Of a stretch of DNA of 64,000 nt, positions 1 through 64,000 are shown piece by piece. The notes under the pieces were generated by a model. The model was not told the DNA's origin. It saw only the letters and a list, made by a program, of their open reading frames with translations, and searched no databases. The stretch covers positions 1,312,001-1,376,000 of the forward strand of contig OY821641.1 in assembly GCA_963555995.3 (NCBI GenBank), read 5' to 3'. Each line of letters opens with the position of its first letter. Position 1 is the stretch's first letter. The position numbers and the translations under genes are program-made. This DNA comes from Vicinamibacteria bacterium (GTDB lineage Bacteria > Acidobacteriota > Vicinamibacteria > Marinacidobacterales > Marinacidobacteraceae).

Positions 1-1
1 G

Positions 2-514
2 CTCGCCCCGGCCGCGCTCGGCCGGGAGGGCGTCGTCGCGCCCGACCCCCGCGCCTCCGAGACCTCGCTCCCCGGCGCCGACCTGGTGTACGCGCCGGGC
101 GCCCGCCGCTTCGATCTCGGCAACTACAACTACCTCGGCTCGGTCGCGGCGGAGCGCGCGCTCGCCATGCTGGAGAGGTTCGGGGCGGCGGCGATCGAGG
201 CGCACAGCCGGGGGCTCGCGCGGCGCCTCGCCGAGGGGCTGGACGCCTTGGGGCTGCCGCTGAGCGGCGGGGCGCCGGGCAACGATCTCGGGCACATCGT
301 GAGCGTCGGGAGGCTCGGCCGGCAGGGCGTGCGCACCGCCGGGGACCCCGCGCTCGCCGCCCTCTCCGACCGCCTGACGGCCGCCGGCGTCGTGCATTCG
401 GTGCGGCGCGCGGCGCTCCGGCTGTCGTGTTTCCTCTACAACGACGAGGCGGACGTGGACCGGGTCATCGAGGTCGCGCGGGCGTGGCGCCGGGACTTTC
501 CCCGCGCGGCCTGA
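2..514 (+). CDS. Aminotransferase class V / cysteine desulfurase-like PLP enzyme, 3' part (5' end outside window)
   Basis: Frame open from position 2; ARRFDLGNYNY, HIVSV and LRLSCFLYNDEADVD resemble class V C-terminal motifs. Confidence 0.75.
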   Translation, partial: LAPAALGREGVVAPDPRASETSLPGADLVYAPGARRFDLGNYNYLGSVAAERALAMLERFGAAAIEAHSRGLARRLAEGLDALGLPLSGGAPGNDLGHIVSVGRLGRQGVRTAGDPALAALSDRLTAAGVVHSVRRAALRLSCFLYNDEADVDRVIEVARAWRRDFPRAA

Positions 515-589
515 ACCGGCGTACCATTCCCGCAGGATTCACCGGGGACGCCGCGCGGCGTCCCCCTCGTCAAGAACGGAGAACGACCC

Positions 590-1087
590 ATGACCCGTAT
601 CGCTTCCTTCACCCTCGCCGCCCTTGCGGTCGCGGCGCTGGCCTTCGCGCACCCCCACTTCAACAAGACCGTCTCGACCACGATCGGCGAGACGGAGGTC
701 TCGGTGTCCTACAACTCCACCGACGCCAACATGGAGCGGGTGGCCGCCGTCGAGGCCGGGACCTTCGTGAGCCCGCGCGGCCCGCGCCTGAACCTGTCCG
801 CCGACGTCATGGCGGGCGACACGACCATCGCCGCCGGGGAGTACACCATCGGGGTCGTCAAGGGCGACGACGGTTCCTGGACCATGGCGCTCCACGAGGG
901 CCGGATCCCGCGCGGCGAGATGCCCGACATGGGGAAGGTCACGAAGCTGGACTCGCGCTACTCGGACCAGATGGGCACCGCCGACCACATGCTGATTGAC
1001 ATCACGGCGGGCTCCGGCGACTTCGCCGGGAAGCCGGTGCTGACCATCCACTTCGGCAACATGCACCTCCAGGCGGCCATCGGGTAA
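590..1087 (+). CDS. Secreted DUF2911-like protein
   Basis: GGAGA RBS; signal peptide MTRIASFTLAALAVAALAFA; VSVSY...IAAGEYTI pattern; strongly GC3-biased codons. Confidence 0.55.
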   Translation: MTRIASFTLAALAVAALAFAHPHFNKTVSTTIGETEVSVSYNSTDANMERVAAVEAGTFVSPRGPRLNLSADVMAGDTTIAAGEYTIGVVKGDDGSWTMALHEGRIPRGEMPDMGKVTKLDSRYSDQMGTADHMLIDITAGSGDFAGKPVLTIHFGNMHLQAAIG

Positions 1088-1115
1088 CGGCGACCGCTCC
1101 ACGGCAGATCTCGCC

Positions 1116-1685
1116 GTGCTCCGCGTCGTCACGGAAGCCGACGCCAGTCGCCGCGCCTGGCAAGCTTTCCGCGAATCTCTCGTGGTGGATGCTGTGTCCA
1201 TTCCCGATTGTGAAATCGGCTGGCAAGGAGGAGGCGTTCGCCTTGACGTCCACTGGAATGCACGGACGGGAATATGGAGTGGTTTCCGCGAGTCACCTCC
1301 GAGGGAAGGAGGCCGCTTCTGGAACTGCTTCGGCGTCTCCAAGCCACATCCAAGCGTGTCGCCGAACATCACGGTCGAACTCAATCCTCCACATTTCGGT
1401 GTCAACGGTCGGACTGCGGGAGTATTCCTCCAAGACCGGACAGACACGCTCTACGTTGGTCATTCGGGCAGGATCGGAGGAGGCCGCGCCGGCATCGGCC
1501 TCAAGGCGTTCCGGGCGTGGAGCCCTCAATTAGGGTGGGAGCAGGTTCGGACCCCGACTGGCCACAGGGAGGTCGTAGTGTTAGGCCCTCTCGCACATGC
1601 CGGATTCCCCGAGAGGTTCGGCTTGTTTGTGCATGCTGTGGACGCTTTCAAGGCCGAAGTCGTGCGCGATCGTGGAATCTGGTAG
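1116..1685 (+). CDS. Hypothetical protein (lower-GC islet)
   Basis: Globular-looking 189 aa ORF (RFWNCFG, ITVELNPP, YVGHSGRIGGG) with more A/T-ending codons than neighbours. Confidence 0.6.
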   Translation: MLRVVTEADASRRAWQAFRESLVVDAVSIPDCEIGWQGGGVRLDVHWNARTGIWSGFRESPPREGGRFWNCFGVSKPHPSVSPNITVELNPPHFGVNGRTAGVFLQDRTDTLYVGHSGRIGGGRAGIGLKAFRAWSPQLGWEQVRTPTGHREVVVLGPLAHAGFPERFGLFVHAVDAFKAEVVRDRGIW

Positions 1686-1695
1686 CGCTGTCTTG

Positions 1696-1745
1696 GAGCA
1701 CCGCTCGCACTCGACCAGTGGCTGCGCGGGCGCGGAGCGGTGCTC
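1696..1745. terminator. Inverted repeat between convergent genes (possible terminator)
   Basis: gagcaccgctc (1696-1706) and gagcggtgctc (1735-1745) form a perfect 11-bp inverted repeat. Confidence 0.35.
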
Positions 1746-1822
1746 GTGCGCACCCGGCGGCGAGCGGTTGAGTCACGGCGGATCGCCGGCAGCGTCCTTA
1801 CTTCCAGATCGCACGCGTCCCG

Positions 1823-2170
1823 CTACGCACGGGATCGGTGACTTGCGGTTTCCCGGCGCTGGGCAGCCTCTAGCGCGCGTTCGAAACTGACCAGCCGGCG
1901 GATCAGGGCGTTGTACTGCGAGTACGCGTCGGCCCCACCACGGGAACGCAGGGCGGCGTAGAGAGCCAACTCCGGCGCCTCGGTTTCGCCGGCTGCATCC
2001 GGGATATCCAGCCCGGCGAGGCGCAAACGCGGCGCGCCGACGGCGACGAGGAGCGCGTCGACGGTGAAATCGCGGCGCCGCAGCGCGGCGATGCCGGCGG
2101 CTACCAGATCCGCCCCCGGCAGGTTCGGCGGGACCACCGCCGCCGGTGTGCTCCCCTCGGCGCGGATCAT
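1823..2170 (-). CDS. Small conserved partner of the DUF6036 nucleotidyltransferase (TA-like pair)
   Basis: ATGA overlap with upstream gene; LPGADLV..G...ALLVAVGAPRL..YNALIRRLVSFERAL. Confidence 0.65.
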   Translation of the reverse strand: MIRAEGSTPAAVVPPNLPGADLVAAGIAALRRRDFTVDALLVAVGAPRLRLAGLDIPDAAGETEAPELALYAALRSRGGADAYSQYNALIRRLVSFERALEAAQRRETASHRSRA

Positions 2171-2712
2171 GGACTCGCGGCCTCCAGGGCCTTGAGCGCC
2201 TTGGCCACCCGATCTCGGAAGGAAGCGGGGTCAATGGCCGGATAGCGCGAGAAACCGGGCTCCAGAGCGTCGAACAGTTGCGACAGTCGGCCGGCTTCGA
2301 TCAGCTTCAGTCGCCGCATCGCCTCAACGTCCTGCAAGTCCTGAGTGTGACCCCGCTCGATCTTGGCGAGCGCTTGAGCATGAAAGTCGTAGTGCAGGAA
2401 AGCGACCGGACCGTGCCGGACGATGAAGACGCTGCGTCTCCGCCATTCGGGCAGAGCGGGAATAAAGTCGTCGGGGGCGGCTAACTCGACGTTCATGTCC
2501 AACGCTTCCTTCGCGTGCGCAATGGCTTCGAACGCTCCGGGCGGTTCCGGATCGAGCTTGATGTCCACATCCACCGTCGTGCTTCGCCACCCGACAAGCA
2601 CCGCCGAAGCGCCGCCGGTGAGGTAGACGCGCCCGGTGCCTTTCGCTTCGGTGCCCAAGAACCGCATGAACTCTCGCACTTTGGCGGCGTTGCTGGTGCT
2701 TCGAGACATCAT
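2167..2712 (-). CDS. DUF6036-family / AbiEii-like nucleotidyltransferase
   Basis: YLTGGASAV..TVDVD NTase motif and ALAKIERGHTQDLQD C-terminal motif; start placed at ATGATG (2712/2709). Confidence 0.75.
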   Translation of the reverse strand: MMSRSTSNAAKVREFMRFLGTEAKGTGRVYLTGGASAVLVGWRSTTVDVDIKLDPEPPGAFEAIAHAKEALDMNVELAAPDDFIPALPEWRRRSVFIVRHGPVAFLHYDFHAQALAKIERGHTQDLQDVEAMRRLKLIEAGRLSQLFDALEPGFSRYPAIDPASFRDRVAKALKALEAASP

Positions 2713-2803
2713 CGCTAGTGAGCCTGCCTTGCCCACGAGTATGGCACGGCGACCCAGGGGCGGTGGCGGGCTCGACCGGAGCGGGATAGCATGGGACTCT
2801 GAG

Positions 2804-4342
2804 ATGGCGAGCGGGCGCCCCAATCTGTTCTCTTACGCCACCAAGGAACTCTCGCAGGACGCGATGATCTGTTGGCTCATCGCGTGGTCCGCCGTGGATG
2901 CGTGCGATGAGGAAGAACGGCGACTGCGCGATTGCGGGTGCGAGTTCGTGAAAGCGCTACTTGGCAAACACGGACGGCAGCTCGCCGGGCCAATCCGAAG
3001 CGCCTGCCTCCACCAGCAGGATCACAACATTGATGTCCTCGCGCTGGTCGAGGACCGGAAACGCCAGCATGTCCTGCTCATCGAAGACAAGACCCACACC
3101 GGTGAGCGTAGCGACGCGAAGTTGAAGGGTTATCTCGCAGACGTGCAGGAGGGGCACACCAAGGTTGGTGACATGGCGGGAAAGGACCTGTGCCCGATCT
3201 ATCTGAAGACGGGTAACCAGTCTCGCGCCGCGGACCGGCGAATCGAGGACTCAGGGTACGGGGTTTTTCGGCGCGCTGATTTCCTTGAGGTGCTGGAGAC
3301 GTATCGGGGCAATCATCCGCTCCTGTGCGATTTCAGAGCGCACCTCCGTCACTGGGAGGCGGATTTCCTGTCGTTTCGTGATTGGGAGCGCGGCGGCAAA
3401 GCGGAGTGGAGTTGGGCTGCCTGGGAAGGGTTCTTCGTGGAATGCGAAAAGACTGACCACTTGCGCCGACCGGAGTGGAGTTATGTCGCTCAGAAGGACG
3501 GTGGATTCCTAGCATTCACTTGGGGTTCATCTCGCCTGACAGACGGCGAGGAGGCGTACCTCCAACTTGAAACGGTTCCGCGCCGGCCGAAGCGGACACG
3601 TCTCTGTTTCAGAATCGGGAACTGGCACGTCTCCGGGGCCGATGCGAGAAACGACCGCCTGCACTTCTGGAATCGTTATCTTCTCCGCCGGAGCCGGACA
3701 CTTCGACGTCCCGGGCGCCTCAGGACCGGAGAGTCCATGACGGTCGCGTGGTACGACCCGGAGTGGATGGCTTTCGACAAGAACGGGGCTGTTGATGTCA
3801 CGAGGACAGCCTCCAACTTGAAGATGGCGCAAGAAATCCTCGATGAAGCTGTCGCGCTGAAGGACATTCTGGAGGGTCTCCGCCGGAAGGAGTGGTGGGC
3901 GCGTGCCGAAAGAAGACTCGATTGCGATTACGGCCGTCTCGGTTTCCACGTTCGGGGGACGTGGACCACCGAGGGCTGGAATCCCGGCGTCTTCGTCGGC
4001 GTGCTGCTTGACGGCGAGGATCACGGCATCGAACTGCGTGATCCGGAACGGGGAGACGCCTGCGTGTTGCTCTGCCTCGACGAGAGCCTCCACGGGTCGG
4101 CGAGCGCTGAGGGGGCTTGCGAGGCGCTGGTGGAACACTTGCGACACGCCGACTTGCCCGAGCCCTGGAGAGTCTGCGAAGGGAAGAACCGGTGGCATCC
4201 GGTCCACGTTCTGTGCCCCCTGGGAGAGATGTTCGTGGACAACGCCCCGATCGAGGACAAGGCACAGCGGTTCTATACGGACGCTCACCAAGTGGTGAAG
4301 GCCGTCTTGGCGCATCTGGACCAGCGGACGCCTTGGGGGTGA
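2804..4342 (+). CDS. PD-(D/E)XK nuclease family protein with long C-terminal extension
   Basis: NLFSYATKELSQDAMICWL N-terminus; NIDVL...LLIEDK catalytic motif; IYLKTG; lower-GC codons. Confidence 0.75.
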   Translation: MASGRPNLFSYATKELSQDAMICWLIAWSAVDACDEEERRLRDCGCEFVKALLGKHGRQLAGPIRSACLHQQDHNIDVLALVEDRKRQHVLLIEDKTHTGERSDAKLKGYLADVQEGHTKVGDMAGKDLCPIYLKTGNQSRAADRRIEDSGYGVFRRADFLEVLETYRGNHPLLCDFRAHLRHWEADFLSFRDWERGGKAEWSWAAWEGFFVECEKTDHLRRPEWSYVAQKDGGFLAFTWGSSRLTDGEEAYLQLETVPRRPKRTRLCFRIGNWHVSGADARNDRLHFWNRYLLRRSRTLRRPGRLRTGESMTVAWYDPEWMAFDKNGAVDVTRTASNLKMAQEILDEAVALKDILEGLRRKEWWARAERRLDCDYGRLGFHVRGTWTTEGWNPGVFVGVLLDGEDHGIELRDPERGDACVLLCLDESLHGSASAEGACEALVEHLRHADLPEPWRVCEGKNRWHPVHVLCPLGEMFVDNAPIEDKAQRFYTDAHQVVKAVLAHLDQRTPWG

Positions 4343-4377
4343 CAGCGCCGCCGCGGGGTCCTTCCGCCCGCCCGTGC

Positions 4378-6468
4378 TCAGGGTTCGAGCTGGCGGAGGA
4401 GGTTCTGCGCTTCCTGGGCGAACGGGTCCCCGGCGGGGACCGCGCGCAGCAGTTCGCGGGCCTCCGGGATGCGCTGCTGGGAGAGCCGGGTCACGCCCAT
4501 GAAGAAGCGGATGCCGGGCTGCTCGGGGTCGAGGTGGTAGCTCTGCTCGAACGCCCGACCGGCGGCGGCGGGGTCTCCGTCGAGGACGTGGAGCCGCCCG
4601 AGGTTGAGCTGCTGCGGCGCGTCGTCGGCGAAGAAGTTCCCCCGGATCGCGTGGAGGCGCTTCGCCAGCTCGAAGTCATCCCCCGCCGCGTCCGGCAGGT
4701 CGCGGACGCCCAGGTTCAGGAGGGAGATCGCCGCGTTCATCCGCACCGAGCGCCGTTCGTCCTGGATGCGCGCGACGAGTGCTTCGCGGATCTCCGGCGC
4801 TTCCCGTTCGGCCGTCTCGCCGAGCTTCAGCGCGGCCACCGCCCGCACCAGCGGGTGGGCGTCGCCGGCGGCGGCGAGCAGCGCCCGGCTCGCGGGCTCG
4901 CGGGTCTCCGCGTCCGCCAGGTAGCGGCCGAGGTGTCCCGCCGCGTTCGCCCGGTTGATGGGGCCCTCGCCTGCGTCGGCGGAGATGGCGAGCAGCAGGT
5001 CCAGCGCCTCCCGGCTCCGTTCCCGCGCGCCGGTGTAGGCGTCGGCGCGGCGCTCGATCTTCTTCCGGCGCGGCGTTTCTCCCCACCACTCGTCCATGCG
5101 GGCCGACGCCCATGCGGGGCTCTCGGAAGCGTGGCACTCGTTGCAGGCGTTCGGGACCCCGTAGCGCGCGGTATTGCGCGGCGAGGGGATCGAGATGCTG
5201 TGGTCGCGCATCTTCGCCCGGATGCTGGTGACGCTGCGGGGCATGTGGCACTCGACGCACGAGCTTCCCTCGCTCGCGGCCGGGTGGAAGGTGTGGGCGG
5301 TGAGGTCGTTCCCGATGGCTTCGTGGCAGCCGGTGCAGAGCGCGTTGTTCGTGGGAAGCAACTGTTCGTTCCGCTCGATGTCCGGCCGGTGGGGGTCGAG
5401 GTGGCACCCGGTGCAGGTGGCGCCGCCCTCGACGAAGCACTCGCTCTGCCAGATGCCGAGGGTGTTGGTGGAGAAGCGCCGGGTCTTCCCGTCGGGATAC
5501 CAGGTGGGGTCCTCGGAGGGTTCCTGGGTGTATTCGAGGATCGGGAAGAAGAAGTCGAAGTAGTTGTCGCCGGCGGCGAACCCGAACGCCATCTGGTCGC
5601 GGAACGAGTGGCACTGGGCGCAGACCATCGAGTTCGTCCGGTGGTCCAGACGGGTCTGGAGGACGATATGGAGGTCGGGATCGTCGCCGTAGGTGTCGAG
5701 GTTCTGGTACTTGTCCACGTGCCGGCTGCCCGGGCCGTGGCAGCGCTCGCAGGTGGTCCCGAAGTCGAGCCAGGTGGTGTCGTAGCGGTCTTCGCCGGGA
5801 CGGAAGCCCTTCATCTGGTCGCTGACGTGGCAGCCGAAACAGTTCTTGTTCCAGAGCTGCACCGGGATGATCCCCTCCGCCTGGTCGGGGGCCGCGATCT
5901 CCAGGTTGTGGAACCACTCCCGGCGGAGCACGTCCCAGGTCGGCGGCAGGACGATCACCCGGCCGTCGTCGAGGGTCGTGAGGTAGTGCTGAATGCGGCG
6001 GTTGCCGAGGGTGTAGTCCACCTGGTGCTCGACCGGCTCACCGGTGAAGAAGGACTCGGTGATGAAGTACTTCGAGCCGACCTGCCGGATCCGGTACTCC
6101 TCTCCGCGTAGGGTGAGCCGTTCCTGGGAGAAGTCGCCGCTGACCTGGCCCGGGACCGCGGGCTGCACCATCTTCGAGTGGCGGGATGAAGTCCAGGCGT
6201 CGTGGGCGCTCTCGTGACACAGGACGCATTCGCCGGACCCCACCATCATCGCGGGCTGCTCGGGGAGGGGCGGCGGGACCGGCTGCGCCGCCTGAGCGGC
6301 GACCGCTTCTGCGGTGCCGGTCTGAAGACCGGCGTTCCCGGGGGCTGGCGGAACCGGCTGCGCCGGCTGGATCGAGGCCGAGGCGATGGGAGGCGACCAG
6401 GCGTTGGTGGCGAACAACCCGAGCACAGCGAGGCTGGCGGCGCCGGCCAAGGCGAGCGTGAACCTCAC
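4378..6468 (-). CDS. Secreted octaheme cytochrome c with HEAT and TPR C-terminus
   Basis: Signal peptide; 8 CxxCH (CVLCH, CFGCH, CERCH, CAQCH, CTGCH x2, CVECH, CNECH); HEAT/TPR-like helices; GTGA overlap with upstream gene. Confidence 0.85.
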   Translation of the reverse strand: MRFTLALAGAASLAVLGLFATNAWSPPIASASIQPAQPVPPAPGNAGLQTGTAEAVAAQAAQPVPPPLPEQPAMMVGSGECVLCHESAHDAWTSSRHSKMVQPAVPGQVSGDFSQERLTLRGEEYRIRQVGSKYFITESFFTGEPVEHQVDYTLGNRRIQHYLTTLDDGRVIVLPPTWDVLRREWFHNLEIAAPDQAEGIIPVQLWNKNCFGCHVSDQMKGFRPGEDRYDTTWLDFGTTCERCHGPGSRHVDKYQNLDTYGDDPDLHIVLQTRLDHRTNSMVCAQCHSFRDQMAFGFAAGDNYFDFFFPILEYTQEPSEDPTWYPDGKTRRFSTNTLGIWQSECFVEGGATCTGCHLDPHRPDIERNEQLLPTNNALCTGCHEAIGNDLTAHTFHPAASEGSSCVECHMPRSVTSIRAKMRDHSISIPSPRNTARYGVPNACNECHASESPAWASARMDEWWGETPRRKKIERRADAYTGARERSREALDLLLAISADAGEGPINRANAAGHLGRYLADAETREPASRALLAAAGDAHPLVRAVAALKLGETAEREAPEIREALVARIQDERRSVRMNAAISLLNLGVRDLPDAAGDDFELAKRLHAIRGNFFADDAPQQLNLGRLHVLDGDPAAAGRAFEQSYHLDPEQPGIRFFMGVTRLSQQRIPEARELLRAVPAGDPFAQEAQNLLRQLEP
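6315..6338 (-). repeat. REP-like palindrome in frame inside the cytochrome c gene
   Basis: ggaacgccggtcttcagaccggca on minus strand, one mismatch to copies at 58267 and 60633; encodes GNAGLQTG in a Pro/Ala linker. Confidence 0.75.
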
Positions 6469-8144
6469 GACGGCGGCTCCTCCACGACGTGAATCCGGTG
6501 CGCCGCCGGGGCCTCGACCTCGCTCCGGGTTCCCGAAGGCCAGCGCACTTCGGCGGAGACCGCCCGTCCGCCGGGGCCGAGGCCGAAGATCACCTCGAGC
6601 TGGTTCTGGGACGCGTAGCCGGTGGCGCTCTTCACGACGCGGGTCTCGTTGCGGGTCATCCCGTCCTCTTCGATGGCGACGGTGATCTTCGCACCGATTC
6701 CGTCCCGGTTCGAATTTCCTCCCCGGAGCCGGAAACCCACCCAGCCGTTCCGCTCGCCGCCGTCGTTCCGGAAGAGGCGCGCCGGGCCGCCGTTCTCGCT
6801 GACCGCGAGGTCCGGGTCGCCGTCGCCGTCCAGGTCGCCGAAGGCCGCTCCCCGGGCCACCATGGGTCGGGCGAGATCCGGGGAGGCGGCGGTCACCTCC
6901 GCGAAGCCGCCGTCGCCCCGGTTGCGGAAGAGATGGGGGGCCTGGCGGTAGCTGACCCGCTGCTGGACGGCGGCGATGTCGTTCTCGACGTGCCCGTTCG
7001 CGACGAAGATGTCCTGGCGGCCGTCGAGGTCGTAGTCGAAGAAGAAGGCCCCGAAGGCCAAGGTCAGCAGACTGTTGCGGCCGATCTCGGAGACGGGCGC
7101 CTGGTCAATGAAGAAGCCCACGCCTTCGTTGTGGTAGAGCGAGACCATCTCGTTCGAGAAGTTCCCGATCACGAGGTCGGGCAGGCCGTCGCCGTCGTAG
7201 TCCGAGGCGTCAATCCCCATGGCGCCGCGGGCGGCGCCGTTCTCCGCGAAGGCGATTCCGGAAAGCACGCCGGCGTCCTCGAACCGCCCGCCGCCGAGGT
7301 TCCGGTAGAGGTAGTTGGGCTGGGTGTCGTTCGCCACCGCCAGATCGGAGAGCCCGTCGCCGTCGAAGTCGAGGACCGCGACGCCGAGTCCCTTCCCGCG
7401 GGGGTTGAAGAGTCCCGCCTCCTCGGTGACGTCGGTGAACCCCTCCGCGCCGTCGTTCCGGTAGAGGACGGCGCTTGCTCCGCCATACGACTCCGGGGTG
7501 CAGTAGCTCTTGTTCACCCCGTCGAGGGCGCAGAAGATGTCCTCCTCGATGGACCACTCCACGTAGTTCAGCAAGAAGAGATCGAGGTCCCCGTCGCCGT
7601 CGGCGTCGAGCCAGGTGGCGACGCTCGAAAAGCCGGGGTCCGCGACCGAGGCGGCGTGCGGCGCCTCCCGGAACACCCCGCCGCCGGCGTTCTCGAGCAG
7701 GCGGTTCGGTCCGAGGACGGTGAGGTAGAGGTCCTGGTCCCCGTCGGCGTCGTAGTCGGCGATGGCGACGCCCATTCCGTAAAGGGGAACGTCCAGCCCC
7801 GAACCGGCGGTCCGGTCCTCGAAGGTCCCGTCGCCCCGGTTCAGGTATAGGGCGGCGGTGGGCTCCGGCTCGGTTCGGTGTCCCGGCCACCGCCGGCTGT
7901 TGACGAAGAGCAGGTCCTGGTCGCCGTCGCCGTCGGCGTCGAAAAAAGCCACCCCCGAGCCCATCGTCTCGGGCAGGTACTTCTCGCCGAAGGCCCCGTT
8001 CTCGTGGACGAAACCGATCCCCGCGGCTTCGGTCACGTCCACGAAGCTGGGCTCCTGGGCGGGGGCAGACGCTGCCAGCAGGGCCGCGGCGAAGGTGGCG
8101 CCGGCCGCTGTCCGGAACCGCAGCAGTGTGCTCACGGCCCCCAT
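6465..8144 (-). CDS. CRTAC1-family FG-GAP repeat / ASPIC-UnbV domain protein
   Basis: FVDVTEAAGI, ETMGSGVAFFDADGDGDQDL, repeated DxDGDG motifs, NRDGIGAKI and FGLG..VRWPSG C-terminus; start at MGAVST signal peptide. Confidence 0.9.
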   Translation of the reverse strand: MGAVSTLLRFRTAAGATFAAALLAASAPAQEPSFVDVTEAAGIGFVHENGAFGEKYLPETMGSGVAFFDADGDGDQDLLFVNSRRWPGHRTEPEPTAALYLNRGDGTFEDRTAGSGLDVPLYGMGVAIADYDADGDQDLYLTVLGPNRLLENAGGGVFREAPHAASVADPGFSSVATWLDADGDGDLDLFLLNYVEWSIEEDIFCALDGVNKSYCTPESYGGASAVLYRNDGAEGFTDVTEEAGLFNPRGKGLGVAVLDFDGDGLSDLAVANDTQPNYLYRNLGGGRFEDAGVLSGIAFAENGAARGAMGIDASDYDGDGLPDLVIGNFSNEMVSLYHNEGVGFFIDQAPVSEIGRNSLLTLAFGAFFFDYDLDGRQDIFVANGHVENDIAAVQQRVSYRQAPHLFRNRGDGGFAEVTAASPDLARPMVARGAAFGDLDGDGDPDLAVSENGGPARLFRNDGGERNGWVGFRLRGGNSNRDGIGAKITVAIEEDGMTRNETRVVKSATGYASQNQLEVIFGLGPGGRAVSAEVRWPSGTRSEVEAPAAHRIHVVEEPPS

Positions 8145-8148
8145 GGAA

Positions 8149-8379
8149 TCAGAGGTCACGCCAGGCGGTCTCGTCTTCCTTCGAGTTCCACTCGTCCATC
8201 GCTTTTCCGACGGCCTCCACGTATGGATCCGACGGGGCTTCCGGGACCCGGCGGCCCCGCGGCTCGTCTTCTCTCTCCTTGTTCGGTCCTGAAGAGCGCT
8301 GCGGACGGGCGCCACCGCCCCGCTGGGTGCTGTCGCCAGCTAGAGATGTCGATCTGCCGCGCTTCCCGGCCCGATTCAT
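8149..8379 (-). pseudogene. Probable remnant of a type II antitoxin (acidic C-terminal motif)
   Basis: C-terminus YVEAVGKAMDEWNSKEDETAWRDL* resembles the EWxSxxDEEAxRDL tails of AbrB/MazE- and DUF2281-type antitoxins; the N-terminal part looks non-coding. Confidence 0.35.
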
Positions 8380-8446
8380 CCGAAGACTGTACCGCTCAGT
8401 TATCCGTGAACCGAGGGCGGGAAAACGCGATGGACACCTGCCGGCT

Positions 8447-11191
8447 TCACCTGTCCGGCACGGTGGACTGGCCCTCGAGCCCGTTGCGGTGCTCGTGGAT
8501 GGGGAGCCGTTCGTTGTTGTCGTCGGGGTGGCTGCGCCGGTAGTCGCCGGTGACGAACTGGGCGGCCTCGTCGGCCTTGAAGCGGAGGTAGAGCTCGCGG
8601 TGGCGGGCGGCGCGCTCGGGATCGCGGAGCCCCTGGGAGGCGAGCATCAGGTTGTAGTGGGCTTCGAGGTCCTCCGGGTCGATGGCGAGCGTCTCTTCCA
8701 GCACCGCCACCGCCTCGGCGTACTCGCGCTTCAGGAAGAGCAGCCGTCCGACCTGGTTGTTCACCACCCGGTCGCGGGGATACGTCTCCTGGACCGCCCG
8801 GAGATCGCGGAGCGCCTCGTCGTAGCGGCCGAGCGCCTTGAGCGCCATAGCCCGGAAGAAGAGGGCGCGGGGCAGCCCCGGGGCGAGCGCCAGCGCGGAA
8901 TCCGCAGCCGCGCGTGCGCCTTCCGGATCCCCCTCCCGGATCCGCACCCGGGCGAGGTTCACCGGGGCGTCGGCGTACTCCGGCGCCAGCCGGCCGACGG
9001 TGGCGAAGGCCGCTTCGGCGGCGCGGAGGTCGCCCGCGAGCAGCATCCCGATGCCGTAGTCGTTGAAGCGGAGCGCGCGGGCGAGATCGCCGGCCGCGGG
9101 CGCGGGGGCCGGGGCCGTCTCCGCCGCGACGGGAAGCCGGACCGACGCGGCGGCCATCTCCACGATGGGCACGTCGGGGACGGGGACACCGTCGTCAAAG
9201 CGCACCGCCCGGTCGTCGTAGCCCGCGGTGACCGCGCCTTCCCCGAGTTCTCCCCGGAAGGTCCACTGGGTGTGCCACCAGTCGAACTTGCGGTAGTTCA
9301 GCCGGGCGGTGAGCGTCACCGGCCCCTCCACCGCCTCAGGTACCCGCAGCCGGTAGCGCACCGTGTGGGCGGCCCCGGGCGGGATCGGGGAGACGTAGAG
9401 GAGGCTGCGCGCGGCCCAGGCGTTCCGCTTGTTGATCGGGTTGCCGCGTTCGTCGAGGAGCAGCGAGCGGAAGAAGTGCGCCGAGGGGTCCACCGGGGCG
9501 TCCGCCGCCTCGCCGGCCTCGCCAGTGAACCCGCTCCAGAAGAACGGCCGGCCGGCGGCGTCCTCGGCCTGGAACTCGAGCCAGACCTCCTGCGCGTCAA
9601 TGGTGCCGCTCGGGAAGAAGTGGCCCACGTTGCGGGTGCGCACCACGACGTCCACCCGCACCGTCTCGCCCGGGACCAGCGCCGGCAGCGCCTCGTCCAG
9701 CGGCGCGGTCAGTTCGCCGAGCGGACCCGTCCCGGCGTAGCGGGCCGTGGGTGCGGCCGCCTCTTCGCCGACCGCGAAGGTGGAGGCCAGCGCCAGCGGA
9801 TCCGGACCGCCGGCCGCCGGCCCCTCGTCCGGGCCTTCGCCGGCATCGTCACGGACGAGGCCGAAGATGTCCACGGTCACCTGTCCGGCGCGGAGGAAAT
9901 CGCGGACCGCCTGGAGCTGTTCGTCGAGCCCGAAGTGGGTCGGCAGCGCGGTGTTCGCGGTGGCGAAGCGGTGGGAGCGGATCAGGCCGCCCACGGCGGC
10001 CGGATCCTCCCCGGCCACCGGCGGCATGTGGCAGTCGGCGCAGGTCTTCGGCGACTCCGGGTAGTAGAACGAGCGGGCGCCCTCCCCGGACACGCCGCTC
10101 GCCTGCCAGTTGTCGTAGCTGTTGAAACCCCGCAGCCAGCGGTAATCGTTGACCGGCTGGTCGAGGTGCACCTTGTGGCAGGTGGAACAGAACGCCGAGC
10201 TGTCGCCGGTGTGGAGCGGCTTCAGGAACGCCTGGCGGTGGGGTTCGGGGTCGAGGTGGATGACGAGGTCGTGCAGCGTCCGGAGCAGCGGATCCTCCGA
10301 GGTGGCGAGGTCGTGCATCTCCGGGTACTCGATGACGAACCCGGCATTCCCCATCGTGTCCTTCACCCGGGTGATGGCGTGGCAGGAAACGCAGCCGAGT
10401 CCGGCGCTCGCTGAAGGACGGTCCACGATCTCGGCGAGCGGCCGGTCCATGAGCCCGCTGAAGAGGACCGCGTGGTCGTGGCAGCCAGCGCACCACTTCG
10501 AGGGGGTGACGCCGACGACGTCCTGCATGTATTCGATGGAGCGGCGGTACCAGGGGTTGTTGAAGGAGGCGAAACGGTGCGCCGACTCGCTCCACTGGTG
10601 GGTGATGTCGGCGTGGCAGCGGCCGCACGCGTCGCTGCCCAGGAAGAACTCCTCGGGGATGAGCCCACCGTGGAGCGTCTCGGCCGCCGACGGGAAGAAG
10701 GGGCCGTCCGCCCCGCCCATCGCCTCGTCGGACATGGTGGCGGGCGGCAGCCCCGCGTTCAGGAGCGGTACGGACACCGGAAGCAACGGTCGGAGGAGCG
10801 CCCCCGCCGGGATGGCGGCGGCCAGCAGCAGCGGCGCGAGCAGCATCCGCCGCCGGGCCAGGAGCCCCGCGAACCCGGCGGCGGCGGCGAGGTGGACGTA
10901 GAGGAGCGGCCGGCTGGCCGCCGTCGAGCCGACGACGGCGAGCCCCAGCCCGCTGAGCGCCAGCAGGGTTCCCGAGGCCCAGAACCAGCGCCGCAGCGGG
11001 TCGGTTCCGAGCGCCGGGCCGACCTTCTTCCATCCCCAGAGCAGCAGCTTCAGCGCCGCGATGCCGAGGACCGGGTGCAGGAGGATCTGCGCGGAGTGGA
11101 AGAGGTTCGCGCCCCGCGCGGCCAGTAGGTATCCGGAGTTGACCAGCAGCAGGGCCGCGGCGGCGACCAGGAACCGGTGGCGGAGGGTCAG
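8447..11191 (-). CDS. Membrane-anchored pentaheme cytochrome c with C-terminal TPR repeats
   Basis: Several N-terminal TM helices; 5 CxxCH (CGRCH, CAGCH, CVSCH, CSTCH, CADCH); GHFFPSGT; TPRs; start placed at CTG overlapping the upstream TGA, with GGAGGT 5 nt upstream. Confidence 0.8.
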   Translation of the reverse strand: MTLRHRFLVAAAALLLVNSGYLLAARGANLFHSAQILLHPVLGIAALKLLLWGWKKVGPALGTDPLRRWFWASGTLLALSGLGLAVVGSTAASRPLLYVHLAAAAGFAGLLARRRMLLAPLLLAAAIPAGALLRPLLPVSVPLLNAGLPPATMSDEAMGGADGPFFPSAAETLHGGLIPEEFFLGSDACGRCHADITHQWSESAHRFASFNNPWYRRSIEYMQDVVGVTPSKWCAGCHDHAVLFSGLMDRPLAEIVDRPSASAGLGCVSCHAITRVKDTMGNAGFVIEYPEMHDLATSEDPLLRTLHDLVIHLDPEPHRQAFLKPLHTGDSSAFCSTCHKVHLDQPVNDYRWLRGFNSYDNWQASGVSGEGARSFYYPESPKTCADCHMPPVAGEDPAAVGGLIRSHRFATANTALPTHFGLDEQLQAVRDFLRAGQVTVDIFGLVRDDAGEGPDEGPAAGGPDPLALASTFAVGEEAAAPTARYAGTGPLGELTAPLDEALPALVPGETVRVDVVVRTRNVGHFFPSGTIDAQEVWLEFQAEDAAGRPFFWSGFTGEAGEAADAPVDPSAHFFRSLLLDERGNPINKRNAWAARSLLYVSPIPPGAAHTVRYRLRVPEAVEGPVTLTARLNYRKFDWWHTQWTFRGELGEGAVTAGYDDRAVRFDDGVPVPDVPIVEMAAASVRLPVAAETAPAPAPAAGDLARALRFNDYGIGMLLAGDLRAAEAAFATVGRLAPEYADAPVNLARVRIREGDPEGARAAADSALALAPGLPRALFFRAMALKALGRYDEALRDLRAVQETYPRDRVVNNQVGRLLFLKREYAEAVAVLEETLAIDPEDLEAHYNLMLASQGLRDPERAARHRELYLRFKADEAAQFVTGDYRRSHPDDNNERLPIHEHRNGLEGQSTVPDR

Positions 11192-11868
11192 GACGAACCT
11201 CCGGACTCCACGCCGGCCTCGCGGAGCGCCTTCCTGGCGATCCGGGTGATGAGGATCGTGACCAGCACGAACGCGGCGAGCCCGACGATCCGCAGCCCGG
11301 CTTCGAGCGGATCCGATTCGCCGGAGACGGCGCGGGCGACGCTGCTCCCGAGATAGATGTAGAGGAGCGTTCCCGGGAGGATCCCGGTGGCCGAGGCCGC
11401 CAGGTAGCCGAGGAAGGAGACCCCGGTGAGGCCGTAGGCGTAGTTCAGCACCGTGAACGGGAAGACGGGCGTCAGCCGGGTGAGGAAGACGATCTTCCAG
11501 CCCTCGGCGGCCACCGCGCGGTCCACCGCGGCGAAGGAGGGTTTCCCGGCGAGCCAGCCGGTCACCCGTTCGCGGGCGAGCCGCCGGGCGGCGAGGAAGG
11601 CGAGCGCCAGCCCGGCGGTCGCTCCGAGCCAGACCGCGGCGGTCCCGGCGCCGAATCCGAAGGCGCCGCCCGCGATCAGGGTGAGCGCCGACCCCGGGAC
11701 CGCGAACACGGTGGCGACGGCGTAGAGCGCCGCGAAGACCAGGAGTCCCGCGGTTCCCTGACCCCGCGCCCACTCGGCGCCCGCCTCGATCCAGTCCCCG
11801 ATGGGGAAGATCACCACGAGGGCGACGATCAGGACGAGAACGGCGCCCAGCTTCAGGGTCTTGTTCAC
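11188..11868 (-). CDS. TVP38/TMEM64 (DedA/VTT) membrane protein
   Basis: VPGSALTLIAGGAFG, RLTPVFPFTVLNYAYGLT, GILPGT; GTG start overlaps upstream TGA. Confidence 0.92.
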   Translation of the reverse strand: MNKTLKLGAVLVLIVALVVIFPIGDWIEAGAEWARGQGTAGLLVFAALYAVATVFAVPGSALTLIAGGAFGFGAGTAAVWLGATAGLALAFLAARRLARERVTGWLAGKPSFAAVDRAVAAEGWKIVFLTRLTPVFPFTVLNYAYGLTGVSFLGYLAASATGILPGTLLYIYLGSSVARAVSGESDPLEAGLRIVGLAAFVLVTILITRIARKALREAGVESGGSS

Positions 11869-13325
11869 CGCCGCCTCCGGTAGAGCCACTCGAAGATCGC
11901 CTTCGCCCGCGGGGTGAGCCGGGTGCGCTGGTAGGCGTCCGCCACCCGCTGCGCCGCCTGCGCCCAGGTGGGGTAGCCGTGGATCGTCGAGGAGAGCGAC
12001 GCCAGTCCGACCCCGTGCTTCGCGGCGACCATGATCTCGTGGAGGATCTCTCCCGCCCGCGGCGCCACCACGGTGGCCCCGAGGATCGTGTCCTTCCCTT
12101 TCCGGGTGAGGACCTTCACGAAGCCCCGGGTACTGGCCTCGGTGATCGCGCGGTCAAGGTCGTCGTTCGCGTGCCGGTGGACATCCACCGGGATGTTCTG
12201 CGCCTCCGCGTCCTCCTCCCGGAGCCCGAAGTGGGCGACCTCGGGGTCCACGTAGGTGACCCAGGGCACGTACCGGTAGTCCGCCTTCGCGCGGGGCAGG
12301 GGGGGCGGCAGCAGGATGTTCCGCACCACCAGCCGCGCCTGGTAGTCGGCGGTGTGGGTGAACCGGTAGGGTCCGGCCACGTCGCCGCACGCGTAGATGT
12401 GGCCGACGTTCGTGCGGAGCGCGCCGTCCACCGGCACGCCGCCGCGCGCGTCGTACTCCACGCCGGCCGCTTCGAGGCCGAGATCCTCGACGTTCGGGGA
12501 CCTTCCGGTGGCCACCAGGAGTCGCGAGGCGGTCACCGCGTGCGCCCCGCCGTCACCGCCGATCCGGGCGGTGATCCCGCCGTTCGGCTCCGGGCGGAAG
12601 GCTTCGACGCGGCAGTCGGTGACGACCTCGATCCCCTCGGCCGCGAAAGCTTCGTGGACCACCGCCGAGGCCTCGGCATCGTCCCGGGGAAGGAGCCGGC
12701 TCACGTCGGTGAGGATCGTCACCCGAACCCCGAGCCGGCTCATGACCTGGCCGAGCTCGCACCCGATGGGGCCGCCTCCGAGCACGATCAGCGACTCGGG
12801 AGGCGTCTCCTGCTCGTCGAAGAACGTCTCGTTCGTGAAGTAGGGCGCCTCGGCGATGCCCGGAATGGGAGGGACGAGCGGCCGGGTTCCGGTGGCGATC
12901 ACGAAGTGGGCGCCCTCGAGCCGCGTTCCGTCGTCGAGTTCCACCGCGTGCGGGCTGACGAACCGGGCGCGGGCCTTGAAGACGTCCACCCCGAGCCCCG
13001 TGAACCGCTCCACGGAATCGTTGGGGGCGATCCGGGCGCGCCGCTCGCGCATGTGCTCGAAGACCCGCTGGAACCGGAAACGCGGCTCCGTCGCATCGAG
13101 TCCGTGGGCTTCGGCGTCGCGGATGCTCTGGATCAGTTTCGAGGTGGAAACGAGCGCCTTGGAGGGCACGCACCCGGTATTGAGACAATCGCCCCCCATT
13201 TTGGCGGCCTCCACCAACGCGACCCGACCCCCGAGCCCCGCGGTGCCCGCCGCCGTCACGAGGCCCGCGGTCCCCGCCCCGATGACGACCACGTTGTAGC
13301 GGCCCTCGCCGCGCGCACTCCCCAT
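11865..13325 (-). CDS. Pyridine nucleotide-disulfide oxidoreductase (MerA/Lpd-like)
   Basis: GAGTAG FAD motif, GGDCLNTGCVPSK redox disulfide, GGGPIG, IHGYPT; no C-terminal CC pair. Confidence 0.9.
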   Translation of the reverse strand: MGSARGEGRYNVVVIGAGTAGLVTAAGTAGLGGRVALVEAAKMGGDCLNTGCVPSKALVSTSKLIQSIRDAEAHGLDATEPRFRFQRVFEHMRERRARIAPNDSVERFTGLGVDVFKARARFVSPHAVELDDGTRLEGAHFVIATGTRPLVPPIPGIAEAPYFTNETFFDEQETPPESLIVLGGGPIGCELGQVMSRLGVRVTILTDVSRLLPRDDAEASAVVHEAFAAEGIEVVTDCRVEAFRPEPNGGITARIGGDGGAHAVTASRLLVATGRSPNVEDLGLEAAGVEYDARGGVPVDGALRTNVGHIYACGDVAGPYRFTHTADYQARLVVRNILLPPPLPRAKADYRYVPWVTYVDPEVAHFGLREEDAEAQNIPVDVHRHANDDLDRAITEASTRGFVKVLTRKGKDTILGATVVAPRAGEILHEIMVAAKHGVGLASLSSTIHGYPTWAQAAQRVADAYQRTRLTPRAKAIFEWLYRRRR

Positions 13326-13998
13326 GGCTCGAACGGAACTCTATTCCGGTCGCCGGGTGCTCGGCCTCGACGAGGCGGGACGCGGCGCCGCGCTCGGGCC
13401 GATGGTGGTCGCCGGGGTGGTGCTGGACCCCCTGAAGGCAGGCGCCCTCACCCGGCTGGGCGTGCGCGACTCCAAGCAGTTCGGCGCGGGGGAGGCCGCG
13501 CGTACCCACCGCCGGGCGCTCACCGCGCACATCGAGCGGCTCGCGGAGGAGATCGTGACCCGGGTGCTGGACGCCGCCGAGGTGGACCGCTACGCCGAAG
13601 CCGGCGACCTCAACGTGCTCGAACGCCGCGCCGCCGACGAGATCCTGCGCGAAGCCGGCCCGGTCCGCCGGGTGGTGGCCGATGGCCATCGCCTGTTCGC
13701 GGCTCTCCGCCAGCGCTATCCCCACCTGGAGGCGGTGGACGACGGCGAGTCGCACCACGTCGCCGTCGCCGCCGCCAGCGTGATCGCGAAGGATCGCCGC
13801 GACGCGCTCCTCGAAACCCTCATGGCCCCCTACGCGCCCGACTACGGCGCAGTGAAGGGCGGCGGCTACGTCAACGCGGCCACCGAGCACTTCCTCCGCG
13901 CCCACCACGAACGCACCGGGAAGCTCCCCCCCGAGACCCGCCTGAGCTGGAACTGGGACGTCATCCGCGAACTCCGCGGCGCCCCGAAGCTGTTCTGA
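13324..13998 (+). CDS. rnhB: Ribonuclease HII
   Basis: GLDEAGRG..LGPMVV, VRDSK, VAAASVIAK. Confidence 0.9.
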   Translation: MARTELYSGRRVLGLDEAGRGAALGPMVVAGVVLDPLKAGALTRLGVRDSKQFGAGEAARTHRRALTAHIERLAEEIVTRVLDAAEVDRYAEAGDLNVLERRAADEILREAGPVRRVVADGHRLFAALRQRYPHLEAVDDGESHHVAVAAASVIAKDRRDALLETLMAPYAPDYGAVKGGGYVNAATEHFLRAHHERTGKLPPETRLSWNWDVIRELRGAPKLF

Positions 13999-14053
13999 GG
14001 CGACCCTGTCCCGGGACGCGCCGCGTCACTCCCGCTCGTTGCGCCGCCGGCTT

Positions 14054-14260
14054 GGAACGCCGGTCTCCGACCGGCACGCGCGGTGCTCCGCACCGCGCAC
14101 GTCGCAACCCCATTCGGAAAGGTCGGTTCCCGCCTCGGCGCGCCGTTGATCCACGGAGATGGCGTCGCCGGCCTGGAACGCCGACCTCCGGTCGGCATCG
14201 CGGGCCGGAGCCCCGCAGACGACGTGCCGCTATCCGCCTTGAGCGACAGACCGGCGTTCC
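14054..14260. repeat. Cluster of REP-like palindromes (14054-14076, 14175-14197, inverted half copy 14249-14260)
   Basis: ggaacgccggtctccgaccggca plus downstream cgcgcggtgctccgcaccgcgcac unit shared with 51300 and 60633. Confidence 0.8.
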
Positions 14261-14275
14261 AAACCGGCGGCGCCA

Positions 14276-14896
14276 TCACGGCTGTCTGCCGACGCGCGCC
14301 GCCAGCGCGCGGATGTGCTCCCGCGCGGCGGGTTCCAGCGTGCGGTTGTAGAGGATCGCGGCCGGGTGGTAAAGGGTCACGAACTCGTGCTCGGGCCACG
14401 CCGGGAGGCGGAAGAAGCGGCCCACCCGGGCGCCGAGCGGGCCCTTCGCCCGTTCCGGAGCGAAGCGCCGGAGCGCGGTCGCCCCCATCAGGGCGATCAC
14501 GCGGGCGGGGGAGAGGGCGAGTTGGCGTTCGAGGAACGGCCGGCAGGCCGCCGCTTCCTCCGCACGGGGAGCGCGGTTGTCCGGCGGCCGGCACTTGACC
14601 ACGTTCACGATCAGCAGGTGCTCGTCGGTCGAGAGTCCGGCGGCGGCGAAGAGCGCGTCCAGCATCTTGCCGGCGCGTCCGCAGAACGCTACCCCCGCCT
14701 TGTCCTCCTCCGCCCCCGGTGCTTCCCCGATCGCGAGGATCGCGGCGTCCGGATTCCCGCGGTCCACCACGATGTGTGTCCGGTGCTCCGCCAGTGCGCA
14801 GCGCGTGCAGGCGCTCTCGCGGAGCCGCTTGCGGAACTCCGGATACCGTTCGGCCGCCATCACCGCGCGGAGCGGGTCCATCCCCGGCCCGGGCAC
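14276..14896 (-). CDS. Uracil-DNA glycosylase family 4 (4Fe-4S)
   Basis: CTRC, IGEAPGAEED, NVVKCRPP.NR.P, YHPAAILYN. Confidence 0.92.
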   Translation of the reverse strand: MPGPGMDPLRAVMAAERYPEFRKRLRESACTRCALAEHRTHIVVDRGNPDAAILAIGEAPGAEEDKAGVAFCGRAGKMLDALFAAAGLSTDEHLLIVNVVKCRPPDNRAPRAEEAAACRPFLERQLALSPARVIALMGATALRRFAPERAKGPLGARVGRFFRLPAWPEHEFVTLYHPAAILYNRTLEPAAREHIRALAARVGRQP

Positions 14897-14900
14897 CGGG

Positions 14901-16472
14901 TCAGCCGCCCCGGTGCTCGCCGAAGACCGCCCGCAGCGCGTCGCTGATCTCGCCCACGGTGGCCAGCGCGGAGACGGCGCCCAGGATCGCCGGCATCAGG
15001 TTGCCGCCGCCCGACGCCACCCGGCCCACCTCGGCCAGCGCGGCGGCGGCCCGCGCTCCATCGCGCCGGGCGCGCAGCGCGCGGACGCGCTCCACCTGGG
15101 CGGCCTCCGTTTCCGCGTCCAGTTCGAACGGTTCGACGCGGCTTCGGTCTCCCTCCCGCCGGAACCGGTTCACCCCGACGACGACCTCGTCGCCGGCCTC
15201 CACGTCCTGCTGGTAGGCGTAGGCCGCCTCCTGGATGCGGGCCTGCACGAAGCCCGCCCGGATGGCCTCCACGGCGCCGCCGAGCCGGTCCACCCGCTCG
15301 ATCCACTCCACGGCTTCGGTTTCGATCCGGTCGGTGAGCGCCTCGATGGCCCAAGAGCCGCCGAGCGGATCCACGGTAGCCGCCACCCCGCTCTCGAAGG
15401 CGATCACCTGCTGTGTGCGCAGCGCCAGTTCGGCCGTCTCCTCGGTCGGGAGCCCGAGCGCCTCGTCGAGCGCGTTGGTGTGGAGCGACTGGGTCCCGCC
15501 GAGCACCGCCGCGAGCGCCTCCAGCGTGGTGCGCACCACGTTCACCTGCGGTTCGAGGGCGGTGAGGGTGGATCCCGCGGTCTGGGTGTGGAACCGGAGC
15601 ATCTGCGCCCTCGGGCTCTCGGAGCCGAACCGGTCCCGCAGCAGCTTCGCCCACAGGCGGCGGGCGGCGCGGAACTTGGCCACCTCCTCGAGGAAATCCC
15701 GATGGGCGTTGAAGAAGAACGACACCCGGGTCGCCACCTCGTCCACCGGCAGCCCCCGCGCGACCGTCCACTCGACGTAGGCGAGGCCGTTCGCGAGGGT
15801 GAACCCCACCTCCTGGGCCGCGGTGCAGCCCGCCTCGCGCATGTGGTAGCCGCTGACGCTTACCGGCTGGAACCGCGGCAGCTCGCGCCGGCACCACTCG
15901 ATGAGGTCGGTGGCGAGCCGCATGGACGGCTCGGGCGGGTAGATCCACGTCCCGCGCGCCGCGTACTCCTTGAGGATGTCGTTCTGGACCGTTCCCGCGA
16001 TCTTCTCCGGCGCGGCCCCCTGACCCCGCGCCGCCGCCACGTAGAGCGCCACCAGGATCGGCGCCGTGGCGTTGATCGTCATGGAGGTCGAAACGCTGTC
16101 GAGGGTGATCCCGCGGAACAGCGTTTCCATGTCCTCGAGGGAATCAATGGCGACCCCGACCCGGCCCACTTCGCCGGCGGCCAGCGCGTGGTCGGAGTCG
16201 TAGCCGATCTGGGTCGGAAGGTCGAAGGCGACCGAAAGACCCGTCTGTCCGCTCTCCAGCAAGCGCCGGTAGCGGCGGTTGGACTCGGCGGCGGTGGCGT
16301 AGCCCGCGTACTGCCGCATGGTCCAGAGCCGTTCCCGATAGCCGGCGGCCCGGATGCCGCGGGTGAAGGGCGCTTCGCCCGGCCTGCCGGCCTTCGTCCC
16401 CGCGTCCGGCGCGTCGTCCGGGCCGTAGAGCGGCCGCAGGGGGCGGCGGGACCGGTCGGGCCGCGAAGTCAC
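14901..16472 (-). CDS. Methylmalonyl-CoA mutase family, catalytic (N-terminal) subunit
   Basis: [49 protein letters not shown]; no B12-binding domain; GTGA overlap start. Confidence 0.92.
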
Positions 16473-16915
16473 CGAGCCGGGTCTGACTCCGGGGCGCAGG
16501 CGAATTCGCAGACCAGTACCTGGTTGCCCCAGATTTCCGAACGCGACTGGTCGAGGGGACAGAGCTGGGTGAGCTCCTCCTCGAAGAAGAGCGGGCACTC
16601 CTCGGTCAGCGTCGGACGAAGGTCCTCCGGCCGGGCGATGGTCATTTCCAGCCGGCGGTTCACCGGTGTCCAGCCTTCCGCCTCGCCCACCGCCTTCAGG
16701 TCGCGGAGGAGCTGCTCGATCTGGCGGCGGGCGGTGGACAGCGGAACCTCGCGCTCCTGGACCCCGGCGAGGATGTCCCGGGCCCGTTCGCGCAGTTCGC
16801 TCACGGACGCCGCGGCCGAAGCGGGCCCGGCCTGGTCTTCGGCGGTCGGGCCGGCCGCAGCGAGCCCGAGCGCCGAACCGAGCGCGATGGCGGTCAGGAC
16901 GCGCAGGCGGCTCAT
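16469..16915 (-). CDS. Hypothetical secreted protein with four C-terminal Cys
   Basis: ATGA and GTGA overlaps at both ends; signal peptide [21 protein letters not shown]. Confidence 0.65.
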
Positions 16916-17877
16916 GTCTTGCGGCCCAGTTGCTGCTGAGGCTGCGAGGACGGGGGGTTCCACAGACCCTCGTCCCCGATCCGCGCGGCGAGCCAGGAGC
17001 GAAGCGGGACGTCTTCCGGTTGCGGCTGATACCAGCCGACCTCCGTCGAGCCATCCCCGAGGAGTTGCCGGAGCACCGGATCGCAGCGCTCGAGCAGCGC
17101 CGCCGGCATGGCCGTGTAGTCGAGCGGGCGCAGCCAGCGGTAGCTGTAGCCGAAGAAGAGCGCCTTGCGCACCACGCCGGAGGTGTTCTTGCCGTGCCGG
17201 TGCCAGAGCCGGCGGTCGAAGATCACCGCGTCGCCGGGGGAGGCTTCGAGGAGCAGCCTGCCGTCCCAGTCCGGGTCGTCGCACTCGGGAGGGGGGGCGT
17301 CGAGCCGGTGGCTCCCGGGGATCACTTCCATGGCGCCGCGGTCCGGGCCGCGGGTGTCGGTGAGCCAGTAGCCGACCTTCACCGACAGCCGGGGGGCCGG
17401 CCGCTCCAGCTCGAGGACCGGGCGGCCGCTGTCCTGGTGCCAGACGGGCGCCCGGCACTGCTGGCCGCCCCAGGTCTCCGGCGGGTACACCACCAGATGC
17501 GAGATGTAGAGCTGGATGTTCCAGCCCAGGATGTCCCAGACCTTGGGGAAGGTCCGGGCCCACGCCACCAGCTCGAGGAACGCCGGGTCGAAGCGGATGA
17601 CCGAGAAGCGGGACATCATGTCGCCGGGAGCAAGGTCCAGGCGCCGCCGCTCGCGTTCGTCGAGGCGGTCCACCGCTTCGAGGAGACGGGTCAGGGCGTC
17701 CGGGTCGAGCGCTCCGGGAACGACGAGATAGCCGTCGCGCTGGAAGGCCGCCAGTTCGCGCGGCGTGATGGCGTGGCGCAGATGCGCCTCGGTGAGGGCC
17801 TCGAAGGACGACCCGTCCACCGGAAAACGGATCGTGGACTCGGCCGTTTCGACCGGCGGAGCGACGAGTTTTCCCAC
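16912..17877 (-). CDS. Phytanoyl-CoA dioxygenase (PhyH) family Fe(II)/2OG enzyme
   Basis: [36 protein letters not shown]; start uncertain (17877 or 17820). Confidence 0.85.
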
Positions 17878-17927
17878 AGTTTCCGAGGGACTCGGGGTAC
17901 GAAGGAACCCCGGTGATTCCCGGCCGT

Positions 17928-17933
17928 TAGTAT
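17928..17933 (+). promoter_or_regulatory. Putative -10 box of a leaderless transcript
   Basis: TAGTAT, then 7 nt, then GTG start at 17941; no SD. Confidence 0.45.
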
Positions 17934-17940
17934 TGTCCAA

Positions 17941-18576
17941 GTGAGTCGCGGGCGTCTTTATCTGGTTTTCGTCTTCGCCTGGGCGGCGTTCCTGGCGCTG
18001 GGCGCCAGCATCTATCTCGGCCCCTACTTCGCGGCGTGGCAGATCCGCGAGGCGGTGGGCGCCGGGGACGCGGACACCCTCCACGACTTCGTGGATTTCG
18101 AAGCGGTTCGCGAAAACCTGAAGAGCGAACTGCGCCGCACGGTGGGTGCGTCCCGGCGGGCCCGGGATCGGCAGGACGCCGCGTCGGGAGACGGGGGATC
18201 CAGTGCCTCCGACGCCGAGTCCGACCTCGGCGCCGAACTCGCGGTCGCGGTCGGCGAGGCGATGATTGACCGTTTCGCGACGCCGGAGGGCGTGGACCGG
18301 GCTCTCCGGGACGGCCCGACGGTCGCCAAGGGTTGGTCCGCCTTCCTGGACCTCGGCGGAGAGTCGGGCGAGGCGGTCGAAGGGGCGGGCGGGGTGTCGG
18401 TGAGCGCCGAGTACGAGGGATGGAACGATTTCGTCGTCCGGCTGGGCGTCGAGCGGGACCCGCCCGAAGAGGATCCGCTCTGGGCCGACATCCTGTTCGA
18501 GCGCCGGGGCATCTGGGCCTGGCGCGTCACCGGCGCCCGGGTGAGCCCGGACGCGATCCCGTTGCTCACGCGTTAG
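17941..18576 (+). CDS. DUF2939 domain membrane protein
   Basis: TM helix then GPYFAAWQIREAV..GDADTL..FVDFEAVRENLK; W.WRVTG end. Confidence 0.75.
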   Translation: MSRGRLYLVFVFAWAAFLALGASIYLGPYFAAWQIREAVGAGDADTLHDFVDFEAVRENLKSELRRTVGASRRARDRQDAASGDGGSSASDAESDLGAELAVAVGEAMIDRFATPEGVDRALRDGPTVAKGWSAFLDLGGESGEAVEGAGGVSVSAEYEGWNDFVVRLGVERDPPEEDPLWADILFERRGIWAWRVTGARVSPDAIPLLTR

Positions 18577-19388
18577 GCGATCACCCGGGCGTTCGCCTCC
18601 TCGAGCGTCGGGATTCCCTCCGTTCCCGGGGATTCGACGCTGATCGCCGCCGCCGCGGCGGCGAGCCGGGCGGCGTCTTCGGCCGGTGCACCGTTCCATA
18701 GCCCCATGAAGAGGGCGGCGGCAAATACGTCCCCCGCGCCGGTGGGGTCCACTTCGGCGCCCGGCACGGCGGGAATCCCGGTAGCCGGGAAACCCGAACG
18801 GCGGAGCACCGCGCCGTGGCGGCCGCGGGTCACCGCGACGAGGGGAACGGGGAACTCCGCACCTTCCGGGAATTCGGCCTCGGACAGCGACAGGAAGTCG
18901 AGGCCGGCGAGTCTTTCGAGCGCCGCGGCCGACCAATGGATCGAAACCCGCCCCGCGGCGTCCCAGCGCCGGATCAGGCCCTGGGGCGCCGCGCCCGCGA
19001 GACCGCCCCGGCCCCGCGGCCGGGGCAGCGCGCCACTGCCTCCGAGTTCATCGGCGACCGGGGCGTAGAGCACCGCGGATCCGCGAGGAAGCTCGGCCAC
19101 GGTCCGGTGGATTTCCGACTCCGGAATCGTCGCGGCGCGACTCAGGACGGTCTGCTCCCGCGACCCGTCCGTCCGGTAGCGGTTTCGGAACCGGGTGCGA
19201 TTCCGCGAGCGCACCTGGCGCACCGGGATCCCGGCCAGCGCCTCGAGATACGGAAACGCGCCGTCCACCGCGGTGAGGATGGTGACCGGCGCACCGAACC
19301 GGGAGACCAGCAGGCCCGCGTAGGCGGCGGCGCCTCCGAGGCGCGGGCCTTCGGGCGTCACATCTTCGGTCAGGTGTCCGACGACCAG
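18573..19388 (-). CDS. PfkB family carbohydrate kinase
   Basis: VVGHLTED, LGGAAAYAG, VTRGRHGA, VDPTGAGDVF; no canonical start near the N-terminus, so 19388 (CTG) is tentative. Confidence 0.8.
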   Translation of the reverse strand: MVVGHLTEDVTPEGPRLGGAAAYAGLLVSRFGAPVTILTAVDGAFPYLEALAGIPVRQVRSRNRTRFRNRYRTDGSREQTVLSRAATIPESEIHRTVAELPRGSAVLYAPVADELGGSGALPRPRGRGGLAGAAPQGLIRRWDAAGRVSIHWSAAALERLAGLDFLSLSEAEFPEGAEFPVPLVAVTRGRHGAVLRRSGFPATGIPAVPGAEVDPTGAGDVFAAALFMGLWNGAPAEDAARLAAAAAAISVESPGTEGIPTLEEANARVIA

Positions 19389-19481
19389 GACCCGGGGCCG
19401 GCCCCGCCTAGAATCCGGGTCCGGTCCGTCCCTCCCGCGCGCCGGCGCCCATCCGGTCTTCCCGGCGGCGGGCCGTTCCCC

Positions 19482-20057
19482 ATGCTCGTCTGGACTTCGC
19501 TCATCGCTCGCGACAAGCGGCGTTCGCTGCTCTCGCTCTCCGGCACCGTCCTGGGTGCGCTGTTCTTCGTCCACCTCGGGAATTTCTACGGGTGGACGCT
19601 GCCGTGGCTGATCGGTGGCGTCGTGGTGGCCCTGTTCCTCATTCGCTCGGCGGGCGCGACCGCCTGGTTCCTCAGCCGGCACCCCTTCTCGGTCTGTGAT
19701 CTTGGTCTCAGCGAGGCCGCGGTGCCGGGAGGAGTGATCCACTGCGCCGTCCGCATCGTGACAAGGCGGCCGGTCGAGATCAAGGAGGCCCGGATCACGT
19801 TGACCGCCGAGCGGCGTGACGCCGACGGGACGAGCCGAAAGGTGTTCTCGCAGGATCACGAACTCTGCCGGAGCGAGTCCGTTCCGGGCGAGGGCCGCTG
19901 GGAGACAGCGTCGCAAATCCCGGTTCCCGAGGACGCCCGGTTCTCCTATCGCTCCTTCGAGGGTCGCTTCCGCTGGTTGGTGCGCGCCCGGATCGAAACG
20001 CGCGACGACACCCTCGCCGAGGAGGAAATCGAGGTTCTCATCGCTCCGGCGGACTGA
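19482..20057 (+). CDS. Hypothetical membrane protein (2 TM plus arrestin/SpoOM-like beta domain)
   Basis: Two hydrophobic segments then IPVPEDARFSY..FRWLVRARI; TAGAAT upstream at 19409. Confidence 0.6.
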   Translation: MLVWTSLIARDKRRSLLSLSGTVLGALFFVHLGNFYGWTLPWLIGGVVVALFLIRSAGATAWFLSRHPFSVCDLGLSEAAVPGGVIHCAVRIVTRRPVEIKEARITLTAERRDADGTSRKVFSQDHELCRSESVPGEGRWETASQIPVPEDARFSYRSFEGRFRWLVRARIETRDDTLAEEEIEVLIAPAD

Positions 20058-20084
20058 CGGCGTCCGCAGAGCGCCGGCGTCGGA

Positions 20085-20735
20085 TCAGAACCGCGCCTCC
20101 ATCACGAGGGCCTGGTAGCCGCGGCCCTTCAGCGCCCGGGCGGTCCGTTCGGCGTCCGCGCGCCGCTGGAAACGCCCGACCCGGACCCGGTGCACCCCGT
20201 CGCCACGCGTGATCTCGACCCCGGAGTAGCCGCCGGCGCGGAGTTCGCGGGAGAGTTCCTCGGCCGCGCCGCGCCGGCCGAAGGCAGCGACCTGGACGGT
20301 GAACGGAGTTCGAGTCGGGACGCGCTCCACCGTGAGCCGGACCCGCGCCACTCCCTGCCGGACGATGCCGAGTCGCCGCGCGGCCTCGTGGGACAGGTCA
20401 ATCACCCGCGCGCCGACGAAAGGGCCCCGGTCGTTGATGCGTACCCGGACCGCGGCGCCGGTCGCCAGGTTCGTGACCTCCACGATCGTGCCGAACGGCA
20501 GGGTGCGGTGGGCGGCGGTCAGCGCACCGGGGTCCATGGGTTCCCCGTTCGCCGTCGGGCGGCCCCGTTCCTCGATGCCGTACCAGGACGCCTCGCCGAC
20601 CGTGGTGAGGTCGGGAGGAGTCGCCGCCGGCCGGGTGGCGCCGGCGCAGCCGCCCGCGAGCAGCGCGAGGACCGCCAGGGATCGCGCGGGCGAGCGGCGG
20701 GGCCGTGACGGCAGGATCGAATCCGAAAGCCTCAT
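20085..20735 (-). CDS. rlpA: Septal ring lytic transglycosylase RlpA (DPBB plus SPOR), lipoprotein
   Basis: LAGGC lipobox-like; [31 protein letters not shown]; SPOR VQVAAF. Confidence 0.92.
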
Positions 20736-21295
20736 TGCTTGTACCTCCGGGAGTCGGGACTCGCACCCCTCGGGATGGACAGCGACCGCCACGCGGGGGC
20801 GAAGGCCTTGGCCAGCAGGACGATCTGGCCGGTGTGGTAGGCAAGATGGACGACCTGCCGTTCGATGGCCTCCTGGACCAGGAACTCCTCTCCCCGGATC
20901 CGGACCGCGCGTCCGAGGTCGGCGGGGACGAGTGCGGCGAGGTTCGCTTCGAGCAGCGCGAACGCTTCCCGCCACTCGGCCAGCAACTCCTCCCGCGAGA
21001 GGTGGTCGCAGGGGTCGAACTCCGCTTCGCGGTTCCGGTCCGGCTTCTCCCCGTCCGTGGTGAGGAGCTCCGTCCAGCGCGACCGGATGTTCCCGGCCAG
21101 GTGCCGCATCAGGATCGCGATCGAGTTGGCGCCTTCCGACAAACGGTGGTGGAGCGCCGCCTGATCGGGCGCCTGCGCGATGGCCGCTTCGGCCAGGCGC
21201 CGCAGCCGTCCGAACTCGAAGCGGGCGGTCTCCAGGTACACCCGTCCCGCCGGCGGGCGACCTTCCGGGGCGAGGGCGGACAGTCGGGCGTTCAT
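20732..21295 (-). CDS. DinB/DUF1572 family protein
   Basis: [35 protein letters not shown]; [10 protein letters not shown]. Confidence 0.88.
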
Positions 21296-21434
21296 GGGGA
21301 CGGGCCGGCGCCGGGTCCATGGTCACGAACCTTCATGCGATACTTGAAGCGCAATGTAGCAAATCCGGTTGATCGTTGCCATTCAAGGCCACGGCAGCCA
21401 TCGCCGGAGAGCCGGGCCGAGCGGAGCGTTCGGG

Positions 21435-21440
21435 TAGCAT
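21435..21440 (+). promoter_or_regulatory. Putative -10 box of a leaderless transcript
   Basis: TAGCAT, then 7 nt, then ATG at 21448; no SD. Confidence 0.45.
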
Positions 21441-21447
21441 TTCCCTC

Positions 21448-22647
21448 ATGGAACCTGTTCCCCCGCTGTCGCGACGGCGGTTTCTCGGCGCCGTTCCCGT
21501 TGCCGCCGGCGCGAGCGCGCTGGCTCTCGAGCGCGCCGCCGGGCAGGGCGGGGGCGCCGTCTTCGGGAAGAGCGGCCTGCGGATCCTGAGCGAGCGGCCG
21601 GTGAACGCCGAGACCCTGGTCGCCGACCTCGATCCCCGCCACACGCCCAACGACAAGCACTTCGTTCGAAACAACGGCGGCGTGCCGGAGCGGGCGCTCT
21701 CCGGAAGCCTCGACGGCTGGTCCCTCCGCATCGACGGCGAGGTGGGCAATGTCCTGAATCTCTCGCTTGACGATCTCAAGTCGCGCTTCGAGAACGTGAG
21801 CCGGGCTCTCGTGCTCGAATGCGCGGGAAACGGCAGGGCGGCCTTCCAGCCGGGGGCGTCGGGCAACCAGTGGTGGCTCGGCGCGGTCGGCTGCGCGCGC
21901 TACACGGGCGTCCGCCTTGGCGACGTGCTGGATGCGGCCGGTGTGCTCGACACCGCCGTCTACGTCGCCTACTACGGCGAGGATCCCCACCTGAGCGGGA
22001 ATCCCGAAGAAGTCCCGATCTCCCGGGGCGTCCCGCTCTCCAAGGCCATGGACGAGTCCACCCTGCTCGCCTGGGAAATGAACGGCGAACCCCTGCCTCC
22101 GCACCACGGCTTCCCGCTCCGGGTGGTCGCCCCGGGCTTTCCCGCCTCGGCGAGCGGGAAGTGGCTGCGCCGCCTCTGGGTCCGGGACCGGGTCCACGAC
22201 GGCGCCAAGATGATGGGCTACTCCTACCGGGTGCCGCGGTACCCGGTCGCGCCCGGAACCGACGTGCCCGAGGAGGACATGGAGATCATCGGTCCCATGC
22301 CGGTGAAGTCCATCATCACCCGTCCCGAGACGGGCGTCCGCCACGCCGGCGGCGGGCCGCTCGCGATCCGGGGTTGGGCGTGGGCCGGTGACGGGCCGGT
22401 GAGCGCGGTGCACCTGAGCGCCGACTTCGGGACCACCTGGCTCCCGTGTCAGCTCGAGGAACCCGAGAACCCGTTCGCGTGGCAGCGGTTCGAGGGAACC
22501 ATCGCCTTCGACATTCCCGGCCACTACGAACTCTGGGCGCGCGCGACGGACCACCAGGGACGCCAGCAGCCCATGGTCGTGCCCGGCTGGAACCCGCGCG
22601 GCTACCTGAACAACGCGATGCACCGGATCGCGGTCACGGTGCTGTGA
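21448..22647 (+). CDS. Sulfite oxidase family molybdoenzyme (SorA/SorT-like), Tat-exported
   Basis: SRRRFLG twin-arginine; HFVRNN, LECAGNGR Mo-Cys, HGFPLR, SGKWL, WNPRGYLNN. Confidence 0.9.
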   Translation: MEPVPPLSRRRFLGAVPVAAGASALALERAAGQGGGAVFGKSGLRILSERPVNAETLVADLDPRHTPNDKHFVRNNGGVPERALSGSLDGWSLRIDGEVGNVLNLSLDDLKSRFENVSRALVLECAGNGRAAFQPGASGNQWWLGAVGCARYTGVRLGDVLDAAGVLDTAVYVAYYGEDPHLSGNPEEVPISRGVPLSKAMDESTLLAWEMNGEPLPPHHGFPLRVVAPGFPASASGKWLRRLWVRDRVHDGAKMMGYSYRVPRYPVAPGTDVPEEDMEIIGPMPVKSIITRPETGVRHAGGGPLAIRGWAWAGDGPVSAVHLSADFGTTWLPCQLEEPENPFAWQRFEGTIAFDIPGHYELWARATDHQGRQQPMVVPGWNPRGYLNNAMHRIAVTVL

Positions 22648-22648
22648 G

Positions 22649-23053
22649 ATGAAACCTCTGCACCTCTTCCTTGTTGTCGCGCTGCTCCCGGCGGCCGCAT
22701 CCGCGGGCTCGGAGGAACGCCGCGTCCCGGCGCTTGCCTCCGGGCAGGAGAGCGACGGCCGGGCTCTCATTGACGAGAACTGCCTCTACTGCCACGACGA
22801 CAGCTACATCAGGGCGCTGAACCTCCCCCGTGAAGAGTGGGAAGGGGTGCTCGACATGATGATCGGGATGGGCATGCCGCCGCTCGATCCGGAAGTGCAG
22901 GAGCAGATCCTCGACTACCTCGAGGAAGAGCACGGCCCCCGGGAGAGCTCCCCGTCGCCCGGAGCCGGGGCGTCCGCGGACGCGGAGACGGAGGTCCTCC
23001 CCTGGGCGTTTCCACGCTACCGCCCCAACCCGCTCTACTGGCGGGAGCGTTAG
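22649..23053 (+). CDS. Monoheme cytochrome c (SorB-like partner)
   Basis: Signal peptide; CLYCH; 1 nt after the sulfite oxidase stop. Confidence 0.8.
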   Translation: MKPLHLFLVVALLPAAASAGSEERRVPALASGQESDGRALIDENCLYCHDDSYIRALNLPREEWEGVLDMMIGMGMPPLDPEVQEQILDYLEEEHGPRESSPSPGAGASADAETEVLPWAFPRYRPNPLYWRER

Positions 23054-23054
23054 C

Positions 23055-23077
23055 GGAGCGCCGGCCTCCGGCCGGCA
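23055..23077 (+). repeat. REP-like palindrome
   Basis: ggagcgccggcctccggccggca, same architecture as the other copies. Confidence 0.65.
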
Positions 23078-23115
23078 TCGCCGACCGCAGGGAGGCGAAA
23101 CCGCAACCCTCGGGT

Positions 23116-23149
23116 GGGACCAGCGAGCCTTCGGGCTCCCCGCGGTCCC
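23116..23149. terminator. Stable hairpin between convergent genes
   Basis: gggacc..gagcc-TTCG-ggctc..ggtccc with a C(UUCG)G tetraloop. Confidence 0.45.
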
Positions 23150-23150
23150 G

Positions 23151-23729
23151 CTACCTCAGCGGGATGTCCGTGAACTCGTGCTCGTAGATCGCCTCGCGGA
23201 TCTCTTCGGGACTCGCGCCGTCGTCGTGCATTTCCTTGGCCAGGAGGACCTCCTGGAGACAGGTGCTTCAAGTGGCGGCGTGGTTGTCCACGTAGCAGTC
23301 GAGCAGGCTCCCGTGATCTTCGGACGCGCCGTGACAGCCGCACAGACACGGCAACTGGACGAGCACCTCGGGGATTTCCTTGGCGATGGCGTAGGTCGTC
23401 TGCAGCGTCTCGTTCTCGTAGGTGTTCGGCGGAAGCGTCACCGGGAAGGGACGCGCCTCCTCCACCGAGTCGTAGTAGGGGAACGGCTTGGCCGCCTGGT
23501 TTCCCAGGTCGTACGCGGCGGCGGACAGGTCCGAAGCCGGCTGCAGGCCGCTCTCCACCGTCGAGTCCTCGAAGGCGGCGACGAAGAAGACGGCGGCGCC
23601 CGCCACCAACAGGCCGATCGCGAGGACCGGTGCGGCGCCCCACCCCTTCCGGGTGGCGGCGGGCTTGGCGGTGGTCGCTGGAGCCGCGGGTTTCCCGGCT
23701 CGGGAAGGTGGTGTTCGGCGCTTCTTCAT
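23151..23729 (-). CDS. PCYCGC-motif family membrane protein, probable selenoprotein (Sec at TGA 23270-23268, UxxC motif)
   Basis: LPCLCGC..HGSLLDCY..DNHAAT-TGA-STCLQE; frame continues 38 sense codons to TAG (KEMHDDGASPEEIREAIY), matching the family C-terminus. Confidence 0.8.
23240..23256 (-). promoter_or_regulatory. Bacterial SECIS-like hairpin
   Basis: Minus strand CCAGGAG-GUC-CUCCUGG: perfect 7-bp stem with GU in the loop, starting 11 nt after the UGA. Confidence 0.7.
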
Positions 23730-23939
23730 AACGAGGCCATATCTTAACGGCCGGTGGCAAAACCCACGCGGCGTTCGACGGGCGATGCATCCCGCCGGAA
23801 CCGCGCCTCTGCGAGGCGCTCATCGTTGCGTTTCGGTCGGAATACACTCGGTATTCCGCCCTCACGCGCCTTGTCAGCCGGGCGCCTCACCCGTCTCGGC
23901 GCTCACGTGGGTTTCACCACCGGCCGTTAACCCCTCCCC

Positions 23940-26024
23940 ATGCCCCGCCGACTCTGGCTCTCCGGCGCCGCGGTCTTCCTCGCGGCGATGCTCCTGTTCG
24001 TGGTGCAGCCGCTCGCCGCGCGCAGCCTGCTCCCTTGGTACGGCGGGGCTCCGATGGTGTGGGCGGTCGCGCTCTTCTTCTTCCAGGCGGTGCTGCTCGG
24101 GGGATACCTCTACGCGCACCTGCTGGTGACGCGTCTTGCCCCGCGGGTCCAGTTGGCGGTCCACGGCGCTCTCCTCGCCCTCGCCGCGCTGGCCAGCCTG
24201 CCGCCGCTCCCCGCCTCCGGCTGGGCGCCGCGGGGCGGGGAAGCGCCCGCCGGGTGGATCCTCCTCACGCTCCTGGTCACGCTGGGACCCGCCTTCTTCG
24301 CGCTGGCGGCCACCACGCCGTTGGTGTCGGCCTGGGTGGCCCGCGCGCGACCTTCGGCGGCCGGCGACCCGGGAGCGACCGGCGTCTATCGGCTCTATGC
24401 CCTCTCGAACGCCGGTTCGCTGATCGGCCTCGCGCTCTATCCGCTGCTGCTCGAGCCCCTCCTCGGGCTGGGCGGCCAGGGACGGCTATGGGCGGCCGGG
24501 TTCGTGGCGTTCGCCGTGCTCACTTTCCTGGCGGGCGCCCTTTCCGTGCGGGTCTCCGCCGGGGGTGCGGACCGCGCCGCGCCGCCCGTCCGCGCCGGAC
24601 TCGGTGACTTCCACGGTTCGGCGTTCCTGCTGGCCGCGGTCGGCTCGCTGGCGCTGGTGGCGGTCACGACCCATCTCACCCGCGACGTGGCGGCGGTTCC
24701 GTTCCTGTGGATCGCGCCCCTCGCCCTCTACCTGCTCACGTTCATCCTCGCGTTCCGGGGCGGCGATCCGTATCCGAGGCGGCTCCTCGCGCCGCTGCTG
24801 CTCGTTTCGGTGGCGGCGTGCTTCTACGTCTGGTTCCAGGACATCACCTACGGCCTCGACCGCGCCCTGCTCGCCCACGCGGTGGCCGCGCTCGGGTTCC
24901 TGTTCACCGGCTGCTGGGTGATCCATGGGGAGATCGCCCGGCGGAAGCCCGCCCCGTCCCGTCTCACCGGCTTCTACCTGTCCATGACGGCGGGAGGCGC
25001 GCTCGGGGGGCTCCTCGCGTCCATCGGCAGTCCGCTGCTCTTTCCGAACGTCTGGGAGTACCCGCTCGCGCTGGTGCTCGCCGTGATGGTCGCCTTTCGC
25101 GTCGCCACGCCGCCCCGGGACGCCTTCCGGTCGCTCGCCCGGAAGGCCGTCCCCGCGGCCACCCTCGGGGTCGCCATCGCCATCAGTGCGCTCGAACACC
25201 GGCGCCCGCTGATCGCGACCCGGAACTTCTTCGGCGTCGTGCGCGTCATGGAGGCCTACCCGGGCACCCCGGACTGGCGTCGCGACATGTGGCACGGCGG
25301 GATCGCGCATGGCTCGCAGTGGTTCGCTCCCGGACGCCGCCGCGAGCCCACCCTCTACTACTACGAGGGGACGGGCATCGAGGCGGTGCTGAACCGCCAC
25401 CCCAACCGGCGGCTGGTACGGCCCCTCCGGGTCGCCGTCGTCGGGCTCGGGACCGGGTCCATCGTCGTCCACGGGCGGCGGGGGGACCTGTTCCGGTTCT
25501 ACGAGCTCGACCCCCAGGTGGCGCAGGCGGCGCGCGACTACTTCACCTTCCTCGCCGACGCGCCGGCGGAGGTGGAGGTCGTGCTCGGTGACGGCCGGCT
25601 GAGCCTGCTCCGGGAGGAAAGCGCCGGGGAGGAGAGCTTCGACGTGATCGTGCTCGACGCCTTCGCCGGCGACGCGATCCCGGTCCACCTGCTCACCGCC
25701 GAGGCGTTCGATCTCTACCGGAAGCGGCTGGCCCCGGGCGGCACGATCGCGGTCCACATCTCGAATCGCCACGTGGACCTCGCCCCGGTGATCCGCGCCC
25801 AGGGCCTCCGCCTCGACCTGCTGTCGCTGCTCACGGTGAGCGATCCGGACCCCGACCGCTTCCACTACACGGCGACCTGGGTGGTGCTCAGCCTGAACAC
25901 CGACCTCATCACCGACCCGAGCCTGCTTGGGAGGGCGGAGCCGTGGACGGGAGAAGCCGCCGATCCCGGCGACCGGTTCCTGTGGACCGACGACCACTCC
26001 AACCTGCTGGACGTGCTGCGCTGA
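23940..26024 (+). CDS. Fused MFS-like membrane domain / spermidine synthase-like methyltransferase
   Basis: LLPWYGG..VW, YRLYALSNAGS, VVGLGTG, FYELDP, LGDGRL, DAFAGDAIPVHLLT, WTDDHSN. Confidence 0.9.
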   Translation: MPRRLWLSGAAVFLAAMLLFVVQPLAARSLLPWYGGAPMVWAVALFFFQAVLLGGYLYAHLLVTRLAPRVQLAVHGALLALAALASLPPLPASGWAPRGGEAPAGWILLTLLVTLGPAFFALAATTPLVSAWVARARPSAAGDPGATGVYRLYALSNAGSLIGLALYPLLLEPLLGLGGQGRLWAAGFVAFAVLTFLAGALSVRVSAGGADRAAPPVRAGLGDFHGSAFLLAAVGSLALVAVTTHLTRDVAAVPFLWIAPLALYLLTFILAFRGGDPYPRRLLAPLLLVSVAACFYVWFQDITYGLDRALLAHAVAALGFLFTGCWVIHGEIARRKPAPSRLTGFYLSMTAGGALGGLLASIGSPLLFPNVWEYPLALVLAVMVAFRVATPPRDAFRSLARKAVPAATLGVAIAISALEHRRPLIATRNFFGVVRVMEAYPGTPDWRRDMWHGGIAHGSQWFAPGRRREPTLYYYEGTGIEAVLNRHPNRRLVRPLRVAVVGLGTGSIVVHGRRGDLFRFYELDPQVAQAARDYFTFLADAPAEVEVVLGDGRLSLLREESAGEESFDVIVLDAFAGDAIPVHLLTAEAFDLYRKRLAPGGTIAVHISNRHVDLAPVIRAQGLRLDLLSLLTVSDPDPDRFHYTATWVVLSLNTDLITDPSLLGRAEPWTGEAADPGDRFLWTDDHSNLLDVLR

Positions 26025-26104
26025 CCGACGGAACCCTCGACCTGCCGACAACGTTGGCCAAAACGCTTACGATTCCCGGTTCTCAAGATCATGGGAGGTT
26101 CCCG

Positions 26105-28177
26105 ATGACCCGAATGAGCCCTCGTTGCGCGCGCGCGAAACGCCCGTTCCGGATCGCCGGAATTCTGGCGGCCGCGTTGCTGTTCACCGTGCCGCTCGCG
26201 GCCCAGAACCGCGACATGCCGGAAGGCGAATGGCGCTACCAGAGCGGGGACGCCTGGGGCACCCGCTCCTCGCCGCTCAACGACGTCAACGCGGACAACT
26301 TCGGCGACCTGGAGGTCGCCTGGATGTGGCGGGGCGACAACTACGGGCCGAAACCGAGCTACCTCTCGAAGTCCACCCCGAGCTACATCAACGGCAGGCT
26401 CTACACGGTAGTGGGTTACCGCCGGTCGGTGGTGTCCATGGACCCCGCCACGGGGGAGACGCTTTGGACCTACGCGGAGCCGGACACGCGGCGTTTCGAG
26501 GAATCCATGCGCTCGAGCTACGGCAAGGGCGTCGCCTACGCCGAGATTGACGGACGGCTGGTCATCTACGTGGTCTCCCCGGCGTTCTTCCTGCACGCGT
26601 TCGACGGCGAGACCGGGGAGCACATCGAGGGCTTCGGCGCGCCGGTGGACATCCCCGGTTTCCCGAAGACCGGCGTCGTGGACCTCCTCGCCCACTTCGG
26701 CTACAACTACGACCCCTACGAGGGGCTGGCTCCCACCGTGGGGTACATCACGAACTCCTCGCCCCCGATCGTGGTGAACGGGACCATCGTGGTGGGGAAC
26801 TCCGCCGCGCAGGGATACCACCAGACCCGCATCGAGAACGTTCCCGGCGACATCCTGGCGTTCGACGCGCGCACCGGCGACTTCAAGTGGAAGTTCAACG
26901 TGACCCCGCGCTCCGAGGACGACTTCGCCGCCAGCACCTGGGAGAACGACGCCTGGAAGTGGACCGGCGACGTCTCCTCGTGGGCGCCGCTGTCGGCCGA
27001 CCTCGAGCGGGACATCGTGTACATCCCCACCAACGCGCCGACGATTGACTTCTACGGCGGGTTCCGGCCGGGAGACAACCTGTTCGGGACCAGCGTGATC
27101 GCGCTCAACGCCCAGACCGGCGAGCGGGTCTGGCACTTCCAGACCACCCACCACCCGATCTGGAACCACGACCTCCCGAACGTCCCGATCCTGGTGGACG
27201 TGGAGGTGGACGGCGAGAAGGTGCCGATGGCCATCCAGACCACCAAGCAGGGCTACACCTTCGCGTTCAACCGGGAGACCGGCGAGCCGGTGTGGCCCAT
27301 CGAGGAGGTCGAGGTCCCGCAGTCCATCGTCCCCGGCGAGAAGCTGTCGCCCACCCAGCCGGTCCCGACGAGGCCCGCGCCGGTCGAGATGCTCGACCTC
27401 AGCGAGGACAACCTGATTGATTACACCCCGGAACTCAGGCAGAAGGCCATCGAGATCGTCTCCGAATACACGGTGGGCGGCCCCTACATGCCTCCGATCC
27501 CCAGGGGATACGACGAGAACAAGGGGTGGATCGCCTGCGGCGTCCACTCCGCGGTCAACATCACCCACCCGGCGGCCCTCGACCCCGGGACCGGGATCCT
27601 CTACCAGTCTTCGGGTCCGAACTGCTCGGGCCGCATCGTGCAGCCGGGGGTGGACGCCGACCAGCCCGAGCACGACTGCACCTCGCCGCGCGGCAAGTGC
27701 GTCACCATCGGCGAGACCGTCGCCGACTGGGTCAACTACCGGGCGATCGGAATCCCCGGCCCGGACGGGCTGCCCATCTACAAGCCGCCCTACAGCCGGG
27801 TGACCGCGATCGACATGAACACCGGGGAGCACCTGTGGTGGGTTCCCATCGGCGAGCCTAACGACCGGATCAAGAACCATCCGGCCCTCGAGGGCGTGGA
27901 CCTGTCGAACGTCGGCGGCCAGGGACGGGCGATCCTGATGGTGAGCGGCGACCTCCTCCTCACCACCGAGGGGATGGCCGGTCCGCCGGTCCTGAACGCC
28001 CACGACAAGCTGACCGGCGAGAAGGTCGGCAGCATCCCGCTTCCGGCGATCGGGATGTACGGCATGATGACCTACCGGCACGAGGGACGGCAGTACATCC
28101 TGGTCCAGACGGGCCAGCGGGGCCGGGTGCCGGAGTCCTACGTGGCGCTCGCGCTGCCGGAGGCGGACGGAAACTGA
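26105..28177 (+). CDS. Secreted PQQ-dependent dehydrogenase (quinoprotein glucose dehydrogenase-like)
   Basis: GGAGGT RBS; signal peptide; repeated TGExxW propeller motifs; WHFQTTHHPIWNHD, KPPYSRVTAIDMNTGE. Confidence 0.85.
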   Translation: MTRMSPRCARAKRPFRIAGILAAALLFTVPLAAQNRDMPEGEWRYQSGDAWGTRSSPLNDVNADNFGDLEVAWMWRGDNYGPKPSYLSKSTPSYINGRLYTVVGYRRSVVSMDPATGETLWTYAEPDTRRFEESMRSSYGKGVAYAEIDGRLVIYVVSPAFFLHAFDGETGEHIEGFGAPVDIPGFPKTGVVDLLAHFGYNYDPYEGLAPTVGYITNSSPPIVVNGTIVVGNSAAQGYHQTRIENVPGDILAFDARTGDFKWKFNVTPRSEDDFAASTWENDAWKWTGDVSSWAPLSADLERDIVYIPTNAPTIDFYGGFRPGDNLFGTSVIALNAQTGERVWHFQTTHHPIWNHDLPNVPILVDVEVDGEKVPMAIQTTKQGYTFAFNRETGEPVWPIEEVEVPQSIVPGEKLSPTQPVPTRPAPVEMLDLSEDNLIDYTPELRQKAIEIVSEYTVGGPYMPPIPRGYDENKGWIACGVHSAVNITHPAALDPGTGILYQSSGPNCSGRIVQPGVDADQPEHDCTSPRGKCVTIGETVADWVNYRAIGIPGPDGLPIYKPPYSRVTAIDMNTGEHLWWVPIGEPNDRIKNHPALEGVDLSNVGGQGRAILMVSGDLLLTTEGMAGPPVLNAHDKLTGEKVGSIPLPAIGMYGMMTYRHEGRQYILVQTGQRGRVPESYVALALPEADGN

Positions 28178-28238
28178 CCCTTCGCGGCGAACCGGGAGCG
28201 GACGCGCCTGCCGCTCCCGGGACCACCCTCGCCGGAAC

Positions 28239-29159
28239 GTGAAGTCCGCGACGGATTCCCGCCACGCCGGGGCTCCGCCGCCTCCGGCCGCCGTCATCAA
28301 GGCCCGGCTGGACGACGAGGTCGTGGTCCCGGTGCGCCGCTACGGCAATCCGCACGGCCCGCGCCTGATGATCAGCCACGGCAACGGGCTCGCGGTGGAC
28401 CTCTACTCCCCGTTCTGGTCGCTGCTGCTCGACGACTTCGATCTCGTCCTCTTCGATCTCCGGAATCACGGGGCGAACCCGCCGGGAACGCTGGCGCGGC
28501 ACACCGTCCCCAACTTCGTCCGGGACCTGGAAGCGGTGGGCCGTGCGGTGGACCGGGAGTTCGGGGTGCGTCCCCGCGCGGGGGTGTACCACTCCGCGTC
28601 GAGCCTCGCCTGCCTCCTCTCGCCATCGGTCAGCGCTTCCTACGCCGCCCTGATCCTCTTCGACCCACCGCTGTTCCCGCCCGGCGCCCGCCAGCGCGCC
28701 TTCGAAGCGGCCTGCCGGCAGGCGGCGCAGCGGACCCGCATCCGCGCGTTCCGGTTCCGCAGCGAGGCCGAATTCGCCGAACTGATGGAGGCCCAGCCCG
28801 CCTTCGATCGCACCGTCCCGGGGGCGGTGCGCCGGATGGCCCGGACCACGCTGCGCCGCGCCCCGCACGGCGGGTTCGAGCTCCGCTGTCCCCGCGAGTA
28901 CGAAGCGAAGATCATGGCCTCGCTGGCCGGCTTCGCCCGGATGGTGGACCTCGATTCCCTCGGGCTGCCGATCAAGGTGATCGGGGCCGACCCGGCGCTC
29001 CGGCATTACTTCCTGCCTCCCTGCGACCTGAGCCACGCCGCCGCGGTGGACTACGAGGTGCTGCCCGGGACGACGCACCTGGCGCAGCTCGAACAGCCGC
29101 AGCGGTGCGCGGCGCTGACCGTGGACTTCCTGCGGAAGAACGGGCTCAGTTCACGCTGA
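28239..29159 (+). CDS. Alpha/beta fold hydrolase
   Basis: ISHGNG, FDLRNHG, atypical elbow VYHSASS, THLAQLEQP. Confidence 0.8.
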   Translation: MKSATDSRHAGAPPPPAAVIKARLDDEVVVPVRRYGNPHGPRLMISHGNGLAVDLYSPFWSLLLDDFDLVLFDLRNHGANPPGTLARHTVPNFVRDLEAVGRAVDREFGVRPRAGVYHSASSLACLLSPSVSASYAALILFDPPLFPPGARQRAFEAACRQAAQRTRIRAFRFRSEAEFAELMEAQPAFDRTVPGAVRRMARTTLRRAPHGGFELRCPREYEAKIMASLAGFARMVDLDSLGLPIKVIGADPALRHYFLPPCDLSHAAAVDYEVLPGTTHLAQLEQPQRCAALTVDFLRKNGLSSR

Positions 29160-29886
29160 CCGCGCCGCCGGCGGCGGATTCGTCCGCCTCCAGCCGGAAG
29201 GCGAGCGCGGCGGCGAACCGCGGTTCGCCGAGGTCCTCCAGCCAGTAGCGCTCGGCGGGCAGGTGCGGAAAGCGGAAGACCGCGGCGGGCTCGCCGCCGA
29301 GCATCGCCGGCGGAATCTCGAACCGCGACGGATTCAGGGTGAACCCGGTGCCGAGCGCCTTGATGAGGGCTTCCTTCAGGCTCCAGAGGCGGTAGAAGAG
29401 GTCCGCCTTGCCCGGCCCGGCGGCGGCGCTCAGGGCGCGCCGCTCCGCCGGACCGTACACGTTGCTGCCGATGCCGTCGAAGTCCCGCTCGGGCGCGCGT
29501 TCCTCCAGATCCACCCCCAGCCCATCGTGCGTCGAGAACGCGATCAGGCCGTGGCTGCCGCTGTGGCTGATGTTGAAGCTCACCGGGGAGCGGGCGCCGT
29601 TCACCCGCGCGAAGGGCTTGCCGTGTTCGAGATACCCGAACGAGAGCTCCTCGTTGGAGCAGCCGAGTCGCTCGCAGAGGTTGATCCGCAGCGCGGCCCG
29701 GCAGAGCGCGAACTGCCGCAGCGCCCGTCGCACCAGGAAGCGGTCGGCGCGCCGGCGCTCCTCGTCGTCGAGGAGCGCGAGCGCCCGCGCTTCGGCGTCG
29801 GCGTTGGGCCGGATGTCGACCCGCAGGATGCGCGTGTCCCCGGCGTCGCGCCAAGGGCCCCACCACGGGTCCCCGCCGGTGGTCAT
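29146..29886 (-). CDS. 4'-phosphopantetheinyl transferase (Sfp type)
   Basis: HGKP, FNISHS, LGVDLE, WSLKEALIKALGTG; ATGA overlap with upstream gene. Confidence 0.92.
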   Translation of the reverse strand: MTTGGDPWWGPWRDAGDTRILRVDIRPNADAEARALALLDDEERRRADRFLVRRALRQFALCRAALRINLCERLGCSNEELSFGYLEHGKPFARVNGARSPVSFNISHSGSHGLIAFSTHDGLGVDLEERAPERDFDGIGSNVYGPAERRALSAAAGPGKADLFYRLWSLKEALIKALGTGFTLNPSRFEIPPAMLGGEPAAVFRFPHLPAERYWLEDLGEPRFAAALAFRLEADESAAGGAVSVN

Positions 29887-30707
29887 CGCCGGGGCGCCAG
29901 CGCCACCTCGCGCAGGTAGGCGCCGATTCCGCGCGACCGGTCCCACTGGCGCGGATACCCCAGGGAAACCTCCTGGAAGGGCACCCCGTCGAGGAACTCG
30001 GTCTTGCGGATGTGCAGGTGCCCGTACACCACCGCGGCGGCGTTGAAGCGCCGGTGCCAGCCGCGCGTCCGCCGGGTGCCGCACCACGGCGTGAAGCGCG
30101 GCGCCAGCGGCAGCACCGCGTGTTCCTCCTCGAGCGGGAAGTGGTTGATGAGGACCTTGGGGATGTCCGGCGGGCACGACGCGAGCCGGGCGGCGGCGTC
30201 TTCGCAGCGCGCCGCGCACCAGGATTCCCGGTCCGGGAACGGGTCCGGGTGCAGCACGAACTCGTCGGTGCAGACGTGGCCCGTCTCGCGGGCCCAGCGG
30301 ACCACCTCGTGGCGCCCGACGTGGGCGGGCCGGAAGCTGTAGTCGTAGAGCAGGAACAGCGGCGCAAGGAGGATCCGGCCCTGGTCGTGATCCACCACCG
30401 GGTAGGGATCCTCCGGGGTCAGGACGCCGTGCTCCCGGGCGATGGCGACCAGGCGCCGGTAGAGCGCGGCGCCCCGCAGCGGCGGCTCCTGGTCCGGGAT
30501 CGTCCAGAGTTCGTGGTTCCCGGGGGTCCACACCACCTGGCGGAACTTCGGGGTCAACTGCCGGAAGACCCAGTCGAGCCGCCGGGCGCCGTCGGTGATG
30601 TCCCCCGCCAGGATCAGCCAGTCGTCGGGACGTGACGGGAAGTCCGCCAACGCTTCCCGGTTCGCGGCATGGGCGACATGCACGTCCGCCAACGCCCACA
30701 AACGCAC
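29883..30707 (-). CDS. Metallophosphoesterase, PptH (Rv2795c)-like phosphopantetheinyl carrier-protein hydrolase
   Basis: DVH, DDWLILAGD, PGNHELWT, LLYDYSF, NHFPL, WCGT, YGHLH, EVSLGYPRQW; coupled to the PPTase. Confidence 0.85.
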   Translation of the reverse strand: MRLWALADVHVAHAANREALADFPSRPDDWLILAGDITDGARRLDWVFRQLTPKFRQVVWTPGNHELWTIPDQEPPLRGAALYRRLVAIAREHGVLTPEDPYPVVDHDQGRILLAPLFLLYDYSFRPAHVGRHEVVRWARETGHVCTDEFVLHPDPFPDRESWCAARCEDAAARLASCPPDIPKVLINHFPLEEEHAVLPLAPRFTPWCGTRRTRGWHRRFNAAAVVYGHLHIRKTEFLDGVPFQEVSLGYPRQWDRSRGIGAYLREVALAPRR

Positions 30708-30906
30708 TGCCAGCTACCTTCCGGGACAGGGCGGGGAACAGATGGGCACGGGGCGCGGGGATTCTAGGCCGCGCCGGTCCGAGCGACCCGTTCCGCCCGC
30801 GCGCCGGCGTGAAGGCGGCACCGCTTCGCCGTACACTCCGTCCCACGATGTGGGGATACTTGGCAGCCGCCGACTCGCCGGCGCGACGGGAGGGATCCCG
30901 CCGGTG

Positions 30907-32100
30907 ATGCGGCGTTTCCTGTTCGTTCCCATCCTGTTGGCGGGGTTCGCCGTTGTCGCGCTCCTGGTGGCCCTGGGCCCGGAACCCGAGGCCGAGGAGG
31001 CCGTGGTGTCGCTTCCGGAGGTTCGGGTGGAGACGGTGCGCCTGGGGACGGAGCGGGTCGTGATCTCCGCCGACGGGACGGCCAGGCCCACCCGGCGAAC
31101 CACCGTCGCCGCGCGGACCGCCGGGGAGGTGATCTGGGTGGCGGACGGGCTGGAGGCGGGAGACCGGGTGGCGGAAGACGCACCCCTCTTCCGCCTGCGG
31201 CCCGGCGCCTACGAAGAGGCGTTGGCCGCGGCGCGGAGCCGCCTGGCCGAAGCCGAACTCCGGGTGCTCACGGAAGAAGCCGCCGCCGAACTGGCCCGCG
31301 CCGAATGGGAGCAGGCCGAGGCCGAGCCCGATCGGCTGGCGCTGCGGGCACCGCAACTGGCGGCGGCGGTTGAGGCCGCGGCGGCCGCGCGCGCCGCCGT
31401 GCAGCGTGCGGAGGAGGACCGGTCCAACACCGAGATCCGGGCGCCGCACGCGGGCCTGATCGCCTCCCGGAGCGCCGAGACCGGCGAATGGGTCACGCCG
31501 GGAACTCCGCTCCTGGAACTGCTTTCCGTGGACGTCGCGGAGGTGCGCGTCTCGCTGCCCGACGCGGCGCTGGCGCTCGTGGATCTGCCGTTCGGGGGGA
31601 GGGCCGAGCGGGGACCGGCGGCCCGCGTGACCGCGACCCTGGGGCCCCCAACCGCAGCCGTCCGTTGGACCTGGGAGGGACGGCTCACACGGATGGAGGG
31701 GGAAATGGACCCGGCGACCCGGTTCTTTCCGGCGGTGATCGAGGTGCCCGATCCGTACCGGAAAACCGCCGACGGCCGGCCGCCGCTGGTGTCCGGCATG
31801 TTCGTGCGGGCGGAAATCGAGGGAAGGGAATTCCCGGACATCGCGGTGGTCCCGCGGAGCGCCTTCCGCGCCGACGGGACAGTGCTCCTCGTGGACGGGG
31901 ACGACCGGGTCCACGTCCGGGAGGTGGATGCGTTCTGGCCGGCCGGGGAAGGAGCGCTCCTCGTCCGGTCGGGGCTCCGGGACGGGGACCGGCTCGTTAC
32001 GGCGCCGCCTTCGCTGGTCGCGGAGGGGATGCGGGTGAGGGTTGCGGAGAGCGGTGCGACCCGGCCGGTCGGAGATGAGCCCCCGGGCGCGAATCCTTAG
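30907..32100 (+). CDS. RND efflux periplasmic adaptor (MFP)
   Basis: N-terminal TM, coiled coil, IRAPHAG, PLVSGMFVRAEIEG. Confidence 0.9.
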   Translation: MRRFLFVPILLAGFAVVALLVALGPEPEAEEAVVSLPEVRVETVRLGTERVVISADGTARPTRRTTVAARTAGEVIWVADGLEAGDRVAEDAPLFRLRPGAYEEALAAARSRLAEAELRVLTEEAAAELARAEWEQAEAEPDRLALRAPQLAAAVEAAAAARAAVQRAEEDRSNTEIRAPHAGLIASRSAETGEWVTPGTPLLELLSVDVAEVRVSLPDAALALVDLPFGGRAERGPAARVTATLGPPTAAVRWTWEGRLTRMEGEMDPATRFFPAVIEVPDPYRKTADGRPPLVSGMFVRAEIEGREFPDIAVVPRSAFRADGTVLLVDGDDRVHVREVDAFWPAGEGALLVRSGLRDGDRLVTAPPSLVAEGMRVRVAESGATRPVGDEPPGANP

Positions 32101-35100
32101 GTCCGACCTCCGCTTGTCTCCCGCGTCTGCCGCCGACGAGGTTCGGTCCACCGGGCTGATTGCCTGGTTCGTCCGGAACCGGGTCGCCGCGAACCTCGTC
32201 TTCTTCGGCGTTGCGCTGGGCGGCTACCTGGCCCTCGGCGGGATTCCGCGCGAACAACTTCCGAGGACCTCCTCGCCCGCGGTCGTGGTGCGCGTGGCGT
32301 TCCCCGGGGCGGAGGCCGAGGTGGTCGAGTCCCGGGTGCTGCTCCCCCTCGAGGAAGCGCTGCGGGGTATCGAGGGCGTGCGGGAGATGACCGGGCTCGC
32401 GACGGACGATGCGGGAGTGCTTTCGCTGGTCCTCGAGGCAGGAGCCGACATTCGCCGGATCGGAGACATCGTGCGCGAACGGGTGGGATCCCTCGCCTCG
32501 CTTCCAGGCGCGGCGGAAGATCCCGTGGTCTCCGAGATCGTCCGACACCGCGAAATCTTCCGCATCGCCGTGCATGGAGCGGTGAGCGAGCGGGATTTGC
32601 ACCGGGCGGCCCGGCTCGTCCACGACGCCGTGGCAGCAGTACCCGGGGTGGCCGCCGTGGAGCGGCTCACGGGGTGGGATCAGGAACTGACCATCGAGAT
32701 CCCCACCCAGAACCTGACCCGGTTCGGGTTGACCTTCGACGGCGTAGCGCACGCCGTCCGGCTGGGCTCCGCGGACATTCCCGCGGGCGCCGTGCGTAGC
32801 GGTGCCCGCGAACTCAGACTGCGCACCGAGGGGGCCGCGACGACGGCCGACGATTTTGGGCGCATCCCGGTCATCACGGCGCCGGAGGGCGACGTGGTGC
32901 GTCTGGCGGACATTGCCATGGTCACCGACGGTTTCGCGGCGTCGGATCGGGATGCCTGGATGAACGGCGAGCCCGCGCTGTTCCTCGGCGTTCTGCTGCG
33001 AGACGGGGGGCGGTTGGCGGACACGACGGCGAGCGCCCGGGAGGCCATCCGGGCGATACGGCTCCCTGACGGGGTCCGGGCCACGCCCTGGTACTTCGCC
33101 TCCGAGGATTTTGAGGGTCGCGTTGACCTCATGGTCCGGAATGGACTGGCGGGTCTGGGACTTATCTTCCTGGTGCTCTTCTTCACGCTTTCCACCCGGC
33201 TCGCGGTCTGGACCGCTGCGGGACTGCCGTTCACGTTCTTCGGCGCCTTCCTGCTGATGCCGGGGCTCGGGATCACCGTCAACCTGATGAGCATGTTCGG
33301 GTTCATCGTGGCCCTTGGCATCGTCGTGGACGATGCGATCGTGGTGGGCGAGAACGTCCAGCGACGGATGGATCGTGGGGGGGAGAGCCGGGAGGAATCC
33401 GCGATTCGGGGCACCCGGAGGGTGCTCTTTCCGGCGGCCTTCGGCGTGCTGACCACGATGGCCGCCTTCGCCCCACTCCTCGGGATCCCGGGTGTGTACG
33501 GCGAACTCATCGGCGATGTGCCGCGGATGGTGATTCCGATCCTGGCGTTCTCGCTGATCGAGGCCGCCTGGATCCTGCCGCATCACCTGGCGCGCGGCGG
33601 CCTGTCCGTGCGTCCGAGCCGCCGCCTGGCGCGAATCCGAGGCAGGATCCAGTCAGGTTTCGACTGGACGGTGGAGACGGTTTACCGGCCCGCGCTCCGG
33701 TGGGCGCTCGACAATCGGCTGGCGACTCTGGCGCTCGGAGTCTTCGCTCTCAGTCTCGCGTTCGGGCTCACCGCCGGGGGTTTTGTGCAGGTGGTCACGA
33801 ATTCGCCGATGGACAACAACATCGCGCACGTCCAGATCACCCTGCCGCACGACGCGACTTCGGACACCACCCGCGCGGTGGTCGCTTCCCTCGATGCCGT
33901 GGTGGATGAAGTGCGCGAGGCGATTCGCGCTGAATCGGGAGTAGACGTCGAGCGTCACCGGGTCGTTCTGGTGGGACAGCGAATTCCGATCGGGGTGGGG
34001 GAGTCCTTCGGCGGACAACCCGCGGAGGTGGGCGCGACCGTCGGTCAGATCGTCTGGCGGCTCAGTCCTCAGGAGGACCGCGCGGGAATCCCTACGCGCG
34101 CCGTCGCGGACCGGGTCCGGGACCGGATTCGGTCGGAACCGGTGGACGCCCGGGTGTCCGTGATCAGCGATGCGTTCGGTCAGGCGGCGGATGTGTCGTT
34201 CCGGATTCGAGGTCCCGACTTCGAAGGCTTGCTGGCGGCCTCCGAGGCCCTCCAGACCGGGCTCCGAGAGCTTCCGGGAGTCACGTCCGTGTACGACGAC
34301 TTCGAGGGCGCCGCTCCAGGTCTGGTGGCTCGGGTCCGCCCCGGGGAGTCGGGCGCCGGGTTCAGCGCGGCCGCCGTGGGCCGCCAGCTCCGCCAGGTGT
34401 TCCACGGCGAGGAGGTCGCGCGCCTGCAGCGCGGCCGCGACGAGATTCGCGTGGTGCTGCGCGGTCCGCGCGCCGACTCGGGCGGGGCGCTGGGGGTCGC
34501 CGGGATGCTCGTGCGCGGCTCCGATGGGCGGGTGACCCCCTTGGGTGAGATTGCCGAGGTCTCCGCCGCCGCGGGACAGGCGGTCATTCGCCGGGTGGAC
34601 TCATTGCGGGCGGTCGCCGTCCTGGCCAGCGTGGACGGGCGGGTAACGACTCCGGATGCCGTCATCGCTACTGTCCGTGATCAAGTGCTGCCCGGGCTCC
34701 GCGAGCGCTTCCCGGGACACGACTTCGCGGTCGCGGGGCTGGCGGGTGAGACGGAGGAAAGCCAGGCGGCCCTGGCGCGCAGCGGGCTGCTCGCCGTGCT
34801 GCTCATCTTCGTCCTGCTCGCGATCCCGCTGGGTTCGTGGACCCAGCCCCTCCTCATCCTGGCCGCGATCCCGTTCGGACTCGCCGGGGCCGTGTACGGG
34901 CATCTCATCATGGGCATCAATCTCGATTCGATGAGCCTCTTCGGGTTGGTGCCGCTCATCGGGATCGTGGTGAACGATGCGCTGGTGATGCTCGACTTCA
35001 TGAACCGGCGCCAGGCGCGGGGGCTTCCGGCCCGGGAGGCGGCGCTTCAGTCCGGGCCGGCCCGCTTCCGGGCCGTGATCCTCACCTCGGTGACCACCTG

Positions 35101-35275
35101 CGCCGGGGTAACCCCGCTCCTGGCGGAGCGCAGCTACCAGGCCGCGCTGCTGATCCCGATGGCGGTCTCGCTGGCCTTCGGAGTCGCCTTCGCCACCCTG
35201 GTCACGCTCTTCGTGGTGCCCGTCCTCTACAGCCTCGCGAACGACCTGACGACCCTGCTCTCAGGCCGCCGCTAG
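32075..35275 (+). CDS. RND efflux permease (AcrB family)
   Basis: IAWFVRNRVAANL, LGIVVDDAIVVGEN, GIVVND, RFRAVILTS. Confidence 0.93.
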   Translation: MSPRARILRSDLRLSPASAADEVRSTGLIAWFVRNRVAANLVFFGVALGGYLALGGIPREQLPRTSSPAVVVRVAFPGAEAEVVESRVLLPLEEALRGIEGVREMTGLATDDAGVLSLVLEAGADIRRIGDIVRERVGSLASLPGAAEDPVVSEIVRHREIFRIAVHGAVSERDLHRAARLVHDAVAAVPGVAAVERLTGWDQELTIEIPTQNLTRFGLTFDGVAHAVRLGSADIPAGAVRSGARELRLRTEGAATTADDFGRIPVITAPEGDVVRLADIAMVTDGFAASDRDAWMNGEPALFLGVLLRDGGRLADTTASAREAIRAIRLPDGVRATPWYFASEDFEGRVDLMVRNGLAGLGLIFLVLFFTLSTRLAVWTAAGLPFTFFGAFLLMPGLGITVNLMSMFGFIVALGIVVDDAIVVGENVQRRMDRGGESREESAIRGTRRVLFPAAFGVLTTMAAFAPLLGIPGVYGELIGDVPRMVIPILAFSLIEAAWILPHHLARGGLSVRPSRRLARIRGRIQSGFDWTVETVYRPALRWALDNRLATLALGVFALSLAFGLTAGGFVQVVTNSPMDNNIAHVQITLPHDATSDTTRAVVASLDAVVDEVREAIRAESGVDVERHRVVLVGQRIPIGVGESFGGQPAEVGATVGQIVWRLSPQEDRAGIPTRAVADRVRDRIRSEPVDARVSVISDAFGQAADVSFRIRGPDFEGLLAASEALQTGLRELPGVTSVYDDFEGAAPGLVARVRPGESGAGFSAAAVGRQLRQVFHGEEVARLQRGRDEIRVVLRGPRADSGGALGVAGMLVRGSDGRVTPLGEIAEVSAAAGQAVIRRVDSLRAVAVLASVDGRVTTPDAVIATVRDQVLPGLRERFPGHDFAVAGLAGETEESQAALARSGLLAVLLIFVLLAIPLGSWTQPLLILAAIPFGLAGAVYGHLIMGINLDSMSLFGLVPLIGIVVNDALVMLDFMNRRQARGLPAREAALQSGPARFRAVILTSVTTCAGVTPLLAERSYQAALLIPMAVSLAFGVAFATLVTLFVVPVLYSLANDLTTLLSGRR

Positions 35276-35296
35276 CAAGAACGGCGGAAACGGCCT

Positions 35297-35452
35297 GGAA
35301 CGCCGGCTTCAGCCGGCACCGCGGGCCGAAGGCCCGCGGATGTCGTGCCGCTATTCGCAGTAATGGACCGCGAGCTGGGGGCCATCGCGCGGGACAGCGT
35401 CGTGCAGTCCGCTGCGCTTCGCGCAGCGGGTGCCGGCTGAAGCCGGCGCTCC
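35297..35452. repeat. 156-bp REPIN/MITE-like unit bounded by inverted REPs
   Basis: ggaacgccggcttcagccggca ... tgccggctgaagccggcgctcc; homologous, same-length unit at 60721-60876. Confidence 0.85.
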
Positions 35453-35505
35453 AAGCCGGCGGCGCGATCACGGTTGCTGGCGGGGCGCTTGCGGAGCGGG
35501 GCGCG

Positions 35506-36776
35506 TCAGTAGAGCGCCGCGGGGCCGGAAGGGGTGGCGTCGAGGAGATGGGTGCCCTGCGGGGTAGCGATTCCCCGAGGGAGGTAGTACCGCTCGGTCA
35601 GTTGCGCCCCGATGGCCGCTGTCCGGCCCGGCGGCGCGAGGATCACGACCGAGCCCCCGAGTCCGGCGCCGGTGAGCCGGGCGCCGAGCGCGCCTGCCTC
35701 CCGCGCCGCCTCGACGAGTTCGTCGAGGTCCGGGGTGCTCACCTCATAGTCGCGTCGCAGGCTCTCGTGGGAGGCGTCCAGCGATTCGCCGAATGCGGTG
35801 GCGTCGCCGTCTTCGAGGTGCTCCGCGGCGGCGGCGGTGCGCCCCGCTTCCGTGACCACGTGGCGGAACCGTCCGGCCAGCGGCGCCGGCAGCCGGTCTG
35901 CCGCCGCGAGAAGTTCGCCAGCCGGGTGGTTGGCGCCGAGCGCCGGATAGCTGTCGGCGTGGGGCAGGAACTTCCGCGCGAGGCGAAGCGCCTCCCGCGT
36001 CTGCCGGACGCGTTCGTCGAAGATCACCCCGGCGGGGCCTCCCTTGTCGGCGCGCTCGCCGCTGTACGCGACCAGGAAGCGGAAGCGGTCGGAGTCCACC
36101 GGGACCGGTGTCCACCGCGCCGGCTCGAAGGCGATGTGGAGCGCGTGTCCGGGGACGGCGCCGAGGCAGATGGACTGGTCCATCGCGCCGCCCTGGATGG
36201 CGACGCCGTGTTCCGCCTCGGCGAGATCGAGAGCCAGACGCATCGCTTTCTCACGTGACAGCCCCGCGCCGGGCACAAGGCGACCGCGGACCGAGAGGAG
36301 CGCCAGGGCTCCCGCGATCACCACCGCCGATGAAGACGAAAGACCGGCGGCGACGGGAAGGTCGGTGGCGATCGCCCCGTCGAACCCGATGCGGGACGCC
36401 GGCGACCAGCGGCCCGCATCGAGTGCGGCCGCGGCGGCGGCCAGATAACGTTCGAATCCCGCCGGCGCCGGCGACTCGCCGATGGTGAAACCGGCTTCGT
36501 CGAATCCCGGTGCGGTCGTCCGGCACCGGACCCGCTTGTCCCGACGCGCCGCGAAGGCCAGCGCGACGCCGTGGGACAGGGCGGCCGGAAGGACGGGAAG
36601 GCCGCAGTAGTCCACGTGCTCCCCGATGAGGTTCACGCGCCCGGGAGCGAAGGCGACGCCTTCGGGAGCGCGACCGAAACGTTCGCGGAAGGCGCGCCGC
36701 GCGGCGTCCGCGGGAGGCGGTTCCGCCGCGCCGGCGTCCGTCCGGGAACGGCTCTGCGGCCCGGGTGCTGCGGCGC

Positions 36777-36780
<4 letters not shown>
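35506..36780 (-). CDS. galK: Galactokinase
   Basis: APGRVNLIGEHVDY, PVAAGLSSS, MDQ, GARLTGAGLGG. Confidence 0.9.
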
Positions 36781-41003
<4,223 letters not shown>

Positions 41004-41124
41004 GGTGGTCCGACCCGGGAGGGACGGGGACGGGGGCAATGTAATGCGGAACGGCGGGGCGGAATAATCCCGTCATGGACCGCGACCCGCGGGTGGCCGC
41101 CCACCCGTCCGAAGGAGGATCGCG

Positions 41125-42384
41125 GTGACCGCTCCCGCCGCGGGGTTGCTCACCCGCGAGGACGTCCTCGAACGGGACCGGACCGACCCGCTGGCCTCCT
41201 TCCGGGACCGGTTCGAGCTCCCCGAGGGGGTGATCTACCTCGACGGGAACTCGCTCGGACCCCCGTCCGCGGGAATGCGCCCGCGGATCGAGTCGCTGCT
41301 CGCCGACGAGTGGGGCCGTGATCTCGTCGCGTCGTGGAACCGTCACGGCTGGTTCCGGCTGCCCGAGCGGGTGGGGGCGCGGATCGCGCCGCTGCTCGGC
41401 GCCGGCGAGGACGAGGTGATCGCCGCCGACTCGGTGTCCCTCAACCTCTTCAAGCTGCTGGCCTCCCTGCTGCGGCGTCCGGGCTCGCGGCGGGTAGTGC
41501 TGGCCGAAGAGACCAACTTCCCCACCGACCTCTACATGGCCGAGGGGCTCGTGGGTCTGCTCCGGGAGAGCGGCGCGGAGCTTCGGGTCGTGCCCTCGGA
41601 CGATTTCGAGGCCGCGCTCGGACCCGAGGTGGCCGTCGCGACGCTGACCCAGGTGGACTTCCGGACCGGCCGGAAACACGACCTCCGGTGGCTCACCGCG
41701 GCGGCGCGGGACGCGGGGGTTCCCATCGTCTGGGACCTGAGCCACAGCGCCGGGGCCTTCCCGCTGCACCTGAACGACGACGGGGTCGAGTTCGCGGTCG
41801 GCTGCGGCTACAAGTATCTGAACGGCGGTCCCGGGGCGCCGGGCTTTCTGTACGTGGCGCGCCGTGTCCAGCAGTCCCTCGACACGCCGCTGTCGGGGTG
41901 GATGGGGCACTGCAGCCCCTTCGAATTCGAAACGCGCTACCGGCCGGCGGCGGGGGTACGGCGGTTTCTGAGCGGGACCCCGGGAATCCTCTCGATGATC
42001 GCGCTCGAAGAGGGTCTTCGGACCTTCGACCGGGTGGACATGGCGGAGCTTCAGGCGAAGAGCGAGGCACTGGGCGACCTCTTTCTCCGTCTCGCCGACG
42101 AGCGGCTCGCGGAACTCGGCGTCGAGCCCGCGAGCCCCCGGAATGCCGGAGAGCGGGGAAGCCAGGTCTCGCTGCGGCACGCCGCGGGGTACCGGGTGAT
42201 GCAGGCCCTGATCGCGCGCGGCGTCGTCGGGGACTTCCGGGACCCGGACCTCCTCCGGTTCGGCTTCGCCCCTCTCTACGTGCGGTACGTGGACATTTGG
42301 GACGCAGTGGATGCGCTCCGCGAGGTCCTGATCCGCGCGGAGTACCAGACCGCCCGGTTCGGGCAGCGGCAGCCGGTGACCTGA
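41125..42384 (+). CDS. kynU: Kynureninase
   Basis: YLDGNSLG, WDLSHSAG, GCGYKYLNGGPG, RGSQV, GDFRDPD. Confidence 0.95.
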   Translation: MTAPAAGLLTREDVLERDRTDPLASFRDRFELPEGVIYLDGNSLGPPSAGMRPRIESLLADEWGRDLVASWNRHGWFRLPERVGARIAPLLGAGEDEVIAADSVSLNLFKLLASLLRRPGSRRVVLAEETNFPTDLYMAEGLVGLLRESGAELRVVPSDDFEAALGPEVAVATLTQVDFRTGRKHDLRWLTAAARDAGVPIVWDLSHSAGAFPLHLNDDGVEFAVGCGYKYLNGGPGAPGFLYVARRVQQSLDTPLSGWMGHCSPFEFETRYRPAAGVRRFLSGTPGILSMIALEEGLRTFDRVDMAELQAKSEALGDLFLRLADERLAELGVEPASPRNAGERGSQVSLRHAAGYRVMQALIARGVVGDFRDPDLLRFGFAPLYVRYVDIWDAVDALREVLIRAEYQTARFGQRQPVT

Positions 42385-42436
42385 CTGCGCCCGGCGCAAC
42401 GCAACCCAACGCACCCTCGCGTATCGCCGGGAACAC

Positions 42437-42442
42437 TAGAAT
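42437..42442 (+). promoter_or_regulatory. Putative -10 box of the PKS operon
   Basis: TAGAAT, then 7 nt, then in-frame ATG at 42450. Confidence 0.45.
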
Positions 42443-42449
42443 GCCTCCC

Positions 42450-45400
42450 ATGGGTGATCTTCGTGCGGGTGCCGGGACAACGGAGGGACCAGTGGCGGCG
42501 TTCCCCGTAGCCATCGTGGGGTACAGCCACCGCCTGCCCGGCGGACTCCGCACCGACGAGGATTTCTGGCGCCTGCTCTGCGAGCGCGAGATCGTGCAGG
42601 AGCCGATCACGGACCGCTACGGTCGGGGCTATCGGCCCATCGGTGAGTTCTCCGGCCCCGGCCGGTTCGCGAGCCCCTGGGAGGGGCTCATCCGCGACGA
42701 CGGGGAGAAACTCTTCGACCGCAGTCTCTTCGGTCTGTCCCAGAACGAAACGCTGGTGATGGACCCGCAGATGAGGATGCTGCTGACCTGCGCCTGGGAG
42801 ACCTTCGAGCGCGCGGGCTGGGACCTCCATTCGCTGCGCAACAGTGCGACCGGTGTCTTCATCGGCGCCCAGACCCCGCCGGTGGCGAACTGGCGGCCCC
42901 TGCGCGGCGCCACCCCGTTCGACGTAACCGGGCTCAGCCTGGCCATGCTGGCCAATCGCGTTTCCTATCACTTCAACCTCACGGGGCCGTCCACCACCTA
43001 CTGCACGGCCTGTTCGGCGAGCCTGACCGCCCTCCACGCGGCGATGAACGCGCTCCGCTGCGGCGACTGCGACCAGGCCGTCGTCGGTTCCGTCAACTAC
43101 CTCGGCACCAACCGGCTCAGCGTGTGTTTCAACGCGCTCGGCGTCATCAGTCCAGACGGCAAGTGCCACTCCTTCGACGCGGAAGCGAACGGCTACCTGC
43201 GGTCCGAGGGCGCGTTCGCCTATGCGATCAAGCCGCTGCCGGCGGCCGAGCGCGACGGGGACCGCATCTGCGCCGTGATCGAGGCCACCGCGGTGAACGC
43301 GGCGGGCGCCGCCGACGACAGCGTCGGCCTCGCCCAGGGCCGGTACATCACCGCGCCCACGCGGCACGCGCAGGTGCAGCTCATGGAGCAGGCCGCCGCC
43401 CGGGCGGGCCGCGGCCCCGAGGACTTCGACTACATCGAGGCCCACGCGACCGGCACCGTCGTGGGCGACCGGATCGAGGGAAACGCCATCGCGACGGCCT
43501 TCGGGGGTGTCCCCCGCGACGTTCCCCTGCGGATTTCGAGCGTCAAGAGCAACGTCGGCCACATGGAGGCCGCCGCGTTCCACTGCGCCCTGCTCAAGGT
43601 CCTGCTGATGCTGGAGCGCCGCGTCTTCGCGCCGACTTCGAGGAACTTCCTGGTTCCGAATCCGGAGATTGACTTCGAGAGCTGTCCCATGCAGGTGCAG
43701 ACCGCCAGCGAACCGTTCCCCGAGCGCCCGGTGGTGATCGGGATCAACTCGTTCGGCTTCGGCGGCGCCAACGGCCACTGCGTGGTGCGGGAATACCGCC
43801 CGCCCCGGCCGTCCGTCCGCTCGGTGGCGCTGGCGCCGGAGGCCGGATTCATGATTCCGCTTTCGGCTCGTTCCCCTGCGGCCCTGGTCCAGAGCGCGGA
43901 GCGCCTGCGGGACACGCTGGGCGAGCGGGACGTGGACCTCTACACGCTGGCGGGCAATCTCGGCCGGCGGCGCACCCACTTCGCCACCCGCACGGCCTTC
44001 GCGGCGGACACTCGGGAGGACCTGATTGCGGCGCTGGATGCGTTCGTCCGGGACCCGGCGCCGGTGGCCAACGTGGAGGAAGGCGAGCGGCGCCTGGCGA
44101 TGGTGTTCTCCGGTCAGGGCACGCAGTGGGCGGGATGCGGCCGCGAGCTCTACGACACCGAGCCCGTCTTCCGGCGCGCCGTGGACGGCATCGAGGCGCA
44201 CTGGCGGGAGCACTCGGACATCTCGCTGCGCGACGCCGCCTTCTCCGCCCCGCAGGCGGCGCTCGACGAAGTCAGCCTGGCCCAGCCGGTCATCTTCATG
44301 ATCCAGTGCGCGCTGGTCGAGTTGCTCAAGACCTGGGGCGTCTATCCGGACTGCGTGGTGGGGCACAGCTCCGGCGAGGTCGCCGCCGCAACCGCATCCG
44401 GGGTCCTGTCCCTCGCGGAAGCGACCCGGCTGGTGTACCACCGCGCCACCGAGCAGCAGCCGACGGCCGGATCGGGGCGCATGCTGGCCATCGGCCTCGA
44501 CCGGCCGGGGGTGGAGGAACTGCTCCACTCGCTGGACGTCCGGTTCGGGGACGGCGGGGACGAGCGGCCGGCGCAGGTCGAGATCGCCTGCGAGAACTCG
44601 CCCGCCAACACCGTCGTCTGCGGAAAGGAGGCCGCCCTGCGGCCGGTCATGGCGGAGCTCGACCGCCGCCGGCTGCAGCATGCGCTGCTGCCCGGAAACA
44701 TCGCGTTCCACTCCACCGCCATGGACCCGATCCGGGAGCGCGCGCTCCGAGCCCTGTCGTTCCTGGATGCGTGCGGGTCGGATCCCGACGCGCCGTTCGT
44801 CTCCTCGGTCACCGGCGCGGTCACGACGAAGCTGGACAGCGCCTACTGGTGGTCGAACATCCGCCAGCCGGTGCGGTTCGCGGCGGCGATGGAGACCGTC
44901 CAGCGCGAGTTCCGCCCCGCTGCGGTGCTGGAAATCGCCCCGCACTGCGCCCTGCAGCCGACCATCGCGCAATGCCTCGAGGGCTCCCCCCGGGAGCCGG
45001 CCTGCCTTCCCACCCTGATGCGCGACACCGACGTCCGCCTCGGCTTTCGGCGGACCCTGGGGTCCCTGTTCCGTATCGGCGTCGCGCTCGACTTCGAGTC
45101 GCAGTTTCCGCGGCCCGAACCCATCAGCCACCTGCTGCCCGGGCACCCGAGGGAAGAGGAGGCGGCGATGGACATCATGTGCGACAACGAGATGTTTGTC
45201 CGGCAGGGCGAGTACTCGCGCGGTCCGCTGGTGGGACACCGGGTTCCCGCGGAACATCCGCGCTTCGAGGCCCGGCTGTCGGACCAGGATTTCCCCTGGC
45301 TGACGGACCACCGGGTCCACCACGCGGCGATCATGCCGGCGGCCGGCTACATCGAGCTGGTCCTGGAGGCTCTCGGCGGCGCTTCCGTTCACTTCGAGGT

Positions 45401-48400
45401 ACTGGAATTCCTGCAGCCCTGTCCCGTCCCCAAGACGCCGGTGCGGCTGCAGACGGCCCTGCATCCGATCGCTTCGCTACCGGACGCGTTCACCTTCACG
45501 ATCTCTTCCCGGTCGTACGACGTGGATTCGCGGAGCGAACTGCATTGCCGCGGCAAGGTACGTCTGGTGGCCGAAGACCACCGCACGGGCGCGCCCGAAC
45601 GCCTCGGCGAAATTGACCGGACGCACTTCAAGCCCTCGTTCCTCGCCGACGACAAGAACTTCTACGAGCGCCTGGAAGCCGTCCTCAGCGAGACCTTCCA
45701 GTACGGCCCGTACTTCCGGACCATCCAGCGCGTTCTGGTGGACAAGGTCTCGCGGGCCTATCTGTTCGACGTGGAGATGGACGGCGGCCTGTGGACGACG
45801 GGCCGCGAGGAGGGCTACGTCTCCTGTCCTCCGCTGTTCGACGGCGGTCTGCAGATATTCCTCTACCACCTGCTGACCGCCGCCGACCTCTTCGCCATCC
45901 CGCAGCGCGCGGAAGGCGTGACCTTCCTGCGGCCGCCGAGCGGTCCCCGCATCACCTGCCATGTCACTCCACCCCGCGACGACTGGATGGACGCGAACGA
46001 GCGGGGGCAGTACTCGGTGCGCCGCGGCGAGCGGTCCGGGGGAAGCATCAGCTTCTACGACGCCGAAACGGGCGACCTGGTCGCCCACATCGCCGATTAC
46101 ACCTATTTCACCTCCAATCCCCGCTGGAACGACCTGCCGAACAGCAAGCACCGGATCGTCTGGCAGCCGAAGTCGCTTCCCGCCGGTCCGGAGCTGGCCG
46201 GCCGCCTGCCCCCCGGCGAGATCGAGCCCGCCGCGTTGATCGCGGCGCTCGAGCGGCCGCCCGCGGGCGAGGGCCTCGCCGCTCACGTCGTCGAGCTGGC
46301 CGGCGACCGGGAGCCGGACCGCACCGCGCTCACTGGCTGCATCGACGTTCTGGCCGGCGTCCACAGCCGGAGCGAATACTGGCTGGTCACGGACAGCGAA
46401 GACGCGGCGCGCGCCTGCCACGACGCGTTCCACCAGCACGACGCCGCGCTCCGTTTCGCGAACATTGATCCGGCGGCGCGCCGGGAACCGGAGACCGGTC
46501 TGCTGCGCCGCGCGGCTGCCGAGATCGTCCTCCTGCACGGCGACGACGGGGCCCTGACGCCGGAGCGATGGGAGCTGGCCCGCCGATTGGCGGTGGCCGG
46601 CGGACTCGCCCTGGTCCGCCATGGGGAGGACAGCGCGGTCGAGCCCGGCGCCGGATGGACGATGTTGCGGGCGGGACGGCGTTCCACCCTGCTGCAGGCG
46701 CCGCCCGAGTACGCGGACGCGTCCGACGCCGGGGAACTTCCGGGCCCGCGATGGGTACTCGGTGAATCGGGAGGCTGGGCTCCCGACTGGGTGTCCCTGC
46801 TGGATCGGCCGGAATCGGTGTACCGGATCCCGGAGGCGGACTGGACCGGCGCCCGGCTGCATGCGATGCACGAGTGGCCGGAGGCGGTGGACCTGCAGGC
46901 GATCGACTTCTTTTGCGGCACGGACCCCGTGGACCCCACGGGCGAGAACCTGGCCGCCCGCTTCATCGCCTTCGTCCAGGCCCTGACGTCCCGGCGGATC
47001 GAGCACGGGGGCTCCCGGTGCCGCCTCACCGTGGTGACGCGGAGGGCCGCCCACGAGGTGGAGGATGCGCGGGGCGGCGTGCTCTGGGGCGCGGTCCGCA
47101 GCATGGCGTTCGAGGTCGGGGAAGAGGCCGGGATTGATTTCCGCCTCGTTGACCTGGGCGATTCCGGCGACCTGGAGACGCTCGCCTGGCTCGCCCGCTG
47201 CGACCTGCGCGAACGGGAACTGGCCGTGCGCGACGGGCGGCTGTGGGCGCCGCGGCTGGTCAGCATCCGCGAGCGGTATGCGTCCGTGCCACCCGGCGAG
47301 GCCTGTACCTACGGGCTGGTCCTCGACAATCCGGGACAGATCGCCGGCCTCCAGATGAAGACCCGCGAACTCCCGGCGCCGGGGCCCGAGGACGTGGAGA
47401 TCGAGGTGGCCGCGGCGGCGCTCAACTTCCGCGACGTCATGGTGACGCTGGGCCTGCTGCCGGCGCTGGCGTACGAACGCTCGGCGCTCGGGGAGGGGAT
47501 CGGCATGGAGGCCGGCGGGATCGTGCGTCGGGTCGGAGCCGACGTGCGGCAATACGGGGTCGGCGATGCGGTGGCCTTCATCGGGAGCGGCTCCATCGCC
47601 AACCGCGTGACGGTGCACCAGCACCTCGTCTTTCCCAAGCCGGGCCGTCTCACCATGGAGGAAGCCGCCTCGACGCTCTCGGTCTATGTGACCGCGTACT
47701 ACTCGCTCATTCACCTGGCCCGTCTCGGGAAGGGGCAGCGGGTGCTGATCCACTCGGCGATGGGCGGGGTCGGGCAGGCCGCCATCGCTCTGGCCCGGCA
47801 TGCGGGCGCGGAGATCTATGCCACCGCCGGCAGCGAGAGCAAGCGCGAACGATTGCTGGAGCTTGGGGTGCGCGCCGCTTTCGATTCCCACAGCTTCGAG
47901 TGGTACGACGGCCTGATGGCGGCAACCGGGGGGCGGGGCGTGGACGTGGTCCTGAATTCCCTCGCCGGGCACCACATCGAGCTCTGCCTCCAGGCCCTGC
48001 GGCCGGGCGGCTGGCACTGCGAGATCGGCAAGGTGGACATCTACGCGGACAACGAGCTCGGCCTGCGTATCTTCCGGAAGAACCTGCGCTTTGCGGCGAT
48101 TGATGTTGACCGCCTGATGCTCGACGATCCCAAGTTGGCGCGCGAGCTTTCCCGGACCTGCCTCGACCTGGTGGGTCGCGGGGACCTGCCGCCGTTGCCC
48201 GTCACGGTGTTCCCCTACGCGGACTACGCCACGGCGCTGCGCCGGATGACCGCCGGGCAGCACCAGGGAAAACTGGTTCTGAGGGCGCCCGAGGTTTCCG
48301 GGGACCCCGGATTCCCGATCGCCGACGTGCGGCCCCTGTTCGATCCCGAGGCGACCTACCTGGTGACCGGCGGGCTCGGCGGCTTCGGACTGCGGCTCCT

Positions 48401-49538
48401 GCCGTATCTGGTGGCCTCGGGGGCGCGCCATCTCACCCTGATGGACCGGGATCCGGAGCGCCGCCGGAACGCTGACTGGATCCGCCGGTCGAGCGCCCTG
48501 GCCTACCTGGACGCCCCGGTCGAGTTCGACATCGTCACCGGCGATGTCGCGGCGGAGGCGGATGTCCGGCGCTGCGTAGCGCAACTGAAGCGGCCGCTGA
48601 AGGGCGTTTTCCACCTGGCCGGCGTCCTCGACGACCGCCTGCTCGACGACCTGTCCGCGGAATCGGTGGCGCGTGTCTTCGCGCCCAAGGCCCGGGGCGC
48701 CCTCCATCTGCACGAGGCCACCCTCGATCACCCCCTTGACGCGTTCGTGCTGTTCTCGTCCACCGCCGCGGTGCTGGGCAACCCCGGACAGATCAACTAC
48801 AGCGCCGCCAACGCCTACCTCGACGGCCTCGCCGCCAGCCGCCGCCGGCAAGGGTTGCCGGGTCTGTCCTGTAACCTGGCCGCCGTCGCGGATGCCGGCA
48901 TGGCCGCCCGCAGCCTCCCGGTCCTGCGCATGATGCGGGCCGCGGGCCTGCCCCCGGTCAGCAGCGACTTCGCCATCGCCAACCTGGACTATGCGCTCCG
49001 CGCGATGCCCCACGCGGACCACCTGATCACCGCCCTGTTCGAACGTCCTTCCTGGACCGTGGATCTGCCGGACTACCTGCGCATCGGACGGCTGCTGCGC
49101 AACCGGGACGCCTTCGAGGCCGGCGCCGCAGGGGAACTGACAGTGGAGACCGTGGTTCAGGCGATCGCCGCCAAGGTCGCCGAACTCTGCGGTCACGACG
49201 AGTGCGGCGCCGAGGAGCCGCTTTCGAGTTTCGGCCTCACGTCCATCTCCGTCGCCGAACTCGGCACCTTCATCCAGACGGAGTTCAACTACCGGGTGAG
49301 CGCGCTGGAACTGATGACGACCGCATCCGCCCTCTCGCTGGCGCAGGGCATCGTCCATGGCCCGGATGAGGTCGCGGAGGACTCCGGGGACATGGGCGAC
49401 GCCCCGGTCGAGAAGGTGTCCCCCGCGGTCCGGCCGCGCGCCGCCCGCGCCCCGTCGGTTTTCGCGAACCCGCCGGAGAGCCATTTCCCGCACGGCCAGG
49501 ATGCCAGCCCGACCGTTTCCGCGATTCAGCGGGCCTGA
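42450..49538 (+). CDS. Monomodular type I PKS/FAS, KS-AT-DH-ER-KR-ACP (SwfA-like)
   Basis: KS CTACSAS/EAHATGT/KSNVGH; AT GHSSG/AFHS; DH LTDHRVHHAAIMP; ER IHSAMGGVG; KR TGGLGGFG/LDD/YSAAN; ACP FGLTSI; no TE; start 42450 or GTG 42492. Confidence 0.93.
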   Translation: MGDLRAGAGTTEGPVAAFPVAIVGYSHRLPGGLRTDEDFWRLLCEREIVQEPITDRYGRGYRPIGEFSGPGRFASPWEGLIRDDGEKLFDRSLFGLSQNETLVMDPQMRMLLTCAWETFERAGWDLHSLRNSATGVFIGAQTPPVANWRPLRGATPFDVTGLSLAMLANRVSYHFNLTGPSTTYCTACSASLTALHAAMNALRCGDCDQAVVGSVNYLGTNRLSVCFNALGVISPDGKCHSFDAEANGYLRSEGAFAYAIKPLPAAERDGDRICAVIEATAVNAAGAADDSVGLAQGRYITAPTRHAQVQLMEQAAARAGRGPEDFDYIEAHATGTVVGDRIEGNAIATAFGGVPRDVPLRISSVKSNVGHMEAAAFHCALLKVLLMLERRVFAPTSRNFLVPNPEIDFESCPMQVQTASEPFPERPVVIGINSFGFGGANGHCVVREYRPPRPSVRSVALAPEAGFMIPLSARSPAALVQSAERLRDTLGERDVDLYTLAGNLGRRRTHFATRTAFAADTREDLIAALDAFVRDPAPVANVEEGERRLAMVFSGQGTQWAGCGRELYDTEPVFRRAVDGIEAHWREHSDISLRDAAFSAPQAALDEVSLAQPVIFMIQCALVELLKTWGVYPDCVVGHSSGEVAAATASGVLSLAEATRLVYHRATEQQPTAGSGRMLAIGLDRPGVEELLHSLDVRFGDGGDERPAQVEIACENSPANTVVCGKEAALRPVMAELDRRRLQHALLPGNIAFHSTAMDPIRERALRALSFLDACGSDPDAPFVSSVTGAVTTKLDSAYWWSNIRQPVRFAAAMETVQREFRPAAVLEIAPHCALQPTIAQCLEGSPREPACLPTLMRDTDVRLGFRRTLGSLFRIGVALDFESQFPRPEPISHLLPGHPREEEAAMDIMCDNEMFVRQGEYSRGPLVGHRVPAEHPRFEARLSDQDFPWLTDHRVHHAAIMPAAGYIELVLEALGGASVHFEVLEFLQPCPVPKTPVRLQTALHPIASLPDAFTFTISSRSYDVDSRSELHCRGKVRLVAEDHRTGAPERLGEIDRTHFKPSFLADDKNFYERLEAVLSETFQYGPYFRTIQRVLVDKVSRAYLFDVEMDGGLWTTGREEGYVSCPPLFDGGLQIFLYHLLTAADLFAIPQRAEGVTFLRPPSGPRITCHVTPPRDDWMDANERGQYSVRRGERSGGSISFYDAETGDLVAHIADYTYFTSNPRWNDLPNSKHRIVWQPKSLPAGPELAGRLPPGEIEPAALIAALERPPAGEGLAAHVVELAGDREPDRTALTGCIDVLAGVHSRSEYWLVTDSEDAARACHDAFHQHDAALRFANIDPAARREPETGLLRRAAAEIVLLHGDDGALTPERWELARRLAVAGGLALVRHGEDSAVEPGAGWTMLRAGRRSTLLQAPPEYADASDAGELPGPRWVLGESGGWAPDWVSLLDRPESVYRIPEADWTGARLHAMHEWPEAVDLQAIDFFCGTDPVDPTGENLAARFIAFVQALTSRRIEHGGSRCRLTVVTRRAAHEVEDARGGVLWGAVRSMAFEVGEEAGIDFRLVDLGDSGDLETLAWLARCDLRERELAVRDGRLWAPRLVSIRERYASVPPGEACTYGLVLDNPGQIAGLQMKTRELPAPGPEDVEIEVAAAALNFRDVMVTLGLLPALAYERSALGEGIGMEAGGIVRRVGADVRQYGVGDAVAFIGSGSIANRVTVHQHLVFPKPGRLTMEEAASTLSVYVTAYYSLIHLARLGKGQRVLIHSAMGGVGQAAIALARHAGAEIYATAGSESKRERLLELGVRAAFDSHSFEWYDGLMAATGGRGVDVVLNSLAGHHIELCLQALRPGGWHCEIGKVDIYADNELGLRIFRKNLRFAAIDVDRLMLDDPKLARELSRTCLDLVGRGDLPPLPVTVFPYADYATALRRMTAGQHQGKLVLRAPEVSGDPGFPIADVRPLFDPEATYLVTGGLGGFGLRLLPYLVASGARHLTLMDRDPERRRNADWIRRSSALAYLDAPVEFDIVTGDVAAEADVRRCVAQLKRPLKGVFHLAGVLDDRLLDDLSAESVARVFAPKARGALHLHEATLDHPLDAFVLFSSTAAVLGNPGQINYSAANAYLDGLAASRRRQGLPGLSCNLAAVADAGMAARSLPVLRMMRAAGLPPVSSDFAIANLDYALRAMPHADHLITALFERPSWTVDLPDYLRIGRLLRNRDAFEAGAAGELTVETVVQAIAAKVAELCGHDECGAEEPLSSFGLTSISVAELGTFIQTEFNYRVSALELMTTASALSLAQGIVHGPDEVAEDSGDMGDAPVEKVSPAVRPRAARAPSVFANPPESHFPHGQDASPTVSAIQRA

Positions 49539-49540
49539 AC

Positions 49541-51283
49541 ATGACCAAGGCACTGCTGGTCTATCCCGCACAACCGCCGACCTACTGGGGCGCGAACTAC
49601 GCCCTGGAGATGGTGGGCATCAAGTCGGCCTTCCCGCCCTTGGGCCTGCTCACCATCGCCGCCATGTTTCCGCCGGAGTACGAGTTGCGGGTCATTGACA
49701 TGAACGTGGCGCCGCTCACGGACTCCGATCTGGAGTGGGCCGACCTGGTCTTCACCTCCACCATGATCGTCCAGCGGGTTTCCCTGCAGGCGGTCATCGA
49801 ACGCTGCAACCGCGCCGGCGTCCCCGTGATCGCCGGGGGCCCGCACCCCACCACGTTCCACGACGAGATCCCGGGCGTGGACCACTTCGTGCTGGACGAA
49901 GCGGAGGAGACCTTCCCCGGATTCCTGCGCGACCTCGAGAACGGGATCGCCCGGGCGATCTACCGGGAGCCGAGGAAGCCCGACGTCACCCGGACGCCCG
50001 TGCCCCGCTTCGACCTGATCAACCCGGACAACTACTACTCGATGGGTCTCCAGTTCTCCCGGGGCTGTCCGTTCAACTGCGAGTTCTGCGACATCACCAA
50101 GCTCTACGGCCGGGTGCCGCGGACCAAGTCGCCAGCGCAGATGGTGACCGAGTTCGAGGCGCTCTACCGGTTGGGCTGGCGGGGGCCCCTGTTCCTGGTG
50201 GACGACAACTTCATCGGCAACAAGCGGGAGGCGATGGAGCTGCTGCCGGTCCTCGCCGAGTGGCAGAAGGCCCACGGATACCCGTTTTCCCTTTCGACGG
50301 AAGCGAGCGTCAACCTGGCCCACCTGGACGAGTTGATGGACGCCATGGTCGCGTCCGGTTTCGACACCGTGTTCCTCGGCATCGAGACGCCCAACCCCAA
50401 GGCGCTGATCAAGACCAAGAAACAGCAGAACACCTCGAGGAGCGACGAGAACTTCCTGTTCAACGCGGTGCGCACGATCCAGCGGAAGGGCATCCAGGTC
50501 CAGGGCGGATTCATTCTGGGACTTGACAGCGACGACGACACGGTGTTCGACGCGCAGATCGAGTTCATCCAGCAGGCGGGAATCCCGGTCGCGCCGATCT
50601 ACCTGTTGACCGCGCTCCGCGGCACGGACATGTACCAGCGGCTGGATTCGGAGAACCGGCTGCTGGAAACGGCGATCGGCACCAATGCGATGACGCTCAA
50701 CTTCCAGCCCGAGCTGGACCCCGAGCTGCTGCTCGACGGGTATCGGCGGGTCACGGCCACCCTCTACGACGCCACCCTCGAGAACTACTTCGAGCGGTGT
50801 CTGACCCTGTTCGAGCACCTCGAACCGGTCCCGCACCTGAGGAAGCCGATGGGAGAGAACGCCATCGTCGTCGCGGCCATGCGCGTGCGCCGGCAACTAT
50901 CGCCGGAACAGATTCCCGCGTTTTCGAGGTTCATCGCCAGGGTCTCCCGCGATTTCCCGCGCCTGCTGCCCCTGGCGGTGCGGCTGGCCGGGCTCGGCTA
51001 CCACTTCGAACGGATCACCCGCCAGCAGATCCTGATCCATGACTTCAAGCTGTTTCTGGAGGCCGAGGCGGACCGGTTCCGGGAGGTGGTTGCGCCCCGC
51101 GCCGGGCGCTCGAACGACGTCCGCGGCCGCCGACAGGCCGTGTTCGCGCAGGCCGAGAAGCGCTACCGGGAGATCCCCGGCGATCTTCGCTACGACGAAG
51201 ACGGCGTTGATTTCGCCCTCGAAGCCTTCCGGTCCTCGGTGAACGCCCAGGCGGAGCGGTTCCTCCATCCGGGAAGCGCCTGA
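49541..51283 (+). CDS. Cobalamin-binding radical SAM protein (class B methyltransferase-like, SwfC-like)
   Basis: FPPLGLLTIAA B12 domain, GGPHPT, SRGCPFNCEFC, VDDNFIGN; 2 nt after the PKS stop. Confidence 0.9.
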   Translation: MTKALLVYPAQPPTYWGANYALEMVGIKSAFPPLGLLTIAAMFPPEYELRVIDMNVAPLTDSDLEWADLVFTSTMIVQRVSLQAVIERCNRAGVPVIAGGPHPTTFHDEIPGVDHFVLDEAEETFPGFLRDLENGIARAIYREPRKPDVTRTPVPRFDLINPDNYYSMGLQFSRGCPFNCEFCDITKLYGRVPRTKSPAQMVTEFEALYRLGWRGPLFLVDDNFIGNKREAMELLPVLAEWQKAHGYPFSLSTEASVNLAHLDELMDAMVASGFDTVFLGIETPNPKALIKTKKQQNTSRSDENFLFNAVRTIQRKGIQVQGGFILGLDSDDDTVFDAQIEFIQQAGIPVAPIYLLTALRGTDMYQRLDSENRLLETAIGTNAMTLNFQPELDPELLLDGYRRVTATLYDATLENYFERCLTLFEHLEPVPHLRKPMGENAIVVAAMRVRRQLSPEQIPAFSRFIARVSRDFPRLLPLAVRLAGLGYHFERITRQQILIHDFKLFLEAEADRFREVVAPRAGRSNDVRGRRQAVFAQAEKRYREIPGDLRYDEDGVDFALEAFRSSVNAQAERFLHPGSA

Positions 51284-51299
51284 ATGGCGCGTACGGCTT

Positions 51300-51495
51300 G
51301 GAACGCCGGTCTCCAGACCGGCACGCGCGGTGCTCCGCACCGCGCACGGCGCAACTCTGACCCGCGCGGTGGCGCTCTTCTCCGTTTGCTTCTCAACGGA
51401 CTGGACGTTCCCCCGACCGAATCCCGCAACTGTGCCTGACGACTCGACATCCGCGGCCCTGCGGGCAGCTGTGCCGGCCGGGAGACCGGCGTTCC
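51300..51495. repeat. REPIN-like unit (inverted REPs at 51300-51323 and 51472-51495) inside the PKS cluster
   Basis: ggaacgccggtctccagaccggca...tgccggccgggagaccggcgttcc; left arm shared with 14054 and 60633. Confidence 0.8.
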
Positions 51496-51579
51496 AAGCC
51501 GGTGCGCCATCGCGCGCACCGGCGGACCGTGAGGACTTCGGTGCTCACGACACTTCCACGAGAGGCTGCTGAGACCGTC

Positions 51580-54096
51580 ATGGCTGTTCCGGTGGCCGTG
51601 GACGACGCCATCGCACCGCTCGCCGGAAACCTGCCGGCGCACTGCCAGGCCGACGTCGAGACGCTGCGCCGGTTCGTTCATGCGACCGTCAGTGCGGAGT
51701 CGCCAGCTCCGGCAGTTTCTCCGAACGAGTTTCGGGACGTCCTGCTGACCGGGGCCACCGGTTTCATCGGCCGTTTCTTCCTGGCCGAGCTCCTGCGGCA
51801 GCGGACCGGGTTGCGGGTCCACTGCGTCGTCCGCTGCGACACCGCCGCCCACGGACGCGAGCGCGTTCGCGCCGCCCTCGAGCAGGCGGAAATCTGGGAC
51901 GACTCCTTCGAACCTCGCATCGAGGTGGTCGCGGGCGACATCGGCCGGCCCCGGTTCGGCCTTTCCGACGGGCAGTTCGACGTTCTCGGCCGGCGGATGG
52001 ATGCGGTCTATCACCTGGCGGCCGACATCCATCTCCAGTCTTCCTATCTCGCGATCCGCAAGATCAACACGTTCGGGGTGCGGAACGTGCTCGAACTATG
52101 CCTGCGCCAGCGCTTCAAGCATCTGTTCTACGCGTCCACCATGGGCGTGTTCCCGCAGTACTTCGGTTTTTTCGCGAACGAGTTCCGGGACGACGCGATC
52201 GGTCACCAGATGCAGCCGGACCTCGCGAAGATGAAGAAGACGTTTCCGCTGGGCCTGCTCGGCTATCCGTGGAGCAAATTGACCTCGGAACAGGCGCTCC
52301 TGTTTGCGCAGCGCGCCGGCATGCCGCTCGGGATCCTCCGGCTTCCGCAGACCAACCTGTCCAGCACGGGATACAGCCCGCCAGGCGATCCTGCCGTTCG
52401 GTTGTTCGCGGCCGCGATCCAGTGCGAAGTCCTGCCCGAGGGATTCACGTTTCGATCCAGCAACGAGGCGGTGGACACGCTGAGCCGGGTCGCGGTCGCC
52501 ATCTCCCTGAACCCGGACCGCCGGTTCACGATCTACCACTGCTGCAACCCACACCTGGATCCGTACGACCTCGAACCCGCCGATTTCGGGTTCTACTGGC
52601 CCACCGTGCCCTACGAGTCGTTCAAGCGGGCCTGCCAGGCGCGTGGCGAAGACTCACCGCTTCACGGTCACTGGGCCGTGCTCGATCACTTCGCCAAGTA
52701 CTGGTTCAGCAGGAACAAGCCGCAGCAACGGCTGCCGGTTTGCGACCGCGCCATTCGCGAAGACTGCCCCTTCCCGATCGAGTGGATGGGGACGTTGGGC
52801 AAGCTCAAGCGTTCCCACGCCTGGGTTGGGCGTCATCGTCAGGAGTGGCCGCACGCCGTCCCGCAAAGCCGCCTCGACTTCGACAGCCTCGTGGGCCAGG
52901 CCAAACGTTTTGCCGCGGAGTTGGACGTCCCCTTCGAGTCGGCCTGTCCCGGCTGGACACGCGAGGCCCTGAAGCGGCTGGTCCGGTCGCTGAGGGCGCC
53001 CGAGGCGAAGCTCCGCGAGGACAGGCTCGGCGATGTCGTGTTTGAGTTGAGCCGTTTTCTCCGCCGGCACGCCGAGCTCGCGCGGGAACGGCAACGCCAC
53101 CCGGAGATCGTGGGGGAGCGGATCGCCAGGCCGGTGTTCATCGTTGGAATGAACCGAAGCGGCACTACCTTTCTGCACCGCCTGATCGCGCGCGATCCGC
53201 GGTTCTGGGCGCTCCGGCTCTACGAACTCGTTGAGCCCGTCCTGCCGGCGGACGAGTATGCCGCCGTGGCGGGTACGCCGGACGACCCCCGGCGCGCCCG
53301 AATCGCGGAAGCGTCCCACTCCTTCGACATCTTCAAGGTGATGGAGGGTGTTCATCCCTTCGACATTGATGCGCCGGAAGAGGATTTCCCGATTTTCAAG
53401 AAGGCTTTTGTTTCCTGGAGCTTTACCGCGCAATTCAGGGTCCCGGACTACGCTCGCTGGCTCGCCGCGAACGGTTCCGGCGACGCCTATGCCTTTCATC
53501 GGCGCACGGTGCAGTACTACGCCTGGCAACGTCGTCAGGTTGGCCCCGGGCGTGTGGGGCAGTGGTTGTTCAAGATGCCCTTCCACCTGATGGAACTGGA
53601 AACCCTGCTCGAGACCTATCCCGACGCCTTCTTCATCCAGACCCATCGAGGGCCCACTCAGGTGATGGGGTCCTGGAACAGCCTGGTGGAACGGGCGCGC
53701 TCCGTTGCGATGAAACCGCTTCCCCGAGACGACCTCGGAGCCGAACAGCTGGCCTTCATGAGCGGAATGTTGAACGGGGCGGCGCGATTCCGTTCGGCCC
53801 ATCCGGAACTCGAGCACCGCTGGGCCGACGTGGCCTATGCCGATCTGATCCGCGACCCCATCGCGGTCGTCGGTGACCTCTATCGCCGGTTCGACTGGCC
53901 GCTACCGCAGACGGTGGTCGCCGCAATGAACGCGTGGCTGTCAGGGCAGGCGGAACGGCGGCGCCGCGAGGTCCGGCACCGCTACCGCCTGGAGGACTAC
54001 GGCCTCACGCCGAACGCGGTTGACGCCGCCTTCGCACCGTATCGGGAGTTCGCCGAGGCGCTGGAGATGCACGCCGCTCTTCCCGCGAAGGGCTGA
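51580..54096 (+). CDS. Thioester reductase (R) - sulfotransferase fusion (SwfB-like)
   Basis: LLTGATGFIG, VAGDI..P.FGL, GYPWSK (YxxxK); C-terminal GMNRSGTT PAPS loop, WLFKMPFH, THRGP; start uncertain. Confidence 0.88.
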   Translation: MAVPVAVDDAIAPLAGNLPAHCQADVETLRRFVHATVSAESPAPAVSPNEFRDVLLTGATGFIGRFFLAELLRQRTGLRVHCVVRCDTAAHGRERVRAALEQAEIWDDSFEPRIEVVAGDIGRPRFGLSDGQFDVLGRRMDAVYHLAADIHLQSSYLAIRKINTFGVRNVLELCLRQRFKHLFYASTMGVFPQYFGFFANEFRDDAIGHQMQPDLAKMKKTFPLGLLGYPWSKLTSEQALLFAQRAGMPLGILRLPQTNLSSTGYSPPGDPAVRLFAAAIQCEVLPEGFTFRSSNEAVDTLSRVAVAISLNPDRRFTIYHCCNPHLDPYDLEPADFGFYWPTVPYESFKRACQARGEDSPLHGHWAVLDHFAKYWFSRNKPQQRLPVCDRAIREDCPFPIEWMGTLGKLKRSHAWVGRHRQEWPHAVPQSRLDFDSLVGQAKRFAAELDVPFESACPGWTREALKRLVRSLRAPEAKLREDRLGDVVFELSRFLRRHAELARERQRHPEIVGERIARPVFIVGMNRSGTTFLHRLIARDPRFWALRLYELVEPVLPADEYAAVAGTPDDPRRARIAEASHSFDIFKVMEGVHPFDIDAPEEDFPIFKKAFVSWSFTAQFRVPDYARWLAANGSGDAYAFHRRTVQYYAWQRRQVGPGRVGQWLFKMPFHLMELETLLETYPDAFFIQTHRGPTQVMGSWNSLVERARSVAMKPLPRDDLGAEQLAFMSGMLNGAARFRSAHPELEHRWADVAYADLIRDPIAVVGDLYRRFDWPLPQTVVAAMNAWLSGQAERRRREVRHRYRLEDYGLTPNAVDAAFAPYREFAEALEMHAALPAKG

Positions 54097-54266
54097 TTTC
54101 CGGGACCAGTTCCTGTGGGACGCCGCGGATCGTGAGCAACCCGGCCAGCGAGATCGCGAACAGGAGGAGGTTCGCCGCGACCCGGTTCCTGACGAACCAG
54201 GCGATCGCTCCGCCCGACGGAGGCCCGCCGGATCGTCCGCGCCGCCTTCCCCACCGGCGCGGTCAT
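54097..54266 (-). pseudogene. Frameshifted 5' fragment of an AcrB-family RND permease
   Basis: GAIAWFVRNRVAANLLLFAISLAGLLTIRGVPQELVPEIS matches the N-terminus of 32075 gene; out of frame with ATG 54266; runs into the swfB-like 3' end. Confidence 0.75.
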
Positions 54267-54350
54267 CTTCTCGCTCCTCATCCGGCGACCCGACCGCGGC
54301 CTCGGTGGCCGCTGCCGGTTCCGGCAGGCCGTTCCGGCGGAGCGCCGGGA

Positions 54351-56174
54351 CTATTCGAGAGAGTCCAGCACGCGCTGGACGCAGCGTTCCGCCGACTCGG
54401 CCCCGGCGTCGAGACGGAGGTCCGGCGCCTCGGGCGGCTCGTAGGGGCTGCCGATCCCGGTGAAGTTCTTCACCTCGCCGCGCCGCGCCCGGGCGTAGAG
54501 GCCCTTCGGGTCCCGGGCCTCGCAGGTGTCGAGCGGAGCGTCCACGAAGATCTCGTGGAAATCGCCGGGTTCGAAGCGGCCGCGCGCGAACTCGCGCTCC
54601 GCGCGATAGGGACTGATGAAGGCCACGATCACGATCAGTCCGGCGTCCACCATGAGGCGGGCGACCTCGGCTACGCGGCGGATGTTCTCGGCGCGGTCGG
54701 CCTCGGTGAACCCGAGGTCCCGGTTCAGGCCGTGGCGGACGTTGTCCCCGTCCAGGACAAACGTGTGGCGGCCCTCGGCGGCGAGCCGCTTTTCGAGCAG
54801 GTTGGCGATCGTGGACTTCCCCGACCCGGACAGTCCGGTCAGCCACAGGCAGCGCGGGCGCTGCGCCTTGGCGCGGGCGCGGAGTTCCGGGGTGACCTCG
54901 AACTCCTGCCAGCGGAGGTTGGCGGCCCGCATCAGCGGGAAGCGGATCATCCCGGCGCCCACCGTGGCTCCGGTCCGCCGTTCCAGCAGGATGAAACCGC
55001 CGAGGATGCGGTTCTCGTCATGACGGGCGAAGGGCAGGGATTGGTCGGTCGCCAGGTTGACGCAACCGATGTCGTTCAGCCCGAAAGTGGGCGCCGGACG
55101 GGTCCGTCCGTCCACCACGTCCAGCCGGTGCTTGATCCGGGTGACCGTGACACCGGTTTCCCGGGTGTGGAGCTTCAGCAGGTAGGGACGGCCGACGACC
55201 AGCGGTTCGTCGCCCATCCAGAGGAGATGCGTCTGGAACTGGTCCGCCACCTCGACGGGATCATCCGCCGCCGCGATCACGTCGCCGCGGCTCACGTCGC
55301 GCTCGTCCTTCAGCACCAGGGTGACCGAATCGCCGCGCCCGGCCCGTTTGCGTTCCCCTTTCCAGACGACGATCCGCTCGATTTCGGTTTCCGTGCCCGC
55401 GGGGAAGATCCGCACCCGGTCGCCGGTCGAGACCGCGCCCGACGCGATCCTGCCGCAGTAGCCGCGAAAGTCGGAACTCGGCCGGTTCACGTACTGGACC
55501 GGCATCCGGAAGGACTCGTTCGCGCCGGGAGGCGCGACTTCCACCGTTTCCAGGTGATCGAGGAGCGTCGGCCCGGAATACCAGGCAGTCTTCCTTCCCG
55601 CCTTCGTCACGTTTTCGCCGGTGAGCGCCGACAGCGGAATCGCCTGCGTGGCGGTGATTCCGGTGCTTTGCGCCACTGCCCGGTAGGCGTCGGTGACGGC
55701 CTCGAAACGGGCCGGGTCCCAGCCGACGCGGTCCATCTTGTTCACCGCGAGGACCACGTGACGGATGCCGAACATTCCCGCGATCCGGCTGTGCCGGGCG
55801 GTCTGGGGAAGCACGCCCTTCTCCGCGTCCACGAGGACGACGGCGACGTCAGCCACGGAGGCGCCGGTCGCCATGTTGCGGGTGTACTGCTCGTGGCCGG
55901 GCGCGTCCGCCACGAAGAACGCCCGGCTGGGCGTCTCGAAGCGGCGGTAGGCGACGTCGATGGTGATGCCCTGTTCCCTTTCGGCCATCAACCCGTCCAT
56001 GAGGAGCGCGAGGTCGGTGGCGTCGCCCTGGGTCCCGTAGCGGCGTGACGCTTCCTCGGCGGCCCGGAACTGGTCCTCGAAAACCGCCCCGCATTCGTGG
56101 AGCAGCCGGCCGATAAGGGTGCTCTTGCCGTCGTCCACACTCCCGCACAGGACGAGCCGGAGGGGAGGGAGCAT
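54351..56174 (-). CDS. cysNC: Bifunctional sulfate adenylyltransferase subunit 1 / APS kinase
   Basis: CGSVDDGKSTLIGRLL, AEREQGITIDVAY, DAPGHEQYTRNM; WLTGLSGSGKST, LDGDNVRHGL, RDPKGLY. Confidence 0.95.
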   Translation of the reverse strand: MLPPLRLVLCGSVDDGKSTLIGRLLHECGAVFEDQFRAAEEASRRYGTQGDATDLALLMDGLMAEREQGITIDVAYRRFETPSRAFFVADAPGHEQYTRNMATGASVADVAVVLVDAEKGVLPQTARHSRIAGMFGIRHVVLAVNKMDRVGWDPARFEAVTDAYRAVAQSTGITATQAIPLSALTGENVTKAGRKTAWYSGPTLLDHLETVEVAPPGANESFRMPVQYVNRPSSDFRGYCGRIASGAVSTGDRVRIFPAGTETEIERIVVWKGERKRAGRGDSVTLVLKDERDVSRGDVIAAADDPVEVADQFQTHLLWMGDEPLVVGRPYLLKLHTRETGVTVTRIKHRLDVVDGRTRPAPTFGLNDIGCVNLATDQSLPFARHDENRILGGFILLERRTGATVGAGMIRFPLMRAANLRWQEFEVTPELRARAKAQRPRCLWLTGLSGSGKSTIANLLEKRLAAEGRHTFVLDGDNVRHGLNRDLGFTEADRAENIRRVAEVARLMVDAGLIVIVAFISPYRAEREFARGRFEPGDFHEIFVDAPLDTCEARDPKGLYARARRGEVKNFTGIGSPYEPPEAPDLRLDAGAESAERCVQRVLDSLE

Positions 56175-57097
56175 CAGAAATATCCCTCGCGTTTCTTGCG
56201 TTCCATGGACGCCTCGCCGTCGTGGTCGATCAGCCGGCCGTGGCGTTCCGAGCGGTTTGCCGCCAGCGTCTCAGCGAGGATCGCCTCCACGGTGTCGGCC
56301 TCGCTCTCGATCCCCGCGGTCAACGGATAGCAGCCCAACGTGCGGAACCGGACGCGGCGCATCTGCGGCGCTTCCCCCGGACGGAGGCGCAGACGCTCGT
56401 CGTCCACGAGGATCAAGCCTCCCTCGCGTTCCACGACGGGACGCTGTCTCGCGTAGTAGAGCGGGACGACGGGGATGTGCTCGGCGGCGACGTAGCGCCA
56501 GACGTCGGCCTCCGTCCAGTTGGAGAGCGGCGAGACGCGCAGCGACTCTCCCGGCCGCAGCCGCGTGTTGTAAAGGTTCCAGATCTCCGGACGCTGCGTC
56601 CTCGGTTCCCACTGGTGGGCGGAGTTCCGTAGCGAGAAGACGCGCTCCTTGGCGCGGGAACGCTCCTCGTCCCGGCGAACGCCGCCGAAGATGACGTCGT
56701 AGCGGCCGGCGTCGAGCGCCTGCCGGAGCGCCTGGGTCTTCATCACGTCCGTGTAGTGGGCGGATCCGTGATCGAAGGGGTTGATCCCGGCGTGGAGTCC
56801 TTCCTCGTTGATGTGGACGCTCAGGTCGAGCCCCAATTCCGAGGCCATCCGGTCCCGGAAGGCGATCATCTCCCGGAACTTCCAGGTCGTGTCGATGTGG
56901 AGGAGGGGGAAGGGAACCGGCGCCGGCCAGAACGCCTTGTGCGCGAGATGAAGCAGGGCCGACGAGTCCTTGCCGATGGAATACAGCATCACCGGCCGCT
57001 CGGCGGTCGCCACCCCCTCGCGGAGGATCTCGATGGCCTCGGCTTCAAGCGTTCCGAGGATCGGACCGCAGTCCGACCGGGTGCCGCCGGCCGTCAC
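56174..57097 (-). CDS. cysD: Sulfate adenylyltransferase subunit 2
   Basis: [48 protein letters not shown]. Confidence 0.95.
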
Positions 57098-57111
57098 GCT
57101 GCGGCCTGCGG

Positions 57112-58230
57112 TCAGCAGTCGGCGCCGCAGTGAGCGGCGACGAGGCGGTCGAGGATCCCCCGGTAGTCGTCCCACGGCGTGGCGACCTGAGGCACGGTCT
57201 TGTGCGCGACGACCATGTCGAGCGACGGGATGACGGTGATGTACTGGCCCCAGGCGCCGCGTCCGGTGTAGGCGCCGCGGAACGCCTCCGGCACCGCCGG
57301 TCCGTCCCACACCCACCACATGGTCCCGTAGCCGAACTCGCCTCCCCGCCGGCTCTCCGGGTTCATCTCCTCCGATGGCGTGACCAGGCCCGAGATCCGC
57401 CCGGCCCATCCCTCCGGCAGCACGCGCTCCTCCCTCCAGACGCCGCCCCGCAGCATCAGGTAGCCGATCCGGGCCATGTCGCGGGTGGAGAGGTTCATGT
57501 GGTAGGCGAGGTTGCGCGACCGGGTCGCGTCTCCCGACTTGCGGTGGATCCACCGGTGCCAGTCCTCGAATCCGAGCGGGAGTGCGAGGTCGGTTCCGAG
57601 CGCGTCGTAGATGTTGCGCTCGGTGAGTTGTTCGAAGACCGCGCCCGCCGCGTTGAAGTCCCAGTTGCTGTACAGGTAGTAGGCGCCGGGCTCCTGCGAG
57701 CCGCGGGGCGGGGCGTCCGCGAGGTTGTCCCCGGAGTTCGAGGCCGGGTGATAGACCCCGGAGCGCGCGGTCACGAGATCGAGCACCCGCGCCTGCTTCT
57801 CGATCGGCAGGAGACCCTGGACATCGTCCATGCCCAGATCATCGAGGGTGCGTTCGAGATCGATCGTCCCGTCCGCCACGTAGCGGCCGTAGAGCATGGC
57901 GAGGATGCTCTTCCGGACCGAGGCGAGATAGCTGATCTCGTCCACGGGCCCGTGTTCGAAAACGACGCGCCCCCCGACGACGGCCATCACCGCGGTGGTG
58001 TTGATCCCGTCCACGTACGGGTGGATCGCGTCCAGCGCGGCGGCCGAGAATCCGGCCGCGGCGGGGTCCGCGACCCGTTCCCACGACGCGCCCGGATAGA
58101 CGGCCTCCGGCGCGGTTTCGACCGCCGGCGGCGAGCAGCCGATCCCCGCGGCGAGGGCGAAGAACAGCGCGGGCAGCAGCGCGACGAGTACTCGTGCAAC
58201 AGGGCCGGTTGCGGGTCTGCGGTTCATCAT
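57112..58230 (-). CDS. Serine hydrolase, beta-lactamase/NylB-like family, probable lipoprotein
   Basis: ASVRKS (SxxK), [16 protein letters not shown]; GIGC lipobox-like; GAGGTG RBS. Confidence 0.85.
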
Positions 58231-58263
58231 GGTCACCTCTCCGGCGATCCCCGGGGACGAACT

Positions 58264-58458
58264 CCGGGAGCGCCGGTCTTCAGACCGGCATCGCTCCCCA
58301 ACGGGGAGCGAGACGCCCGTCGCCGATTCGCCGTATGGCGGAACGATACGCCGAATGGCGCAGCGCCACCCGGACTGGCCCCGCGTCATGCGGCAATGGA
58401 ACACCGGGAGTTTCGCCCGCTGCGCGGGCGATGCCGGTCTGAAGACCGGCGCTCCCGG
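58264..58458. repeat. REPIN-like unit with perfect 31-bp terminal inverted repeats
   Basis: ccgggagcgccggtcttcagaccggcatcgc (58264-58294) and its exact reverse complement (58428-58458). Confidence 0.85.
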
Positions 58459-58572
58459 CCGGCGGTGCGCTAACTACCGGGAACATGACGCCCCGACATC
58501 AGCCGGCCGTCTCCCGTAAACTCGCCGGTTGGCGCGCCGACCGGTCGGCGCCACAGCAGCGGAGGTGTCCCG

Positions 58573-60612
58573 ATGCGGGTTCGCAATTTGAAAGGTTTGG
58601 TCGGGGCCGTCGCCGCGACCCTGTCGCTCGTCGTTTCCGCGGCGGCGCTCGCGCAGGAGGGGATGCGCCCGCTCGCGCTCGCCGACTACCTCTCGTGGGA
58701 GACGGTGCAGAGCCCCCGGATCGCTCCCGACGGTGAGAACGTCGTTTACGAACGCAGCTTCGTGGACGCCATGAAGGACCGTCTGAAGACCGAACTCTGG
58801 CTCATCGGCGCCGACGGTTCGAAGAACCGCTTCCTCACCGACGGCGGGAGTCCGCGCTGGTCGCCGGACGGCACCCGGGTCGCCTTCCTGCGGGACGGCC
58901 AGATCTTCGTGCGCTGGATGGACGCCGAGGGCGCCGAGAGCCAGGTGACCCGGCTCGAGAGTCCTCCGTCCCAGATCGTCTGGGCCCCCGATAGCGGCTC
59001 CATCGCGTTCCGGGCGGTGGTGGACCCGGGACCCGATCCGGCGTGGGCGATTGATATGCCGAAGGCGCCCGAAGGCGCCGAGTGGACGGGGCCGCCGCGG
59101 ATCGTCACCCGGTTGAACTACCGGCGCGACGGACTGGGGTACCACCCGCGGGGCTTCCGGCACATCTTCGTGGTGAGCGCCGACGGGGGCACCCCGCGGC
59201 AGCTCACGAGCGGCGACTACCACCACGACGGGCCGCGTTTCGTCGGTGACGGGTCGGGGATTGTCTTCACGTCCCTCCGGACCCCGGACGCCGAACACGC
59301 CTGGCGCGAATCGGAGATCTACCGGGTCGAGGTGGCCACGGGCCGGATCACCACCCTGACGAGCCGCACCGGTCCGGACTCGGGTCCGGCGCCCTCGCCG
59401 GACGGCAGCATGATCGCCTACACCGGGATGGACCACACGACGGACACCTACCGCGAGGAGGGCCTCTACGTCATGGACGCCGACGGGGGGAACCCGCGCG
59501 TGATCGCCACCGAGATGGGCCGCCGTCCGGGGATCGTGGGGTGGACGGCCGACGGGAGCGGCGTCTATTTCAACGCGCAGCTCCGGGGGACGAACAACCT
59601 CTACCTGGCGCCGCTCGACGGAGAGGTCCGTCCGGTGAGTTCCGGAAACCACATGCTCTCGGTGTCCACGGTGAGCGGCGACGGTACCGCGGTGGGCGTG
59701 GTCAGCGCGTACCACACCCCCGGGAACCTGGTCGCCTTCGACGTGGATTCGCCGGACACGGTGGCGACCCTGCACGTGACGAACGCGTCCATACTCGCCG
59801 AGGTCACCCTCGGGGAGGTCGAGGAGATCTGGTACGAGTCGCCGGACGGCCTCGACATCCAGGGCTGGATCGTGAAGCCGCCCGACTTCGATCCGTCGCG
59901 CAAGTACCCGCTGATCCTCCGGATCCACGGCGGACCCCACGCTATGTACAACAGCGGGTTCGACTTCAAGAACCAGGACCACGCGGCGAACGGCTACGTG
60001 CTCCTCTACACGAACCCGCGCGGCAGCAGCGGCTACGGCAGTTCCTTCGGCAACGAGATCAAGAACGCCTACCCCGGGAAGGATCTCGACGACCTGATGG
60101 CGGGCGTGGACGAGGTCATCGCGCGCGGCTACATTGATGAACGGAACCTGTTCGTCTACGGGGGCAGCGGGGGCGGCGTCCTCACCTCCTGGATCGTGGG
60201 GAACACCGACCGCTTCACCGCCGCGGTCTCGAAGGCGCCGGTGACGAACTGGTTCAGCTTCGTGGGCACGACGGACGGCGCGAGCTGGTACCGCAACTTC
60301 GAGAAGCTGCCCTGGGATGACCCGGAGGAGCACCTCCGCCGCTCGACGCTGATGTACGTCGGCAACGTCACCACGCCGACGATGCTGATGACCGGGGAGA
60401 AGGACCTCCGCACCCCGATGGAGCAGACCGAGCAGTACTACAAGGCGCTCAAGATGCGGAAGATCCCGACGGCCATGGTGCGCCTGACCGACAGTTGGCA
60501 CAGCCGCAGCCGCCCCCCGACGAACTTCATGCGGGTGCAGCTTCTGCTCCGCAACTGGTTCGAGCGCTTCGCGGTCACGGACGAGCTGACCACCGACAAC
60601 CAGCCGAACTAG
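58573..60612 (+). CDS. S9 family peptidase (acylaminoacyl-peptidase-like), secreted
   Basis: GGAGGT RBS; signal peptide; WSPDG propeller repeats; IHGGPH, NPRGSSGYG, GGSGGG, GEKDLRTP. Confidence 0.92.
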   Translation: MRVRNLKGLVGAVAATLSLVVSAAALAQEGMRPLALADYLSWETVQSPRIAPDGENVVYERSFVDAMKDRLKTELWLIGADGSKNRFLTDGGSPRWSPDGTRVAFLRDGQIFVRWMDAEGAESQVTRLESPPSQIVWAPDSGSIAFRAVVDPGPDPAWAIDMPKAPEGAEWTGPPRIVTRLNYRRDGLGYHPRGFRHIFVVSADGGTPRQLTSGDYHHDGPRFVGDGSGIVFTSLRTPDAEHAWRESEIYRVEVATGRITTLTSRTGPDSGPAPSPDGSMIAYTGMDHTTDTYREEGLYVMDADGGNPRVIATEMGRRPGIVGWTADGSGVYFNAQLRGTNNLYLAPLDGEVRPVSSGNHMLSVSTVSGDGTAVGVVSAYHTPGNLVAFDVDSPDTVATLHVTNASILAEVTLGEVEEIWYESPDGLDIQGWIVKPPDFDPSRKYPLILRIHGGPHAMYNSGFDFKNQDHAANGYVLLYTNPRGSSGYGSSFGNEIKNAYPGKDLDDLMAGVDEVIARGYIDERNLFVYGGSGGGVLTSWIVGNTDRFTAAVSKAPVTNWFSFVGTTDGASWYRNFEKLPWDDPEEHLRRSTLMYVGNVTTPTMLMTGEKDLRTPMEQTEQYYKALKMRKIPTAMVRLTDSWHSRSRPPTNFMRVQLLLRNWFERFAVTDELTTDNQPN

Positions 60613-60632
60613 CCGAAGGGTGCCGGGCAAAG

Positions 60633-60876
60633 GGACCGCCGGTCTTCAGACCGGCACGCGCGGCGCTCCGCGCCGCGCACGTCGCAACGCTACCCATGCC
60701 CGCATGTCGCGCACCGGCTTGGAACGCCGGCTTCAGCCGGCACAGCGAGCCGAAGGCTCGCGGAGGTCGCGCCGCGGTGCGCGGTGATGGACGGAGAGCC
60801 GGACGCCGTCGGGCGCGCCAGCGTCGTGCAGTCCGCTGCGCTCCGCGCAGCGGGTGCCGGCTGAAGCCGGCGTTCC
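60633..60876. repeat. REP (60633-60656) followed by 156-bp REPIN-like unit (60721-60876)
   Basis: Homologous to the units at 14054/51300 and 35297-35452. Confidence 0.85.
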
Positions 60877-61074
60877 AAACGGTCCCCGCCACCCGGGGCC
60901 TCAGCGTCCCGGGCCCGCACTGTCACGCCCGGCGGGGTGTGTAGGCGGATCGAACATGACGGTGTCTTTCCGGCGGGTGCTCCAGTGCCCGTCGTCTGGT
61001 CGTCGTATCGCCCAAGTGCGTTCGACCATCCCTCACCGTTGCCTCCCCGCGCCGGGAGCCGCACAATCCCCTCC

Positions 61075-62997
61075 ATGAAACGAATTCCCTTTTCCGTCTC
61101 TCTCTGCCTGCTGGCGGCCCTGGCCGTCGCCGCCAGCGCCGCCGCCCGGCCGCAGAAACCCGTCCTGCACGGGAAGCACTGGATGGCGATCACCGGCAAG
61201 CCGCTGGGCGCGACCGCCGGCGCCATGATCTTCAACCAGGGTGGCAACGCCGTGGACGCCGCCTGCGCCATGCTGGGCGCCACCGCGACCATGTTCGACG
61301 CCCTGAGCTGGGGCGGCGAGACCCAGGCGCTGATCTGGCATCCCGAGCAGAAGAAGGTGATCGGGATCAACGCCCTCGGCGTCGCGCCCACCGGCGCCAC
61401 GCCGGCCTACTTCAGGGAGCAGGGGATGGACTACCCGCCCAGCGTCGGCCCGCTCGCCGCGGTGACTCCCGGGACTCCGGGCGGCCTCCTGACGATGCTC
61501 GCCGAGTACGGCACGATGTCCCTCGCGCAGGTGCTCGCGCCGTCCATCCAGATGGCCGACGGCTATCCCATCGAGGCCTCCGCGGCCCGCGGGATCCAGC
61601 GGGGCGCCGACCGGATCGCCGAGTGGCCGTATTCGCGCCGGACCCTGCTCCCGCACCGCGACGAACGCTCGGCGTCCTCGGGACCGCAGGACGAGACGGG
61701 GAACTACTGGGACCGCGAGGACTCCTCGACGCGCGCGTTCAGCGCCGGCGGCCCGCGCCCGGGCGAGGTCTTCCGGCAGCCCGAACTCGCCGACACCCTC
61801 AGCAAACTGGTGGACGCCGAGGCCGAGGCGCTCGCCGCCGGCAAGAGCCGGAAGGAGGCGATCTACGCCGCCTACGACCGCTTCTACAAGGGCGACATCG
61901 CCGAGGAGCTCGCCCGCGGCACCCAGGAGCAGGGCGGCCTCATCACCACCGAGGACCTCGCGAACTGGAAGGTCCACATCGAAGAGCCCGTTTCCACCAA
62001 CTACAAGGGCATCGAGGTCTACAAGCTGACCCACTGGGTGCAGGGGCCGGTGCTGCTCCAGGCGCTGAACATCCTGGAGCCCTTCGACCTGAAGGGGATG
62101 GGCTACAACAGCTCCCGCTACATCCACACCCTCTACCAGGCGATCAGCCTGTCGTTCGCCGACCGGGACTTCTACTACGGCGATCCCTATTTCCCGCCCG
62201 AGGAGCCGATCCGGGGCCTGCTCTCGAAGGACTACGCCCGGCACCGCGCCGAACGCATCCTGGAAGACCGGAACGACCCGACGATTGGTCCCGGAGACCC
62301 GTATCCGTTCCAGGGCGGGGAGAACCCGTTTGCCGAGTACCTGGACCAGTTCTCGGGAACCTCGGGGACACCCACCACCGAGGAAGAACGCGAGGAGTTC
62401 CTCGAGGGGTTCCTCGCCGGCACCACCTCGATCCAGGCCGCGGACGCCGAGGGCTGGGTGGTTTCGGTGACGCCGAGCGGCGGCTGGCTGCCGGCGGTGC
62501 TCGCCGGTGAGACCGGAATCGGGCTCAGCCAGCGGATGCAGAGCTTCGTGCTCGATGCGGCGATGAACCCGTACAACGTGCTGGAGCCCGGGAAGCGGCC
62601 GCGGGCCACCCTGACGCCGAGCCTCGCGCTCCGGGACGGGGAACCGTTCCTGTCGTTCGCGGTCCAGGGCGGCGACGGCCAGGACCAGAACCTGTTGCAG
62701 TTCTTCCTGAACGTGGTCGAGTTCGGCATGAACGTGCAGGAGGCCGCCGAGGCCGCCAATTTCAACAGCTACCAGCTCCGCAGTTCCTTCGGCGCCCACG
62801 AGTCGGAGCCGGGTTCGATGCTGCTGAACGACAGGGTCCCCGATTGGATCCGCGAGGAGCTGATCGGGATGGGCTATTCGCTCCGGTTCGCGCCGCGGAC
62901 CTCGGGGCCCATCAACGCCATCTGGTTCGACCGCGAGCACGGCACCTTCTGGGGCGGCTCGAGCCACCATGGCGACGACTACGGAGTGGCATGGTGA
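61075..62997 (+). CDS. ggt: Gamma-glutamyltranspeptidase family protein, secreted
   Basis: GGNAVDAA, FYKGDIA, ADRDFYYGDP, GTTS nucleophile, PGKRPRATLTP, GGDGQDQ; CACAAT 7 nt upstream of ATG. Confidence 0.9.
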   Translation: MKRIPFSVSLCLLAALAVAASAAARPQKPVLHGKHWMAITGKPLGATAGAMIFNQGGNAVDAACAMLGATATMFDALSWGGETQALIWHPEQKKVIGINALGVAPTGATPAYFREQGMDYPPSVGPLAAVTPGTPGGLLTMLAEYGTMSLAQVLAPSIQMADGYPIEASAARGIQRGADRIAEWPYSRRTLLPHRDERSASSGPQDETGNYWDREDSSTRAFSAGGPRPGEVFRQPELADTLSKLVDAEAEALAAGKSRKEAIYAAYDRFYKGDIAEELARGTQEQGGLITTEDLANWKVHIEEPVSTNYKGIEVYKLTHWVQGPVLLQALNILEPFDLKGMGYNSSRYIHTLYQAISLSFADRDFYYGDPYFPPEEPIRGLLSKDYARHRAERILEDRNDPTIGPGDPYPFQGGENPFAEYLDQFSGTSGTPTTEEEREEFLEGFLAGTTSIQAADAEGWVVSVTPSGGWLPAVLAGETGIGLSQRMQSFVLDAAMNPYNVLEPGKRPRATLTPSLALRDGEPFLSFAVQGGDGQDQNLLQFFLNVVEFGMNVQEAAEAANFNSYQLRSSFGAHESEPGSMLLNDRVPDWIREELIGMGYSLRFAPRTSGPINAIWFDREHGTFWGGSSHHGDDYGVAW

Positions 62998-64000
62998 TGA
63001 CTGATCGAGCCTTTTCACGCCGCGCGGCGGCGCTCTTCGCCGCCTTCCTGATCGTTCCGGCGATCGCGTTCGCCCAGGCCGGGAGCGAGGAGGGGGCGCC
63101 CGCTTCGCTCACCGTCTCGCCCGAGGAGATCACCCTCACCGCCGGAGAAACCGCGCAGATCAAGGCGACCGTGCTGGACGAGGACGGCAACGAGATGGAG
63201 GCGGAGTTCCTCTACCTGCCGCTCTACGGCCAGTTCTGGAACCTCGAGATGCGCACCTGGGGGTTCAACATCTTCAAGGTGTCGCGGGAGGGGGAGGTAT
63301 CAACCCGGCGGCCCGGCGAGTACTCCGTCATGGTGCGGGTCGTGGGCTCCGGCCCGGATCCGTCGGCGCGGAATTCGGACGCCGAGGGGTACCTGGAGCA
63401 GCGGATCCCGCTGACCATCCTGCCGCGTCCCGTTGCCACGCTGAACGTCACCGCCGAAGGGCCCCTGTATGCCGGCACCGAGGTGGCGGTGCGCGCGGAG
63501 CCCGTGGATGACACGGGGACGCTCGTGGAAGGGCTGGACGTCACCTGGGCGTCCTCCGACGACGGGGTCGCCATGCCGATCGCGCGCCCGCCCACGATCG
63601 AGCGGACCCGAACCCGGGGGATGCTCGCGCTGGGTGCGGCGGGACCGGTGACCGTCACCGCGACGGCCGCGGCCGCCACCGCCGAAATGGCGCTCCAGGT
63701 GGCTCCGAACCCGGTTGCGAACCTGAAGTTGATCCCGGACCGGAGCACGGCCCGGACCGGAGACGTGACCCACCTGAACGTGACCATGACCGACGCGTCT
63801 GGCGAGACGCTCGAAGACGTCCCCGTCGGCTTCAGCGTTTCGGCGATGACCGACGCGATGGGCATGGGCGGTCCCTCCTCGGGGCTCATCACCCAGGACG
63901 GCCGCTTTGTCGCCGATCTGCCGGGCGTCTATACGGTGGTGGCCCGCACCGGGCAGGTGTCCGCCTCGACCGTGATCCGGGTCGCCGAGCGCGGCGTCCG
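62997..64000 (+). CDS. Secreted Ig-like (Big_2-type) repeat protein, partial (runs off window)
   Basis: ATG overlaps the ggt stop; MTDRAFSRRAAALFAAFLIVPAIAFAQ signal; SLTVSPEEITLTAGETAQIKATVLD, VTWASSD; open to the end; absent from ORF track. Confidence 0.75.
   Translation, partial: MTDRAFSRRAAALFAAFLIVPAIAFAQAGSEEGAPASLTVSPEEITLTAGETAQIKATVLDEDGNEMEAEFLYLPLYGQFWNLEMRTWGFNIFKVSREGEVSTRRPGEYSVMVRVVGSGPDPSARNSDAEGYLEQRIPLTILPRPVATLNVTAEGPLYAGTEVAVRAEPVDDTGTLVEGLDVTWASSDDGVAMPIARPPTIERTRTRGMLALGAAGPVTVTATAAAATAEMALQVAPNPVANLKLIPDRSTARTGDVTHLNVTMTDASGETLEDVPVGFSVSAMTDAMGMGGPSSGLITQDGRFVADLPGVYTVVARTGQVSASTVIRVAERGV

Follow-up and report, generated by a model that had tools for sequence, protein, structure and literature searches.

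A predicted membrane-anchored selenoprotein of the CYCXC family in Acidobacteriota and its possible kinship with CcmH

A reverse-strand gene on contig OY821641.1 of a Vicinamibacteria genome (GCA_963555995.3) raises a twofold question: does its protein end at an in-frame TGA or is this codon read as selenocysteine (Sec), and what could such a selenoprotein do? In the window (the whole stretch of DNA that was analysed, 64,000 nucleotides), the standard-code ORF 23729–23268 (−) terminates with ...DNHAAT at TGA 23270–23268. With Sec at this TGA, the frame extends through U-STCLQEVLLAKEMHDDGASPEEIREAIYEHEFTDIPLR as far as TAG 23153–23151 and specifies a protein of 192 residues with the motif U154-S-T-C157, the C-terminal read-through part of which holds the peptide EAIYEHEFTDIPLR. 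Retranslation reproduces exactly the original prediction, in which the ORF ended at this TGA and the frame ran on through HAAT-U-STC to a stop. The features considered below are the following:

23151–23729 (−): coding sequence, ATG 23729 to TAG 23153–23151, for a 192-residue CYCXC/PCYCGC-family protein, with one in-frame TGA
23268–23270 (−): UGA codon, predicted Sec154 (U154-S-T-C157) at the N-terminus of predicted helix 155–169, from comparison and the structural model
23240–23256 (−): predicted SECIS upper stem-loop CCAGGAG-GUC-CUCCUGG, from folding, conservation and the bacterial SECIS constraints
23178–23444 (−): NF041379/PF13798 domain, residues 96–184, with C128, C130, C132, H139, C145, H150, U154 and C157, from profile match and conservation
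23334–23348 (−): CLCGC motif (C128–C132), a lineage variant of CYCXC that aligns with the CcmH cysteine loop by profile, from sequence and profile comparison
23571–23627 (−): predicted single transmembrane anchor, residues 35–53, past a basic N-terminal tail, predicted N-in/C-out (hydropathy 2.69 over 19 residues)
23741–23746 (−): TAAGAT, a −10-like hexamer located 11 nt upstream of the ATG, with no Shine-Dalgarno sequence seen

Reading of the in-frame UGA

Exactly where it had been predicted, the hairpin CCAGGAG-GUC-CUCCUGG lies at 23256–23240 (−), separated from the UGA by 11 nt (AGCACCUGUCU). Checked by hand against the four constraints of the bacterial SECIS consensus (as given in section 5 of PMC13188914), it agrees with all of them, having a 7-bp stem, a 3-nt GUC loop with G in first place, a spacing of 18 nt between UGA and loop and a folding energy of −9.9 kcal/mol. 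The folding energy of the 58-nt region is not better than chance (z = −0.25; 68 of 200 shuffled sequences do no worse), and the genome has a G+C content of 70%. In E. coli fdhF, the SECIS lies 11 nt past the UGA and has GU in its loop, a 17-nt figure likewise being given; a literature search for the detail of 11 nt and a GU loop returned no paper. As in SECIS of the fdhF type, the hairpin is located within the coding region right past the UGA, but its sequence is this gene's own. Genome-wide, Watson-Crick stems of at least 7 bp with a G-first loop, starting 16–20 nt after the stop of coding-like frames, follow 12 of 1471 TGA-ended frames (this gene included), four of 1015 TAG-ended frames and none of 180 ending in TAA. 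An Rfam search over 22900–24000 gave nothing real, and three terminator-like matches were rejected, being located inside the coding sequence.

The original prediction would have failed had the genome lacked sel genes, and all four are present over cut-off: selA (489.7 bits), selB (297.1), selD (247.4) and tRNA-Sec (selC, 69.7). It would likewise have failed if sequencing reads showed TGC or TGT, or if relatives conserved neither the TGA nor the hairpin. Contigs from four of four runs, two of them from RNA libraries and one (X2) possibly from the source sample, contain no alternative letter at the TGA or hairpin over 23190–23340, which rules out a sequencing error at the codon, and an earlier set of four runs likewise showed no alternative letter among the rows listed. 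Near variants of this stretch occur in contigs from sponge metagenomes, and RNA-library contigs of related strains span the gene, which by itself is no proof of expression.

Both the TGA and the hairpin are kept in relatives. Among 40 relatives, the gene was found in 23 of the 24 genomes of the same family, each with one TGA, and in seven of the eight genomes of a sister family, without a stop; the eight genomes of a third family gave no match. All 24 loci of the host's own family (f1) share the TGA and the stop 38 codons later, and the intervening codons are open and conserved in every one, varying chiefly at the third codon position (132/125/311). The six sister-family loci that were fetched all carry TGT or TGC at the UGA column, most of them in the same gene context. 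Comparing such Sec and Cys counterparts, which share one locus, offers a direct way to learn what selenium contributes on the outer side of the membrane. Across the phylum sample, NF041379 matched in 92 of 401 genomes, with a TGA inside the match in 14 besides this genome (a tally that includes the unpublished genome G064). Loci fetched for those 14 genomes have the TGA at the same column, 16 of the 17 TGA copies coming from fetched regions, with the four copies of G298 covered. The four UGA-containing copies in that one genome (L079 and L074) include three nearly identical ones within 10 kb. In the 66%-complete assembly G002 (L030), the orthologue carries a frameshift ahead of the domain and retains the TGA and hairpin. 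The alignment of homologues, as proposed at the outset, pairs the in-frame UGA with Cys at the U154 column and reveals TGA homologues elsewhere, the pattern by which selenoproteins are recognized.

The UGA form occurs only in genomes with selA: this gene is present in 65 of 71 genomes tested, all 37 TGA-form genomes are among the selA-positive ones, and the six without selA carry Cys. Many selA-positive genomes keep the Cys form, including seven of seven in the sister family, and because Cys forms persist in so many Sec-capable genomes, Sec would be a catalytic improvement that the protein can do without. A quick tree of 93 domains calls for 10 U/C changes, at least five of them on well-supported branches; since the tree has no root, gains of Sec are indistinguishable from losses.

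Hairpins across homologues were scored as stems of at least 6 bp with G early in the loop, 16–22 nt downstream. By this definition, which was fixed after the f1 hairpin was known and which was applied to related sequences that are not independent, a hairpin follows 41 of 41 TGA loci versus four of 53 Cys loci and, in a later set of 20 loci, three of three versus two of 17, summing to 44 of 44 TGA homologues versus six of 70 Cys homologues. The hairpins are of two types, each with a compensatory swap, C-G to A-U in the first (CCAGGAG/CUCCUGG to CAAGGAG/CUCCUUG) and G-C to C-G in the second (GUCGCG/CGCGAU to GUCGCC/GGCGAU). Within 23 f1 sequences (this genome and 22 relatives, omitting the frameshifted G002 copy), the hairpin varies at a single position, where L025 has a C-to-A change in the pair that closes the loop. 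Among four-fold-type codons with an invariant amino acid in these sequences, three of three never vary in the hairpin versus none of 11 outside it; with one genome per genus, the figures are three of three versus two of 13. A Bryobacterales homologue with a Cys codon (L154, around 6001–6264) has, at the distance expected of a SECIS, the perfect hairpin CAAGGAG-GUC-CUCCUUG, which may be left over from a Sec-to-Cys reversion.

That the TGA is instead a genuine stop codon, or a nonsense mutation passed down by descent, with the protein ending at residue 153, is very improbable: truncated forms of 153–157 residues in databases, the unexceptional folding of the 58-nt region and the L154 hairpin, which indicates that coding sequence alone can yield such a structure, fit this reading, but the downstream codons are open and conserved, the TGA occurs only on a nearly invariant Cys column, only in selA-positive genomes and always before a hairpin, and truncation would remove two helices that complete the modelled fold. 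The comparison of sequences thus leads us to regard the in-frame UGA as almost certainly read as selenocysteine. Sec incorporation in E. coli fdhF is 30–40% efficient (according to the accessible part of PMC4513850), so the shortened protein may coexist with the full-length form.

Family membership and predicted anatomy

Against NF041379, the 'CYCXC family (seleno)protein' (OS_HP4), the read-through protein scores 100.2 bits versus 61.9 for the truncated one, the cut-off being 90; the truncated protein falls below this naming NCBIfam cut-off because it lacks the 39 residues missed by gene callers that stop at the UGA. The read-through protein also scores 45.3 bits against PF13798 (PCYCGC; gathering cut-off 25) and carries the family motifs as CLCGC, a Y-to-L variant of CYCXC, and C-terminal HAAT-U-ST-C. 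As had been anticipated, standard gene callers shorten the protein: the closest database entries are 153–162 residues long, cover 80% of the query and end at the UGA, and one is labelled just 'hypothetical protein'. With the UGA form in 23 of 23 relatives that have the gene, the read-through frame is an annotation fix for a whole bacterial family.

The CYCXC (OS_HP4) family is tabulated with UxxC and one Sec (in the accessible parts of PMC13188914 and PMC9312934), in line with the statement in the original prediction that Sec forms of the family had already been predicted. The present protein shares both traits and passes both curated cut-offs, but has CLCGC rather than CYCXC, and its host belongs to Acidobacteriota. 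It is therefore a member of a catalogued family of predicted selenoproteins, representing neither a new family nor a new recoding mechanism. The literature searched, as far as its texts were accessible, yielded no published function for PCYCGC, CYCXC, OS_HP4 or PF13798; HP4 is not named in the accessible main text of PMC1976440, nor is the CYCXC family mentioned in the available portions of PMC13326102 and PMC12013277. A search of the ESM Atlas returned only PCYCGC/CYCXC clusters. The gene offers a testable functional lead for this functionally unexplained family.

The original prediction also held the protein to be membrane-anchored and probably extracytoplasmic. This fits the hydrophobic segment 35–53 and the charge asymmetry around it, with nine K/R residues before the segment but no K/R over the next 22 residues, where an acidic linker follows; a hydrophobic N-terminal segment is present in 210 of 224 homologues. 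We infer that one N-terminal helix serves as anchor and that the domain faces the periplasm.

An AlphaFold2 model computed with Cys in place of Sec predicts an all-helical domain (pLDDT 96.2), with helices at about 107–118, 120–123, 143–146, 155–169, 174–182 and 185–188 and with U154 directly before the long helix. Thioredoxin-fold selenoproteins and HMA-type UxxC domains have UxxC at a helix N-terminus, as predicted here, but neither fold applies because the model has no beta strands, the beta-sheet core of the thioredoxin fold included. Searches of solved structures with the protein sequence or a profile gave no match, and Foldseek found none at E 0.001. A designed zinc-induced dimer that topped a wide structure search (48,161 chains; Z 5.1) was set aside as being within chance for helical bundles.

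All eight positions, C128, C130, C132, H139, C145, H150, C/U154 and C157, are occupied in 301 of 312 domains, many of which are near copies. Natural losses are informative as to how these residues may be grouped. Four degenerate second domains of one clade have lost C128 and C157 together, two proteins (P0204 and P0227) have lost C132, H139 and H150 together while keeping C145, and the second domain in L095, judged by eye, keeps only C132, H139, C145 and H150. This pattern suggests two modules, one comprising C128, C130, U154 and C157, and the other C132, H139, C145 and H150. A strict ladder of three disulfides is not fully supported, given that P0204 and P0227 hold C145 without C132. Two families encode a long form consisting of PCYCGC, a CxxCH domain and a degenerate second PCYCGC (L090, L091, L095–L097, L109; P0127), and the long-form genes are located downstream of mfd and a SurA-like gene.

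Relation to CcmH

CcmH, a thiol oxidoreductase that acts on apocytochromes, is a membrane-anchored three-helix protein with a periplasmic helical domain and its cysteines in the loop after helix 1 (as described in the accessible part of PMC3884852). Profile-profile comparison (hhalign) of the PCYCGC core with 31 genomic CcmH domains gave a probability of 93.5% over 56 columns, rising to 95.3% when fusion domains were added (about 92–95% overall), whereas 22 decoy families of neighbour genes reached at most 1.05% and shuffled or reversed columns scored 16–19 versus 36–42. The link depends on having five-cysteine CcmH forms among the domains compared; canonical LRCxxC CcmH alone yielded a short, wrongly registered alignment at 75–77%. 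Profile-to-sequence searches between PCYCGC and CcmH did not reach significance (lowest E-values 0.018 and 0.17, for a database of 20,000), the genome's own CcmH was absent from the 12 best frames when the whole genome was searched with the PCYCGC profile, and PF03918 did not match the read-through protein at E 0.01. At the place aligned with LRCxxC stands LPCLCGC.

Structural comparison places CcmH high, though with matches that are not significant: CcmH ranked second of 25 in Foldseek (E 5.5) and sixth among 48,161 chains, and the model superposes on CcmH structures with Z 3.5 (rmsd 3.8 over 66 residues for 2hl7 and 3.2 over 64 for 2kw0). At least 10 homologues among the 150 representatives listed carry a CcmH-like domain N-terminal to PCYCGC (four by Pfam, 10 by our own profile), and the CcmH-like and PCYCGC domains have common motifs in the order CxCxC, LLDC, C and GxSxxEI. 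Like CcmH/CycL/NrfF (PF03918; PDB 2HL7 and 2KW0), the protein is predicted to have a membrane anchor, a periplasmic helical domain and a cysteine loop, with collinear motifs. It differs from CcmH in having two His, C157 and two loop insertions, in its N-terminal rather than C-terminal anchor and in not lying beside ccmF. Overall, distant homology to CcmH is probable.

The genome's CcmH (C1:349196-349573; L110:1417-1902), beside a CcmF-like gene recognized by motif, is a five-cysteine form (CQCGGC..C....C) without LRCxxC, and 10 of the 31 phylum CcmH domains that were fetched are of this kind. CcmH is present in 31 of 34 family-positive genomes versus 48 of 116 others, by a hand count that ignores kinship and for which the sample was assumed to be G041–G190, the unpublished G064 among them.

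Gene neighbourhood and candidate functions

The gene stands alone, with a divergent gene for a spermidine-synthase-like membrane protein on one side and a convergent SorAB-like pair on the other, and no ccm, dsb or cus neighbour was found at the locus; the loci of the Cys orthologues have the same arrangement. The convergent pair (21376–23053 (+) of the window) encodes a molybdoprotein resembling sulfite dehydrogenase (SorA/SorT-like, scoring below cut-off) and, behind it, a small cytochrome c with one haem. Synteny of the SorA/SorT-like and cytochrome c genes with the gene extends to about 20 of 30 order-level loci, and the convergent orientation rules out an operon with them. The hexamer TAAGAT, TACGAT or TAAAAT occupies the −10-like place in the nine loci, out of 12, whose start was located, and no full sigma-70 match was found upstream of the gene; the arrangement suggests a near-leaderless transcript. 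A 187-bp MITE-like element (23744–23930), bounded by TTAA and with 25-nt terminal inverted repeats, lies 14 bp upstream of the ATG and leaves the hexamer intact. It has 78 genomic matches of at least 150 bp, some in tandem, and is absent here in L010–L016, with a shorter related insert in L018. A further intergenic repeat of about 48 bp (around 23054–23101), with 142 blastn matches in the genome, lies between the convergent gene ends.

Selected neighbour genes were scanned at loci elsewhere. Redox-related neighbours comprise ccmF-ccmH upstream of fused homologues in two related Fidelibacterota loci (L146 and L147; two of 20 loci), dsbB with a DsbA-like gene in L060, a DsbA-like gene in L158, and MauE/DoxX on the same strand in L154 and L157. 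They are outnumbered by genes for CusA/CzcA-type RND proteins (TIGR00914), found in five of 20 loci in one set and two of 40 in another: directly upstream in L107, L148, L149, L155 and L156 (L107 and L155 being Sec forms), two genes upstream in L105 and downstream in L147. Six of these seven score over the cut-off and the seventh is cut by the locus end. CopC/CopD is encoded upstream in L047. At the class level, all 10 loci scanned, Sec and Cys forms alike, have a hybrid histidine kinase gene immediately downstream, and a gene for a FliA-type sigma factor comes after it. As for fusions, one joins a family member to a ResA/TlpA-type redoxin (P0200) and other homologues carry CxxCH domains or motifs, while the search of proteins of 420–2000 residues recovered one fusion, to asparagine synthase.

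The reading that we tentatively favour, at somewhat less than an even chance for the whole chain, is of a membrane-anchored selenoprotein acting as a CcmH-like selenol/thiol reductase for disulfides of exported proteins outside the inner membrane. SelB, loaded with Sec-tRNA, would attach to the GUC-loop hairpin immediately outside the ribosome, so that codon 154 receives Sec. The protein would be held by its one N-terminal helix with the domain in the periplasm, where it would adopt a small all-helical fold, distantly related to CcmH and with insertions, in which U154 is predicted to cap the long helix near the CLCGC loop. Judging from the natural losses, C132, H139, C145 and H150 may have a structural role, as a metal or disulfide site, and C128, C130, U154 and C157 would be the putative reactive centre. 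The selenolate might then attack oxidized or copper-damaged cysteine pairs, for example in apocytochrome CxxCH, and could be re-reduced by a CcmG/TlpA-type redoxin.

The cusA/czcA genes beside family members in seven loci, together with CopC/CopD in L047, would suit a periplasmic chaperone or sink for Cu(I), Ag(I) or another soft metal, working with CusCBA-type efflux or in copper delivery, with Sec154 as a ligand in a Cys3Sec site. The conserved set of six Cys/Sec and two His resembles a metal site equally well, the genome itself holds two cusA/czcA genes over cut-off, and a Parageobacillus lipoprotein member adjoins a gene for an Fe3+-binding protein (in the accessible part of PMC13068155). 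We rate such a metal binder, the main rival, as less likely than the reductase, given that most loci, this one included, are without a metal neighbour, that the all-helical model is unlike HMA or CusF, and that the fusions are to CcmH-like, redoxin and CxxCH domains, with none to metal transporters. The reductase and copper roles may be one job.

Less likely still is a non-enzymatic role, as a redox or metal sensor, for instance in kinase signalling, or as a structural Zn or disulfide module, with the likeness to CcmH reflecting ancestry only. This would account for the kinase gene downstream in all class-level loci scanned and for the finding of no catalytic homologue among the solved structures searched, but the kinase link is seen in a single clade and could be inherited synteny, and a purely structural site would hardly explain why several lineages, with their repeated well-supported U/C changes, have retained Sec and a SECIS.

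A more ambitious version of the favoured reductase reading, doubtful as a whole, would make the entire PCYCGC/CYCXC family an unrecognized branch of the CcmH fold. Under it, the protein would be a periplasmic selenoenzyme on a non-thioredoxin helical scaffold, with a UxxC unlike the pair of thioredoxins and with U154 paired instead with C130 of the CxCxC loop in the C128/C130/U154/C157 centre, that repairs copper-damaged or oxidized cysteines of apocytochromes and other exported proteins, Sec and Cys having been swapped repeatedly across Acidobacteriota.

Four further candidate selenoproteins with similar hairpins were noted in the genome, at C1:3698142 (+), C1:1619913 (+), C1:1621024 (+) and C1:1026209 (−) (loci L141, L142 and L144). 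They comprise an AhpD-like protein (CHYU), an exported AhpC/TSA-type redoxin (WUPFC), an OsmC-like protein (GGUM) and a MerB-like protein (FTUAN). The AhpD-like candidate, which matches TIGR01926 over cut-off, has the same GUC loop as the present hairpin.
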